Shown here piece after piece: positions 1-64,000 of a DNA stretch of 64,000 bases (positions within the stretch are counted from its first letter, which is position 1; each line of letters opens with the position of its first letter). The stretch comes from Candidatus Latescibacterota bacterium (lineage in GTDB: Bacteria; Latescibacterota; UBA2968). The DNA is taken from positions 7,808,001 to 7,872,000 of the forward strand of contig OZ240241.1 in the NCBI GenBank assembly GCA_965198115.1. Direction: 5' to 3'. The position numbers and the translations under genes were made by a program. The notes below the pieces were generated by a model. The model saw only the letters and a list, made by a program, of their open reading frames with translations, was not told where the DNA came from and did not search any database.

Positions 1-469
1 AGCCCCTTTGCACTGCCTCGGCGGCAATCTCGGAACAGCTGAACCGCGAGAGCGGTATCCCGCTCTCGCTCGGTAGTTCACACGCCAGCGCCTTGATCTG
101 AACGACCACCTGAGGGGGGAAAACCGGGCGGGCGCCCGGGACGAGATCTATCTTCGAGTCCCGAAAGACGCTCTTCGAAAAAGCGCTTACGCCATTTGCT
201 TACGATCGGACGCGGGACATCCAACCGTTGGGCGATAATCTTGTTGGATAATCCCTCGGCGGCGAGAAGCACGATTTTCGATCGGATCACTTGATAATAC
301 GGTAACGTATATTGTCCAGCCATTCGCTCGAGGTCGACCCGTTCCTTCTCAGACAGTAGCACCACATAAGGCGAACGTCTTGGCATTGTTCTCCTCCTTT
401 TGAAGGAGAACATAAGCTACAAATAATGTTCAGGACATACGTAATAATATTTATGAACCCATGCGCTTA
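1..469 (-). mobile_element. IS630-family insertion sequence, 5' part (runs off the window's left edge)
   Basis: HTH-type orfA ([44 protein letters not shown]) and a TTTTCCCCCC slippery tract near 113-123. The probable end is at the TA at 468-469, where it cuts the reading frame starting at 506. Confidence 0.8.
78..386 (-). CDS. IS630 transposase N-terminal HTH ORF (probably joined to orfB by frameshift)
   Basis: ORF 78..413 with likely start MPRRS at 386 after an AGGAGGAG RBS; typical IS630 HTH sequence. Confidence 0.8.
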
Positions 470-506
470 GGAAGGATTCCACGTTGACGAATTCGCTACG
501 CGGCAT
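468..506 (-). pseudogene. N-terminal stub (MPRSEFVNVESFL) of the gene downstream of DUF4007, probably an SspC/BrxC-like ATPase, interrupted by IS630
   Basis: The ATG at 506 overlaps the DUF4007 stop, and the frame is cut after 13 codons at the IS630 TA site. Identity is inferred from gene order only. Confidence 0.4.
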
Positions 507-1404
507 TCCGGCTCTCCCGGTCGATTCGGTCGTAGTAAAAAGTGAGCCAATCCAGCGGGACACGTCTTCGCACACGGACCGTCCGGTTGCCAGCCAGTCC
601 TCCGATCTGGATCTGTCTTTCTCCGAGTTCGGCCTCCGCACTGGATACGGTTTCGAACAGCGATTCCGGCGTCATCAGGAACGCCCGAGCGGGGCCTCCC
701 GCAAGACGGGCGGCGTCGACGATCGGCAGCGTCAGGAAGTCGCTGTCAGACTCGCCCACACCACTTGCTGTGGAGATGGCATAGGCCACGATCTCGGCCG
801 GCACGGACTTCGGCCCTTGATTGACTTGATAGTAACCCGAGGCGCGGAAGTAGCCCATCAGTCCCAGTTCTCTAAACGGGCATTCGATGGCGTCTTCAGG
901 ATCCACTGCTTCTACCGGGATCTGTCTCGCGTAGAACGAGAGTAGGCAGCTGATGTCCCGTTCAAGCGTGTTCACGCTCGGGATCTTCGACATGGTCACA
1001 TCAAGGTGCCGGCGCAGTGTCTCGACGCAAACCGACTTCTCGAAACGGGTCAGGTTAAAGTGGTTGAAGAACCAAGCCCAGCTCTCGGCGGCCGAGGCGG
1101 GTTGGACGAGGTTCGAGTGCAACGCCCATAGGGTTCCTGGCTCGTTGAAATACGGGTCCCGTTCCCAGATCAGCTCGCCGAGTGTCGTGGACGCCATCGG
1201 GGCGTTTCGCTTCGTGCTCTCCCGGTCCGCAAGCCGTGTCACGAAAAGCCAGTGCCTGATCGACCGCCCCATGTTCTTGCCGACGCCCAGCCAGTCGTGA
1301 TTGTAAGCGTCGCTCAGCAGCTCCGGCTGCTCGATTAGGAGTCGAAGCCCCTTGTGGAGCCAGCCCTCGCGGACGGCGAAGGTTTCGTGGCCGCTGAACG
1401 CCAT
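496..1404 (-). CDS. sspB: DUF4007 family protein, SspB-like (phosphorothioation-associated nickase)
   Basis: N-terminus FSGHETFAVREGWLHKG, LGVGKNM..SIRHWL, DPYF.EPGTLWALH and CPFRELGL are DUF4007 hallmarks; it lies directly downstream of a cysteine desulfurase. Confidence 0.8.
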   Translation of the reverse strand: MAFSGHETFAVREGWLHKGLRLLIEQPELLSDAYNHDWLGVGKNMGRSIRHWLFVTRLADRESTKRNAPMASTTLGELIWERDPYFNEPGTLWALHSNLVQPASAAESWAWFFNHFNLTRFEKSVCVETLRRHLDVTMSKIPSVNTLERDISCLLSFYARQIPVEAVDPEDAIECPFRELGLMGYFRASGYYQVNQGPKSVPAEIVAYAISTASGVGESDSDFLTLPIVDAARLAGGPARAFLMTPESLFETVSSAEAELGERQIQIGGLAGNRTVRVRRRVPLDWLTFYYDRIDRESRNAA

Positions 1405-1405
1405 A

Positions 1406-2599
1406 CTATCCTGTCACACTTTCGGTTTTCCGCCCAATGCTCGACCAGAATGAGCGTTGCTGATTGCAGATCTTTACTATGCTCCCCACCGCGTAGTCGA
1501 CCTCTTCCTTGGTGTTGGTCTCGGAGAAGCTAAACCGCAAGCTACTGTAGGCTTCTTCTTCGGATAGTCCCATCGCCCGCAGCACGTAGGACGGTTCGGG
1601 CCGCTGGTTCGTGCAGGCGGAGCTCTGTGAGCACCGAATGCCGACTTGGTCAAGTTGCGCAACGAGGGCTTGACCGTCGACGCCATCGAACAAGAGGTTC
1701 GATGAGTTGGCGACGCGATGGTCAGAGGCGCCATTGATCCGAATTCCATCCATTTTGCTCATCAGGTTCGATTCGAAGGCGTCCCGCAGCGCCCCGACGC
1801 TTTGCGAGTAGTCATCGAAGGACTTGGCGCGGTGATCCGCCGCTGCGCCGAATCCCACAATGCCTGGCACATTTTCCGTACCGGGACGGACTCCTCGTTC
1901 CTGGTTTCCGCCAAACCCAATCGGTTGAAGATCCCGTAGATTGCGAGCGCAAACCGCTCCAACGCCCTGCGGTCCGTGGAGCTTGTGTGCGGTCACCGTA
2001 AGGAAATCTGCTGCGACTTCGGATCCCTCGATCGAGAGCTTACCGAGTGCCTGAGCAGCATCCGTATGGAACGGAATCTCCTTCTCCCGGCAGAGCCTGG
2101 CGATTTCTTCAACAGGCTGAATAACGCCAGTCTCATTGTTTACCCACTGGACAGACACGAGCGCGACGCTCTCGTCGATGGCGTGTGTGACGTCGGCCAC
2201 GTCAACCTGCCCCGTCCGGCCTACGGGCAAGATCGTGACTGGAATGCCTAACGTCTCGAGGGCTGCCGCGCATCTTAGAATCGATGAGTGCTCGATGCTG
2301 GTCGTAACGAGCCGGCAGTTCAGAGGGTCCGCGCCAGCGCGCACCCTCTGAAGGAGCTGGACGAGCACCAGGTTGTTCGCCTCAGTGCCACTGCCAGTGA
2401 ATACGATCTGATCGACCAGCCTCGCCACAGCCCCTCGAGCTTCCCGAAGAGCGACCCGGGCCCTGTTCCCTCCCGAGTGAGAGCTGGAGGGGTTGCCGAA
2501 TTCGTCGCCGAGAACCTGTAGCATCGCCTCGCGCACTGCAGGTAACGGCTTCGTTGTCGCATTGTTGTCCAGATACACTTCCGGCACGTAGCCAACCAC
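1406..2599 (-). CDS. sspA: Cysteine desulfurase (IscS/NifS class V PLP enzyme), SspA/DndA-like by context
   Basis: YLDNNATT, FGNPSS, GTEANN, HTDAAQ, AHKLHGPQGVG (PLP lysine), RPGTEN, SSACT catalytic Cys. 1-nt gap to the DUF4007 gene. A few residues appear missing at VARLV-DQIVF. Confidence 0.85.
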   Translation of the reverse strand: MVGYVPEVYLDNNATTKPLPAVREAMLQVLGDEFGNPSSSHSGGNRARVALREARGAVARLVDQIVFTGSGTEANNLVLVQLLQRVRAGADPLNCRLVTTSIEHSSILRCAAALETLGIPVTILPVGRTGQVDVADVTHAIDESVALVSVQWVNNETGVIQPVEEIARLCREKEIPFHTDAAQALGKLSIEGSEVAADFLTVTAHKLHGPQGVGAVCARNLRDLQPIGFGGNQERGVRPGTENVPGIVGFGAAADHRAKSFDDYSQSVGALRDAFESNLMSKMDGIRINGASDHRVANSSNLLFDGVDGQALVAQLDQVGIRCSQSSACTNQRPEPSYVLRAMGLSEEEAYSSLRFSFSETNTKEEVDYAVGSIVKICNQQRSFWSSIGRKTESVTG

Positions 2600-2759
2600 C
2601 CCGGCTGAACCAACTAAACCTTGGATACCGCGGTCGGAGGGATCGACCCGGTGTTAGGGAGAGGAATGTGTGGGGAACAGATCAGTCGCCGAACAAAGCC
2701 ATCTGACCAGCAGGGGACTGGCCAAACTGGAAGGAACGACCTCTGGACGACCGCGAGCA

Positions 2760-2997
2760 GGGGCCTTCCGGAAGCTTGCTTGTGACCACGGGTGGTTGGA
2801 CCCGACCGGTCCGCTGCCCGATGACGCAACACTCGCTCGGGCGTTGCAGCCGTCTTCTTCCACCAGAACCCAGACGGAGTCGTTGGTGCTGCCTCACCAG
2901 TCGGAGGTGACCGCCTGGTGGCGTCGTGGCATCCGTGGCAGGACGATCCACCAGGCTCTGGTCCGGAACTACGGCTTCTCCGGCTCGTATTCTTCTG
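2760..2997 (+). mobile_element. Internal fragment of an IS21-family IstA transposase
   Basis: GWLDPTGPLPDDATLA...IHQALVRNYGFSGSYSSV resembles the IstA N-terminal region; truncated at both ends. Confidence 0.6.
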
Positions 2998-3171
2998 TCT
3001 TAGGTTCGGAAGGTTCCTCAACATTCGCCAAAGGAGATTTGGTTGGGTAGGGTACCTGCCCCGATGGAACTCGCTTCGCTGCTTCCACCAGATGTACTTC
3101 CTGATCATCAAAAAAAATGTGAGGTTTGAAAGCGTGGAGAATCTTGGTTTTCGATACCCCTCCCAAAAAGA

Positions 3172-4591
3172 GGCTCTATCCGGGTTTCTCAACGGTGAAA
3201 CTATAGAATGACAAGGTCATAGATCGTTCCCTACGCTTGGTTGTGTGTGTAGGACAATCAAAGCGAAGGGGGTGCGACCTATGACCGGGAGCAGATTACT
3301 ATCGAAACTGCTGAGATTCAAGGGGTTCCGTGTTGTCAGCTGGTGGTTTGAGGGGAGAAGCTGTTTCGTCATCGCCGTAAAGCCACATAAGAATGGTTGT
3401 TGTTGTCCGGAGTGCGGCCGTCGAGGTAAAATCGTCCGCACAATGCCCCATCCGCGTCGGTGGCGTGACATTCCGGTGTGCGGGTGGAGGGTCTGGCTTC
3501 TCTACCATCCTCGGGAGATTCGGTGTCCTACCCACGGTCGTGTGGTCGAGGAGATTCCGTGGGCGGAGCGGTTCTCTCGGGTGACGTATCGCTTCGAGTA
3601 TGCCATGCTGCGCTACTGCCAGACCATGACGCAGAAGGCGGCGTCCGAGTTGCTGCGCATCTCTGCCTCGACGCTGTCGGATCTCCTTCACCGATCCATC
3701 ACGCGGCTTCGTGAAGGTCATCGTATCCGAGGGCTCAAAACCATCGGGATCGACGAGATCTCCTACGCCAAGCGTCACAGGTACGCCACGCTCGTTTACG
3801 ATCTGGACCGCTCCTGCGTGGTGTGGGTTGGCCGCGGCAGGGCGCGTAAAACGATCGATCGGTTCTTCACAGAGGCTCTCAGTCCCTACCGGAGATCCAA
3901 GATCGAGTGGGCCTGCTGCGACATGAGCGAAGCTTACATCGGAGCCATCCAGGAACACTGTCCGAATGCCAAGCTGGTCCTCGATCGCTTTCACATCGTC
4001 AAGGCTCTCAATGCCGCCGTTGACGAGGTCCGTAAGGACCAGTGGCGTAAAGCTGCCCCGGATGAGCGCAAAGCCATGAAGGGCCTCCGATGGCTCCTCT
4101 ACCGGCACTCAGCGACACGCTCCAGAGGGGATACTCGGACACTCAAAGCACTGGAGAAGGCGAACTACCGAATCTATAGAGCCTGGAGACTCAAGGACGA
4201 GTTCGAGCAGTTCTGGGAATACAAAGCGCCCTGGGCTGCCGAACGCTTCCTGAAATGCTGGACGACGTCCGCACTCAGAAGTCGACGTGAACCCCTGCGA
4301 AAGTTCGTCAGGACCCTGCGACAGCACTTCTTCGGCGTCCTCGCATTCGTGAACACGCGTCTTACCAACGCCATCGCCGAAGGCCTCAACCGAATCGTCC
4401 AAATCGTCAAGAACCGAGCCAGCGGATTCCGCACACTCGACGCATTCAACGATATGATCTTCCTTACCGTCGGAGACATAAACATCCCTGAGCAGATTCC
4501 GAAGAGGTTCCGCACACGCTAACCGCGCCCCCATGCCAGGAACCACGGCACCTTCACCCACTTCATCTCGTTGAGAGATCCGGATATAGCC
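3172..4591 (+). mobile_element. ISL3-family IS, copy 1
   Basis: Terminal IRs GGCTCTATCCGG../..CCGGATATAGCC; 8-bp TSD CAAAAAGA (3164-3171, 4592-4599). Confidence 0.95.
3245..4522 (+). CDS. ISL3 transposase (intact; start may be 3281)
   Basis: Zn-finger CPECG..CPTHG, IGIDE, CCDMS, DRFHIVK, TNAIAEGLN..RASGFR. Confidence 0.95.
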   Translation: MCRTIKAKGVRPMTGSRLLSKLLRFKGFRVVSWWFEGRSCFVIAVKPHKNGCCCPECGRRGKIVRTMPHPRRWRDIPVCGWRVWLLYHPREIRCPTHGRVVEEIPWAERFSRVTYRFEYAMLRYCQTMTQKAASELLRISASTLSDLLHRSITRLREGHRIRGLKTIGIDEISYAKRHRYATLVYDLDRSCVVWVGRGRARKTIDRFFTEALSPYRRSKIEWACCDMSEAYIGAIQEHCPNAKLVLDRFHIVKALNAAVDEVRKDQWRKAAPDERKAMKGLRWLLYRHSATRSRGDTRTLKALEKANYRIYRAWRLKDEFEQFWEYKAPWAAERFLKCWTTSALRSRREPLRKFVRTLRQHFFGVLAFVNTRLTNAIAEGLNRIVQIVKNRASGFRTLDAFNDMIFLTVGDINIPEQIPKRFRTR

Positions 4592-4600
4592 CAAAAAGAA

Positions 4601-6018
4601 GGCTCTATCCGGGTTTCTCAACGGTGAAACTATAGAATGACAAGGTCATAGATCGTTCCCTACGCTTGGTTGTGTGTGTAGGACAATCAAAGCGAAGGGG
4701 GTGCGACCTATGACCGGGAGCAGATTACTATCGAAACTGCTGAGATTCAAGGGGTTCCGTGTTGTCAGCTGGTGGTTTGAGGGGAGAAGCTGCTTCGTCA
4801 TCGCCGTAAAGCCACATAAGAATGGTTGTTGTTGTCCGGAGTGCGGCCGTCGAGGTAAAATCGTCCGCACAATGCCCCATCCGCGTCGGTGGCGTGACAT
4901 TCCGGTGTGCGGGTGGAGGGTCTGGCTTCTCTACCATCCTCGGGAGATTCGGTGTCCTACCCACGGTCGTGTGGTCGAGGAGATTCCGTGGGCGGAGCGG
5001 TTCTCTCGGGTGACGTATCGCTTCGAGTATGCCATGCTGCGCTACTGCCAGACCATGACGCAGAAGGCGGCGTCCGAGTTGCTGCGCATCTCTGCCTCGA
5101 CGCTGTCGGATCTCCTTCACCGATCCATCACGCGGCTTCGTGAAGGTCATCGTATCCGAGGGCTCAAAACCATCGGGATCGACGAGATCTCCTACGCCAA
5201 GCGTCACAGGTACGCCACGCTCGTTTACGATCTGGACCGCTCCTGCGTGGTGTGGGTTGGCCGCGGCAGGGCGCGTAAAACGATCGATCGGTTCTTCACA
5301 GAGGCTCTCAGTCCCTACCGGAGATCCAAGATCGAGTGGGCCTGCTGCGACATGAGCGAAGCTTACATCGGAGCCATCCAGGAACACTGTCCGAATGCCA
5401 AGCTGGTCCTCGATCGCTTTCACATCGTCAAGGCTCTCAATGCCGCCGTTGACGAGGTCCGTAAGGACCAGTGGCGTAAAGCTGCCCCGGATGAGCGCAA
5501 AGCCATGAAGGGCCTCCGATGGCTCCTCTACCGGCACTCAGCGACACGCTCCAGAGGGGATACTCGGACACTCAAAGCACTGGAGAAGGCGAACTACCGA
5601 ATCTATAGAGCCTGGAGACTCAAGGACGAGTTCGAGCAGTTCTGGGAATACAAAGCGCCCTGGGCTGCCGAACGCTTCCTGAAATGCTGGACGACGTCCG
5701 CACTCAGAAGTCGACGTGAACCCCTGCGAAAGTTCGTCAGGACCCTGCGACAGCACTTCTTCGGCGTCCTCGCATTCGTGAACACGCGTCTTACCAACGC
5801 CATCGCCGAAGGCCTCAACCGAATCGTCCAAATCGTCAAGAACCGAGCCAGCGGATTCCGCACACTCGACGCATTACGATATGATCTTCCTTACCGTCGG
5901 AGACATAAACATCCCTGAGCAGATTCCGAAGAGGTTCCGCACACTCTAACCGCGCCCCCATGCCAGGAACCACGGCACCTTCACCCACTTCATCTCGTTG
6001 AGAGATCCGGATATAGCC
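4601..6018 (+). mobile_element. ISL3-family IS, copy 2 (transposase 4674..5918 with a 2-bp deletion near 5875)
   Basis: Near-identical to copy 1; 8-bp TSD AAAAAGAA (4593-4600, 6019-6026); GCATTACGAT versus GCATTCAACGAT in the other copies. Confidence 0.95.
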
Positions 6019-7824
6019 AAAAAGAAAGCCTCATCAACATAAACTCCCCATGATCTTAGCGTCTTGATCGCCCTAATGTCAGCCGGCGCGTTTCTTGCAG
6101 TGACAAGTGCAATCCTGACAGGTGAGTACTCTACACGAACCGGTAACCTTTCCTGCAGACGTGCAAGCTTTTTCAGGAACGAAGCGTAGGGGCCTTCACC
6201 AAGCGGCTCATCCTCTGCCGAGGCTTCTGCCTTATGAAACGCCTCGATCCCCTCGGTCTTGTAGACAAGTTCGCTGGCTTCGTCGAAGAGAACCGCATCT
6301 CCGTCAAATGCAATTCGAACCTGAGTCTCTGACAACTGAGCCATGTCCTCGGGTGGGGACCGAAGCACTGCTGCAGGACACAGCCGACTATCTATAACCT
6401 TCTGAGCGTCCTCAACGCTTGTAGTAAGGAAAAGGTCCACATCAAATGGTTCTAAATAGTCGACCACGGACTCGCCGGCAGTGAAGGCTGATCGCGTTAT
6501 GTTTAACTGATTCTGCCTTATGACATTGAGCACCCGAACGCCTGTCTCAGGGCTGTTCCTGGAAAGCACAACGACCTCAGCAAGGGATGGCTCGCCATCC
6601 GGTTTGTCTTTGTTGAGATCAAGCAGTGCTTTGGCCAACGGGAACCCTGTACCAGGGGCCAAGGCCTCATTCTCGCGCTCTTGCATGTAAGCGCGGTAGT
6701 CCTCTATAGCTTTGTCGCGATCTTCTCCATACATCTCCTGGAATGCATGATCCGCTTCGGCAAGATCAAACAGAGCAGTGGCTGAGATTCCGACGACCAG
6801 CGTATCGCTAAGGTCAAGCGGCACTTGGTGCTCCCTCGGCTCCATCATCCTCATCCGCGTAGATGGGAATCTTGAAGCAACGATGACCGTACCAGTGAGC
6901 CCAGATTCGGCGTCCCGAACGCGTCGTGATCCACCGAGGATACGTGTAGTCCACGATCTTCCGGCGGGGGTGTTGGAGGAAGCTCGGCGGCCAGCGGCCA
7001 GGATGACCCTGTGGTTTTGGCGCGGCTTCGGAAGGTCCAGCGTCCGGAACCGCTTCGCCACCCGCCGCCGCAGGCCGACGCGCGGATGGAATCTGTAGAT
7101 ATTGTCGGGTGTCCGAGACCGATCGGGTTTCTTCTGGTTGAATTCCCTGCGTTCTTAGTAGTGCTGCATTCGTAGCCGCTCCTACCACTTATCTTGGTGC
7201 TTATACCGGATGCCGACGGGGCTTTTCGGACCAGCTCGTCCTTTTCCGCTTCGGACGGTCTGGAAACGAAGCACGGAACTCCGCCTCCGTTCCGCTGCGC
7301 AAAGCGTTCATTGACGTCCAGTCGGTCGAGACCAAGAAGATTTCCGGCTGGGAATTTTTTATTGTTCCGATGAACAGTCCGCCTCGTTGGCGCTGCATGG
7401 CTTATTCTCCCATGTTCTCCAGACAAGACCACGGTGTTGCCCCACCAGTCGCCATTATCGGGCAGCAGGACTATGCCGCATCGGTACTCGAAGAACGACA
7501 ATACGTCGGCCTCAACGTGGTCGGTGCTTTCCCGAACGTCGAGGGTTCTTGACGGGTTTGTCCTCTGTGGGAGGTTGCTGTACGGTTACGCCTATCTCCA
7601 GATTCTTGACCCACATTCGGCCATTGCTACTCACGACAGTGTGATGGAGGGTTCGGCTGGAAGGGCGGGCTCCACCTTGACGTGTCCCGCCGTCCTGTCT
7701 ACACATTCATAGCGCTTCTCAGGTATAATCGTAGGTGCTTACTTAGCAAATTGCGTTTTTTTCGGGACAACTTATGCTGTAATACACGACACTTCCCAAG
7801 TGAGATCCATCTCAGGGAGATGAT

Positions 7825-9225
7825 ATGGCCCAGATTACCAAACCGGCAATTCGAGAGATTGTTGAAGATTTCGCAAAAGAGATCAAGGAGCGAAGAAGAG
7901 AGACGGCCAAACCATCCAAGGAAGTCATCAACTTCCGTGGCGACAAACTGAACGGGATTGAGCGGGAAGTGTCCGTGGTCCCTATCGATCTCCTTCGTTT
8001 TAGGAAGGACAACGGCCGGATCGCGTCCGATGTGATTGACTACGAGCGCAATTTCGGTCCTTTGGACGAAAAGGACGATCACGCCCAATCCGTTATCAGA
8101 GAGTTTCTGGAAAAGAAGGATCCGGAGCGCACCGAGGCTTTGAACAAGTCAATTGCACACGGTGGCCAAAATGAAGCCTCTATAATCACTTGCGACGGCT
8201 TCTTGATTAATGGCAACCGACGCAAGATGGTAATGGATCGACTCCATCACGAAAACCCGGCGGGAGACAAATACCGTTTCATGAAGGCGGTCATTCTTCC
8301 AGGCAAGGGTGATCCGGGTGGACCACCGACGTTGCTTGAGATAGAACAGATCGAGAACCGTTATCAGTTGCAGAGTGATGGCAAGTCAGAGTACTACAGG
8401 TTCGATCGCGCTCTATCCATAAAACGAAAGATAGATCTGGGATTCTCTCTCGAAGAACAGTTGCTGGATGATCCTGCTCACGCCGGTTCAACAAAGCCCG
8501 ATCTCTTAAAAGCGATAGCACGCTGTCAAAAGGACTACCTTGACCCCCTTGACCGGATAGACCATTACTTGGAGCAGTTCAACCGTCGGGGGCTCTATAG
8601 GACTATTTCAAAAGGCATAGCTGATCCAGACGGTCGCTGGCAGGCGTTCATTGACTATAGCAAATCCTACCGTGTATTCACCAATCCTAAACGCAGGATG
8701 GAGATAGGATTAGAGGAAGACGAGATTGGAGATATCGAGGAAGCCGCCTTCGATGTGATACGTCTTCGATCAGTTCCCAATATGCCTAAGGTCCACGTGA
8801 TCATGCGGAACCTTCCGAAGTATCTCGGAACAGAGGAAGGTAAGAAGGCCATCAAGAAGATAGTTGATGAGGTCGATCCGATCCTGCCTGCCGAAGAGAG
8901 CATTGATTCGGAGGGAAAGCCCCTTTCGCTGGAAGTTGCGGACGCGAAATGGGCCGCGAGGAGCCAAGAGTCCATTATTCACAATCTCAGGGTAGCCTCC
9001 CAAAGCTTCGAGACTCAGAAAGAACGAGAAACTCCAATCGAACTTCTCCGTGAAGCCTTCAAGAAACTGAGCCACCAGAATATGGATCTGAGCCTGATCA
9101 ACAACACAGATCTTCCTACGGCCCGCGAGATCGCGTCTGATATATGGAAGAGAGCGCAGGAGCTGGACTCCGACATCTTCAACTATGAGAAGAACCTCAA
9201 GAAGCTTGCGAAGAAGGGATCATGA
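7825..9225 (+). CDS. ParB/Srx-like N-terminal domain protein, 466 aa (gene 1 of putative defence operon)
   Basis: LNKSIAHGGQNEASIITCDGFLINGNRR resembles the ParB/Srx box (GxRR); long helical C-terminus; AGGGAG RBS. Confidence 0.7.
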   Translation: MAQITKPAIREIVEDFAKEIKERRRETAKPSKEVINFRGDKLNGIEREVSVVPIDLLRFRKDNGRIASDVIDYERNFGPLDEKDDHAQSVIREFLEKKDPERTEALNKSIAHGGQNEASIITCDGFLINGNRRKMVMDRLHHENPAGDKYRFMKAVILPGKGDPGGPPTLLEIEQIENRYQLQSDGKSEYYRFDRALSIKRKIDLGFSLEEQLLDDPAHAGSTKPDLLKAIARCQKDYLDPLDRIDHYLEQFNRRGLYRTISKGIADPDGRWQAFIDYSKSYRVFTNPKRRMEIGLEEDEIGDIEEAAFDVIRLRSVPNMPKVHVIMRNLPKYLGTEEGKKAIKKIVDEVDPILPAEESIDSEGKPLSLEVADAKWAARSQESIIHNLRVASQSFETQKERETPIELLREAFKKLSHQNMDLSLINNTDLPTAREIASDIWKRAQELDSDIFNYEKNLKKLAKKGS

Positions 9226-11114
9226 TCCAAATCCTTGACGAAGAATCCAGGCTACTCATTGACTGCGAGGAAGGAGACCTGGCTCCCCGTCACGCCAGCC
9301 AGTTGAGCTTCTGGGGATTCAGCCAGTCTTCTCCAGGTCACTTTATCGGGCCTCCTGGGGACTTGCAATCCCTAGGGAAGAAGGTCATCGACTACTTGGG
9401 ACGCTCCAACTGTCTCTATGAGTTAGCTGGCCACGTTGAGGAGCTGTTGGCAGAGCAACAAGAGGCTGAGCAGCATTACCAATCGGCTCGATCCAATGGC
9501 AGGCAACTGAAGGATGCGGACCTAAGCGAGGAAGACACTTCAGACTTTGTCTCCTTTCTCCGAACTCAGATCCCTCGATCTCTCAAAGAGCACCAACTGA
9601 AAGCAGCCCTGCACCTGTTGACCGTTACCAATGGAGCAAACTTCTCTGTGCCGGGAAGTGGGAAGACGACGGTGGTAGTATCCGTTTTTGAGAAGCTCAG
9701 ACAGCAAGGTGAGGTCGACTCACTTTTTGTCGTCGGTCCGCCCTCCTGCTTTGGTCCGTGGCGACACGAGTATGGCGAAGTGCTTGGACGTGAACCGTCA
9801 TTCGAGATTCTTGCTGGCGGCGATATCGAATTGCGTCATTCGAAATACCTAATCACTCGAGAATCGGCGGCGGATCTCTATTTGACGACGTTTCAGACGC
9901 TGCAGCGTGATTGGGAGCAAGTGAAGCTCCTCTTCGAGACGCAAGGTGTAAGGTTTTACTTTGTGGTCGATGAAGCACATTATGTAAAGCAGCCTGGGGG
10001 AGCTTGGGCAAACGCCGTTCTTGAAGTTGCCCCGCTGGCTACAAGGAGAGTTGTACTTACTGGAACTCCTTTCCCTCACAGCTTCACCGATGCTTTCAAC
10101 CTCTTCGATGTGATCTGGCCAGAGGCCAACCCCATACCCGAAGAAACTCGTCACAGGATCGAGATTCTCACCCAGAAGAAGCAGTACCACGAGGCCGCCA
10201 CTCATCTTGATAATCTTATAGGACCACTCTTCTATCGTGTCCGGAAGTCTGATCTCGGTCTTGCCCCTCAGATATTTCATCCTCCAACACAGATCCAGAT
10301 GAAGGAGAACGAAAAGAAGGTTTACGACCTGGTGCTGGATAGAATAGCCGAGATATCCTCATCAGACTATATGCGAAATATAGATCTGCTCGTTAGGTTG
10401 AGAAAGGGACGAATGATGCGAGTCCGGCAGTGCCTCTCATATTCTGCACTACTTGGGAATGAGGTGACGGACTACAACGAGGACTTGCTAGAGGGAGAAA
10501 TGTCCCTCGCTGACATCATCAAGCACTATGACGAGATCGAGATGCCTGGAAAGGTTGAGTATCTCCTTGAGCTTGTCAGAGGCCTGCGGGAGCGGGACGA
10601 GAAGGTAGTCATTTGGTCTAACTTTATCCGAACACTCGATATGCTTCGCGATGCTATCGCAGAGATTGCCCAAGTGAGACTTATTTACGGGGCAACTCCT
10701 GTAGAAAAGACAGGCGTCGAAGAAGAGCTCACGAGAGACGAGATAATTCAGGAGTTCGTTGACCCTGATAGCAAAATCGATGTATTACTGGCGAATCCGG
10801 CAGCTTGTGCTGAGTCGATTTCCCTCCACAAGACTTGCTCAAATGCTATTTACTATGATCTCTCCTACAATTGCGCTCAATACGTGCAGTCTCTCGATCG
10901 AATCCATCGTGTTGGTGGTTCTGAGGACAAACCCTCACACTACTACTTTCTTCAGTATGAGAACACGATTGAGCCCGATATACTAGAGAATGTGCAGCGG
11001 AAGGCTCAGCGTATGAGCGATATCATCGATGAAGAATACCCGATCTACTCCCTCGATATGTTCGGAGATGAGGACGAAATCCAAGCCTATGAGCGTATCT
11101 TTATCCAGCGATGA
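9222..11114 (+). CDS. SNF2-family SF2 helicase/translocase
   Basis: Walker A SVPGSGKT, VVDEAH, LTGTP, KVVIWS, motif VI QSLDRIHRVG; ATGA overlap with gene 1. Confidence 0.9.
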   Translation: MIQILDEESRLLIDCEEGDLAPRHASQLSFWGFSQSSPGHFIGPPGDLQSLGKKVIDYLGRSNCLYELAGHVEELLAEQQEAEQHYQSARSNGRQLKDADLSEEDTSDFVSFLRTQIPRSLKEHQLKAALHLLTVTNGANFSVPGSGKTTVVVSVFEKLRQQGEVDSLFVVGPPSCFGPWRHEYGEVLGREPSFEILAGGDIELRHSKYLITRESAADLYLTTFQTLQRDWEQVKLLFETQGVRFYFVVDEAHYVKQPGGAWANAVLEVAPLATRRVVLTGTPFPHSFTDAFNLFDVIWPEANPIPEETRHRIEILTQKKQYHEAATHLDNLIGPLFYRVRKSDLGLAPQIFHPPTQIQMKENEKKVYDLVLDRIAEISSSDYMRNIDLLVRLRKGRMMRVRQCLSYSALLGNEVTDYNEDLLEGEMSLADIIKHYDEIEMPGKVEYLLELVRGLRERDEKVVIWSNFIRTLDMLRDAIAEIAQVRLIYGATPVEKTGVEEELTRDEIIQEFVDPDSKIDVLLANPAACAESISLHKTCSNAIYYDLSYNCAQYVQSLDRIHRVGGSEDKPSHYYFLQYENTIEPDILENVQRKAQRMSDIIDEEYPIYSLDMFGDEDEIQAYERIFIQR

Positions 11115-12066
11115 TGACCCCTTTGATGGACTCACTTGGCGACAAGTCCTAACGTTAGTGCAGGTAGTCGAAGGAACGGATTACGACAATACAGAATACT
11201 TATCTCGAAGGTATCAGGAACAGGCTCCGAACTTTCCCCAAACACTGGAGTTCCTCCTCTGCATTTCTGAAGTCGGCGGCGAGACTTCCCGCCTCCGTTC
11301 TTTGCTTTCATCGCCGAACATAACGCAAGCGCAGTCCTGGATTATCGACAGACTCCTCGGCTTCAACCATGTTTATCGGAAAGAGATCGATAGATACTTG
11401 CAGAACTTCTCTGTCACAGAGGGTGAGCCACGAAATCATCCCGCCCCTGCGACTAGACACCTCCAGAGCAATGTCCGAAACTTTCTTATAGAACTGGGTA
11501 TAGTTCGACACAACATTGAATCAGATTACTACTACGTCACCCCGGCACACATCAGGATCTACGTTGCAGCAGAGGAGCGCGGAAAAAGAAGACTATCCCC
11601 CTCTAAGAGAGCGTCGTCACAGATAGAGAGAGAGGAACTCGGAACCGCTGCTGAAGAGAGAATAATGGAATACGAAAGGGATCGATTGGGAGCTGAATAC
11701 GGGGACCAGATAGAGCACATAGCGGCCGTTGATGCAGCTGCAGGTTATGATATTCGGAGCGTTACTGTTGATCCCTCCGGGAGCACCATTCCTAGATATA
11801 TAGAAGTGAAAGCGGTTCCGCTGGAGTTATATCGATTTTACTGGTCAAGGACAGAAGTTCTCACGGCGCAGAATCTTGGTGACTGGTATTTTCTGTATCT
11901 CCTACCAGTGTTGAGGGATGGCATATTCGAAATGAGCAAGTTGAAGCAATTCCGGAATCCTGCTCACTCGGTCCTGGCAGATCCGGACTCCTGGGATATC
12001 GACTCAGACGTTCTTCTGTGCAGCCTGAGAGAAGAAGCTGGGGAGCAAGGCAATGTCTCAGAGTAA
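11089..12066 (+). CDS. DUF3883 (NOV C-terminal, PD-(D/E)xK) domain putative nuclease
   Basis: LGTAAEERIMEYERDRL, AGYDIRS, RYIEVKA, FYWSRTE, YFLY. The likely ATG at 11089 overlaps the end of the SNF2 gene. Confidence 0.8.
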   Translation: MSVSLSSDDDPFDGLTWRQVLTLVQVVEGTDYDNTEYLSRRYQEQAPNFPQTLEFLLCISEVGGETSRLRSLLSSPNITQAQSWIIDRLLGFNHVYRKEIDRYLQNFSVTEGEPRNHPAPATRHLQSNVRNFLIELGIVRHNIESDYYYVTPAHIRIYVAAEERGKRRLSPSKRASSQIEREELGTAAEERIMEYERDRLGAEYGDQIEHIAAVDAAAGYDIRSVTVDPSGSTIPRYIEVKAVPLELYRFYWSRTEVLTAQNLGDWYFLYLLPVLRDGIFEMSKLKQFRNPAHSVLADPDSWDIDSDVLLCSLREEAGEQGNVSE

Positions 12067-13015
12067 ATACCTTATCCCCACTCATGATGAGCATTCGCTG
12101 GCCGAAAAGCCCACGAGAGCTCCCTTTGGCTACTATGGGGCCAAGCAGACAATCGCACAGAAAATAGTAAAGATGCTCCCTCCCCATAATGCCTGGGTGG
12201 AAGGATTCTGTGGTTCGGCTGCAATTACGCTGGCCAAGAAGCCGGTCCCGATCGAGGTGATCAATGACAAGGATAACCAGATAGTCAATCTTTTCTCCCA
12301 ACTCCGGGACAATTCAGAAGAGCTGCGCCGGGCAGTTGAACTTACTCCATATGCTAGAGAGGAGTTCGAGATCGCCCGAGACTATGTGGTAAACAGGGAT
12401 AGAGGGAGCCTCCCCCCGCTCGAACAAGCCCGCCGATTTCTGGTCGCCACGATGATGACAGTGAACGGAACTATTGGTACTCGTTCCGGGTGGTCATATT
12501 CTCAGTCGTATTCGAGATCTGGGCGAGAAGCTCGTGTCAATCGCTGGTGCAATCTGCCAGAAAGACTTGAGAAGGTGGTGGAAAGACTACGAGGAATCCG
12601 AGTTGAGAACAGAGATGCCTGTGAGATGGTCGAGCTATTTGAGGACCGGCCTGCAACCCTGATGTATCTCGACCCACCCTACTACACAAAGCGAGAACAC
12701 GACTATATCATTGATGCGCGAGACGAGGGGTTCCACAAGAAACTCCTAAAGGCGTGCCTAAAGTCTCGGTGTATGCTGCTAATCAGCGGATACCAGAATG
12801 ACCTCTACGATGAGCTGCTGACAGCAGAACGTGGCTGGTCCAAGAAGGAGATAAAAACTAAGACTCGCGATACCACAGGGATAGACTACTCTCGAACAGA
12901 AGTTCTGTGGATGAATTCGGTGTTCGAAAAAGCAAAGGAGTCCGAGAAGCTACCATTGAGACTTACCAAACGGGAGATATACGACCAGAAGATCAATCCG
13001 CCAAGGAAGCGCTGA
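12053..13015 (+). CDS. D12-class (Dam-like) N6-adenine DNA methyltransferase
   Basis: PFGYYGAK, VEGFCGSAA, EVIND, YLDPPY, LISGY, TEVLWMN; overlaps the DUF3883 gene by 14 nt. Confidence 0.9.
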   Translation: MSQSKYLIPTHDEHSLAEKPTRAPFGYYGAKQTIAQKIVKMLPPHNAWVEGFCGSAAITLAKKPVPIEVINDKDNQIVNLFSQLRDNSEELRRAVELTPYAREEFEIARDYVVNRDRGSLPPLEQARRFLVATMMTVNGTIGTRSGWSYSQSYSRSGREARVNRWCNLPERLEKVVERLRGIRVENRDACEMVELFEDRPATLMYLDPPYYTKREHDYIIDARDEGFHKKLLKACLKSRCMLLISGYQNDLYDELLTAERGWSKKEIKTKTRDTTGIDYSRTEVLWMNSVFEKAKESEKLPLRLTKREIYDQKINPPRKR

Positions 13016-13061
13016 CTCCCATCCCAACCAGAGCAAATGATGTCAGAATCCAATCTCCCCA

Positions 13062-14435
13062 GAGCTCAGGTCAATAGGTGTGTAAAAGAAATCAGGCGGC
13101 CATCTTCCCGGTTTCGACCTGCGGTCCGGTTGAGTGTTTCTGATCGTAGACTTGTTGTAGCAAGTGTGGCGCGGTGAGTTTCCTGAATCGGCTCTCTGCG
13201 ACCTTGAGCGTACGCCAGATGAGAGCCGTGGCGTTCCTGACTTTCTTGAATCGCCTGGCGGCGTTTGTGCGAAGCCGAACGGAAGCAAAGGGGCTCTCGA
13301 CGACGTTCGTGGTTCTCAGGTGTTTCCAGTGTTCCTTCGGGAAGTCGTAGAACGTGACCATCCGATCCCAGTCTCTTTCGAGCGTCTCCACGGCGGCAGG
13401 GAACTGTGAGCGATACCGTGCGGCAAAGCGTTTCCGGAGCTTCTCGGCCTCCTTTTTCGTGCCGGCATAGGGGATCTGGACGAGCAGTGCGCGGGCTTCA
13501 GCCTGTGCACGCTTGGCGACCTTGTCGAGCACGTTGAGGATCTTGTGGTTCCAGCACCGTTGTTGCCGGCTCTCTGGCCAGACCTGATCAACGGCCGCCC
13601 AGATGCCCATATTCCCGTCCGCGGCGATCAGGACAGGATGTTCGAGCCCGCGATCCCGGAGATCCCGGAGCACCGTGAGCCAGGATTCTGTAGACTCTCG
13701 ATAACCGGGTTCTATCGCCAGGATCTCCTTGCTGCCGTCGCTCATCGCGCCGATCACGACCAGCAGACACGCCTTCTCGCGCTCGAGCCCGGCTTTGACG
13801 TAGATGCCATCAGCCCAGGCGTAGACCAGTTCGCGATTATCCAGACGCCTTTCTTTCCAGTCCTGGAAGTCGACCTCCCACTTCCCTCGAAGACGAGCGA
13901 TCGAGGTCGGCGAAAGCGGCGCGCCATCACCGAGCAGCGCACGCAAAGACAACTCGAAGTCGCCCTGGGAGAGACCGTGGAGATAAAGGTCGGGAAGCAG
14001 ATCTCCAATGGCCCTGGTTCTCCGGGCGAACAGGGGGAGGATGCGGCTTTCAAACCGCTCTTCCAGACCACGAACCCGGGGACGCCGGACCTTGATCGTT
14101 CCGCAGCTCGTCGAGAGACGCCGGGGCTTGCCGTAGCCGTTCCTGTAGCCCCTGGAGCTATCGACCTCGGCTCGGCGCTCATACCACGACCGGCCCAAGA
14201 ACGCGGTCGCCTCCTCCTCCAGAATGGACTGGAACCGGCCCTGGATCTCTTCACGGATCCAATCGTCAACCGTCTCCCACGTCGGCATGGACTTCAATGG
14301 GGCTCTATGCGTATGTTCCTTCACGGCGATCCTCCTTCCCAACCGGGCCTCTCACCCGGTTTTGTGTGAATCAACTATCTCACGGGAAGGGTAGGGTCGC
14401 CCTTTCTCTTTTTCCACACCTTTTGATTATAGCTC
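13062..14435 (-). mobile_element. IS256-family IS, copy 1
   Basis: Imperfect IRs GAGCTCAGGTCAATAGGTGTG / GAGCTATAATCAAAAGGTGTG; 8-bp TSD TCTCCCCA (13054-13061, 14436-14443). Confidence 0.95.
13092..14342 (-). CDS. IS256 (Mutator-like) transposase
   Basis: YRNGY, YAWADGIY, IAADG, QRCWNHK, LRTTNVVES. Confidence 0.95.
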   Translation of the reverse strand: MGRRIAVKEHTHRAPLKSMPTWETVDDWIREEIQGRFQSILEEEATAFLGRSWYERRAEVDSSRGYRNGYGKPRRLSTSCGTIKVRRPRVRGLEERFESRILPLFARRTRAIGDLLPDLYLHGLSQGDFELSLRALLGDGAPLSPTSIARLRGKWEVDFQDWKERRLDNRELVYAWADGIYVKAGLEREKACLLVVIGAMSDGSKEILAIEPGYRESTESWLTVLRDLRDRGLEHPVLIAADGNMGIWAAVDQVWPESRQQRCWNHKILNVLDKVAKRAQAEARALLVQIPYAGTKKEAEKLRKRFAARYRSQFPAAVETLERDWDRMVTFYDFPKEHWKHLRTTNVVESPFASVRLRTNAARRFKKVRNATALIWRTLKVAESRFRKLTAPHLLQQVYDQKHSTGPQVETGKMAA

Positions 14436-14743
14436 TCTCCCCAAGACTTGGAATGACAATGCAATAGTCCCCCTGGTAAGGGGGCTTTCCGCTTGCCTTC
14501 CGGTTTTGCGCGCGCGTCGGTGATCCGATCCGTCCCACGAACGTCCAAGCGAGGAACGAGCGGGTTGAGTGGCTTGACGGTCGGAGGCTCCCGACTATCC
14601 TACTGTATGTGCAGGACGGTATGGAATACACGGACAAACCAAGCCCCTCTCCACCTGTCAAGCGCGTTCTCCCGTCTGTGGGAGAGCGTGGTTGCGCAAG
14701 CAACAAAGGGCGCAGTCGCACTCCGAGCGGCGAGCGAGGCAAT

Positions 14744-15018
14744 CCAGCGCCCCGGGGTTTTCTTGGACACTCCGTTGACTTACAGTAGGTCGAAAAGGAG
14801 GGTCCACCATGAGCAAGGCTACCAGGGGATCGGTTGGGGCGGAGCGAGCGAACGCGAGCGAGCGGAGGCCCAGCCGATCCAAGCGCGACTTCGCGGGGTC
14901 GTTTCTCCGTGAAGAAGAAGGCCGAAGCCGTATTACGTGTGATGCGTGGCGAGAGCCTCGACAGCGTCTCTCGCGATCTGGGAGTAACGGCAGCTAAATT
15001 GAGCGAGTGGCGCGATCT
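14744..15018 (+). mobile_element. Truncated IS3-like element (left end + orfA HTH fragment)
   Basis: End-like AGCGCCCCGGGGTTTTCTTGGACAC and RFSVKKKAEAVLRVMRGESLDSVSRDLGVTAAKLSEWRD; cut at the 62-bp repeat. Confidence 0.55.
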
Positions 15019-15028
15019 CTACAACCGT

Positions 15029-15090
15029 CTGTCTACCAATAGGTTAACCGTTCTTCGTGGTCCATGATTTTCCAGAAAATGGGGTCAATT
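15029..15090 (+). repeat. 62-bp repeat, inverted partner of 21311..21372
   Basis: CTGTCTACCAATAGGTTAACCGTTCTTCGTGGTCCATGATTTTCCAGAAAATGGGGTCAATT matches the reverse complement of 21311-21372 with 3 mismatches. Confidence 0.9.
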
Positions 15091-15117
15091 ATCTCGAACG
15101 GACAGGAGCGAAGAGAG

Positions 15118-15773
15118 TTCGTCTTCGGCCGCGTCAGTGGCTTCGGCCTCGGTCAAGAGTCTGCGCACTTCGGCCTCGATCTCGGCTTCTTTCTTCTTCA
15201 TCCGGCCGTAGCTCATCGCTTTGTGTTTTGAGGCATTTGCTTTGACTTTCGTGCCATCCAACGCCACGTGTCCCAGCTTCACCAGACCTGCCTTCACGCA
15301 GAGACACAGCACTTGCCTGAACAGACCTGAGAGGGCATCCAGATGCCGTTGACGAAAGGTCGATATCGTGTCGTGATCAGGATGCTGATCCAGGCTGAGC
15401 ACACGGAAAGCAACCGAGTCATAGGTCGCACGCTCGATCTTGCGGGAACTCCTGATGCCTTCACAGTAACCATACAGCAGTAGGCTCACCATCATCCGGG
15501 GATCATACGGTGGCTGGCCACCTTGAGACCCATCGTAGGTCTCGTAGATCGCGGACAAATCAAGTTGTCCGACGATATCCAGAATGAAGTAGGTCGGATG
15601 ACCCTTGGGAAGCCAACTCCGGAGATCCGGAGGCAGCAACATCAACTGAGCCGGATTGTAGACACGAAACCGAGTAGAAGTGCTCAACGGAAACCTCCAA
15701 TTCAGAGTCGGAACCTTGATCGCACTTCTACAATACGAAATCTTCCTCCGGCTGGGTACTCCGACAGGCTCCG
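15118..15773 (-). mobile_element. IS1182-family element, 3'-truncated (DUF772 transposase N-terminal half)
   Basis: LLPPDLRSWLP, GQPPYDPRMM..LLLYGY..GIRSSRKIER, PDHDTIS.FR, ALDGTKVKANASKHK; end-like GGAGCCTGTCGGAG at about 15773. Confidence 0.85.
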
Positions 15774-15822
15774 CCCGATTCAATGGGTCACTCCGCTTAC
15801 CAGAAGGAACCCCTGTTCCCCG

Positions 15823-16734
15823 TTACCCCTCCGGGGTATCCGTCAGAATGTCCTCGATGCGTGCCAGGGTCTCCTCTGACAGATCGAGCTCTCCCGCTAC
15901 GAGATGATCATTCACCTGATCCGGTTTTTTCGCGCCAACCAGCACGCAACTGACTGCCTTTTCGCGTAGACACCAGGCGATCGCGAGTTGAACCATCGTG
16001 ATCCCCAGGTCAGCGGCAACCACCTTCAGGCGAGCCACAAGCGCGCAGTAGCGCTCGAACAGTTCGCCCTGAAAGCGAGGAGAATTCGATCGCTCGTCGT
16101 CGTCCGGAAAAACGTGACCGGGCGCGTACTTCCCTGTCAACAGCCCTTTACCCAGAGGGCTGTGGGCAAGGTTTCCAATCCCCTTTTCTTCACAATAGGG
16201 CAGATCTTCCACCTCGATTTTGCGATCGACCAGGTTGTAGCGGGGCTGACTCGAATGGAACGCCGCGATGCCGTACGCCTCTTCCATCTGAGAGGCGTTG
16301 AAATTGGAAACCCCGAGATATCGAGTCTTACCTTCTTCCTGCAGCCGTGCCATGGCCTCCATCGTCGCCTCGATCGGGTAACGATCGGCCCCCCAGCTGT
16401 GTACCTGATACAGATCCACGTGATCGACGTTCAACGCCTGCAGACTGTTGTCCATCGCCGTCTTCACATCTTTCGGTGAATAGTCACGGCTTACTTTCGT
16501 CGCGAGGAAGCAGCGATCGCGATATCCGTCCCGGAGCGCCTTTCCCAACGTCGACTCACTCGTTCTGTAAGCTTGCGCCGTGTCCAGCAGAGTGATCCCG
16601 CCGTCGATCGCCGCACGTACGGTCGCAATCGATGCGGATTCGGCCATCGCTCCCATCCCGCCCCCAATCGGCCAGGCACCCAGCCCGATGACCGATACGT
16701 CTGAACCTCCTCGACCCAACTCACGCGTTCTCAT
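15823..16734 (-). CDS. Aldo/keto reductase
   Basis: IGLGAW, DTAQAY, LATK, DLYQVH, GVSNF, SPLGKGLLTGK. Confidence 0.9.
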   Translation of the reverse strand: MRTRELGRGGSDVSVIGLGAWPIGGGMGAMAESASIATVRAAIDGGITLLDTAQAYRTSESTLGKALRDGYRDRCFLATKVSRDYSPKDVKTAMDNSLQALNVDHVDLYQVHSWGADRYPIEATMEAMARLQEEGKTRYLGVSNFNASQMEEAYGIAAFHSSQPRYNLVDRKIEVEDLPYCEEKGIGNLAHSPLGKGLLTGKYAPGHVFPDDDERSNSPRFQGELFERYCALVARLKVVAADLGITMVQLAIAWCLREKAVSCVLVGAKKPDQVNDHLVAGELDLSEETLARIEDILTDTPEG

Positions 16735-16749
16735 AGTTCCTCCGTTCAG

Positions 16750-17664
16750 TCATGCGCCTGCGAGCGCGACCAGGACGACGCCCAGAACAAGCACTGCAGT
16801 CCCCAGAATCTTGGCACCCGCAGCCGGCTCACGCAACAAGACGATTCCCATGAAGACACCGATCGGGATACTGATCTGCCGAAACGCGACGATATAGCTG
16901 ACGTTCTCGGCGTAAGCCATTGCCAGAAGCACGAATGCGTATGTCAACGTGATCCACCCGCCCGTCAAGGCCGGTATCAGAAGACCCCCACGCACAGTCG
17001 CGACGAGTACCTGACGATTGTCTCGCCGTAGTACTGCGCCCAGGAAGAGCCAGCACGCAGTCGTCGCCGCTTGAAGGCACGCATAAACCAGAGTGACATA
17101 GGCAGGTGCGAGGTGTGAGTTCGCCGACCTGAGACGCGCGAGTGCTGTATCGTCGACAATCGCGTAGCCTGTCGTCCCCAGCGCTGCGAGGAGGGCGAAC
17201 GCGAAACCCGGGTGCAGGTACACCGACAGTCTGAACGCCGTGACGCTTCGAAGCGGAACCAGGAGACTCCCCACCACGATCAGCACAGCACCTGGCCAAT
17301 AGCCTGGAGTGATCGCATCCGGATTGTGGCCGATCAGGACGCTCACGATGGCGACGAACAAGGCTGGCGCGGCACGGGCTACCGGATACGCGATCGAAAG
17401 CTCACCCGTGCGGTAGGCCGCCGCAAGGGAGCCGAGGTAAACCGCTTCGAGGAATCCGGCTCCCGTAACGAGCACCACATCGTACGCGACCATCGATCCT
17501 GGCACAGCCGGAAACAGAATCAGGATCGGGGACAGGAGAAGGGCGCCTCCTGTGATGGCCACGAGGAAGAACACCAGCGTGGGCACCCGATGTTTGCCGA
17601 ACGCGTTCCACCCCGCGTGCATCACGGCCGAAACGAGCAGAAGGACAATCGCGAATGATTGCAT
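16750..17664 (-). CDS. EamA/DMT-family transporter
   Basis: About 10 hydrophobic segments; SAVMHAGWN, AYRTGELSIAYPVAR, YIVAFRQISI. Confidence 0.85.
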   Translation of the reverse strand: MQSFAIVLLLVSAVMHAGWNAFGKHRVPTLVFFLVAITGGALLLSPILILFPAVPGSMVAYDVVLVTGAGFLEAVYLGSLAAAYRTGELSIAYPVARAAPALFVAIVSVLIGHNPDAITPGYWPGAVLIVVGSLLVPLRSVTAFRLSVYLHPGFAFALLAALGTTGYAIVDDTALARLRSANSHLAPAYVTLVYACLQAATTACWLFLGAVLRRDNRQVLVATVRGGLLIPALTGGWITLTYAFVLLAMAYAENVSYIVAFRQISIPIGVFMGIVLLREPAAGAKILGTAVLVLGVVLVALAGA

Positions 17665-17728
17665 CAGTCAGGTGCGTCCCCCCGCCAACCCCACATCTCT
17701 TCAGCAGTGAGCCACAAGGGCGAAGCCG

Positions 17729-17768
17729 TCTCTGCTGTCATCTGTCTTCTGTACTCTGTCATCTGACA
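17729..17768. repeat. Degenerate 7-bp tandem repeat (TCTGTCA-like)
   Basis: tctgctgtca tctgtct tctgtac tctgtca tctgac in intergenic DNA; a similar 7-mer run occurs at about 43170-43228. Confidence 0.5.
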
Positions 17769-17805
17769 ACAGGGCGAAGCCATCCTATCTGCCCACGGCC
17801 CACCG

Positions 17806-18618
17806 TCACTCGTACTTCCTCTTCCACTTCCAACTGTCGCTGCCCGAAATCAGAGGCTGAATCTCCTCGGGTAACGTACTTACGAAAGCGGGATCCACTT
17901 CATTGCCCGGCCATTCACGTAGCATCGGAGGCGTGTAGCCCGAAACGAGAATCACTCGCTCGCGGTCGCTTTTGATCTTCGTCGTGCTGTGGATGAGCGA
18001 TTCGGGAAACAGCAACACGGACCCGGCCTTGGCCTCCACCTGATATATGAGCCCGGCGTCTGCCATCGCAGCCTCGATCATCTCATCCTTGTCCCACGTC
18101 ATCCGATGACTGCCTGGAATTACCGACGTACCACCGTCGTCGGGCCCCACGTCGGTCAGATAGGCCAGCGTCTTCACGAACAGACAGTGAAACCGATCTC
18201 CTTCCTGATAGCATCCCCAGGTGGGGGTGGTGCCACGATGAAAGCCTGTCGGGTGGGTCCGACGTGTAGAGAGCTCTTCATCCGTGTCCTCGGGATTCCG
18301 TCGATTGATAATCGCTTCCGACTCCTCCAGCCGGACCCTTCCCCCAACCACCTCTTCTACCAAAGGCACGAGCTCTGGATGCGTCGCATAGCTCAGAAGC
18401 GCGGGATCGTAGGCGACGAGATTACCCATCAACATTCGGTCGCCCTCGCCTTGTCTATAGATCCCTTTTGATTCCGCATCGGGATCGTCCCTCATCCGTA
18501 AAAGGGCCTCTCTACTCGCTCCAACTTCCTCCTCGTTCAGCACCTCCTCCAGGAGCACGTATCCATAGGCGTCGAACTGGAATCGTTGAGCCTTTGTCAG
18601 GCGTACGTCTGTTCCCAT
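17806..18618 (-). CDS. Phytanoyl-CoA dioxygenase (PhyH) family protein
   Basis: FDAYGYVLLEEVL, LAYLTDVGPDDGGTSVIPGSH, KAGSVLLFPESLIH; start at MGTD. Confidence 0.85.
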   Translation of the reverse strand: MGTDVRLTKAQRFQFDAYGYVLLEEVLNEEEVGASREALLRMRDDPDAESKGIYRQGEGDRMLMGNLVAYDPALLSYATHPELVPLVEEVVGGRVRLEESEAIINRRNPEDTDEELSTRRTHPTGFHRGTTPTWGCYQEGDRFHCLFVKTLAYLTDVGPDDGGTSVIPGSHRMTWDKDEMIEAAMADAGLIYQVEAKAGSVLLFPESLIHSTTKIKSDRERVILVSGYTPPMLREWPGNEVDPAFVSTLPEEIQPLISGSDSWKWKRKYE

Positions 18619-18693
18619 CTGCTCAATCCCATTGGGTAAGTGAGTGTCGACCAGTATCCGCCCGACAAACAGGGCGCGCAACCAAAGAAAAAC

Positions 18694-20113
18694 GGCTATA
18701 TCCGGATCTCTCAACGAGATGAAGTGGGTGAAGGTGCCGTGGTTCCTGGCATGGGGGCGCGGTTAGAGTGTGCGGAACCTCTTCGGAATCTGCTCAGGGA
18801 TGTTTATGTCTCCGACGGTAAGGAAGATCATATCGTTGAATGCGTCGAGTGTGCGGAATCCGCTGGCTCGGTTCTTGACGATTTGGACGATTCGGTTGAG
18901 GCCTTCGGCGATGGCGTTGGTAAGACGCGTGTTCACGAATGCGAGGACGCCGAAGAAGTGCTGTCGCAGGGTCCTGACGAACTTTCGCAGGGGTTCACGT
19001 CGACTTCTGAGTGCGGACGTCGTCCAGCATTTCAGGAAGCGTTCGGCAGCCCAGGGCGCTTTGTATTCCCAGAACTGCTCGAACTCGTCCTTGAGTCTCC
19101 AGGCTCTATAGATTCGGTAGTTCGCCTTCTCCAGTGCTTTGAGTGTCCGAGTATCCCCTCTGGAGCGTGTCGCTGAGTGCCGGTAGAGGAGCCATCGGAG
19201 GCCCTTCATGGCTTTGCGCTCATCCGGGGCAGCTTTACGCCACTGGTCCTTACGGACCTCGTCAACGGCGGCATTGAGAGCCTTGACGATGTGAAAGCGA
19301 TCGAGGACCAGCTTGGCATTCGGACAGTGTTCCTGGATGGCTCCGATGTAAGCTTCGCTCATGTCGCAGCAGGCCCACTCGATCTTGGATCTCCGGTAGG
19401 GACTGAGAGCCTCTGTGAAGAACCGATCGATCGTTTTACGCGCCCTGCCGCGGCCAACCCACACCACGCAGGAGCGGTCCAGATCGTAAACGAGCGTGGC
19501 GTACCTGTGACGCTTGGCGTAGGAGATCTCGTCGATCCCGATGGTTTTGAGCCCTCGGATACGATGACCTTCACGAAGCCGCGTGATGGATCGGTGAAGG
19601 AGATCCGACAGCGTCGAGGCAGAGATGCGCAGCAACTCGGACGCCGCCTTCTGCGTCATGGTCTGGCAGTAGCGCAGCATGGCATACTCGAAGCGATACG
19701 TCACCCGAGAGAACCGCTCCGCCCACGGAATCTCCTCGACCACACGACCGTGGGTAGGACACCGAATCTCCCGAGGATGGTAGAGAAGCCAGACCCTCCA
19801 CCCGCACACCGGAATGTCACGCCACCGACGCGGATGGGGCATTGTGCGGACGATTTTACCTCGACGGCCGCACTCCGGACAACAACAACCATTCTTATGT
19901 GGCTTTACGGCGATGACGAAGCAGCTTCTCCCCTCAAACCACCAGCTGACAACACGGAACCCCTTGAATCTCAGCAGTTTCGATAGTAATCTGCTCCCGG
20001 TCATAGGTCGCACCCCCTTCGCTTTGATTGTCCTACACACACAACCAAGCGTAGGGAACGATCTATGACCTTGTCATTCTATAGTTTCACCGTTGAGAAA
20101 CCCGGATAGAGCC
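18694..20113 (-). mobile_element. ISL3-family IS, copy 3
   Basis: Same IRs; 8-bp TSD AGAAAAAC (18686-18693, 20114-20121). Confidence 0.95.
18763..20040 (-). CDS. ISL3 transposase (intact)
   Basis: Identical to copy 1 except for the last residue. Confidence 0.95.
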   Translation of the reverse strand: MCRTIKAKGVRPMTGSRLLSKLLRFKGFRVVSWWFEGRSCFVIAVKPHKNGCCCPECGRRGKIVRTMPHPRRWRDIPVCGWRVWLLYHPREIRCPTHGRVVEEIPWAERFSRVTYRFEYAMLRYCQTMTQKAASELLRISASTLSDLLHRSITRLREGHRIRGLKTIGIDEISYAKRHRYATLVYDLDRSCVVWVGRGRARKTIDRFFTEALSPYRRSKIEWACCDMSEAYIGAIQEHCPNAKLVLDRFHIVKALNAAVDEVRKDQWRKAAPDERKAMKGLRWLLYRHSATRSRGDTRTLKALEKANYRIYRAWRLKDEFEQFWEYKAPWAAERFLKCWTTSALRSRREPLRKFVRTLRQHFFGVLAFVNTRLTNAIAEGLNRIVQIVKNRASGFRTLDAFNDMIFLTVGDINIPEQIPKRFRTL

Positions 20114-20367
20114 AGAAAAACGCCCCTCTCTGCCATCCTCAGAAAGGAGCGTGATACTGTCCTGTCTTTGGCGATCTGTTCGCAGCCGGAGGTACATCCT
20201 GAGCCCCTCGACTTCGCTCGGGATAAACTCCGTCGAAGGGCTGCTCCCACCGCAAGATCTTGGGAAGAGCATTACCACGCCCGCTCTCCCGTTCGCCCCG
20301 TCTCCCGCTCGTCCGTCTCTGTCTTCCGGCGTCTATCCTCCGAAGTAACGGGGTCACGAAGGAGGAT

Positions 20368-21283
20368 CTAAGGTAAGTCGGTACTCCCCATCAGGTATCG
20401 GTCAACTTCATGGGCGGCCTCGCGGCCCTCCTTGAAAGCCCACACGACCAGACTCATCCCTCGACGCACATCGCCGGCAACGAATAGACCTTCGACCTCC
20501 GTCGTGTATTGACCGACTTCGGCTTTGGCGTTCGATCGAGCGTCTCTCTCCAAATCGAACTCGTCGAGCAGTGTGTCCTCAGGGCCAAGCCATCCCATCG
20601 ACAGCAGGACAATATCGGCCGGCCATGCTTTCTCCGTTCCTTCCACTTCACGGAACGGTCTGCCATCTTCCTGGGGCTCCCACTCGACCTCGCGTGTATG
20701 TAGTTCTTTGACGTTTCCATTCCCGTCGTCAGAAAACTTGAATGTACTGAGCTTGTAAGTACGAGGATCGCCCCCGAACCGTGCCGCCACTTCTTCGTGG
20801 CCGTAGTCGATCTTCAGAATCCTCGGCATCTCGGGCCACGGATTCCCATCCGTCCGTGCCTCCGGCGGCGCGGGGATGATATCGAATTGGTTCAGAGATT
20901 TGCATCCGTGCCGCATGGACGTACCGAGACAGTCGGTGCCGGTATCTCCCTGGCCGAGTACGACCACGTCCTTGTCTTTAGCGGAGATATAGTTCCCGTC
21001 CCCGTGCTTCGAATCCAGAAGACTCCGGGTGTTCGCCTCCAGGAACTCGATCGCCTGGTAAACGCCCTTGAGATCGCGTCCCTCGACGGGAAGATCCCTT
21101 GGTTTAAGCGCGCCGATGCATAGCACGATCGCGTCGAAATCTTCCATCAGTTTCTTTCCCGGGATGTCCGTACCAATTTCGGTATTGAAGACGAAATCGA
21201 TCCCCTCCGCCGCCATGAGATCGATCCGACGCTGCACGGTCATCTTATCCAGCTTCATGTTCGGGATACCGTACATCAGCAGC
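20368..21283 (-). pseudogene. gltD: Glutamate synthase small subunit, 5'-truncated
   Basis: [43 protein letters not shown]. The N-terminal Fe-S domain is missing and the gene is cut about 30 bp from the 62-bp repeat. Confidence 0.85.
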
Positions 21284-21310
21284 AAACGAAGGACGGACGA
21301 CCTCGCGAAC

Positions 21311-21372
21311 AATTGACCCCATTTTCTGGAAAATCATGGACTACGAAGAACGGTTAACATATTGGTAAACAG
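21311..21372 (-). repeat. 62-bp repeat, inverted partner of 15029..15090
   Basis: AATTGACCCCATTTTCTGGAAAATCATGGACTACGAAGAACGGTTAACATATTGGTAAACAG. Confidence 0.9.
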
Positions 21373-22101
21373 TGGTATAAGGGCGTTTATTGTGATGTTC
21401 TTTGGGGTGGGAAACCGGGCACGAAAAAGCGGTGTTGTCCAGGTGGAAAAATTATTTCGCCAACGACCTGTCGCCAAAGTTATTTGTTCTGGGCGGCGTG
21501 GAGGGGGAAAGTTATTTTTCTTCGTAGCTCTGGCGTTTGGGTGCCGGGGGGGTGATCCGGTCGTCCCCCGCGCGATCGGAGAGACGGGGTCTGCCGCGAA
21601 GAACCTTGCGCGCATCGCGCATGCCTCCGTAAGGGCAACGGAATGGTGAGAACGAGTGCCAACCCAAAGAAAAGGAGACGCACATCGGGTCTGCCGATTG
21701 CCGTCCCAAAGGACGTGGCCTCGATCCGGCTGTTGATCGATACCGTTGCCCGGACGAACGAGTTGCCCCTTCCCGGTGTCGACTCTGTGCACGTCAGGAA
21801 AGCCCTCTTCGAGCGAGAGGACACCTGGCCACGAGGAAAGCGGGTGGAGGGCCTGGACCCGACGGCTCAGCAAACACGCCTCGAACCCGAATAGTAAAAA
21901 TAAAGAAGTAACATTTCATGAATCCGAATCCCCGAAATTAAATAAAAAGGAGCAACTATAAATGTCGAAAGTTTACGTTGTATTTCGTGAGAAGGTTGCT
22001 CTAGTGAAGAACCTCAGGTTATTGTTCGGGTGTCTACCCGAACACTTATCTCCGCTTCAACCCCCTTTAAACTTCTAACTAGCGTCTTCGTGTTGCCTAT
22101 C

Positions 22102-23067
22102 TCAGCTTCCCAACTCGTTCTCGACAGCCTGGATCATCGCGATGATGTAGCCGAATTGGAACGCCCAGCCCTGTCGAACGCGGCCTGACACGCCCTCGGG
22201 TGCCGCGTCATCGGGATGATGAGGGGCGTGATCGGGCATCAGCATATACGCGTAGCCTGCCTTGTGGAAAATCTTCGCCAGGTTGTGCATATCGACGTCC
22301 CCCTCGTCGGGCCAGACTTCGATGAAGTCGTGGAGCCCACCGCGGATATTACGGAAGTGGACGTTGAAGATTTTTTTCCTCTCAGCGAAATACTGAACGA
22401 TCTCAGGTAACTCTTCAGCCGGATTCTCCAGGCCCTCAGACGCGACGCCACAGCAGAAGTTGAAACCGTTGTAGTCGCTGTCGACCAATTCGGTGTATCG
22501 TTTGAGCCCCTCGAAAACCGGCCAGTTCCATCGATCCACACCCCTCAGGACCGGCGCCGGCGGATCATTCAGGTGACACGCCATCTGAATGCCGTTTTCC
22601 TCAGCCACGGGAATGATGCGCTCGAGGAAGTAGCCCACGCGATCGAATGCTTCGTCTCGGCTAACGACACCCGCTTCCGATAGGGTCTTGTTGTCGTACT
22701 TGTCGAGTTCGAAGGAACTGTATCCCGATCCACCGCGTCCAAACCGTTGTTCTGTCCGTTGATGGGGCAGAATGCAGAAGCCGTAGTTCAGCCCCCGCAG
22801 CCCCGCCTTGTTCGCGTTTTCGATCCCCTTACAGAACGCATCGATGTCTCGATCCCGCTGCGGGTCTTGAGCGAGCGTGATGCTCGGCGGGGTACCGATG
22901 TGAATCATCTCCAGTTCAATCCCCTCCGCAGCGGCCTCCTCGCGCTGCCGGATCAATCCATCGAGATCCGCTGCGCTTGCCGTCCCATCCATGTGTGTCA
23001 CTCCGTGACGCCTCAGAAACTGCAATTCGTGTTTCGAAGTTCCGATTCCCTGCACGCCGACGTACAT
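22102..23067 (-). CDS. Mannonate dehydratase (UxuA)-like protein
   Basis: FLERIIPVAEE, MACHLNDPP, GFNFCCG, NVHFRNI, PDEGDVDM, MLMPDH. Confidence 0.8.
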   Translation of the reverse strand: MYVGVQGIGTSKHELQFLRRHGVTHMDGTASAADLDGLIRQREEAAAEGIELEMIHIGTPPSITLAQDPQRDRDIDAFCKGIENANKAGLRGLNYGFCILPHQRTEQRFGRGGSGYSSFELDKYDNKTLSEAGVVSRDEAFDRVGYFLERIIPVAEENGIQMACHLNDPPAPVLRGVDRWNWPVFEGLKRYTELVDSDYNGFNFCCGVASEGLENPAEELPEIVQYFAERKKIFNVHFRNIRGGLHDFIEVWPDEGDVDMHNLAKIFHKAGYAYMLMPDHAPHHPDDAAPEGVSGRVRQGWAFQFGYIIAMIQAVENELGS

Positions 23068-23177
23068 GGTCTATCTCCTTGTGGGGCTAATCACGATCGG
23101 TATGTTGTGGTCCCGAACACCGGGCGTATTGCCATACGCCCCTACGACCACGGTTTCCCCTTCTGCCTTCTCACTGT

Positions 23178-24149
23178 TCACTTCTCACTCGCTTCATTCG
23201 TCACCGCTTGAATCATCGCCTTGATGTAGCCTATCTCGAACGCAAAGGCTTGCTTCACCTTGCCCGACGACCACTCCGGAGCCTGGTCATCGGGGTGGTA
23301 GGGCGCGTGGTCGGGCATCAGCATGTGGGGATAGCCTGTTCGCTGGAAGACTCTCGCCAGCACGTGCATATCGACGTCACCCTCATCTGGCCACACCTCC
23401 ATGAAATCGTGGAGACCGCCCCTGATATTCCGAAAGTGCACGTTGAAAATCTTCTTGTTCGCCGAGAAGTACTCCACGATCGGGGGCAGCTCCCTGGCGG
23501 GATCTTCGAGCCCTTCCGCAGCCGTACCGCAGCAGAAGTTGAATCCGTGATACGGGCTGTCCTTGAGTTCGATGAAACGCTTGAGTCCTTCGAACACGGG
23601 CCAGTTCCATCGGTCCTCGCCGCGCAGGATCGGAGCGGGCGGATCGGGCAGGTGGCACGCCATCTGAACCTTGTATTCCTCCGCCACGGGTATCACGCGG
23701 TCCAACCAGTACTGGAGGCGGGCGAAGCCCTCATCACGGTTGATACGACCCGCCTTGTGAGGCTCATCGTTATCGTACTTATCAAACTCGAAAGAGCTGA
23801 ACTGTGACCCACCGCGGCCGAATCGCGGCTTCGTGCGCTGATAGCCCACAGCCGTGAAGTTGTAGTTCAGTCCTCTCAGTCCGGCTTTCCCTGCGTTTTC
23901 GATCCAGCCACAGACAGTGTCGATGTCCTGATCGCGCTCAGGGGCCGCCAGCGGAATGCTATCTGAAGGAAAGATGTGGATCATCTCGAGCGAAACACCT
24001 TCCGCCTCGGCTTCCTCACGCTGCTTGACGATCAGATCGAGATCGTCCGGATCGATCTGCGTATCCATGTTGTTGACCCCGTGACGCGTGAGGAACTGCA
24101 GCTCCTTTTTCGAGGTCCCGATGCCCTGACAACCCACATACATAGCCAT
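23178..24149 (-). CDS. Mannonate dehydratase (UxuA)-like protein, tandem paralogue
   Basis: Same motifs; clearly homologous to 22102..23067. Confidence 0.8.
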   Translation of the reverse strand: MAMYVGCQGIGTSKKELQFLTRHGVNNMDTQIDPDDLDLIVKQREEAEAEGVSLEMIHIFPSDSIPLAAPERDQDIDTVCGWIENAGKAGLRGLNYNFTAVGYQRTKPRFGRGGSQFSSFEFDKYDNDEPHKAGRINRDEGFARLQYWLDRVIPVAEEYKVQMACHLPDPPAPILRGEDRWNWPVFEGLKRFIELKDSPYHGFNFCCGTAAEGLEDPARELPPIVEYFSANKKIFNVHFRNIRGGLHDFMEVWPDEGDVDMHVLARVFQRTGYPHMLMPDHAPYHPDDQAPEWSSGKVKQAFAFEIGYIKAMIQAVTNEASEK

Positions 24150-24272
24150 CTCCTTTAACCTTGGGGGGTCGGGTCGGTGAAGACCCGCTGGGTTGATGGC
24201 AAATTAGAGCACATCCTCCAGCTTTCAAAGCGCGTACGGTGAGGACCCTTCGCCGCTTTTCTTCAGCCAGCC

Positions 24273-24300
24273 TTGACTCCATTCACTACTCAGGTATATT
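24273..24300 (+). promoter_or_regulatory. Sigma70-like promoter for the ankyrin gene
   Basis: TTGACT (24273-24278) - N16 - TATATT (24295-24300). Confidence 0.55.
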
Positions 24301-24305
24301 AGCGC

Positions 24306-24430
24306 CTGGTGTGAAGGACGCCCCCTGTCCGCGGAAAGGGACCGAGTCCCACCTTCCCTCTTGCACGATAGACATCACAGTCTTCTTTCGGCCCGCCTGC
24401 GGACATCGGGCATACGATTCACGAAAGGAG
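24306..24430 (+). ncRNA. Candidate structured cis-regulatory leader RNA (loop-loop pseudoknot)
   Basis: TGTCCGCGG (24326-24334) is complementary to CTGCGGACA (24397-24405), which lies in the loop of the GCCCG/CGGGC hairpin (24391-24411). Further stems: GAAGG/CCTTC, GGGAC/GTCCC, AGAC/GTCT. The leader ends at the AAGGAG RBS. Confidence 0.45.
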
Positions 24431-24436
24431 ATTGTC

Positions 24437-25846
24437 GTGGCTACACGATCCTTCCCGCAGTCGCTTCCCGCTTCACCGTCTCTGTCCCAGCTCAAGCTCC
24501 AGGCAAAGGAACTCCGGACAGGCTACAAGTCCGGCAATGTGGATGCCGTCGCACGCGCTAAAGCGTCGCATCCGAAGCCGGATCGGTTGAACGGATCGGG
24601 TCTTTCCCAGGCCGACGCCCTGCTCGTGACCGCTCGAGAGTACGGCTTTTCCAGCTGGCCCCGTCTCAAGAGGCACGTCGAGGACTACGAGGGCGTCGAG
24701 GCCGACATCCGGGACCTTCGTGAGCAGTGGGCAAACGGTGATGAAGCATCGCGAACAGAGCTGATGGGCGGCCATCATAGCCTTCACCGTTTCGAGAACC
24801 TAGATCCATCCTCACCCGAGCTTTCCGACAGAGACGCGCGCATCCTGCTCTCCAACAAGCGCGGCTACGCCCACTGGGTGAAGTACGACAACTATCTCCA
24901 CCTCGACCCGGGCGTGCGTGACGTCATCGAAGCAATCCAGCGGAACGATCTCGAGGGTCTCAAGGCTGCGCTCAACGCCGATCCTGATGGGGCCAATCCT
25001 CACTACGTCCACGGTTACGTACCGAGCGACCCTGACTTCACGAGCTACATCAACGACTCAATCCCTCTATTCGAAGTGTCTGAGAACGTCTTCAACGGCA
25101 CCATCCCCGTTGGGACGAACGAAACCGCGATGGTCGAAGCGCTGCTCGCAGCCGGCGCCGACCCCGAATACGACCACGGCCATCCGATGACGGCGGCTGT
25201 CGGCTATCACGCAATTCACGTGACAAGGGCGCTGCTCGAGGGAGGAGCCAAAGTCGATGGTCCCTACGGCCACGGATGCCCGATGGCATTCGCGCTCCAC
25301 TTCGGCTACACCGAAATGCAGCAACTGCTCATCGACCGCGGCGCCAGACTCGACCTTCGCTTTGCCGCCGGTATCGGCGACCTCGACCGAGTCAAATCCT
25401 TCATCAACGATGACGGTAGCCTGAAGCCAGATGCGGGCATCCAGGCAGATCCCTACACGCGCAGCGAATCTCCCGACGATCCAGAGCGCTACCGGATGGA
25501 ACGCACACGCGAGAACATCCTCCATCAGGCATTCTACTTCGCCTGCCGCTCGGACCATCTTGAAGTGGCCGAGTATCTACTGTCATTCGACATCGATCTC
25601 AACACCTACGTACCGGGCTTGGATCAGAGTGCGCCCGTCATCCACTGGTGTGCGGGAATGGGCAGCTCAGCCGGCGCGACGAAGGTGCACCAGAGCCTCG
25701 AGCCCAGAATCCTCGCACGCGTGTTCTTCCTGTTGGAAAACGGAGCGGACCCCAATGTCGAGGAACGGCGTGGCCGCCGTGCGCTCGCGTGGGCCGCGAC
25801 AGATGCCGTTAAGGACCTGTTGAAGCAGCACGGAGCCGAGGAATAG
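24437..25846 (+). CDS. Ankyrin-repeat protein with N-terminal LPxxPSLxQLKxQAKEL / AREYGFxSW helical domain
   Basis: GTG start after AAGGAG; ankyrin-like LLAAGADP, LLEGGAKVD, LLENGADPN..RGRRALAWA. Confidence 0.8.
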   Translation: MATRSFPQSLPASPSLSQLKLQAKELRTGYKSGNVDAVARAKASHPKPDRLNGSGLSQADALLVTAREYGFSSWPRLKRHVEDYEGVEADIRDLREQWANGDEASRTELMGGHHSLHRFENLDPSSPELSDRDARILLSNKRGYAHWVKYDNYLHLDPGVRDVIEAIQRNDLEGLKAALNADPDGANPHYVHGYVPSDPDFTSYINDSIPLFEVSENVFNGTIPVGTNETAMVEALLAAGADPEYDHGHPMTAAVGYHAIHVTRALLEGGAKVDGPYGHGCPMAFALHFGYTEMQQLLIDRGARLDLRFAAGIGDLDRVKSFINDDGSLKPDAGIQADPYTRSESPDDPERYRMERTRENILHQAFYFACRSDHLEVAEYLLSFDIDLNTYVPGLDQSAPVIHWCAGMGSSAGATKVHQSLEPRILARVFFLLENGADPNVEERRGRRALAWAATDAVKDLLKQHGAEE

Positions 25847-26017
25847 ACATAGCTTGTGGCGCATGGCTTGATCAGCCGAGCGGATCCGGCGTCAAAGACG
25901 ATCGATGTGACGCAATGCCTTGAATTGGGCCGTCTACAAATGAGCTGGATGAGATCGTCTCTTTGATCGAAACAAGGACAGCGCAATCCTGACACGATTA
26001 AACGAAGGAGTACCACA

Positions 26018-26413
26018 ATGGCAGCGACCTTCACCCGAGCCGCCCCCTACAAAGACGACGTAATGAACCTTCCTGTCGAGAACGTGGAAGAAGCCATCCC
26101 TTACTACGAGAAGATCATGGGATTCTCACTCGTCTCCCGATCGAAGGACCCACACGCCTCGGCGGTCCTCGAGCGAGACGACATCTAGATCGGCCTCGCC
26201 GAAAACGGCGGCGACTCGACGCAGGAAGGCGCGTTCTTCGAGGTGGATGATGTGGAAGCCGCCTTCGAGGAGCTTCAGTCGAATGGACTGGGCAAGGATG
26301 AGGCGGGTTATCGCGTCGACCAGCACGGCGAGAAATCGTATCGCGTGTTCTTCATCATCGCTCCGGATCAACTCTGCTACTGCGTGGGCGAAGATGTGAC
26401 GGGCAGCGAGTGA
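26018..26413 (+). pseudogene. VOC/glyoxalase-family protein with internal TAG (26186-26188)
   Basis: MAATFTRAAPY..LPVENVEEAIPYYEKIMGF..ERDDI*IGLAENGGD..FFEVDDVEAAFEEL..APDQLCYCVG; AAGGAG RBS. Absent from the ORF track because of the stop. Confidence 0.8.
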
Positions 26414-26892
26414 ATCGACGCGAGGCACTCAAACGAATGGGAACGGTCGTTCTCGCGGTTCCGTTAACACACACGCCTCTTTTGAGCGACAACCACCAGA
26501 GTGGAAAGGGAGTACCGATGCCGGATGTAGGAATGTTCGCAGCAGAGCCCGTCCTGATCGTTCCGGACGTCGAGAAAGCAGCAGAGTATTACCGCGATGT
26601 GCTTGGATTCGAAATCACCCTGATCTGGGGTGACTCCAAATCGAGTCCTGCCACGCACGCCGTGGTCCGCCGCGGCATCTCGATCCAATTCGACAATCGA
26701 CACGCGAACGAGGCGCAGCCTTCAGGATGGACCTACATCCGACTGTCACAAAACCTGGATGGTCTCTATGAAGAATACAAGGCCAGCGGTGCGAACATCG
26801 TCGCGGAAATCGAAGAACGGCCGTGGGGAAAGAGAGAGTTCGACATCGAGGATCTCAACGGATATCGGATTCGCTTCTCCGTCGACGCATAG
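26410..26892 (+). CDS. VOC/glyoxalase/bleomycin-resistance protein, possible Tat signal (alternative start 26518)
   Basis: PVLIVPDVEKAAEYYRDVLGF, RPWGKREFDIEDLNGYRIRF; N-terminal NRREAL. Confidence 0.85.
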   Translation: MNRREALKRMGTVVLAVPLTHTPLLSDNHQSGKGVPMPDVGMFAAEPVLIVPDVEKAAEYYRDVLGFEITLIWGDSKSSPATHAVVRRGISIQFDNRHANEAQPSGWTYIRLSQNLDGLYEEYKASGANIVAEIEERPWGKREFDIEDLNGYRIRFSVDA

Positions 26893-26913
26893 GGCCAACA
26901 GTTGGCAGGACAC

Positions 26914-26951
26914 AAAAGGGCGACCGTCAAATAGGCGGTCGCCCTTCTTTC
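26914..26951 (+). terminator. Rho-independent terminator
   Basis: AAGGGCGACCG/CGGTCGCCCTT stem followed by CTTT. Confidence 0.7.
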
Positions 26952-26973
26952 CCCGACTCTCGCGGAAAGACCC

Positions 26974-27087
26974 TTGTCATCCCAGCAGAGCCTGCCCCGG
27001 TGTGCATCTGGGCCGGGGCTTCAGGCCAGGATCCATTCTGTTGTGTGGAAGTCAAGATGGACCCCGGCCAAGCGTACCGGGGTGACA
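26974..27087. repeat. REP-like palindromic element (GTCATCCC...GGATCC...GGACCCCGG...CCGGGGTGAC)
   Basis: Nested inverted repeats between convergent genes. Confidence 0.5.
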
Positions 27088-27115
27088 TTGTTCATTTTGT
27101 TCCCATGAAGTGAAT

Positions 27116-28407
27116 TCAACTCGGTTGCGACGTCTGTTGCGACCGGCACTCTGCCTTCCACGCGAGATGGGTTTCGCGCATGGCCCGAACCTGATCCGAA
27201 CGGGCGTCGAGCAGATTTTCCTTTTCATCCGGATCGCTCGCCAGATCGAAAAGACCATCCGGTTGCTCATCCGTCATATGAACTTTAAGTCGCCATCTCG
27301 GAAGGCGTCCTCTTTCCTGTACGTCCAGTGCATCGGCCGTTCCCCGCGTTCTTCGCGCCCTTCGAACAGCGGCCACACATCCCGTGCATCCATCACTCGA
27401 TCCGAAGGGACAGACGCACCGGCCAAGGCAGCGAACGTCGCGTAGAGGTCGTAGTGAATCCAGGGCACGGTCGATCGTGTGCCCTGTGGAATGCGCCCAG
27501 GCCACACGGCGTTGCAGGCAACCTTGAGGCCCCGTTCCCACAGCGTTCGACCATAGTCGTTCGTCCGGGAACCGCCCTGATCACTCAAGAAAACGACTAA
27601 CGTGTTGTCCCTGAGACCCTGCGCCTCGACTTCATCCAGCACGCGACCCACACACAGATCCAGATATTCGATCATAAACCGATAGTTCGTATCGGGATCG
27701 TTGCTGTGGTAGTATCCCGGCGGTGCTTGATAGGGTCCGTGTGGGGCGTAGAACGCCAGGTTCAGATAGAACGGATTGTCGTCGCTTTTCCTTCGACGGA
27801 GGTAGTCGATCGCCTCATTCGTGAACAGCGTGTCAAAGTATCCCTGATCCTCCACCGGTTCTCTGCCCCGAAAGAAGTGGCTCTTCATATCCTTGTTGTA
27901 AAGGTGCGTGTAGTAGTCGGCGTGCCCCGCGTTGCTGCCGTAAAACTCATCGAACCCGTGATTCAGTGGATTGAATTTCTCGTCGTAGCCGAGGTTCCAC
28001 TTCCCGAACAGCGCTGTGTCGTAGCCCATGCCCTTCAACAGTCGCGCGATCGTTATCTCGTCGAGCGAGAGACCGTGTTCAGGCTCGGTGGGATTCGGTT
28101 GGCGGTTGATCCCTACACGAAACGGGTGGCGCCCCGTGTTCCAACCACAACGCGCGGGCGCACAAAGCGGCGTGGCGATCAGACAGTTTTCGAACACGAC
28201 CCCGCCCCGGGCCATCGCGTTCATCCGCGGTGTCTCGAACACAGGATCGCCATAGTAGTCGACCGCCTCGCGCCCCATGTTGTCAGCAACCATGAAGATG
28301 ATATTCGGTCGTGAGCCTTGCATGAGCTGCCCCCACACGTCGAACTGAGATATTGCCACCGATGACGCAGCTGCTCCCAGCTGTCTGAGAGCCCCCCGCC
28401 TATTCAC
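27116..28407 (-). pseudogene. Arylsulfatase-like sulfatase with Tat signal, frameshifted near 27280
   Basis: MNRRGAL, RPNIIFMVADN, CAPAR (CxPxR), GKWNLG. The C-terminus (GLFDLASDPDEKENL) lies in another frame. Confidence 0.85.
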
Positions 28408-28505
28408 CTTGGGCCAACAGAAGTAGGTAAGCGTCGTCCACAGGAGGCCGCCCTCTGCCCCTTGTGTGAGGCGCCTGCCCTGAGCGCAGCCGAAGGGTGG
28501 TTTCC

Positions 28506-28897
28506 TCAGGACTGCCGAACCGCCGTCACCTCGATCTCCACGTGCGCCCCCGCCGGCAGCGAAGGCACCTCAACCGCGTTGTGCGACCGGGAGGCTGAAC
28601 CTTGAAATACTCCGCGTAGACCTCGTTCATCGTCCCGAACTCGCTCAGATCCGTCATGTAGACGACAGATCGAACGGCATCGTCCATCGACAACCCGGCC
28701 TCCCCCAGAATCGCCTGCACATTGTCCAGAGTCTGACGGGTCTCCGCCGCGATCCCACCATCCACAATCTTCCCCGTCACCGGATCGATCCCTTTCTCCC
28801 CCGCCACGTAGACGGTGTCCCCGTATTTGATTGCCTGCGAGTACGGTCCCACGGGAGCAGCGGCCTTATTCGTTTCGATCACTTCCTTCTTAGGCAT
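28506..28897 (-). pseudogene. RidA/YjgF family protein, frameshift near 28578
   Basis: APVGPYSQAIK, QTLDNVQAIL, MNEVYAEYF..PPGRTT; LPAGAHVEIEVTA is in a shifted frame. Confidence 0.85.
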
Positions 28898-29147
28898 TTG
28901 GCTCTCCTGAGGTTGTCTTCCTGTCTTCGCGCCTTGGCGTCTTCGTGTCAATCATCTGCTCGGCACGGGAGAAGCAAGTAGTAGAGGACGTCCACATTCA
29001 CGGCAACCGCCTACGACTGAGATCGAAATCATACTGCGAGTAAAGCGGAACGCAACGAGACTCCCCCAATCCGTTTGCGCTTCGAATCGTATGCGTTAGG
29101 TTACGTCGCAATGAGCCAACTGAGCAAACATTGGTCAAGCTCGGATC

Positions 29148-30629
29148 GTGGAAATGCCTGAGCATCCCAACATCGTTCTGATGATGTCGGATCAGCACAA
29201 TCCGCACGTCATGGGATACGCGGGAGATCCCATCGTCCGCACGCCCCACCTGGACTCCCTGGCCGCATCGGGTGTTCGGATGACGAATGCCTATTGTGCC
29301 CATCCTCTTTGCGCTCCGTCGCGTGCCGCTTTTCTGTCCGCACAATATCCGAGCGACATCGACGTATTCGATAACGGCGGCCGCTGGTCGTCAGATGTGC
29401 CCACCTTCGCTCACGCACTTGGCGGTACGGGCTACGAAGCCGTTCTCTGCGGACGAATGCACCTTGCAGCGAACGACCCATTTCACGGTTTCGAGCGTCG
29501 CATCCACGGGGACACGGGGGGCGCCGTTTCGAAAGAGATCCTCGGATCGGGCCGGAATCGCACGAACGGGCAAACCCGTTACGCCGTCGAGGTTGCAGGT
29601 CACGGCAGGACCGGGTTCCAGGCCTTCGACAGGTCGGTGACCGACACCGCCTGCGACTTCATCTCTCAACGTGAATCGTCGGATCGGCCGTTCGCGATGG
29701 TCGTGGGTTGGATCCTGCCCCATAACCCGCTCGTCTGTTCGAAAGACCGCTTCGACTTCTACCTGTCGAACATTCCGCCTCTAGAGCCGGAGTCAGATGA
29801 CTATCTCGACGAGCTCCACCCAGCACTCAAGGTCTGGCGCGAACGACGCGGCGTTGCCACACTCAGCCCTCAGCAATGTCGACGGGCCCTGGCTGCCTAC
29901 TATGGCCTCGTAGAGGAAACCGATGCAAACATTGGCTGAATTGTCGACGCGGTTCGAGACGGGCCGGATGCCGACAACACCGTCATCATCTACGTCTCCG
30001 ATCACGGCGACATGGCCCACGAACACGGGTTGTGGTGGAAAAGCAATTTCTACGAGGGCGCTGCGAACATCCCTTGCATCCTCTCCTGGCCCGGTCGCTT
30101 CTCGGAAGACACCGTGTTGGATGAGATCGTGAGCCTCATCGACATCGGCCCGACCGTCCTCGATCTGGCGGGTGCGCCCCCTCTGCCCGACGTATCCGGT
30201 CGCAGCTTCGCACGACTCCTGGAAGGCAACGCCATCCCCGATTGGCCGAACGAGATTTTTTGCGAGTATTCGGGCCTGCTCGGCGATCAACCGTCGTGCA
30301 TGATTCGATCAGGACGATGGAAACTGAACTACTACTCGGAATTCGACAGCTGCCAGCTCTTCGACCTCGAAACCGATCCGGGAGAACGCAACGACCTTGG
30401 ATCGAACCCCGATCACGCGGACACCGTTCGTGATCTCAAAGCAAGAATCGATGCCCGCTGGTCGGCCGACCGAATCCTCGACGGGATGGCGAAGCAGGAG
30501 CGCGCCCGTCGAGTCCTCAACCACGCCGGTCACACCTCCCATCTCCATCCCGTCACCAACTTCAAACCAGGTGAAGACGATAATGTCTTCGACTTCACCC
30601 AATTGGTGGAAGAACCGAAGTTGATGTAA
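29148..30629 (+). pseudogene. Choline-sulfatase-like sulfatase, frameshift near 29935
   Basis: PNIVLMMSDQH, CAPSR, GRMH, AYYGLV; continues as YVSDHGDMAHEHGLWWKSNFYE, LFDLETDPGE. Confidence 0.85.
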
Positions 30630-30696
30630 GGTTACCGAGCAGGTGTTCGGTGTTCGGTGCCTTCGTGTTCAGACTTCTGCAGAGCAAGGAGCACAG

Positions 30697-31359
30697 ATGA
30701 GCAGCAGGAACGGCTACATACCCGAGAACGTCTACGATTATATCCTCACAAACACCCTCCGGGACAGCGCAGAGCTCAAAGCTCTCCGTGACGAAACCGT
30801 TAATCTCCCCGGCGCCGGCATGCAGATCTCAGCAGACCAGGGCCAGTTAATGGCTCTCCTCGTCAACCTGATCGGCGCGAAGAAGGCAATCGAGGTCGGC
30901 ACCTTCACGGGCTACAGCGCGCTCGTCGTTGCCCAGGCGCTCCCGGCCGACGGACTCCTCGTTGCGTGTGACATCGACGCCGAAATGCCCGCCATCGGTC
31001 AACGCCACTGGAAAGAGGCAGGCGTCGACGCCAAGATCGACCTACGCATCGGGCCGGCCGTCGACGCTCTCGATGCCCTCATCGATAGCGGACAAACCGG
31101 CACCTTCGACATGGCCTTTATCGACGCGGACAAAGAGAATTATGGCGAGTATTACGAGCGCTGTCTCACCCTGCTCCGACAGCGTGGTCTGATCCTCATC
31201 GACAATGTCCTTTGGGGCGGTCGGACGGCGGACCCGACCAACACCGATGAGTCCACTGTCGCCATCCGTAAGCTCACAAAGAAGATGCAGACCGACGAAC
31301 GGGTGGATTTCTCGTTGATTCCGGTGGGCGATGGGTTGTCGCTCACTGTGAAGCGGTAG
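30697..31359 (+). CDS. Class I SAM-dependent O-methyltransferase (caffeoyl-CoA OMT-like)
   Basis: MQISADQGQ, IEVGTFTGYS, FDMAFIDADKENY, DNVLWGG, IPVGDGL. Confidence 0.9.
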   Translation: MSSRNGYIPENVYDYILTNTLRDSAELKALRDETVNLPGAGMQISADQGQLMALLVNLIGAKKAIEVGTFTGYSALVVAQALPADGLLVACDIDAEMPAIGQRHWKEAGVDAKIDLRIGPAVDALDALIDSGQTGTFDMAFIDADKENYGEYYERCLTLLRQRGLILIDNVLWGGRTADPTNTDESTVAIRKLTKKMQTDERVDFSLIPVGDGLSLTVKR

Positions 31360-31481
31360 AGAACATAGGGCCACGGTCGGCGGTGGGCGGTCAGCTGTCG
31401 CGCGGACCCATGCCACTTCTAAACTCCAGACTCATCACTCTATACTCGTTCTCGTCCCCAGCCGGAGAATGTGAGCTATTT

Positions 31482-32381
31482 ATGTCATTTCTAACAAAAT
31501 GGACATCTCTTGCCACGCCCGCTCTCCTGCTCGCCTGCTCGCTCCTCACCGGCCCCACCCACGCCGACGAATTCGGCGACTACTGGTATCAGGGCCTCGC
31601 GGAGATCACGAGCTACGACCTCGAGCAAGCACGCTATGGCGAGATCCACAGTGGCCACGCCGTGCTGATCTTCGTGACTGAGGACTTCTCCGAATCCAAG
31701 CACGTCAAGCTCGACAGATCCGGCGGGTCTGACGCTGTGACCGTCCTCAAGCTCAACGCCACGCGCAAGTTCAACACCGGCATCTATCCTTACTCGATGA
31801 TGACATCTGTCTTCACACCGGTCAGTGCCGACCGTTACCCCCGGACGCTCAAGGTTACCACCTCATCTCAAGAATGGTGCGGCCACACATTCACTCAGCT
31901 CAACCTGAATGCAGAAGGCTACCGCGCCAGACTCTATTCCTACTTCGAACGTGAAAGCGATCGCGACATCCAGATCGATGTCACCCTCACGGAAGATGAG
32001 CTCTGGAATCGCATCCGCCTCTCACCCGACACATTACCCACAGGCGAGCTCCGACTCATTCCGGGTACGATCTTCCAACGCTTCAGTCACGGCGCCTGGG
32101 GTTCGAGGACAGCCACAGCCGTTCTCGGAAACGACCCCGACAATCCAGCTCTCCGCATCTACACGCTGACCTACGTGGATGTGAACCGCACGCTGGTCAT
32201 CCATTTCAACAGGTCATTCCCCCACGAAATCGAATCGTGGACGGAAACAAGCCGCGGGCGCCGCCCAGAAGCCCCCGAACGTGTCACTCGGGCAACGCGA
32301 AAGAAACGCATTCAGCTCGACTATTGGCGGAGACACGATGTGGCGAATACGCACTATCGCACACAGCTAGGGTTGGATTGA
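31482..32381 (+). CDS. Secreted conserved hypothetical protein
   Basis: Signal peptide; YWYQGLAEITSYDLEQARYGE, VLKLN..KFNTGIYPYS, SSQEWCGH. Confidence 0.7.
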   Translation: MSFLTKWTSLATPALLLACSLLTGPTHADEFGDYWYQGLAEITSYDLEQARYGEIHSGHAVLIFVTEDFSESKHVKLDRSGGSDAVTVLKLNATRKFNTGIYPYSMMTSVFTPVSADRYPRTLKVTTSSQEWCGHTFTQLNLNAEGYRARLYSYFERESDRDIQIDVTLTEDELWNRIRLSPDTLPTGELRLIPGTIFQRFSHGAWGSRTATAVLGNDPDNPALRIYTLTYVDVNRTLVIHFNRSFPHEIESWTETSRGRRPEAPERVTRATRKKRIQLDYWRRHDVANTHYRTQLGLD

Positions 32382-32537
32382 TCATTGGACCACGATAACG
32401 GCGCCCCCGGGCAGAGCCCAGGGCGAGCGAGGCGCATCTTTTCTATTCGAACAAAAGAAAGCGATCCGCTCGTCCCCGTGCTCGGCACGGGGACGCTTTG
32501 CCGGTTGTAACAAGGTTTGTTTCATGAGGAGAGGTTC

Positions 32538-33391
32538 ATGCAATTCGGTGCACACGAATCGATCGCGGGCGGCGTCTTCAACGCCATCACCCGCGGGCAA
32601 ACCGCCACGTGCGATACGGTTCAGATCTTCAACAAATCCAACAGCCAGTGGCGTGCGAAAAAGCTGACCAAAGACGAAGTCGACGAGTATCTCGACCGCA
32701 TCGAAGACACCGGCGTCACGGTCGCGTGCTCCCACTCCAGTTATCTCATCAACATCGGATCGCCCACAAGGCCCTCGGCACAAAATCCCGGAAATCGCTC
32801 CAGGAAGAAGTCGAGCGTTGCAATCTCCTGCAGGTCCCGAACCTGGTTTTCCATCCCGGTTCCCACGTCGGATCCGGCGAAGAACCAAGTATGGATCGCA
32901 TCGCGGAAAACTGTAATCAGGTCCTCACCGACGTGGGGGACAACGATGTCACTCTGTGTCTAGAGACCACAGCGGGTCAGGGCACAAACCTCGGCTACAG
33001 CTTCGAACAGATCGCGTATATGTTGGACCGCATCGAAGATCGTGAGCACGTCGGCGTCTGCCTCGACACCTGCCACATCTTCGCTGCCGGCTACCCCATC
33101 ATCGATCCCGGGGACTACGCGAAGACGATCGAACAGTTCGACGACACGATCGGGCTGAACAACCTGAAGATCATCCACGTCAACGACAGCAAGGGCGAAT
33201 TCGGCTCAAGAAAGGACCGCCACGAACACATCGGCGAAGGCCACATCGGCCTCGAAGGCTTCCGCAACTTCGTCAACGACCCAAGGATGAAGGACATCCC
33301 CTTCATCCTCGAAACACCCAAAGAGGATGACCTCCAGGAAGACATCGAGAACCTCAAGAAGCTCCGCGCACTCGTAGAAAAACGCCACTGA
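32538..33391 (+). pseudogene. nfo: Endonuclease IV, frameshift near 32765
   Basis: GAHESIAGG, HSSYLINIGSP, then VFHPGSH, LETTAGQG, CLDTCH, HVNDSK, DRHEHIG, ILETP. Confidence 0.9.
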
Positions 33392-33520
33392 GAACAGCGG
33401 AGAACACCAGGTAGATCGCTAACGATCCTCAGTTCTTCGGATGTATCGCCAGGACCTGACTCTTCTTTCTAACCCCTCAGCCCCTGAAACCTCAGTGTGC
33501 TCAGTGTACTCAGTGGCTGC
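33384..33520. repeat. MITE/REP-like element with inverted arms of 9-bp units (GCCACTGAG.. / ..CTCAGTGTRCTCAGTGGC)
   Basis: Left arm GCCACTGAGAACAGCGGAGAAC, right arm CTCAGTGTGCTCAGTGTACTCAGTGGCTGC. Related copies occur at 37513, 39365, 40961 and 44961. Confidence 0.7.
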
Positions 33521-33538
33521 CTTTTATGGCTTAACCAA

Positions 33539-34036
33539 ATGTCCGATCCTTTAGAACTCCGTGCACCAGGACGGGTCTTCCCGTTCGTCTTTCTCGTGGC
33601 CGGTGGGATCCTCTTGTTGAACGGTGTCGCGTTACTGGTCGTGCCGTTGCCGGGCAAGGCGCGGTGGTCGCTCGGACCGATCTTTCTGACTCTGGTCGGG
33701 GCGATCGGAATCGCGGCGGCAGTGTGGTCGTTTCGCAAGCAGTTTCAGGTGAGTCGTCTGGTCCAGTTGCTCAATGCCGATTTACCTTCGATCGGAACGG
33801 ACCCTGCCTCTCGCAACGATGCCCTGGCAACGATTCTAGACCGTATGTCGGATATCGTGGAGGCGGCGAAGAGTCATCCGAAGGCGGGCGTGAATCTGCT
33901 GCTGAGGATGGGCGGCCGGGAGGCCGTGATCGAGCGGAGTGCGGCGGGAACGTGGACGCTTCGCGCGGACCTGTCCCACCAGGAAAGAGCACGCGTAGAA
34001 GCTGCCCGTGCATCGATGATCGACGGAGAGTCATGA
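33539..34036 (+). CDS. Hypothetical membrane protein (2 TM)
   Basis: Two hydrophobic segments followed by a soluble tail. Confidence 0.55.
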   Translation: MSDPLELRAPGRVFPFVFLVAGGILLLNGVALLVVPLPGKARWSLGPIFLTLVGAIGIAAAVWSFRKQFQVSRLVQLLNADLPSIGTDPASRNDALATILDRMSDIVEAAKSHPKAGVNLLLRMGGREAVIERSAAGTWTLRADLSHQERARVEAARASMIDGES

Positions 34037-34665
34037 CCTCCGGCAAAGCCGGAGGCTTGAAAACTTGTGAACCGCTCAAAGCGGTTGGAAACCAAGCGCC
34101 ACCTAAAGGTGGCGATTACCTGAAAATGTTGAGCTGGTCGAGACGCCGGTCCTCCCGCTCCTGGTTCTGGATATACTCCCGAACCGTCTGTTCATCCTTG
34201 CCAACGGTGGAGACCCAGTAGCCTCTTGCCCAGAAATGCTGCCCGGTGAAGTTCGACCTAACCTACGTCCCAGATAGTTCCGAGCAATGTGAATCGCACT
34301 CTTTCCTTTGATGAACCCTACCGTCTGAGCTACTGAGTGCTTCGGCGGGATCGAAATCAACGTGTGCACATGGTCGGATCGCAGGTGACCCTCTTCCACA
34401 CGGCATTCCTTCTGTGCGGCCAGATCCCGAATCACCTCGCCCAGATAGCGACGAATTTCACCATACAACACTTTTCTACGATACTTCCGAACTCAAACAA
34501 CGTCATACTTGCACTCCCATACCGTGTGACGTAGACTCCTTACGTTGTTCATTAGAGAGCCTTCCTTCCGTGTGCTTTGAGCGGTCCACGGCAAGGGAGG
34601 CTCTTACATATTTCTGGAACTGTCAAACTCTGGGAGTCTCCCCGGCAGAGCCGGGGGCTTACCAA
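34033..34665 (-). mobile_element. tnpA: IS200/IS605-family element with inactivated tnpA (34103..34552)
   Basis: HVH motif (DHVHTLISIPPK..GFIKGKS); in-frame TGA near 34492 and frameshift near 34260; subterminal hairpins CCTCCGGC/GCCGGAGG and CCCCGGC/GCCGGGGG. Confidence 0.85.
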
Positions 34666-34907
34666 GGTTTAGTTAATCTGGTCGGAGGATGAAACGGAGG
34701 AGACGATCGCTGCAACCGAGGCGCTTGCGACGGAGATCTGGCGGTTACCGCCGGACTACGAAATCAGAGCAACGCTGGAGGTGTATCGGAAGGCAGACAG
34801 CTGAGCAGGCGTGTCGACAGCATCGCAACCTTCTGCGGCGTCGTTCCGCCGGAAAGTGAATGCCACGCCTGCTCGGACATTGGCCTAGTTTCTCCCCTGC
34901 CCCCTGC

Positions 34908-35486
34908 TCAATCCCAGGGCAGCGCCCCCGTCACCACCGCCTTCCTCATGTTCCCCAACCACGCCCGCCAGAACCAGTTCGTCTTGCTTCCCGCCGGTAG
35001 ATACGCGGGATCGATTTTATAGGCCTTGCCTCGCTCGATGTCTTCCTTCAGATAGCCCTCGACCGCCGAGAACGGAATCCACGCGAAGTTGCTTCGTTCG
35101 AGATAGGCGTCCGACTGTTCCGGCGGCGGATGATTCATCACGACCTGCGCCGGCACGAATTCGACCTCGGCAAAGTAGGCCGCAAATTCTCCATCGATTA
35201 CCGGCTTCTGCCCCTCGATCTTCGCCAGCAGATCAGCGCGCTTGAAGTAGCCTCGCGACTCCTCTTCCCCCTTGTGCGCCGCCGTCTGGGCAAGCGTTTC
35301 ACCTTCCCGCGCCCCTCCACCGAAACCCGCCCAGCCGCGCTGGCTGAAGTTGCCGTGCTCGGCCAGGAGGAGATACACCTCTCCCTCGCTCTGGAAGTAC
35401 AGCTGTACGCCTGCCGGCGGCTCGGCCACGGCTCGAGTATAACAGAAACACATGGTGAGCAACGTGAGAACTATCGATCTCTTCAT
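34908..35486 (-). CDS. Secreted protein with degenerate Nudix box
   Basis: Signal peptide; YLLLAE..GWAGFGGGAREGETLAQTAAHKGEEESRG. Confidence 0.6.
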   Translation of the reverse strand: MKRSIVLTLLTMCFCYTRAVAEPPAGVQLYFQSEGEVYLLLAEHGNFSQRGWAGFGGGAREGETLAQTAAHKGEEESRGYFKRADLLAKIEGQKPVIDGEFAAYFAEVEFVPAQVVMNHPPPEQSDAYLERSNFAWIPFSAVEGYLKEDIERGKAYKIDPAYLPAGSKTNWFWRAWLGNMRKAVVTGALPWD

Positions 35487-35932
35487 ATCGATTCCTTCCC
35501 GGTAAGGGGTTGTCGTCAGCTGTTTGGCATCCCACCATACGGATACCCCAAAGGGATCGCAAAGCCGATCGCACGAAGCGTTTCCGCCCGCCCTGGTAAT
35601 GCACTGTGGCGAACAGGATTATGGGTTTTATGTAACAGATGCGCGTCGGTCAATTCGAGCCCCTCGACCGCGCTCGGGACAGGCTCGGTCGAGAACTCGC
35701 CCCTTCCGACCAGGAGTCCGGCGGGTTTTTCCTGTGCAGGGATCTCTCACCGGGCCTGGTATATCGCTAGACCGGTTCGAGATAACAGACGGGCGCTAGC
35801 CTAGAAACGACAAGACCCGATTGCCCAACACGCCCGCTCCCGCTATACTGCCGGACGCGCAACGCGGCCGGGGTCCATTCACGTGCCTCGGCCTTCCACA
35901 GCATCGAGCTCAACCGAGCAGGAGAGAATGGC

Positions 35933-37117
35933 ATGACGCCACCATCAGGTGATCTATCAAGCGAGTCGATCCAGCCCAAGATTGACGACATCCAGGTCAT
36001 GATCTTGCAGGGGCCGGCGCGCAGCTACACGCTGGTCAAGATCGTTGCAGACGACGGCATCTACGGGATCGGCGAAGCCTACGGCAGTCCGGGCGTCGGC
36101 GTGAAGGAGCAGATCGAAGCCATCAAGCCGACGCTCATCGGAAAGAATCCGCTGGAAATCGACGCGCTCTACACCGGGATGGGCACACGCACGGATGGCT
36201 CGGCGCACGCATTGATGCGCGCCGCCAGCGGCATCGAGATGGCGCTGTGGGACCTGGCCGGCAAGATCCTGGGTGTGCCCTCGACGGTGCTGCTGGGCGG
36301 CAAGTTCCGCGACAAAGTTCGCGTCTACGATCACTCGAGCCCGCGCGACATGCTCGACCCCGCCGCGTGCCGCGAGTGGGCACAGAAGGTCAACGAAGAT
36401 CCGAGCGGATTCACGTGCCACAAGTTCGGCTTCCCCCACACGACGCCCGACACCGACAGCGCACGCGATCTCGCCAACCGGGTGCTCACCAGCAAAGAAT
36501 TGCGTCAGATCGAGGAAGGTTTCGCGAACTGTCGCGAGGCGATCGGCTGGGACCACGACATCATGGTCCACTGCCACTGGGAATACGACACGCGCACCGC
36601 GATCCAGATCGCCGAAGCCGTCGCCCCGATGAAGCCGTTCTGGTTTGAAGATGGGATGATCGTGAACTACACGGAGAGCTGGAAACGTCTGACCGCCAGC
36701 TCACCCGTACCGATCTGCACAGGCGAGAACCTGTGGCGACGGCAGGAGTTCGCGGATTTCATCGTCCATCAAGGGTGCGACATCCTCCATCCGGACCTGC
36801 GCAACAGCGGCGGCTTCCTGGAGAACAAGCGCATCGCTGACTTGGCCGAAGTATGGGGGCTGCCCATGGCGACCCACAACACTGGCAGCCAACTCAACAC
36901 CTGGGCGACCTGCCAGTGGGCGGGATCGATTCGCGACTTCCTCTTGTGCGAAACCGTCACCGGCAAAGGCGGCTGGATGGACGACGTGCTGATTCTCGAC
37001 GGACCCTACATCGAGAACGGCCACCTGCGGATCACGGAGAAACCGGGCCTCGGCGTCGACCTGAATCCGGATGTGGTCCAGGCCCATCTGGCAGAGGGGG
37101 AAAGCTGGTGGGGGTAA
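35933..37117 (+). CDS. Mandelate racemase/muconate-lactonising (enolase superfamily) dehydratase
   Basis: GIYGIGEA, SGIEMALWDLAGK..LLGGKFRD, WFED, PICTGEN, HPD..GG.LE.KRIA, PGLGVDL. Confidence 0.9.
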   Translation: MTPPSGDLSSESIQPKIDDIQVMILQGPARSYTLVKIVADDGIYGIGEAYGSPGVGVKEQIEAIKPTLIGKNPLEIDALYTGMGTRTDGSAHALMRAASGIEMALWDLAGKILGVPSTVLLGGKFRDKVRVYDHSSPRDMLDPAACREWAQKVNEDPSGFTCHKFGFPHTTPDTDSARDLANRVLTSKELRQIEEGFANCREAIGWDHDIMVHCHWEYDTRTAIQIAEAVAPMKPFWFEDGMIVNYTESWKRLTASSPVPICTGENLWRRQEFADFIVHQGCDILHPDLRNSGGFLENKRIADLAEVWGLPMATHNTGSQLNTWATCQWAGSIRDFLLCETVTGKGGWMDDVLILDGPYIENGHLRITEKPGLGVDLNPDVVQAHLAEGESWWG

Positions 37118-37260
37118 GGCAAGAACCTGGAAGATTGAACGTTTGATCGAGGATCGAGAATTGGGGGTCGGATGGAGCGATCACGCAAGTAGAGACACAC
37201 GAGTTTCGTCCAACTTTCCGGAGCTATGGTGGAGGCGAGTCTACTCGGAGATTTGGGGCC

Positions 37261-37300
37261 TTCAAGTTAATTTTCCGATCGATCGGAAAATTAACTTGAA
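37261..37300. repeat. Perfect 40-bp spacerless palindrome
   Basis: TTCAAGTTAATTTTCCGATC|GATCGGAAAATTAACTTGAA. Confidence 0.95.
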
Positions 37301-37632
37301 ATGCTCTCGGACAGTCGGCGGAAGCCCTTCTGGCTACTTCTGGGCAGGCTTTTTGCGCAGGGATCCCTGTGGCCTTCGGCGACAAGGACCCGGGCGAACC
37401 CTTGTCGCGAAGGGATCTCTCACCGGATCGATTGGCGAGCGCGTGACCGGTTCGAGATGACGGCGGGCGTGGTGTTTCGCATCCGTACAGGTTGGCGTAT
37501 CGATCCTGCCCCTCCTCGGTAGTCTCTGTGTCCTCAGTGGCTGTCTTGGTCGCGGGGTTCCACTCCCCCCACCACTTGGCTATCTTCTCCCATCCCGCGA
37601 AACATTCCCTCGCAACAACGGAGATATCCAAC

Positions 37633-39357
37633 GTGCGCAAAGTCCTGCTCTTGCTCCTCTGCACCCTGCTCCTCTGCACCCCTGCTCCGCTCTTCGCCTG
37701 CGGCGGCTTCTTCTGCTCGATCTTCCCCGTCAACCAGGTCAGCGAGTCGATCCTCTTCGTCAAGGGCGAAGGGACGATCACGACGCACGTGCAGATTCAG
37801 TACACGGGGGAAGCCGAAGACTTCGCGTGGGTGCTTCCGGCCCCGTCTCTTCCCTCGCTGGACGTCAGTCACAACCTGATTTTCCAGCAGCTCCAGTTCG
37901 CCACACAGCCCTTCTTTCAGCTCGACTTCGAAGAAGACAGCGAGTGCTTCTTCTTTCCTCCGTTCGTCCGCTTTCTTGACGCTGAGGTCGCCGCTTCGTC
38001 CGACGTCGAGGTCATTTCAGAAGATCAGGTCGGTCCCTACAACACCGCCATCATCACGAGCGACGACCCCGATGCCGTCGTCACGTGGCTTCGCGACAAC
38101 GACTACGACGTCTCGGGTCTGGGTGCCAGCCTCATCGCCCCTTACGTTCAGGAGGGATTTTACTTCGTCGCCCTGCGCCTCGCGAAGGATAAAGACACCG
38201 GCGACATCCAGCCTCTCGCTCTCACCTACGAGGCCGAGATGCCGGGCATCCCCATCCGCCTCACCGCCGTCGCGACCGAAGCGGATCTGGGCGTCACCGC
38301 CTGGGTCCTCGGACAGAACCGCGCGATTCCTGACAACTATCTGCACATGGAGATCAACGAAGCTCGGATCGACTGGCTGAACGGGGGGTTCAACTACGCG
38401 GAAGTCGTGACGGAGGCTGTCAACGATGCGGGGGGAAATGCGTTCACGACCGATTACGCCGGGTCGTCGGACATTATGCTCGATCGCATCTACCGTGAAG
38501 GGCAATACGACCTGATCTCACTACGCTCGACCATCGATCCGGCCGAGTACCTCGACGCACTACTGCGTCAGGGCTTCCCGCGCGACAACCAGATGCAATC
38601 CCTCATCCGTCGACACATCCCGCTCCCTCAGGCAGTGATCGACGAAGGGGCCCTGCAGGTCCTCTACCGCGGCGACGTCGAAGCGATGGAACGTGATCGT
38701 GAAAACGGGACGCTTCTCGCGAACATCGAGCAATCGTTCTACAACGACATCAGCGCCTACGCCGAATGGACGGGCGATCTGATATTCGATCCCAACGCCT
38801 TCACCGACGATGTCGACGCGGTCATCGTCACACCGCTGCAGGAAGCCCAGGACGTGTTCGACGGCACGCCCTACCTCACGCGTCTGTTCACAACGTTGTC
38901 GGCCGACGAGATGACTCTCGACCCGATGTTCAATTTCAATCCCGACCTCGAAGACGTCGACAACGTTCGTCGAGCCACGGCACGGTGCGAATGTCCCGAA
39001 GGCGTCCCGCCGGAAGAGGTCAACCCGGAGGACAAAGTTCTGGTCATCACCCTGTCCGACGGCCGCGAGATCCGTATCCAGGGCCAACCCGGCCCCATCC
39101 CGCTTCCTTTCGAACCCCCATTCCTGCCCTCGGCCTCCGTCGTCCAGCGTCTCAACACGTCAGGTCCTCCCGAAACGGTTCAGACCCTCACCGCCATCAC
39201 ATCCGACTTCAATGACGACGGCGCCACGACGATCGACGACCTCCCCGACTTCGCCAACGCCTTCGGCAAAGCGTCGCCGAGATTCGACCTGGACAACGAT
39301 GGGATGATTGGCTTCGGGGATCTGTTGATCTTCGCGAGAGCTATCGGAGAAGGATAG
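37633..39357 (+). CDS. DUF2330-domain secreted protein with C-terminal dockerin/EF-hand-like pair
   Basis: Signal peptide then ACGGFFC; IQYTGEAEDFAWVLP, IPIRLTAVA, YLTRLFTTLS.DEMT.DP.F; SDFNDDG..DLDNDGMIGFGD. Confidence 0.8.
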   Translation: MRKVLLLLLCTLLLCTPAPLFACGGFFCSIFPVNQVSESILFVKGEGTITTHVQIQYTGEAEDFAWVLPAPSLPSLDVSHNLIFQQLQFATQPFFQLDFEEDSECFFFPPFVRFLDAEVAASSDVEVISEDQVGPYNTAIITSDDPDAVVTWLRDNDYDVSGLGASLIAPYVQEGFYFVALRLAKDKDTGDIQPLALTYEAEMPGIPIRLTAVATEADLGVTAWVLGQNRAIPDNYLHMEINEARIDWLNGGFNYAEVVTEAVNDAGGNAFTTDYAGSSDIMLDRIYREGQYDLISLRSTIDPAEYLDALLRQGFPRDNQMQSLIRRHIPLPQAVIDEGALQVLYRGDVEAMERDRENGTLLANIEQSFYNDISAYAEWTGDLIFDPNAFTDDVDAVIVTPLQEAQDVFDGTPYLTRLFTTLSADEMTLDPMFNFNPDLEDVDNVRRATARCECPEGVPPEEVNPEDKVLVITLSDGREIRIQGQPGPIPLPFEPPFLPSASVVQRLNTSGPPETVQTLTAITSDFNDDGATTIDDLPDFANAFGKASPRFDLDNDGMIGFGDLLIFARAIGEG

Positions 39358-39364
39358 AAGAAGC

Positions 39365-39524
39365 GCCATTGAGAGCACTGAGGACACTGAGTTTTTGCGG
39401 GGTCTACAGGAGGAAGTTCGGAGATCCATCGTAGGGCCACGGCTTGCCGTGGCCCTACCCTTGTACGTGCCGCGTTTCAACTTACCAGGTTTTCTCAGTG
39501 CACTCTGTGTGCTCAGTGGCTGTC
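39365..39524. repeat. 9-mer-arm MITE-like element enclosing a GTAG-type REP (39431-39462)
   Basis: GCCATTGAGAGCACTGAGGACACTGAG ... GTAGGGCCACGGCTTGCCGTGGCCCTAC ... CTCAGTGCACTCTGTGTGCTCAGTGGC. Confidence 0.7.
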
Positions 39525-40818
39525 TTAGTCTTCCGGGATAATCCTGATCGCAGGATCTTCGGTGCGTTCGCACCAGGCGCGGAGGCGGTTGCGGCACCAG
39601 GAGAGGTCACTGGCGTGGCGGGATTCGACGGCGAGGTTCACCATCTCGCCCGGGTCTGTGCACAGATCGACGAGTTGCTCACGGTGACGTCCCATTGCGT
39701 AGACGGAATACTTGTATGAATCGGTAACGAGTGATCGTGCGTGGGAGGGACCGCCGGGGCCGGTTCCGAAGTTGATTTCCGTTTCGATCACGAGTTCGTC
39801 CCGCCAACCGGCGTCATCGCCTCCCTCCACAAGCGGACGGACGCTCAACCCGTCGCGGCCGCTCGGGCATTCGGCCCCCGCGTAGTCGCACACGGTCGGC
39901 AGGATGTCCAGACCGTTCGAGATCAGATGCGCATCATCGATGCGCCCGCCTTCCTGACCGGGCGCCGACACGATCATCGGGATTCGGACTTCCTCTTCCC
40001 ACAGCGCTGTCTTCTGATTCCACTGGTGAGCCCCGTGACCGTCGCCGTGGTCGCTCGTGAAGATCACGACCGTGTCGTCCGCCTTCCCCGAAGCATCCAG
40101 CGCGTCGAGCAATCGCACAATCTCCGCATCGACTTTCTCGCAGACCCGGAAATACTGATGTCGCAGCCACCGCCATTCGTCCTCGTTCCATCCAATGTCG
40201 AATAGACGCGGGGCGACGCTCGCCGCAGCCACTGCAGCACGTCCGGCGCGAACGGCGGGATCGCAAAGTTCGCAGGGAGACCAGGGCAGTCTTCGAGCAA
40301 TGAAGGCTGAGGGACGGGCCCCTGAGGCAACGTCTGGTTCCGCGCGATCTGGCAGATGTCGTGCGGGTTGATGAACAACGCGAACAGGAAAAACGGCCGA
40401 TCACGTCGGAGGTCATAAACTCGGCCTCCGCACCCGGAATGGCATCGTCCCGACGTTCGCACAGAGGATCGAGCCCGCAGTCGGCAGGCGACGTGCCGGG
40501 CACGTGCCACTTGCCGGCCAGGGCGGCATCGTAACCGGCACCGCGCAGCACATTTCCGATCGCCTCCGGAACGAGCGCTTCATCGATGGGCGTGCCGTTG
40601 CTCGTGACCCCGGTCTGATGCGGCATCAAACCGGTCACGTAACTCGACCGCTCCGGCGCACAAAGCGGATGCGCGCAATACGCCCGCTCGAACCGCGTGC
40701 CCATCTCCGCGATCCGATCCATCCCCGGCGTCGACAGCTCGTCGTTGCCCGCGCAGCTCATCGCCCCAGCGAACTGCTGGTCCGTCGAGATGAACAGAAT
40801 GTTCGATTTGTCAGCCAT
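39525..40818 (-). pseudogene. Sulfatase with two frameshifts (near 40405 and 40210)
   Basis: NILFISTDQ, CAPER, GKWH; RPFFL..INPHDIC; FTSDHGDG..H.WNQK, LVDLCTDPGEMVNL. Confidence 0.85.
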
Positions 40819-40830
40819 TCTTGCTCCTCA

Positions 40831-40860
40831 TAGGCCACGGCGTGCCGTGGCCCTACCCTT
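40831..40860. repeat. GTAG-type REP palindrome
   Basis: TAGGCCACGGCGTGCCGTGGCCCTACCCTT, near-identical to 39432-39462. Confidence 0.7.
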
Positions 40861-40960
40861 CACCGTCCACTGTCATGGATCGAATTCGTAGATGTTACCG
40901 GACCCTTTCCGTACCTCCGGCTCCATCCCCACCAGGGCCTCGATCCTCCATCCTACCGTC

Positions 40961-40996
40961 CTCTCAGTGTCCTCAGTGTGCTCAGTGGCTGCTTTT
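40961..40996. repeat. Right arm of the 9-mer repeat family, abutting IS256
   Basis: CTCTCAGTGTCCTCAGTGTGCTCAGTGGCTGCTTTT. Confidence 0.7.
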
Positions 40997-42370
40997 GAGC
41001 TATAATCAAAAGGTGTGGAAAAAGAGAAAGGGCGACCCTACCCTTCCCGTGAGATAGTTGATTCACACAAAACCGGGTGAGAGGCCCGGTTGGGAAGGAG
41101 GATCGCCGTGAAGGAACATACGCATAGAGCCCCATTGAAGTCCATGCCGACGTGGGAGACGGTTGACGATTGGATCCGTGAAGAGATCCAGGGCCGGTTC
41201 CAGTCCATTCTGGAGGAGGAGGCGACCGCGTTCTTGGGCCGGTCGTGGTATGAGCGCCGAGCCGAGGTCGATAGCTCCAGGGGCTACAGGAACGGCTACG
41301 GCAAGCCCCGGCGTCTCTCGACGAGCTGCGGAACGATCAAGGTCCGGCGTCCCCGGGTTCGTGGTCTGGAAGAGCGGTTTGAAAGCCGCATCCTCCCCCT
41401 GTTCGCCCGGAGAACCAGGGCCATTGGAGATCTGCTTCCCGACCTTTATCTCCACGGTCTCTCCCAGGGCGACTTCGAGTTGTCTTTGCGTGCGCTGCTC
41501 GGTGATGGCGCGCCGCTTTCGCCGACCTCGATCGCTCGTCTTCGAGGGAAGTGGGAGGTCGACTTCCAGGACTGGAAAGAAAGGCGTCTGGATAATCGCG
41601 AACTGGTCTACGCCTGGGCTGATGGCATCTACGTCAAAGCCGGGCTCGAGCGCGAGAAGGCGTGTCTGCTGGTCGTGATCGGCGCGATGAGCGACGGCAG
41701 CAAGGAGATCCTGGCGATAGAACCCGGTTATCGAGAGTCTACAGAATCCTGGCTCACGGTGCTCCGGGATCTCCGGGATCGCGGGCTCGAACATCCTGTC
41801 CTGATCGCCGCGGACGGGAATATGGGCATCTGGGCGGCCGTTGATCAGGTCTGGCCAGAGAGCCGGCAACAACGGTGCTGGAACCACAAGATCCTCAACG
41901 TGCTCGACAAGGTCGCCAAGCGTGCACAGGCTGAAGCCCGCGCACTGCTCGTCCAGATCCCCTATGCCGGCACGAAAAAGGAGGCCGAGAAGCTCCGGAA
42001 ACGCTTTGCCGCACGGTATCGCTCACAGTTCCCTGCCGCCGTGGAGACGCTCGAAAGAAACTGGGATCGGATGGTCACGTTCTACGACTTCCCGAAGGAA
42101 CACTGGAAACACCTGAGAACCACGAACGTCGTCGAGAGCCCCTTTGCTTCCGTTCGGCTTCGCACAAACGCCGCCAGGCGATTCAAGAAAGTCAGGAACG
42201 CCACGACTCTCATCTGGCGTACGCTCAAGGTCGCAGAGAGCCGATTCAGGAAACTCACCGCGCCACACTTGCTACAACAAGTCTACGATCAGAAACACTC
42301 AACCGGACCGCAGGTCGAAGCCGGGAAGATGGCCGCCTGATTTCTTTTACACACCTATTGACCTGAGCTC
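40997..42370 (+). mobile_element. IS256-family IS, copy 2
   Basis: Same IRs as copy 1; 8-bp TSD CTGCTTTT (40989-40996, 42371-42378). Confidence 0.95.
41090..42340 (+). CDS. IS256 transposase
   Basis: 416 aa, three substitutions relative to copy 1. Confidence 0.95.
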   Translation: MGRRIAVKEHTHRAPLKSMPTWETVDDWIREEIQGRFQSILEEEATAFLGRSWYERRAEVDSSRGYRNGYGKPRRLSTSCGTIKVRRPRVRGLEERFESRILPLFARRTRAIGDLLPDLYLHGLSQGDFELSLRALLGDGAPLSPTSIARLRGKWEVDFQDWKERRLDNRELVYAWADGIYVKAGLEREKACLLVVIGAMSDGSKEILAIEPGYRESTESWLTVLRDLRDRGLEHPVLIAADGNMGIWAAVDQVWPESRQQRCWNHKILNVLDKVAKRAQAEARALLVQIPYAGTKKEAEKLRKRFAARYRSQFPAAVETLERNWDRMVTFYDFPKEHWKHLRTTNVVESPFASVRLRTNAARRFKKVRNATTLIWRTLKVAESRFRKLTAPHLLQQVYDQKHSTGPQVEAGKMAA

Positions 42371-42380
42371 CTGCTTTTTT

Positions 42381-43118
42381 CTACAACGGTCTACCCCGCA
42401 AAACCTCCCGACACTGCGACTCCCCATTCCCCGTCACGTTGTAAGCGAACGTGTTCGCTCGTCGATCGCGATCGGAGGTGTTCGGTGCGGAACCGTGAAT
42501 CACGAGTGCATTGAAGAAGATCGCGTCGCCGCGACCCATCGGGATGGCCGTCGCATCATCACGCGGCTGGTAGTGGCCCGGCAGGAAGACGCCGAAGCTC
42601 GTCTGCTCGCGCTGATGCTCCTGCAACCCCCAGTGATGACTGCCATCGACAAACTCCGTACAACCATTCTCTTCGTCTGTACGGTCGATCGACACCATAC
42701 AGTTCACCATCAACGGCCGATTTCCTTCCTTCTTCCAATAGGCATAGTCCTGGTGCCAGGGAATCGCCGTCCCGTCGTTGGCGGCCTTCATCAGCAGCTT
42801 GCTGTGATACAGCGATATGTCCGGACCGACCAGCGAGCCAATGACGTCAAGCGCCGTGTTGCTTCGCAGCATCGCATTCAGCGTCTGACTCACGAGCTCG
42901 CTGTGCATCAACTGTCGGATGCGTTTGGGCAGATCCTCATCTTCGAAGTCTTCCCAACTGATCCCCACGCCCTCAACCGGTGACTCAGCCATCCGATCGT
43001 GAAGATTGACGATTTCCTCATCTACTGCATCGATCGTTGCCGCGTTGAAGAATCCCGGCTTGTGTAGATAGCCATTGGCCTCGAACGAAGCCCTTTCATC
43101 AGGTGTTAATGACATCAC
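42381..43118 (-). CDS. Phytanoyl-CoA dioxygenase (PhyH) family protein
   Basis: FEANGY, PWHQDYAYW (HxD), ENGC.EFVDGSH, IHGSAPNTSDRDRR. Confidence 0.9.
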   Translation of the reverse strand: MMSLTPDERASFEANGYLHKPGFFNAATIDAVDEEIVNLHDRMAESPVEGVGISWEDFEDEDLPKRIRQLMHSELVSQTLNAMLRSNTALDVIGSLVGPDISLYHSKLLMKAANDGTAIPWHQDYAYWKKEGNRPLMVNCMVSIDRTDEENGCTEFVDGSHHWGLQEHQREQTSFGVFLPGHYQPRDDATAIPMGRGDAIFFNALVIHGSAPNTSDRDRRANTFAYNVTGNGESQCREVLRGRPL

Positions 43119-43255
43119 GGTTCCCTAAATCCCATGGAATCCAACAGCTGGCGAAGCCGTCGTAACCGCCCACGGCTGACCGCCGACCGCCCACCTGCTT
43201 TCACGCCCACCGTCAACCGTCCACGACGATGACCTTATCTCTCGTGAACGATTCC

Positions 43256-44026
43256 CTAAGGAATGGCGAACCGCATCGTCTGGATCACCCGGTCCCCCAG
43301 CACCTGCGGGCTGAAGGGCTTTGCGACGAAGGCGTCGATTCGCATCTCGACAGCGCGCTGCACGACCTCCGTCGTCGGCGAGGAAGTGATCATGATGATA
43401 GGCATGTAGCGCGTGTCGGGATCCGCCTTGAGTTGCTCCGAGACGTGAAAGCCATCGTCACCCGGAAGGAGATAGTCGATGATGGCAACGTCTGCCGGGT
43501 TACGCGTGAGTCGGTCCAGCGCTTCCTTCGGATCTACGTAGCAGTCGCAGAAAATGCCCCGGCGCTCCAGAGCTGCCTTCATCGCCTCGAGCGCATCCGG
43601 ATCGTCATCCAAAATCACCGCTTCGGCCTGTCGACCCAGGTTCTCTGGAAACAGCAAACCTTTGAGCAGGATCTGAAGGTCTTGCGAGTCGACGGGTTTG
43701 ACCAGATAGCCCGCAAGCTCACCGTTGGTCAGCATCTCGTGAGCGTTCTCCGTCACGAATCCGGTCACGACCTCGGCTTTTGGATAGTCCTCCTTGACCT
43801 GTCGAAGTAATTGCCAGCCGGTCATATCGGGCATCATCAGGTCGGTGATGACGAGATCCACCTCGTTCTCCGACAGAAAGGTCAGAGCCTCCTCTCCGGA
43901 CGAACTTCCAGACGCCTCGTAGCCCGCCATCTGGACGAGCTTCACGAGCGCACCGCGCACTTCGGCTTCGTCATCCACGAGATGAACGTGAAAGTCGGCT
44001 GGAGCTTTGGATTCTTCTTCGCTCAT
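43256..44026 (-). CDS. Response regulator with two receiver domains
   Basis: LVDDE..ITDLMMPDMTG..YLVKP; ILDDD..IIDYLLPG..FVAKPF. Confidence 0.85.
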   Translation of the reverse strand: MSEEESKAPADFHVHLVDDEAEVRGALVKLVQMAGYEASGSSSGEEALTFLSENEVDLVITDLMMPDMTGWQLLRQVKEDYPKAEVVTGFVTENAHEMLTNGELAGYLVKPVDSQDLQILLKGLLFPENLGRQAEAVILDDDPDALEAMKAALERRGIFCDCYVDPKEALDRLTRNPADVAIIDYLLPGDDGFHVSEQLKADPDTRYMPIIMITSSPTTEVVQRAVEMRIDAFVAKPFSPQVLGDRVIQTMRFAIP

Positions 44027-44174
44027 AACTCACCTATTTCAAGTGAACGCTGACAGACAGGGCATAATCGGGGATCGCGTTCTCGCGGTCAAATGCCATC
44101 TCGGTCAGCACGCATTGCCGAGAGACCGACCACGGTATATCATGCATCGGTCCCCATTCCCGACGGAGTCACGC

Positions 44175-44948
44175 ATGCCGGCAGGTCAACTCGCAGGAAG
44201 GGTCGCGTTCGTCACCGGTGCCGGGAGCGGCATCGGACTCGCGACTGCCCAAGGGATGGCAAAGGCGGGTGCGAAGGTTGCCCTCGTCGGCATCCCACCG
44301 GACGGCGTTCGAACGGGCGCTAGACAGATCGTTGAGGCTGGAGCCGAGGCCATCTCGCTCCCGACCGATGTCTCCGATCCCGCAGCCGTCAAAGCAGCCG
44401 TAAAGTCGACCGTCGATCAGTTTGGCGGGATCGACCTTCTCGTCGCCAGTGCAGCTGTTCAGATGCACAACGAAGACCGAGACCTTCATACGTTGGACGA
44501 TAGGATCTGGGATCGGACCCACGACATCAACTACCGAGGTGTCTACCTCACGTGCAAGCACACGCTCGACCAGATGATGTCGCAAGGAACCGGAGGCGTC
44601 ATCACCATCGTGTCATCGGTCACCGCATTCGGCGGTGGTTCGGCCAACGTGAGCTACCTCAGCGGCAAGCACGGCCTCATCGGTCTGGCCCGTCATATCG
44701 GCGTGCACTACGCCGAGCACGGCATCCGGTGCAACGCGATCTGTCCTGGCGCGCTCGAGCGAACCCCGGACCACGATGTCCACCCCGACCCCGAAGGCCG
44801 CGCAGCACGACTCGCGGAAATCATCCCCCTGGGCCGGCCGGGCAGGCCCGAGGACATCGCACCCTGGATCGTCTTTCTATCAACCCCCAACGCCGGCTAC
44901 GCCACCGGCGCCACCTTCGTCATCGACGGTGGCCTCACTGTATCGTAA
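44175..44948 (+). CDS. Short-chain dehydrogenase/reductase
   Basis: VTGAGSGIG, YxxxK (YLSGK), IRCNAICPG, IDGG. Confidence 0.9.
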   Translation: MPAGQLAGRVAFVTGAGSGIGLATAQGMAKAGAKVALVGIPPDGVRTGARQIVEAGAEAISLPTDVSDPAAVKAAVKSTVDQFGGIDLLVASAAVQMHNEDRDLHTLDDRIWDRTHDINYRGVYLTCKHTLDQMMSQGTGGVITIVSSVTAFGGGSANVSYLSGKHGLIGLARHIGVHYAEHGIRCNAICPGALERTPDHDVHPDPEGRAARLAEIIPLGRPGRPEDIAPWIVFLSTPNAGYATGATFVIDGGLTVS

Positions 44949-44960
44949 ACCCCGGGAAGC

Positions 44961-45080
44961 GCCACTGAGTTCACAGAGAAAGACCCTTATGGGATCAGAC
45001 GTAGGTTCCGGGCTGCCAACCGGATACCGTGCCATCCCCCAGATCCTCAGCAGTTCTCAGTGTACTCAGTGGCTGCTTTT
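44961..45080. repeat. 9-mer-arm MITE-like element
   Basis: GCCACTGAGTTCACAGAG ... CTCAGCAGTTCTCAGTGTACTCAGTGGCTGCTTTT. Confidence 0.7.
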
Positions 45081-45104
45081 CTATTCTTAGAAAAGGAGAT
45101 TGAC

Positions 45105-45467
45105 ATGGTCATTCGCAGCTGGAAGCAAGCCGTTCCCGTCGTCGGTCACGAAACAGCCATCATCTGGTCGATCTTTCGCGCCAAGGGATCCGAGGGTTTG
45201 ACAGATAAGGAAGCGCCGCTGCTCGGGACGACTGGATTCACACTCCACATGATGCAAGCTGGCATGGAGGGCGATTACCACGATCACGACGATCGCGAGC
45301 AGATCTATTACTTCACGGAGGGAAAGGGAAAGATGAAGATCGATGGCGAGATCTACGACGTCGAGAAAGGCGACGCCGTCCACCTTCCGCCGAAGGTCAT
45401 GCATCAACTCATCAACGACTCAGACGACTGGATCGAACATCTCATCGTCAGCGCACTGGCGAAGTAA
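45105..45467 (+). CDS. Cupin-domain protein
   Basis: HDHDDREQIYYFTEGKG, GDAVHLPP..MHQL; AAGGAG RBS. Confidence 0.85.
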   Translation: MVIRSWKQAVPVVGHETAIIWSIFRAKGSEGLTDKEAPLLGTTGFTLHMMQAGMEGDYHDHDDREQIYYFTEGKGKMKIDGEIYDVEKGDAVHLPPKVMHQLINDSDDWIEHLIVSALAK

Positions 45468-45504
45468 AACCTGAAACCACCTCTCACGTTCGTTCGAGGC
45501 AGGC

Positions 45505-45680
45505 TCCACACACGAAATACACGAACGGGGAGCAACAATAGGATCGGGGATGCCTTTCACACCCAGGCCTGGAATACGCCTGGAGTAGTGATCCGCTCCC
45601 CCTAGTTGAAGCCGATGGTCCGTTGCCTGCTCATACGGAGGGATAGGGTTCTCTTTCGTGTGGTTCGTGTATTTCGTGGT
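45505..45680. repeat. Variant 9-mer-arm inverted element
   Basis: CACGAAATACACGAA ... TTCGTGTGGTTCGTGTATTTCGTGG. Confidence 0.6.
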
Positions 45681-45704
45681 AGGGTTTTGATTTCGTGGTT
45701 CGGA

Positions 45705-46580
45705 TTACTTCGCAGAGAGGGTCGCTGGCGCATCGCTAACGAGGGACTGGGCAAGCCGCGCGTGCGAGCCGTGGGCCACCGTATAGACACGCGTGATCTC
45801 CGCCCCAAGCAGCAGAATCTGACTCGAGATGTAGAACCAGAACATGATCACGATGAACGAACCCGCAGCCCCATAGACCGAGCCGAAGGCACTCGTGCGC
45901 AGATACCACAACATCAGGGACTCAGCGCCTACGAACACCAGCGCAGACGTGGCAGCTCCCAGTAGGACGTCCCCAACACGTCAGTTTGACGCTGGGCATC
46001 AGGCGGTAGACCATCGCGAAGGCGAACGAAAGGATGGCCCACGCCATCAGGAACTCGAAACCCTCGAGCAGCTGAGGATACTCCGAAACACGCGGAAGCA
46101 GCACATTCACCGACGGCTCCACGATCACCACACCAAAGAGAAGGGCGCCCGCTCCGATCGTCGCCAGGAACGCGGCAAAACGTCGGCGGAGCCGCGTCAG
46201 GATGTTCTGTCGATTTGGCTCGACCTCCAGACCGAGTTGAGCGCATCCTGCAATTGGGCGAACACGCGAGTCATCGCGTAAAGCAGTGTGATCGCACTGA
46301 CGGCTGTGGCGAACAAGCTCGACGATCGGTTGCGCACGCCAGACACCATAATGAGTATCGTATCGGCCGCGCGGTCGCCGAGAAGCTGGCTCGCCTCCGA
46401 GATCAGCCGCTTTTGTGCCTCGTCCTCTCCTAAAAAAGTCCCGGCAACCGCGATCAGAATGACCATGATCGGGGCAAGCGCAAACATCGTGTAGTACGCG
46501 AGACCGGCTGCCAATCTTGGGATTCGATGCTGCCGCCAGTTCGAGTAGAGAACTTTCAGATAATCTATCGCCATGGCCAC
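45705..46580 (-). pseudogene. YihY/BrkB-family membrane protein, multiple frameshifts
   Basis: RLAAGLAYYTMFALAP, VFAQLQDALNSVW, SVYGAAGS..WFYISSQILLLGAE spread over three ORFs. Confidence 0.85.
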
Positions 46581-46645
46581 CTAAATGTCAGAAAGACAAA
46601 ATTTTATGGCATTGTAGGACCAACAAAGACTTCGGTCAACCCCAC

Positions 46646-46674
46646 AAAAAAAACAGGGCTCGAATCGAGCCCTG
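46646..46674 (-). terminator. Rho-independent terminator
   Basis: CAGGGCTCGA/TCGAGCCCTG stem followed by a T8 run on the minus strand, right after the stop at 46680. Confidence 0.75.
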
Positions 46675-46679
46675 CCGCT

Positions 46680-46898
46680 TTAGGCCAACCTGACGACTGC
46701 AGGTGAATCGGGTATCTCCCCCCGGAACTTTTCAATTCCCCTGAATCGGCGCAACCCAGCGGTCGTGATTGCCCACCAACATGCCCACGCCAGAGCCAGA
46801 ATCGCCACCGCAGTGACCACGTAGCCTACCGTCTTCCGCCGCTTTTCCTCTCGTGCTGAGGCTTCGACAACCCTCTGGAACTTCCCCGACCCGGGCAC
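46680..46898 (-). CDS. Small single-TM hypothetical protein
   Basis: AAGGAGG RBS, one hydrophobic segment, followed by a terminator. Confidence 0.55.
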   Translation of the reverse strand: MPGSGKFQRVVEASAREEKRRKTVGYVVTAVAILALAWACWWAITTAGLRRFRGIEKFRGEIPDSPAVVRLA

Positions 46899-47416
46899 GT
46901 CGGCCTCCTTTCAACGCAGCTATAAGCTGGTCTCTCAGATACCTTAACAATCGCTGATTTTTGCCCTGGTGTCAACCGTCGCCAGATGCAACGGCGTCTC
47001 GTGAAATTCAGCGTAATCTGAGAGACCTCGTAGGATGTCTCCTACACGAGTGTAGCCCCTTCCCTACCGACGTTTCATCCACGGTCCCAGACAGCCATGA
47101 ATCGTCGTAAGTCTTTGATTCGACTGTAGCAAAGAGTATATTCCCAAAAGTTTTTCATCATTGTAACAGGGGGCAATGATGAGGGGCTTCATTCTGCAAC
47201 TTGTCAGGTTTTGAGCCCCCCTCCGCAAGAACGACACGTTTCGATCATCTCTTCCTGCGATCGGGTTTTCCACCCGTCGGCACAGTGAGATAACGTCCCG
47301 CGAACGGATCCCTGTCTACGACCAGGGCCCTGATGTGTCGTTCGAGTATCTCTCCGGTCATCCACAAAATAGATGCCTTACGCTGCCGGGCCTGTGAACA
47401 AGAGGATACCTAATCC

Positions 47417-50400
47417 ATGTCATTGCTGATCTCCAGACTCCTGTCCACAGCACTCGGCCTGATCGTCCTCGCAGGCTGGTATACGCATAGCACGACACTG
47501 ATTCAGGTACTCCCCACGTTCGTCCCCATGCAATACAACACGGCGCTCGGGTTCTTCCTCTCCGGCTTGGGTCCTATCCTCGTCTATCGTGACAGATTGC
47601 CCTTCGCCAGGATGGTCGGAGTACTCGTCTCAACCATCGGGTTCCTGACTCTGATCGAGTATGTATTCGGCGTCGATCTCGGCATCGATCAGCTGTTGAT
47701 GGAACACTATGTCAACGTAAAGACCTCTCACCCTGGACGGATGGCGCCGAACACGGCCGTGTGTTTCCTCCTGTCCGGACTGTCCATTATCTACCTGACG
47801 CAGTCCGATTCGGAAACCAACCAGAAGATCACGGGTATTCTCGGAGCCGTAACCGCGTCCCTCGGCGCGGTGGCACTCTTCGGGTATATAAGCGGGCTGG
47901 AAACGACATACGGATGGGGACACCTCACTCGGATGGCAGTCCACACGTCGATCGGCTTCGTCGCCATTGGGCTCGGCGTGTTCATCAACTCCGTCCTCAG
48001 CCACCATCTGGGCGGGATTGGAAGTGCGACGTGGCTGACCTAGCCCATCGGGATTGGAACTCTGACGGCCGTAATCATCCTCTGGCAGGCCGTAGACGCA
48101 CAATCTTCGGATGGATCTCGAGCTCCCCAATTCACTCTACTGACGGGCCTGCTTCAATCGGCGTTGTTCACCCTCCTTGCCCACTACGTCCTCACCCGGA
48201 GAACAGCGGAAGTCGAGCTTAAATGCGCGCACGACGACCTGGAGAGGCGAATCGAAGATCGAACCGGTCAGCTGGCCCAAGCAACGTCGAAGGCCGAACA
48301 AGCCGCGCTCGAAGCGGAACAAAGATCCCGCGAGCTGGAAAAATCACGAAAGTGTCGACCAATCAGGCGGCGATCGAGACCAGCCTGGCGGCCTTGACTT
48401 CACAGCTCCAGGGCAAGCTGACGGTGGCAGAAGTCGCCGAGCGGTCTCTGAGTGCCATGGCCGATTACATGGGGGCTCCTCCAGTGGGCGCGCTCTACGT
48501 TTTAGAGGACGACGACCATCTCCACCGGTATGCGGCGCAAGCGCTGTCGGACGAGGCTGAGCCGCTTACCAGATTTCCGATCGGGACGGGGAGTGTGGGC
48601 TAGGTCGCGCAATCCCGGAAGCTGTGCATCCAGACTCCCCCGGGCGACACCTACGCGATCTCCTTCGGCTTCGGCAACGCCCCTGCCCTTCATATTGTGA
48701 CATCCCCTCTCCTCTCAAGCAACGAACTCACGGGCGTCGTGGAACTGCTTTTCCTAAACACCGTGCCCGAAGAAAAGACCCAGTGGTTGGAAGAAGCGTG
48801 CGGAATCGCTGCGACGTCGCTTCGCTTCGCCCTGGAAGCTGGTGTAAGAGCGCAGGCCGAAGAGCGCACCCGGCTGATTCTGGAGTCCAGCGGTGAGGGC
48901 ATCTTCGGGTTGGATCTCGAGGGCCGGGCGACGTTCGTAAACCCGGCAGTCTGCGAGATGCTCGGTTTCGCACCGGATGAGCTGATCGGTCAACCCGCAC
49001 ACGCGCTGATGCATCATTCTCGACCGGATGGGATTGCATATCCCGTTGAGGAATGCCCCATGGAGGCGGCATTCAGCCAGGGCATCGCAACGACGGTTGA
49101 CGACGAAGTGATGTGGCACAAAGCCGGCCACAGCATCCCGGTGGAATACACCGCGACCCCCATCAGGAAAGGGGAAGAGATCGTCGGCGCGGTGATCGGT
49201 TTCCGCGACATCACAGAACGGAAAGCAGCGGAGAGAGCCACGGAAGAGGCCAGGGAGATCGCCGAAGCGGCCGCACAGGCAAAAGCCGACTTCCTCGCGA
49301 ACATGAGTCACGAGATCCGCACGCCTATGAATGCCATCACCGGCATGGCTCACTTGGCGTTGAGAACCGATCTCGATCCTAAACAGAAAGATTATCTCGA
49401 GAAGATCCAGTCTTCGAGTCAGCATCTGCTCGGCATCATTAACGACATCCTCGACTTTTCGAAGATCGAGGCCGGCAAGATGGAGATCGAAACGACCGAC
49501 TTCGACCTGGAGAAGACGCTGGAGGTCGTGGCCAATCTGATTGGCGACAAGGCTGCGGCCGCGGGACTCGAGCTGATCATCGACGTCGATGCCGATCTTC
49601 CCCGGGATCTTCGCGGCGATCCGTTGCGGCTCGGGCAGGTGATCATCAACTACGCGAACAACGCCGTCAAGTTCACCGAGGATGGTGAAATCACCATCCG
49701 GGCGAAAGCGATCGAGAAGACCGAGACACACGTCCTGGCCCGATTCGAAGTGCAGGATACAGGTATTGGTCTCACACCCGAGCAGAAGGGTCGACTGTTC
49801 CAATCTTTCCAGCAAGCCGACACGACCACCACGCGCAAATACGGAGGCACGGGCCTGGGGCTCGCAATCGCCAAACAGCTGGCCGAGTTGATGGGCGGCG
49901 ACGTCGGCGTCGAGAGCGAATATGGAGTCGGAAGCACGTTCTGGTTTACCGCCCGACTCGAAATCGGCGAGCCCACCGAACGGCTTCTCCTACCCGCTCC
50001 TGACCTTCGAAACCGGCGTGTGCTCGTCGCGGATGACAACGACCATGCCCGCGAGATCATATCGGAGATGCTTGCGAGCATGACTTTTCGGGTGGACGCC
50101 GTCTCCTCCGGCGAAAAGGCCCTCTCGGCCATTTCCGAGGCGGACGCGATCGACGACGGCTACGAGATTGCATTTCTCGACTGGCAGATGCCGCCGGGCA
50201 TCGACGGCATCGAGACAGCACGTCGAATGCTTTCCACGAGCCTGAAAAGCATGCCGCATCCCGTCATGGTAACTGCCCACGGGCGCGAGGAAGTATTCCG
50301 CGAGGCAGACGAGGCCGGCATCGAAGTCACGCTCGTCAAACCCGTGAATCCATCGATTCTCTTCGATGCAGCCATACGCGCCCTGGGCGGAGAAATCAAG

Positions 50401-50835
50401 ACAGACGAACGTCAGTCCGACGCTGGGGGCTTGACGTCTGTCGACCTGGATTCCATCAAGGGTGCTCGCATCCTGCTGGCTGAGGACAACGCACTGAACC
50501 AGCAAGTGGCCGTGGAACTCTTGACCGAGGCAGGACTTGTCGTAGAGGTGGCCGAGAACGGGAAGATTGCGCTCGAGAAGGTTGCCGAGGATAGCTACGA
50601 TCTCGTCCTGATGGATATGCAAATGCCGGAAATGGACGGAGAAACCGCAACGATCGAAATCCGGAAAGACGGAAGGTTCGCCGATCTCCCGATTCTGGCG
50701 ATGACGGCCAACGTAATGGAAGCGGACAGGGAGCGAACACGAGAAGTAGGTATGAACGACCACATCGGGAAGCCCGTCGACCCCGAAGAGCTCTTCGAAA
50801 AACTGGCCCGATGGATACCCTCCACGGTCGGATAG
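47417..50835 (+). pseudogene. Hybrid histidine kinase (membrane sensor-GAF-PAS-HisKA-HATPase-REC-REC), disrupted in its 5' third
   Basis: TM sensor (PMQYNTA, PGRMAPNTA), stops at 48041 and 48601 plus frameshifts. The intact part 48697..50835 has [31 protein letters not shown] and two REC domains. Confidence 0.85.
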
Positions 50836-51036
50836 TGTGGTGTTACTAAGCGGGGTCACCGGTGATCTGTTACGCAGATCGCCCTTTAGAAGCGTATCGC
50901 AGGGTCACTTCGAGCGGAGTCGAGAAGTCCCTCAATGCACTTACGCCATGGGCGAGTTCTCGACTCGCGCTCGAACTGACGCCGCGTTTTCTCTTGCCAA
51001 AAACAGGTAACAGCAAGTGATCGAGTTCAGGAAAGG

Positions 51037-53183
51037 GTGCCGAAAGCTTTGAACCAGGATGATACGAAAGCACGCAACGAGGACGCATCCCCACGTGTGA
51101 GGATTGTCCAGATACTCTACGACAGGCCCATACCGATTCTGTGTGCGGTTCTCCTGGTTGGTTTCACGGTGGTCGGATGGTATGCGCTCAGGCTGTCCGA
51201 CAGGCTGATTCGGTCCAACGCGATCAACCACGCATCGCGCACCGCCGAGATGCTCGCATCGTTCCGGACAATCTATACATCGGACGTCGTCAGTCGCCTC
51301 AAACCGCAGGGTGTCGATATCAGACACGACTATGAGCGTCACGATGGCGCGATTCCCTTGCCTGCGACGTTGAGCATCAAGCTCGGAGAGCAGATCGGCG
51401 CCCTGGGAACAGGTCTGGAGGCATCGCTCTACAGCCCCTATCCCTTCCCCTGGCGTTCATCGGGGGGGGTCTTCGAGACGATTTCAGGAAGGCCGCGTGG
51501 GAGCAGCTGAACGCTGATCCCGACAGTCCGTTCTATCGGTTCGAGGAGTACCGGGGAAGGTCGTCTCTGCGTTTTGCGACGGCCGACCGCATGCGTCCCG
51601 AATGCGTGGACTGTCACAACACCCATCCTCAGACGCCCAGAACCGGGTGGAAGGCAGGCGATGTACGGGGAGTCCTCGAAGTGATCCTGCCCCTCGATAC
51701 GATTCGCGAGGAGATGGACGTCGGCATCCGGAACACGATGGTGTTGCTTGGAATAGCCGTCCTACTGGGCATTGGATGCCTGGCTGTAGCCATGGGCCAG
51801 ATGAGGTCGGGCGCCCGGCGCCTGGGTGAGCAGGTCGAGGTACGGACAGCGGCCCTGAACCAGAGCGAGACCGATAAGTCGGAACTGCTCCAGCTTCGTT
51901 CCCATCTCGAACGGCAGGTGGAAGAGCGTACAGCTGAGCTATCGGAGAAAGCGGAATCGGAGGCGAGCCTCGCTGCCCTGTCGTCTCGTCTGCAGGGAGG
52001 GCTCACGCCCAAACAAATCGCGCACGAGGCGATGGCCGCAATCATCGAGTCTACCGAGGCTCCTTCAGGAGCACTCTACGTACTCGAAGGGGACGGTCGA
52101 CTCCATCGACGAGCAGAGCACGCGCTGCCACCCGAAGCGACGGCACAGAACGTCTTCTCGTTGAGTTCCGGCAGCATCGGTCAAGCTGCTAAGGACCGAA
52201 AGATGCTGATCCGCGATCCCGGTGATCAGCAGTGGTCCATCACCTTTGGGCTGGGCAGGACACCACCGAGATCCATCGTCACGTGCCCTCTGGTTGCCAA
52301 CGATTCCCTTGCGGGCGTCGTCGAACTGTATCTGTTGACCGAGTTCAATGGCACACAGAGCCAGTGGTTGACCAAAGCATCACAGACCGTGGCGTCGGCG
52401 CTGCGGCTTGCGCAGGAAGGCAGTGAGAAAGATCGCGCCGATGAACAGACCCGCCTGATTTTGGAGTCGACTCCAGACTGCATGGTCATCACGAACGACC
52501 GCGGCGAAATCGTATTCGTCAATTCGGTCTCAGAAAAGACGTTCGGATACGACCGGAACGACCTCATCGGTCACCCTGTCACGGACCTGATCCCCGAACG
52601 ATACCACGGAAGCCACGGGGCCAACGTTGCAGGCTTTGTGGCCAACCCACACGTTCGGGAAATGGGGGCTGGACTCGATCTGTTCGCTCTCAAAAACGAT
52701 GGCTCAGAGTTTCCCGTACAGATCAGCCTGAGCCCGGTCGAATCCGACGAGGGATTGCTCATTGTCGCGGCCGTGAGAGACATCTCGGAGATGAAGGCCG
52801 AGCAGGCCCACTTCGGAAACTCTCACGTGCGACGGAGCAAAGCCCCGCACTCGTCGTCATCACAGATCGAGACGGTACGATCGAGTATGTGAACCCCAAG
52901 TTTACGGAAGTCACAGGTTACACATTCGAAGAGGCGGTCGGTCAAAACCCACGCTTCCTGAAGAGCGATAGGCAATCTCCCGAATTCTATCAAAACCTCT
53001 GGGACACGATTCTGGCCGGCGAAGAATGGCACGGTGAGTTTTGCAACCTCCGCAAGAACGGAGAGGAATACTGGGAGAGAGCATCCATTTCACCCAACGT
53101 GATGATCGCGGCGAGGTTTCTCACTTTGTCGGGGTGAAGGAAGACATCACAGAACGTAAAGCGCGGCGGGATCGGGCTGAGTA
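51037..53183 (+). pseudogene. DUF3365-like heme-c sensor (CxxCH)-GAF-PAS-PAS protein, frameshifted, no kinase domain
   Basis: FRTIYTSDVV, IPLPAT, YSPYPFP, CVDCHNTH..WKAGDVRGVLEV; PAS motifs; frameshifts near 51468, 52810 and 53095. Confidence 0.75.
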
Positions 53184-56010
53184 GCGCCGGGAGACTGATA
53201 TGTTCAGAAATCTGCCAATCAGAACAAAGTTGCTCCTGTCACTCCTGCTCGTGGGGTTGGCATCGATCCTCGTAACAGGGACGCAGAGCTATTGGGATGC
53301 CCGGGAAGCGTTGCGCGAGGCCACGTTCAAGCAGCTCGCCGGCATCAGGGAGACGCGGAGTCGACAGATCCAGGATTACTTCCACCGTGTTCGGAACGAG
53401 ACGGTCGTCATGGCGCAGGGCAAGGCGATAGCCGAGGCGATGGTGCGATTCTCCGACGCTTTCGACAACATCGGCGAAGACGGAGAGACCGGGCAGCAGG
53501 AAGCGAAGCTCCGCTCCTACTACCAAGACCGATTCCTGCCCACGGTGAATTCGGAGCGCGGTGGATCTCTTTCCCTTGGGAACGTGATACCTCGGACGCA
53601 GGCAGGAATCTTGCTCCAATCCGCCTACGTTCTAGAGGATGTCCAGACCCGCGATGCCAGGCTCAAAAACTATGAACTGGTCCACGACGGCTACCACTCA
53701 ATGCTTGAGAGCATCAATACCAAGATCGGCTTCTACGACATCCTGCTTGTCGACTACGAGACGGGCGTCGTTGTTTACTCCGTGCTGAAAGAAACGGACT
53801 TCGCGACAAACCTCTACAATGGACCCTACGCCGAAACCCACATCTCGGAAGCCTTCAATAAAGCGGCGGCATCACGGAACGATGGATCGACCCATCTCGT
53901 CGATTTTAGGCTCCATCCCCCATCCAAGATGCACCCGGCCAGCTTCGTAGCATCTCCCATCTTTCGAAATGGTGAGAAAGTAGGTGTCCTCGTCGTTCAG
54001 ATCGACATCCACGACATCAACACCACAATGACGAGCGACGGCCAATGGGAAAAGGAAGGTCTCGGTGCATCTGGGGAGACGTATTTCGTCGGCGATGATT
54101 TCACCATGCGAAACGACTCGCGCTTCTTCATCCAGACACCGCTCGAGTTTTTTAAGATCCAGAAAAGCAGAGGTGTCGATCGGTCTTTATTGGAAGCCAT
54201 GAAATCCAACGGCACGACGATCAGCCGCCAGCGTATCCGAACAGAGGCCACCGCGAGTGCCCTTAACGGCGAGACAGACACCCGCATTGTCGAGGATTAC
54301 CGAGGCGTTCCGGTCATCAGCGCTTTCGCACCCCTGGAGATCGACAACCTGACGTGGGCGATCGCCGCGGACATGGACGTGGCCGAAGCCTTCGCGCCCG
54401 TAACCTCGCTCCGCGACAGTCTCCTGATCGAGGGCTTGGGGCTTTCCATCGCCATCCTTCTGATCGGCTTGTATGTGTCGGGAACCCTGTCCAAACCAGT
54501 TCTGCGCCTGAGTCACGCCATCGAGGCGTATGCAGCAGGAGAGCGTAACCAGCACGTAGAAGCCACGTCGAATGACGAAATCGGGTCCCTCACACAGGCG
54601 TTCAACCGTCTGATCGAGGATCTGTCGACGCGCGACACGGAAAGAAACCGAGCGGAAGAGGAGTTGAAAGAATTCGCGCGACAGGCCGAACTGCGCACGG
54701 GGGAACTGCAAGACCTGACAGAGGCGACGGAAGCACGGGCATTCGAGGAATCCAGCCTCGCTGCCCTGACGTCACAGCTGCAAGGGAACTTCCCCGTTGG
54801 GGAGGTCGCCGAGCGGGCGCTTGGTGCTATCACCGAATTCACTGGGGCGCCTGTCGGTTCCCTATACGTTCTCCAAGACGACGAGCGGCTACACCGAATC
54901 GCCTCACACGCACTGCCGCCCGAGGCCGAATCCCTGACCTCTTTCGCGCAGGGGATGGGAAGTGTAGGGCAAGTTGCACGGTCGGAGAAACTCTCCATTC
55001 ACGTACCACCAGAAGGCACTTACCCGATCTCCTTCGGTTTCGGCAGCGCTGCCGCAAACCAGATCGTAACCGCTCCTCTCGTCTCGAGCAATGAACTGGC
55101 CGGCGTCATCGAACTCTGCCTTCTCGAGGCCATCTCGCCGGATCATTTACGCTGGCTGGAGAAGGCGTGTGAAATCACCGCCGCAGCATTGCGGTTAGCC
55201 CAGGAAACGAACGAGCGTGAACAGGCGGAAGAGCGTACCCGTCTGATCCTCGAGTCGAGTGGCGAAGGCATCTTCGGCCTGGATGTGGAAGGACGGGCTA
55301 CGTTCGTCAATCCCGTAGCGTGCGAGATGCTGGGCTATGACCCGGATGAACTGATCGGTCAATCGACCCACGAACTGATTCAACACTCACGAGAGGACGG
55401 TACACCCTACCCCGTCGAGGAGTGCCCGATGCAGGCGGCGTTCACGACCGGCGTCGTCACGACGATCGACGACGAGGTCCTCTGGCACAAAGACGGACAC
55501 CCGATCCCGGTCGAATACACGGCTACACCGATCAGGAAGGACCGGGACCTGATCGGCGCCGTCATCAGTTTCCGTGACATCACCGAGCGCAAAGCGGCCG
55601 AGGAGATGGTTCGTCGAAAGCAGGACGAGCTGCAGGAGCTGTTCGACACGAGCCCCATCGGCGTCTGTATTACGACAGAGGGTGTCGTGCGCTACACAAA
55701 CGCGCGACTGGAGGAACTAGTCAGGCTGAAAGTCGGTGACGCGACGCCCGACGTTTACGTGAATCCCGAAGATCGCGATCGCCTGACGGCGGCGCTGGCC
55801 GAGAACGATATCGTCAGCGAATTCGAGATCCAGCATTGGAGCCCCGAAGGTGAGGCCAAGGACTTCCTGGCGACATACCTGAAAACAGAGTACGAAGGCA
55901 AGGCCGGCATTCTGTCGTGGATCGTGAACATCACGGAAAGAAAGGCCGCTGAAAGGGCGATGGCTGAAGCGAAGGAAATCGCCGAGGCAGCTGCCCAAAC
56001 CAAGGCGGAT

Positions 56011-56042
<32 letters not shown>

Positions 56043-57059
56043 GCCCATGAACGCCGTCATCGGCATGTCGCATTTGGCATTGAGAACCGACCTCGATGCC
56101 AAGCAGCGCGACTACGTACACAAGATCCACACCTCCGGCCAACATCTTCTCGGAATCATCAACGATATCCTCGACTTCTCGAAGATCGAAGCCGGAAAAC
56201 TCGATATCGAAACAGTCGACTTCGATTTTGACAGCGTGTTGGACAACGTCGGCAACCTGGTCGGCGAAAAGGCCTCCGACAAGGGCCTGGAACTCATCTT
56301 CGACGTCGAGCCCGACTTCCCCAGAGCGCTCAGGGGGGACCCCCTGCGGATTGGGCAAGTGATCATCAACTACTCGAACAACGCCGTCAAGTTCACCGAA
56401 GAGGGCGAAGTCTTCGTCCGAGCGAAGGTGGCGGAGGACCGCGGTAACGAACTACTCGTGCGGTTCGAGGTCCAGGACACAGGGATCGGTCTGACGCCCG
56501 AACAGAAGGGTCGACTCTTCCAATCCTTCCAGCAGGCCGATACGTCGACCTCTCGGAAGTACGGTGGTACGGGGCTCGGGTTAGCCATCTCCAAGCAGCT
56601 TGCCGACATGATGGGAGGGGAAGTCGGTGTCGAGAGCGAGCACGGTGTCGGTAGCACTTTCTGGTTCACCGCCCTCCTCGGACGCGGTGTCGAGCAGAAA
56701 AAGCTGCTCCTCCCCGATCCTGATCTGCGGAATCGTCGCGTTCTCGCCGTCGACGACAACGCCTACGCACGAGAAATCCTGTCGGAAACCCTCAAAAGCA
56801 TGTCTTTCCATGTCGACGTGGCCTCGAGCGGCGAAGAAGCATTGGAGACTATACAAAAGGCTGACGAATCCGGGGGACCCTATGAGATTCTGTTCATCGA
56901 CTGGCACATGCCCCCCGGCATCGACGGTGCGGAAACCGTCCGACAGATGAACGACCTCGGGCTGAAAACCGTGCCGCATCCTGTCATGGTCACCGCGTAC
57001 GGAACGCACGAGGTGACTGAGGCGGCTGAGGCAGCGGGCATCGAGACGACGCTCACTAA

Positions 57060-59789
57060 GGGTTTGCCACGAAATAAGTGCTGCACTTTTCAAGGTAATG
57101 ATCTTACGCTCGGAGTGTGGACGTCGAAACTCTCCGAACGAAGTATGAAGCCTTGGCTCCGGTGCTGACGGAACGCACGCGTCGTCTGTGGGCCGCCACG
57201 GAAGCCGAAGCGTTGGGTCACGGTGGGATCGCGATTGTGGCTCTGGCGACAGGAATGTCCAGAGAGCGGATCTTTCGTGGCATTCAGGAGTTGAGGTCGG
57301 ACGAACCTTTGGACCCGGCTCGCATCCGGCGTCCAGGCGGCGGTCGTAAGCGGAAGGCCGACACGGACCCGACGCTGTGGCAGGACCTGAATGATCTGGT
57401 CGAGCCAACGACTGCGGGGTCGCCTGACGACAATCCTCTGAGATGGACATCGAAGAGCACTCGCAAACTGGCCGCCGAGTTGCAAGCGATGGGGCATTCG
57501 GTGAGCCCCAGGATCGTTGCCAATCTCCTGCACGAACACGATTACACGCTGCAGGCGAATCGGAAGACAAGGGAGGGATCTGCACACCCGGATCGGGACG
57601 CTCAGTTCGTTTACCTCGATGATCGGATTAGCCAGCAGCAGCAGCAGGGCCTTCCCGTTATCTCGGTGGACACCAAGAAGAAAGAGTTGATCGGCGACTT
57701 CAAGAATCCTGGCCGAGAATGGCGACCCAAGGGAGACCCGGAGCGTGTGAAGGTACACGATTTCATAGTGCCTGCTCAGGGCAAGGCGATCCCTTATGGA
57801 GTGTATGATCTGAGCCGTGATGAAGGCTGGGTAAGTGTCGGTATCGATCACGACACGGCCAGCTTCGCCGTGAATGCGATCCGAAGTTGGTGGAAGAACA
57901 TGGGACGGCCCGCCTACGGCACTTCGACGCATCTGCTAATCACGGCGGACGCAGGCGGCAGCAACGGCGCCAAGACGCGGCTGTGGAAGTGGGAGCTGCA
58001 GCGCTTTGCGAATCGCACTGGCCTGACGATCACCGTATGCCACTACCCTCCTGGCACTAGTAAGTGGAACAAGATCGAACATCGCCTGTTCTCCTTCATC
58101 GCTATGAACTGGGCGAGGCAAGCCCCTGGTCAGCCTGGCTGCAACCGTGAATCTCATTGCCGGAACGACCACTCAAGCCGGTCTCCGAGTACGCTCCGAG
58201 ATCGACAAGCGACCCTACCCTAACGGGGTCAAGGTGACCGATGAACAGATGACCCAAATCGATCTCACTCCGCACGATTTCCACGGCGACTGGAACTACA
58301 CGATCCGGCCAATGGCTCAACATTGAGATCGACCGTTTATTTATGGCTCTATCCGGGTTTCTCAACGGTGAAACTATAGAATGACAAGGTCATAGATCGT
58401 TCCCTACGCTTGGTTGTGTGTGTAGGACAATCAAAGCGAAGGGGGTGCGACCTATGACCGGGAGCAGATTACTATCGAAACTGCTGAGATTCAAGGGGTT
58501 CCGTGTTGTCAGCTGGTGGTTTGAGGGGAGAAGCTGCTTCGTCATCGCCGTAAAGCCACATAAGAATGGTTGTTGTTGTCCGGAGTGCGGCCGTCGAGGT
58601 AAAATCGTCCGCACAATGCCCCATCCGCGTCGGTGGCGTGACATTCCGGTGTGCGGGTGGAGGGTCTGGCTTCTCTACCATCCTCGGGAGATTCGGTGTC
58701 CTACCCACGGTCGTGTGGTCGAGGAGATTCCGTGGGCGGAGCGGTTCTCTCGGGTGACGTATCGCTTCGAGTATGCCATGCTGCGCTACTGCCAGACCAT
58801 GACGCAGAAGGCGGCGTCCGAGTTACTGCGCATCTCTGCCTCGACGCTGTCGGATCTCCTTCACCGATCCATCACGCGGCTTCGTGAAGGTCATCGTATC
58901 CGAGGGCTCAAAACCATCGGGATCGACGAGATCTCCTACGCCAAGCGTCACAGGTACGCCACGCTCGTTTACGATCTGGACCGCTCCTGCGTGGTGTGGG
59001 TTGGCCGCGGCAGGGCGCGTAAAACGATCGATCGGTTCTTCACAGAGGCTCTCAGTCCCTACCGGAGATCCAAGATCGGGTGGGCCTGCTGCGACATGAG
59101 CGAAGCTTGAAGCTTACATCGGAGCCATCCAGGAACACTGTCCGAATGCCAAGCTGGTCCTCGATCGCTTTCACATCGTCAAGGCTCTCAATGCCGCCGT
59201 TGACGAGGTCCGTAAGGACCAGTGGCGTAAAGCTGCCCCGGATGAGCGCAAAGCCATGAAGGGCCTCCGATGGCTCCTCTACCGGCACTCAGCGACACGC
59301 TCCAGAGGGGATACTCGGACACTCAAAGCACTGGAGAAGGCGAACTACCGAATCTATAGAGCCTGGAGACTCAAGGACGAGTTCGAGCAGTTCTGGGAAT
59401 ACAAAGCGCCCTGGGCTGCCGAACGCTTCCTGAAATGCTGGACGACGTCCGCACTCAGAAGTCGACGTGAACCCCTGCGAAAGTTCGTCAGGACCCTGCG
59501 ACAGCACTTCTTCGGCGTCCTCGCATTCGTGAACACGCGTCTTACCAACGCCATCGCCGAAGGCCTCAACCGAATCGTCCAAATCGTCAAGAACCGAGCC
59601 AGCGGATTCCGCACACTCGACGCATTCAACGATATGATCTTCCTTACCGTCGGAGACATAAACATCCCTGAGCAGATTCCGAAGAGGTTCCGCACACTCT
59701 AACCGCGCCCCCATGCCAGGAACCACGGCACCTTCACCCACTTCATCTCGTTGAGAGATCCGGATATAGCCTTATTTATTCGCGAACCC
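57060..59789 (+). mobile_element. ISAzo13-family IS (transposase 57117..58326, frameshift near 58115) carrying a nested ISL3
   Basis: [55 protein letters not shown]; imperfect IRs GGGTTTGCC/CGCGAACCC; TAA duplication (57057-57059, 59790-59792). Confidence 0.9.
58345..59771 (+). mobile_element. ISL3-family IS, copy 4 (transposase broken by 7-bp duplication GAAGCTT at 59102-59115)
   Basis: Same IRs; 8-bp TSD TTATTTAT (58337-58344, 59772-59779). Confidence 0.95.
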
Positions 59790-61076
59790 TAAGCCCGTCA
59801 ACGCCTCCCTGTTGTTCGATGCAGCTGTCGTGGCGCTGGGCGGTGAATCCACTCAAACGGACGTCGCCCTCGAACAGGGCGTCTCCCCCGAAGAGCTCGA
59901 ACCCATCAGGGGCGCCCACATCCTGCTTGCCGAGGACAACGCCCTGAACCAGCAGGTCGCGTCCGAACTCCTCACGGATTCGGGCTTCATCGTCGACGTT
60001 GCCGAAAACGGCGAAGAAACCCTTCGCATGCTGGCCGAAGAGGGCTACGACGTGGTGCTCATGGACGTCCACATGCCCATCATGGACGGTCTCGTCGCTA
60101 CCAAGAAGATTCGCGAGCAGGAAAAGTTCGCTGACCTACCCATCCTAGCCATGACGGCCGGTGCCATGCAGTCGGACAAGGACCAGTGTGACGAGGCAGG
60201 GATGAACGATCACATTGTCAAACCGATCGACCCTGCCCAGCTATTCGGCACCCTTGTAAAATGGATCAAACCCGGCGAACGCCAATCCGCGGAGGCATCT
60301 GAGCCGACCGATGACCGTAGGGGCGGATTGTCATCCGCCCAACCACCCGATCACGCATTCGACGACGCGGTGCCATCAACGCCCACAAACGGTCCGGCGG
60401 CAGGAGGCCTCGAAACGGTACCTGGCCTCGACGTCGAGGCTGGCGTCAAACGGGTGATGGGTAAACGAGACTTCTACGACAGACTCGTGCGAGACTTCAT
60501 CACTGGTGAAGAGGCGATGGCGGTTGAGAATGTTCGAAGGCAACTGGCTGACGGGGATCGCGAGGCCGCAGAGCGAACCGCCCACTCTTTGAAGGGTGTA
60601 GCCGGGACGCTCGGAGCGGACGAGCTACAGAAGCGTGCAGCCGAACTTGAGACGGGCATCAAAGACCAGCGGGATGAATCTGAAATCGAATCGTTCCTTG
60701 AAAGTGTGGGCGAGGAGATGGTCCGACTGTCGACAGCCATCAAAAACGTCCTTGAGATACCGGTGAAGGATCAGCCGTCCTTCGCCAAAGCTGCCGATCT
60801 ATCGCCCGATGTCGTCGCCAAACTGCCAGAATTAGTAACAGACCTCAAAGAGCGCGAGTCACTCATCCCCGAACTGCAGGCCGGTATGTCGATCAACGAC
60901 ATCGAGTCCTTCGCCGGTGAGATCTGCGCCCTCGGGAAGACCTACGCTTACCCACCCCTTATCGAGTGGGGAGAGCATCTGAACGACGCAGCACAGATGT
61001 TCGACATGGACAAGATTGGCGAACAGTTGGGTGAATTCGACCAGCTCTCGAAAGCAATCGAAGAGATCCTTTAGAA

Positions 61077-63175
61077 ATGAGCACTCCCCTGACCGATAGT
61101 ATTTCGACGACAGGCACCAAAACCTACGTCTTGCTGGCTTGTGCCATCGGACTGATCGGAATCGGGGGTGTCTATAACGCAGCGAGTCTCGTCGACGCGG
61201 AGAGAGAGATCGAGGGGATTGACCACATCCGCATTCAGATGCTGATGTGTCGACGGCACGAGAAGGATTTCATCGCCCGTCGGGATACAAGTTACGTGCG
61301 GAAACACGTGGGGGCCTTCCAAAGCCTCTCGCGGGAGGTCGCCCAACTCGAGAACTCGACCTCTCTGTCGTTCACACCCTTGTTGGAGAGTTACAACGCG
61401 TCATTCCAGGCGGTCGCAGATGGGATTGTCGAGATCGGTCTGACCGAAAATGAGGGTCTGAGAGGCGAACTCAGAGCAGCGATCCACGATGTCGAGAGGT
61501 CACTGAACGCCATCGGTAACACCGATCTCCTGACCCGGATGCTGATGTGTCGACGCTACGAAAAGGACTTCCTCATCCGCAGTGATGCTCGCTCCGTCGT
61601 CCGGTTTACGCAGAGCGTCGATGGCCTTCTGGCAGAATCGAATCAGATGAATCTCGTCGTAGATGGCCAACCCCTATCCGACAGAATCGAACATTACCGC
61701 GAGGCGTTCAATGACCTCGTCGAAATCGTCGAAAGGGTCGGCTCCCACAAAGACACCGGACTGCGCGGAGAGATGAGACACGCCATACATCGTGTCGAAT
61801 CGTCGATCGCGACCCTAGACCAGATCGCTCAGACAGATCGGTACCAAAACGCGATCAGGATGGTCGTTTTACTCCTTCTACTTGGTGCACTCCTGGTGAT
61901 GTCGACCGTTCTCCTTTTCAAGATCTCCCGAATGAATACAGCTCTCAGCACAGAAGTGGCGTTCCGCAAGGAAGCGGAGATCTCTCTGGCTCGGGCAAAC
62001 GAAACCCTTGAGCAACGCGTCAGAGATCGGACACAGGAACTGAAGACCGCGAAGGACCAGGCCAAAGATGCACTTTCACGTGCCGAGAAGGCAGGACAAG
62101 CCAAGAGTACGTTTCTTGCCAACATCAGCCACGAAACCAGAACGCCGCTCAATGCCATCATCGGGGTCGGACATCCTCGAGGATTGCTCGGAACCGAAGA
62201 GCAGAGGGGCCACCTGAGAAGCATCCGGGAAAGCGGCCAAGTACTCCTCAGCCTCATCGGAAGGATTCTGGATTTCTCCCGCTTCGAATCCGAGGACATC
62301 TCACTCGAGCCGGTGAGCATCGATATCATCGACCTATTCACCGACCTCGAAACCCGCTATAGACCGGGTGCCGAAGCCAAGAATATCGAATTCAGCGTCG
62401 ACCTCGACCCTGAAATGCCCTCGGCTGTTGAACTGGATCAGAATCGCTTCCGGCAAATCCTGGACAGTCTCGTCGACAACGCCGTCAAGTTCACGGCCAC
62501 CGGGACGATCAGCATCGCGGCCCGCTCCGCCGTTTCCTCAGGGGATGCCTCCAGGGCCGATCTGAGCTTCGATGTGCAGGATTCGGGTGTCGGCATTCCG
62601 GAGGACCAACTCGAGGAAATCTTCGAACCCTTCACGCAGCGTGCGGGGCAAAGCATCAACGATTACGGGGGCACCGGAATGGGTCTGGCACTGACCGTGC
62701 GGCTCGTCGAGGCGATGGGCGGCACGATCCGGGTGACCAGCCAGGTGGATGTTGGCAGCACCTTCCACGTCCTGTTGCCGGACGTGCCGATCGACTCTTC
62801 CAAAACCGTCGGCGACGCGATGGCCGAGCAGGCCGATGGCGATGAAGCTGCACTCGAGGTCGATGCGTCATCGCTGTCTGGGTACCCTCGAATCTGGATG
62901 ACGGCGTTCGATCCAGGCTATCTGAGCTGGCCGTCATCCTCGATGAAAGAGCCGCGGGTTGTGATCAACTGTCCGAGACACAAACGATCAACGAAGTGGA
63001 AGCATTCGCTGAGGAAATGAAACAGCTTGCCATTCGCTTCGAATATCCGCCCCTCGTTGAGTGGTCGGAAACCCTCGCTGAGCAGGTCGTCACGTTCGAC
63101 ATGGACGGAATGTCGACCTCTCTTCAAAACTTTCCGCTCGTCATCACGACCCTGAAGGCTTTGAACGTGGCATAG
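61077..63175 (+). pseudogene. Sensor histidine kinase with duplicated helical periplasmic sensor and C-terminal HPt-like domain (frameshift near 62885)
   Basis: MLMCRR(H/Y)EKDF twice, FLANISHETRTP, DNAVKFT, DSGVG, GGTGMGL. The tail in the shifted frame ends at TAG 63173-63175. Confidence 0.8.
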
Positions 63176-63252
63176 CCGAGCCGTCGTTAGCCGGCTGCAA
63201 TATCGGTTGAGAACGTAGGTTTCAGCATAACACCGCTGGGTGTAGCCACCTG

Positions 63253-64000
63253 ATGCTCGAAGAAAAGACCATATCCTGGAAGCGCTATGCTTCCGAGACA
63301 GCACTACTCGCACTCGCTTATTTTGTGTTTGCGCGTCTTGGACAGACGATGGCCATCCCACCCGGCAACGTCACGGCCGTATGGCCTCCCTCTGGTCTCG
63401 CGCTAGCCGCCTTCCTCCTGTGTGGGAACCGAGCCTGGCTGGGCACATTCATCGGCGCTTACCTAGCGAACAACAGTTTTTTCGACTATACGACTACAGA
63501 TCTTGCAATCCGCTCGATTTCCGTCGGCACAGTGATCTCCATCGGATCATTCCTCCAACCACTTGTGGGTCGATTCCTTCTTGTCCGATATGACGGGGAA
63601 CATCCACTCAGAACCGTAGGAACATTCCTGAGGTTCTGCACGATCGTCCCAATGATGTGTCTTGTGAGCGCATCCTTCGGCAGTACAGGTCTGTGTGTCG
63701 GTGGGTTCGCCGCGGTGGAAGCCTGGAGCGAGCTCTGGTTTACGTGGTGGTTGGGCGATTCGGTCGGGGTTTTCGTGGTCGTCCCATTCGTGATGGCCTG
63801 GCACGTCGATCGGCGCAACTTCCTCGGAACCGTTCGGAAAGTCGAGGCTGTGGGCCTTCTCGTCGCGATCGTCCTAAGCAGCCTTATCGCATTTACGTCC
63901 ATCTTTTCTTCGGAGACGAAGGGCTACCCTCTCGAGTTTCTGCCGCTCCCTTTTCTCCTTTGGCCAGCGCTGAGGCTGGGAACCAGGGGCGCGGCGACAT
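63253..64000 (+). CDS. MASE1-domain membrane sensor protein, 5' part (runs off the window)
   Basis: AYFVFARLG..PPGNVTAVWPPSGLALAA..WFTWWLGDSVGV. Confidence 0.85.
   Translation, partial: MLEEKTISWKRYASETALLALAYFVFARLGQTMAIPPGNVTAVWPPSGLALAAFLLCGNRAWLGTFIGAYLANNSFFDYTTTDLAIRSISVGTVISIGSFLQPLVGRFLLVRYDGEHPLRTVGTFLRFCTIVPMMCLVSASFGSTGLCVGGFAAVEAWSELWFTWWLGDSVGVFVVVPFVMAWHVDRRNFLGTVRKVEAVGLLVAIVLSSLIAFTSIFSSETKGYPLEFLPLPFLLWPALRLGTRGAAT

Follow-up and report, generated by a model that had tools for sequence, protein, structure and literature searches.

A four-gene cassette of ParB-fold protein, SNF2 motor, DUF3883 nuclease and DNA methylase as a candidate restriction-modification-like immune system in Candidatus Latescibacterota

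Four overlapping genes of a Candidatus Latescibacterota bacterium encode a ParB-fold protein, an SNF2-family ATPase, a nuclease and a DNA methylase. They are best explained, with a probability of roughly 0.6, as an immune system resembling restriction-modification (RM), in which the methylase marks self and a ParB clamp together with the motor licenses the nuclease on unmarked DNA. A first-pass annotation of the window (the whole 64,000-nucleotide stretch analysed) had proposed such a system; the linkage of the genes and the RM-like interpretation hold, while the label Dam/m6A, the analogy with DUF262 sensors and the claim that nothing named resembles it do not hold as first worded.

Architecture of the cassette

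The features are as follows (positions in the window).

7825..9225, + strand: P0001, ParB-fold protein, 466 aa, stop-free ORF
9222..11114, + strand: P0002, SNF2-family ATPase, 630 aa, stop-free ORF
11089..12066, + strand: P0003, nuclease, NOV_C/DUF3883, 325 aa, stop-free ORF
12053..13015, + strand: P0004, D12-fold (alpha-class) DNA amino-methyltransferase, 320 aa, stop-free ORF, DPPY at 207
12917..13012, + strand: C-terminal tail of P0004, ending K-I-N-P-P-R, outside the Pfam domain, in cassette-linked copies only

Successive genes overlap by 4, 26 and 14 bases. As first described, the four genes are intact, overlap and lie on the same strand. Sequence assembled in an independent study (run X3) includes a contig that spans 8615-13061 with 26 letter differences and zero gaps. 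The motifs named at that stage (NGNRR, GKT/DEAH, D..EVK and DPPY) are all present in the proteins, and Pfam recognises SNF2-rel_dom (E 3.6e-16), NOV_C (DUF3883; 1.1e-11) and MethyltransfD12 (2e-17). The AT-richness of the cassette is equally real: its GC content is 0.502 against 0.591 +/- 0.018 for the genome, a value as low in only 1 of 1623 equal-size windows, and no other stretch of 5.2 kb in the genome is lower. Its freedom from lesions had been thought notable but is commonplace, as 9543 of 16842 same-size windows (57%) are without a multi-copy repeat, IS insertion being the lesion considered. The flanking "ssp-like cluster" shrinks to two genes, sspA and sspB, which are indeed present but lie 4-7 kb away, beyond two ISL3 copies, and are duplicated from another site in the genome. 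A link of the cassette with sspAB was also discarded, SspA/B not being a recurring family in the flanks of related loci.

Structure and motifs of the proteins

P0001 consists of a predicted nucleotide-binding domain (about residues 48-186, with invariant N63, R65, Q115, D124, G130-N-R-R133 and E177), a ParB/Noc-like middle domain reaching to about residue 340, and a helical C-terminal part. The family conserves GQxxP-like, GNRR and EN..Q motifs and the GxxR box is intact; P0001 has an Ala at the nearly invariant Pro118. Pfam gives a sub-threshold ParB-family match only, and sequence searches of solved structures returned no match. In the predicted structure (pLDDT 87), the top structural matches are ParB (Z about 10, rmsd 1.2-1.7 Å over about 90 residues), Noc (Z 10.1, rmsd 4.0 over 202 residues) and KorB, and the match to ParB-type clamps spans residues 39-337; Foldseek E-values were all >0.001. 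In the ESM Atlas, P0001 falls into unnamed clusters and P0004 into D12 clusters. The earlier comparison of P0001 with the DUF262-type sensors of SspE/GmrSD finds no footing, as DUF262 gave no match at E 0.1 and the protein resembles clamps with a DNA-binding middle domain. With ParB, Noc and KorB it shares the nucleotide-binding fold, the GxxR box and a DNA-binding-like middle domain, but the cassette lacks a ParA partner and box II of P0001 reads GNRR. P0001 is predicted to bind a nucleotide; sequence does not reveal which nucleotide a ParB-type protein prefers (PMC12704722).

The motor P0002 retains the motifs GSGKT, DEAH, TGTP, ESISL and QSLDRIHR and carries no fused nuclease. It matches the ZorD, DpdE, DrmD and BrxH models weakly, far under the NCBIfam cut-offs. 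In P0003 (pLDDT 91), a helical and winged-helix N-terminal half precedes the NOV_C/DUF3883 PD-(D/E)xK domain, whose D221, E239, K241 and E256 are invariant in 56 sequences. A predicted complex of SNF2 protein and nuclease scored 0.00 and was counted neither for nor against their interaction.

P0004 had been described as a Dam-like N6A methylase. A GATC-specific Dam was rejected: the hairpin differs from that of DpnM, the GATC-type recognition hairpin of DpnM/Dam being absent, the TIGR00571 score is 55.5 bits (cut-off 114.85), and GATC is not avoided in 51 D12 cassettes (observed/expected 1.00). The best solved relative of the family is M.CbeI (PDB 7M6B; E 2.6e-12 over 22-302), an alpha-class N4-cytosine methylase that shares the D12 annotation and the DPPY motif with P0004 (PMC3425538, PMC8616854) but is only distantly related to it. 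An m6A mark is therefore unproven, and the sequence suggests that the label "adenine methylase" may be wrong for P0004. Because the m6A enzyme DpnM follows closely (E 6.6e-10, only 8 bits below M.CbeI), the target base may be either N6-A or N4-C. A search for the target site by codon-shuffled motif counts, which covered 51 D12 and 21 beta-class cassettes, singled out no site in either group and revealed general palindrome avoidance only, with observed/expected ratios of 0.82 (GGNCC) and 0.76 (GGWCC) in D12 cassettes and 0.71 (GATC), 1.0 (GGNCC) and 1.08 (GGWCC) in beta cassettes; motif counts in the host genome were equally uninformative. Of the D12 enzymes in cassettes, 48 of 50 carry the K-I-N-P-P-R motif, which none of 9 relatives outside cassettes has; the tail is a possible docking element. 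A docking tail common to both methylase classes was rejected, as the beta enzymes have none.

Distribution of the family

With the ParB gene alone as query, 80 related loci were collected, covering at least 19 named bacterial phyla, and one genome scan yielded at least 469 confirmed relatives. The expected co-occurrence of the genes is conserved: SNF2 is found in 77 of the 80 loci, a methylase in 71 (the remaining nine are cut by the contig end ≤3 kb from the ParB stop) and the DUF3883 nuclease in 65. A PNP-family nucleosidase replaces the nuclease in nine loci; one locus (L058) has neither effector, and another (L074) is without SNF2. The 71 methylases belong to two unrelated classes, 50 D12 and 21 beta-class, that never co-occur, and close relatives of both work in ordinary type II RM systems. 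On the SNF2 tree the methylase type switches seven times, at least four switches being forced by strong branches, and the other three proteins stay up to about 80% identical across such swaps (as in L047 versus L054, L050 and L079). Since the types are unrelated, mutually exclusive and repeatedly exchanged, the element that is kept is a methylase and not one particular gene. The constant core of the family is ParB, SNF2 and some methylase, and the four-gene set is one variant.

The cassette spreads horizontally. It occurs patchily: of 168 genomes in the phylum 5 carry it, and of 30 other genomes in the family none does. The genes flanking the 80 loci are varied, with few recurring families. 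As to enrichment in defence islands, a check proposed earlier, 17 of 130 flanking ORFs match defence models (14 once three housekeeping-like matches are removed); among the window's 36 remaining ORFs, a small control from one genome, none does.

Relation to known systems

As far as models go, the PADLOC check agrees with the earlier failure to match the set to a named system: none in PADLOC or NCBIfam fits it, and no description of the four-gene combination was found in the literature searched, most subscription journals and bioRxiv supplements lying outside that search. The ParB-SNF2 core is nevertheless homologous to that of plasmid loci with the anatomy of AbiR, so "undescribed" was overstated. 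AbiR has been known since 2000. The system, from Lactococcus lactis plasmid pKR223, consists of AbiRa, AbiRb, AbiRc and the LlaKR2I methylase (PMC13064643, PMC13712998, PMC10925250, PMC3632139), that is, a sigma70-like protein, a ParB-like protein, a protein with an N-terminal nuclease domain and a C-terminal SNF2 part, and a cytosine methylase (PMC13064643). It is reported to depend on its methylase and to be toxic in its absence; it counts as an abortive-infection system and lowers the replication of phage DNA (PMC13064643). A review superposes AbiRb on PDB 5K5D, which the P0001 model also matches (Z 9.2); a 2026 review calls the mechanism of AbiR still unclear.

Firmicutes plasmids carry homologous ParB-SNF2 pairs within AbiR anatomy (sigma-like partner, PLD-SNF2, cytosine methylase). 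Loci L083, L085 and L086 carry AbiR-like parts, and L119 has all of these parts, with homologues of P0001 (profile-profile E 1.6e-32) and P0002 (E 1e-74 to 1e-86), at identities of only 23-30%. Some plasmid relatives (L085, L089) have no dedicated methylase beside the pair, and some immediately follow a type III Mod-Res pair. With AbiR the cassette shares a ParB-like subunit adjoining an SNF2 ATPase, a putative nuclease activity and a linked methylase. It is without the sigma70-like AbiRa and the PLD domain: neither the genome nor any of the 80 loci yielded a sigma-like homologue (queried with two plasmid stand-ins) or a PLD homologue, and P0002 has no N-terminal fused nuclease. In the AbiR-like loci the nuclease is fused to SNF2 and the methylases are C5 enzymes, whereas in the cassette a winged-helix DUF3883 protein with its own gene is the nuclease and the methylase has the D12 fold. 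No AbiR model appeared among the PADLOC matches of the AbiR-like loci, and no AbiRb-named protein among the 120 matches listed. The cassette is therefore termed AbiR-like and not AbiR, as the sigma70-like subunit and the PLD domain are absent and AbiR itself was compared by published anatomy only; it is probably a distant cousin.

Hma combines HmaA, an SNF2 protein fused to NOV_C, with HmaB (DUF1156) and HmaC (DUF499), and its NOV_C nickase, for which four catalytic residues are named, is reported to be needed for phage defence (PMC11232893). The cassette shares SNF2, a NOV_C nuclease with the same four residues in P0003, and a methylase-like gene. In Hma, SNF2 and NOV_C form one polypeptide, whereas in the cassette and its relatives they are separate ORFs, here in different frames; the cassette also has ParB instead of the DUF499 ATPase and D12 instead of DUF1156, and none of its four proteins matches HmaB or HmaC, while the HmaA model is matched at only 3e-9. 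Core partners of DISARM, Zorya I, BREX and Dpd (DrmA-C, ZorA-C, PglZ/BrxC, DpdA) have no model match in the other three cassette genes. Type I and III RM systems unite a methylase, an ATP-driven SF2 motor and a PD-(D/E)xK nuclease and have no ParB subunit. The cassette shares these three kinds of part, adds ParB, and has a methylase of the type II kind that is replaceable.

Mechanism and alternatives

In the RM-like reading, the methylase likely marks a short site in host DNA. Unmarked DNA would receive the ParB-fold protein as a clamp, and the winged-helix nuclease, licensed by the SNF2 motor, would then nick or cut it. Each functional step and the order of events are what we infer from intact genes, folds, conserved catalytic residues and linkage, methylase and effector swaps, and patchy spread. 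The dependence of AbiR on a methylase and its toxicity without one (PMC13064643) also suit this reading. Against it count the lack of a target site in the motif counts, the plasmid relatives with no dedicated methylase beside the pair, and the description of AbiR as abortive infection rather than restriction. The middle domain of ParB is a candidate reader of the mark. The winged helix of the nuclease, considered as a reader tracking methylase type, was unsupported by domain comparison. Among the cassette proteins no domain follows methylase type, so that none stands out as the reader; this pattern fits two methylases marking one site, or no sequence reading. Given the nine nucleosidase loci, L058 and L074, cutting of unmarked DNA is not the universal output of the family.

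Swapped effectors also suit a clearly less probable account, methylase-restrained abortive infection. On sensing an infection, for instance through forks or replicating DNA that lacks the mark, the ParB-SNF2 pair would trigger one of several exchangeable effectors and so bring about arrest or death of the cell. The methylase would only quiet the complex or control its expression, and marked phage would not escape. The classification of AbiR, its effect on phage DNA replication and its toxicity without methylase (PMC13064643) argue for this account, as do the varying effector chemistry (with PLD-SNF2 on plasmids as a third type) and the mean identity of only 22-24% in the winged-helix half of the nuclease, set against a nearly invariant methylase recognition region. 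However, a methylase is present in all 71 sufficiently long loci and is swapped like for like, as in RM. Most steps are common to the two explanations, and the outcome differs.

A selfish addiction module, with the methylase as antidote, death on cassette loss and marginal anti-phage activity, would match the patchy spread, low GC and varied neighbours, and the toxicity of AbiR without methylase (PMC13064643). It is improbable, since one nuclease would suffice where three costly subunits are present, neighbours match defence models, and anti-phage activity is reported for AbiR and HmaA (PMC13064643, PMC11232893). Very improbable is a non-defence module for maintenance or partition of mobile-element DNA (ParB clamp, remodeller, structure-specific nuclease, passenger methylase), to which the ParB/Noc fold and a nuclease fold near Holliday-junction resolvases (Z about 8) point, as partition families, ParA included, do not recur across the 80 loci, the linkage and swaps of the methylase are not those of a passenger, and a single-protein query found zero relatives in viral contigs.

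The RM-like reading can be extended, tentatively and at clearly lower odds, to a distinct restriction class. A ParB sliding clamp would itself be the reader, loading only at unmarked sites; unrelated methylases (N4-C, C5-C, N6-A) would block loading, and clamp and motor would switch on plug-in effectors (DUF3883, PLD, nucleosidase). AbiR would be one member, from Firmicutes, and the mark set by the Dam-annotated enzyme of the cassette would lie on cytosine.

Significance

A lesson of the locus is that the annotation "adenine methylase" may mislead, and the mark needs measuring. As PADLOC 2.0, Pfam and NCBIfam hold no model of the hallmark ParB gene, defence inventories miss the family. The compactness of the cassette, with four genes that include a methylase, together with the natural swaps, makes the question of the AbiR mechanism testable and, if the proposed model is true, ParB-fold switches would have a defined role in immunity.

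Gene content and surroundings of the cassette

The cassette comprises four stop-free reading frames on the plus strand, overlapping by 4, 26 and 14 bases, as the first-pass annotation had placed them:

7825..9225 (+), ParB-fold protein (P0001, 466 aa)
9222..11114 (+), SNF2-family ATPase (P0002, 630 aa)
11089..12066 (+), DUF3883 (NOV_C) nuclease (P0003, 325 aa)
12053..13015 (+), D12-fold methylase (P0004, 320 aa)

The stretch is single-copy in the genome, and its AT-richness is borne out: GC is 0.502 versus 0.591 genome-wide, a value as low in 1 of 1623 windows of equal size. Over window 8615-13061 a 4449-base contig from an independent study aligns gap-free, differing at 26 letters; run X1, which may be the source sample, matches without any difference. 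The genome has undergone massive IS expansion, with three elements at 228, 136 and 77 near-identical copies (ISL3, 228 and IS256, 136 near-full copies), and repeats with five or more copies make up 12.6% of it. The cassette carries no insertion, but 57% of 5.2-kb windows are likewise without multi-copy repeats, so the lack of an insertion, part of the intactness stressed earlier, says little.

At 496-2599 (-), an IS630 piece and two ISL3 copies flank sspB and sspA, which duplicate contig positions C1:2696-4811 at 98.6-99.9% identity; there, a 741-aa ORF comes next. The window version of sspA is shorter by 12 bases, which keeps the frame, and a partial third sspB lies at C1:5649949-5650375. Upstream of the cassette, a 5'-nucleotidase at 5946-7061 (-) matches PADLOC candidate PDC-S08 (1.6e-102); its end runs into ISL3, and it therefore looks truncated. 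Contigs from other organisms cover the segment 7170-7600 very deeply in each of the four runs; it may be what is left of some widespread repeat or mobile element. By eye, an 867-aa helicase-like ORF (C1:7802799-7805402) and a type III Res-like fragment (7778957-7779709) stand among many IS copies just upstream of the window; the cassette may be the end of a decayed defence island.

Protein folds and catalytic residues

The enzymes and folds are intact. P0001 matches nothing above cut-off in Pfam, PADLOC or NCBIfam. Its structure model (pLDDT 87) gives weak Foldseek E-values, yet the top ten rows are all ParB, Noc or ParB-like. Re-alignment to the ParB nucleotide-binding domain yields Z ~10 and rmsd 1.2-1.7 A over ~90 residues; against Noc, Z is 10.1 and rmsd 4.0 over 202 residues, DNA-binding domain included. 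All 55 diverse relatives compared keep N63, R65, Q115, D124, G130-N-R-R133 and E177. The nucleotide preference of ParB-type folds is not predictable, according to the accessible text of PMC12704722. In one locus (L062:6693-9401) the ParB ORF is open over 902 codons, and its ~430 extra N-terminal codons may be a fusion or a chance open frame.

P0002, an SNF2 ATPase, keeps its motifs intact. P0003 has a helical and winged-helix half followed by a PD-(D/E)xK half, in which D221, E239, K241 and E256, invariant in 56 sequences, are spaced like the four residues named for the SNF2-NOV_C nickase HmaA in the available part of PMC11232893.

Conservation and horizontal spread

Searching a single genome of each species with the ParB alignment as query gave at least 601 stretches, at least 469 of them confirmed; the best 80 form the locus set, which leans to close relatives. 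These represent 19 named phyla, with 5 unassigned, and the cassette has spread horizontally. The predicted co-occurrence is conserved: among the best 80 of at least 469, SNF2 is present in 77 (two are truncated by contig ends; L074 lacks it) and the nuclease in 65, and in nine an upstream PNP-family nucleosidase is present while the nuclease is missing. This PNP/UDP-family nucleosidase variant is found in Bacteroidota (L065, L068, L070, L071, L073, L074, L076, L077 and L078); L074 is the one additionally without SNF2.

Some methylase is constantly present: D12 in 50 of the best 80 loci, an unrelated beta-class enzyme in 21, both together in none, and the nine loci without a methylase all run out less than 3 kb from the ParB stop codon. 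In 63 of 71 loci the methylase gene is found downstream, in the same orientation; in the other 8 it sits elsewhere. The ParB gene occurs in 5 of 168 genomes of the window's phylum, each with a close D12 ~3 kb off, and in none of 30 other genomes of the host's family. PADLOC models are matched (E 1e-25) by 17 of 130 flanking ORFs (131 listed, one overlying the ParB gene removed), or 14 without three housekeeping-like matches, and by 0 of 36 other ORFs of the window, a small control.

The methyl mark

The methylase P0004 has a D12 fold and the DPPY motif, but the Dam-like label does not stand as given: the Dam model scores 55.5 bits against a cut-off of 114.85. The best solved relative of its family is 7M6B (E 2.6e-12), then DpnM (6.6e-10). 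The former, M.CbeI, is a D12 adenine methylase by annotation and has DPPY, yet makes N4-methylcytosine, as stated in the available text of PMC8616854 and PMC3425538. The region corresponding to the GATC-reading part of DpnM differs in P0004, and GATC avoidance is absent across 51 D12 cassettes. The beta-class substitute has SPPY and is nearest to M.PvuII; its plasmid relatives (52-56% identity) adjoin PmeII/EcoO109I-family nucleases in all three loci examined, PmeII recognising GGWCC (PMC8112702, accessible part). The phylum's D12 enzymes that come next in similarity adjoin SacI-family nucleases (three tested, two above cut-off). This pair (L104-L118) is common in two genera of the phylum, with the methylase in 15/21 and 20/31 genomes, and is unusually stable there for a type II system. 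Three plasmid relatives sit behind a type III Mod-like gene, which counts against a cytosine-only view of the mark; the odds between m4C and m6A as the product of P0004 are about even. Motif-avoidance tests on D12 cassettes, beta cassettes and the host genome returned no target site. A C-terminal tail motif marks 48 of the 50 D12 enzymes in cassettes; it is seen in 0 of 9 others and in none of the beta-class enzymes.

Methylase exchange and the candidate reader

Methylases and effectors are interchangeable. On a fast SNF2 tree (63 rows) methylase type switches 7 times (shuffled mean 17.1), at least 4 switches being forced by strong branches; the ParB and nuclease trees give 7 and 6, rows without a methylase or below 80% length being omitted throughout. 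L047 (D12) and L054 (beta) are 75% identical across the ParB N-domain, 79% across the SNF2 core and 78-80% across each of the two N-terminal parts of the nuclease, and no domain is clearly more similar in same-type pairs. It follows that either the two enzymes mark one and the same site or the core does not read sequence. Among the cassette D12 enzymes the recognition region hardly varies; mean identity is 22-24% in the winged-helix half of the nuclease and 50% in the ParB middle domain. Since nine loci also lack the nuclease, ParB is the better candidate for reading the mark.

Probable kinship to AbiR

LlaKR2I, the methylase of the Lactococcus lactis phage-resistance system AbiR (plasmid pKR223), presumably belongs to a Sau3AI-type system. 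Querying with P0001 returned 19 plasmid records, Firmicutes only, at 23-30% over its N-domain. A C5 methylase and a MutH/Sau3AI-like gene accompany ParB and PLD-SNF2 in L083 and L086; in L085, ParB and SNF2 stand with a sigma70-r4 protein, and inside 17 kb L119 combines ParB and a long SNF2 with a sigma-like gene and a C5 methylase. Cassette and plasmid ParB profiles align across 362 columns (E 1.6e-32), and the cassette SNF2 profile matches plasmid SNF2 proteins at 1e-74 to 1e-86. In L082, L084 and L088, on lactic-acid-bacteria and enterococcal plasmids, type III Mod(-Res) genes precede the ParB-SNF2 pair, which has no annotated nuclease gene of its own.

AbiR comprises sigma70-like AbiRa, ParB-like AbiRb and AbiRc (nuclease plus SNF2), depends on LlaKR2I, is toxic without it and has an unclear mechanism, according to the available part of a 2026 review (PMC13064643). 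An AbiRb/AbiRc-like pair without a terminal domain and AbiRa appears in the accessible text of a SAR11 paper (PMC13712998). Neither the best 80 loci nor the host genome has the sigma-like gene or the PLD domain. Judged by sequence, with plasmid proteins standing in for AbiRb and AbiRc and AbiR itself compared by its description, the two are probably kin; the cassette probably works like the AbiR core, but is not AbiR.

Proposed mechanism and novelty

We favour, at a probability of roughly 0.6, a restriction-like system in which the methylase would mark self DNA, the ParB protein would bind nucleotide and clamp unmarked DNA, SNF2 would move or remodel, and the nuclease would nick or cut. An abortive-infection variant restrained by the methylase is unlikely by comparison, an addiction module is improbable, and a non-defence role hardly credible.

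No description of the four-gene set was found in the literature searched, including the accessible parts of PMC10853773, PMC12839542, PMC3632139, PMC6458302, PMC10925250 and PMC11529989; subscription journals, bioRxiv supplements, Table 2 of PMC13064643 and the DefenseFinder models may bear on this. Of the proposal that the system is undescribed, the lack of a name for the set survives, but its AbiR-like character does not fit the rest. The cassette is real and widespread, an unnamed variant within a kind of system that is known yet unexplained.
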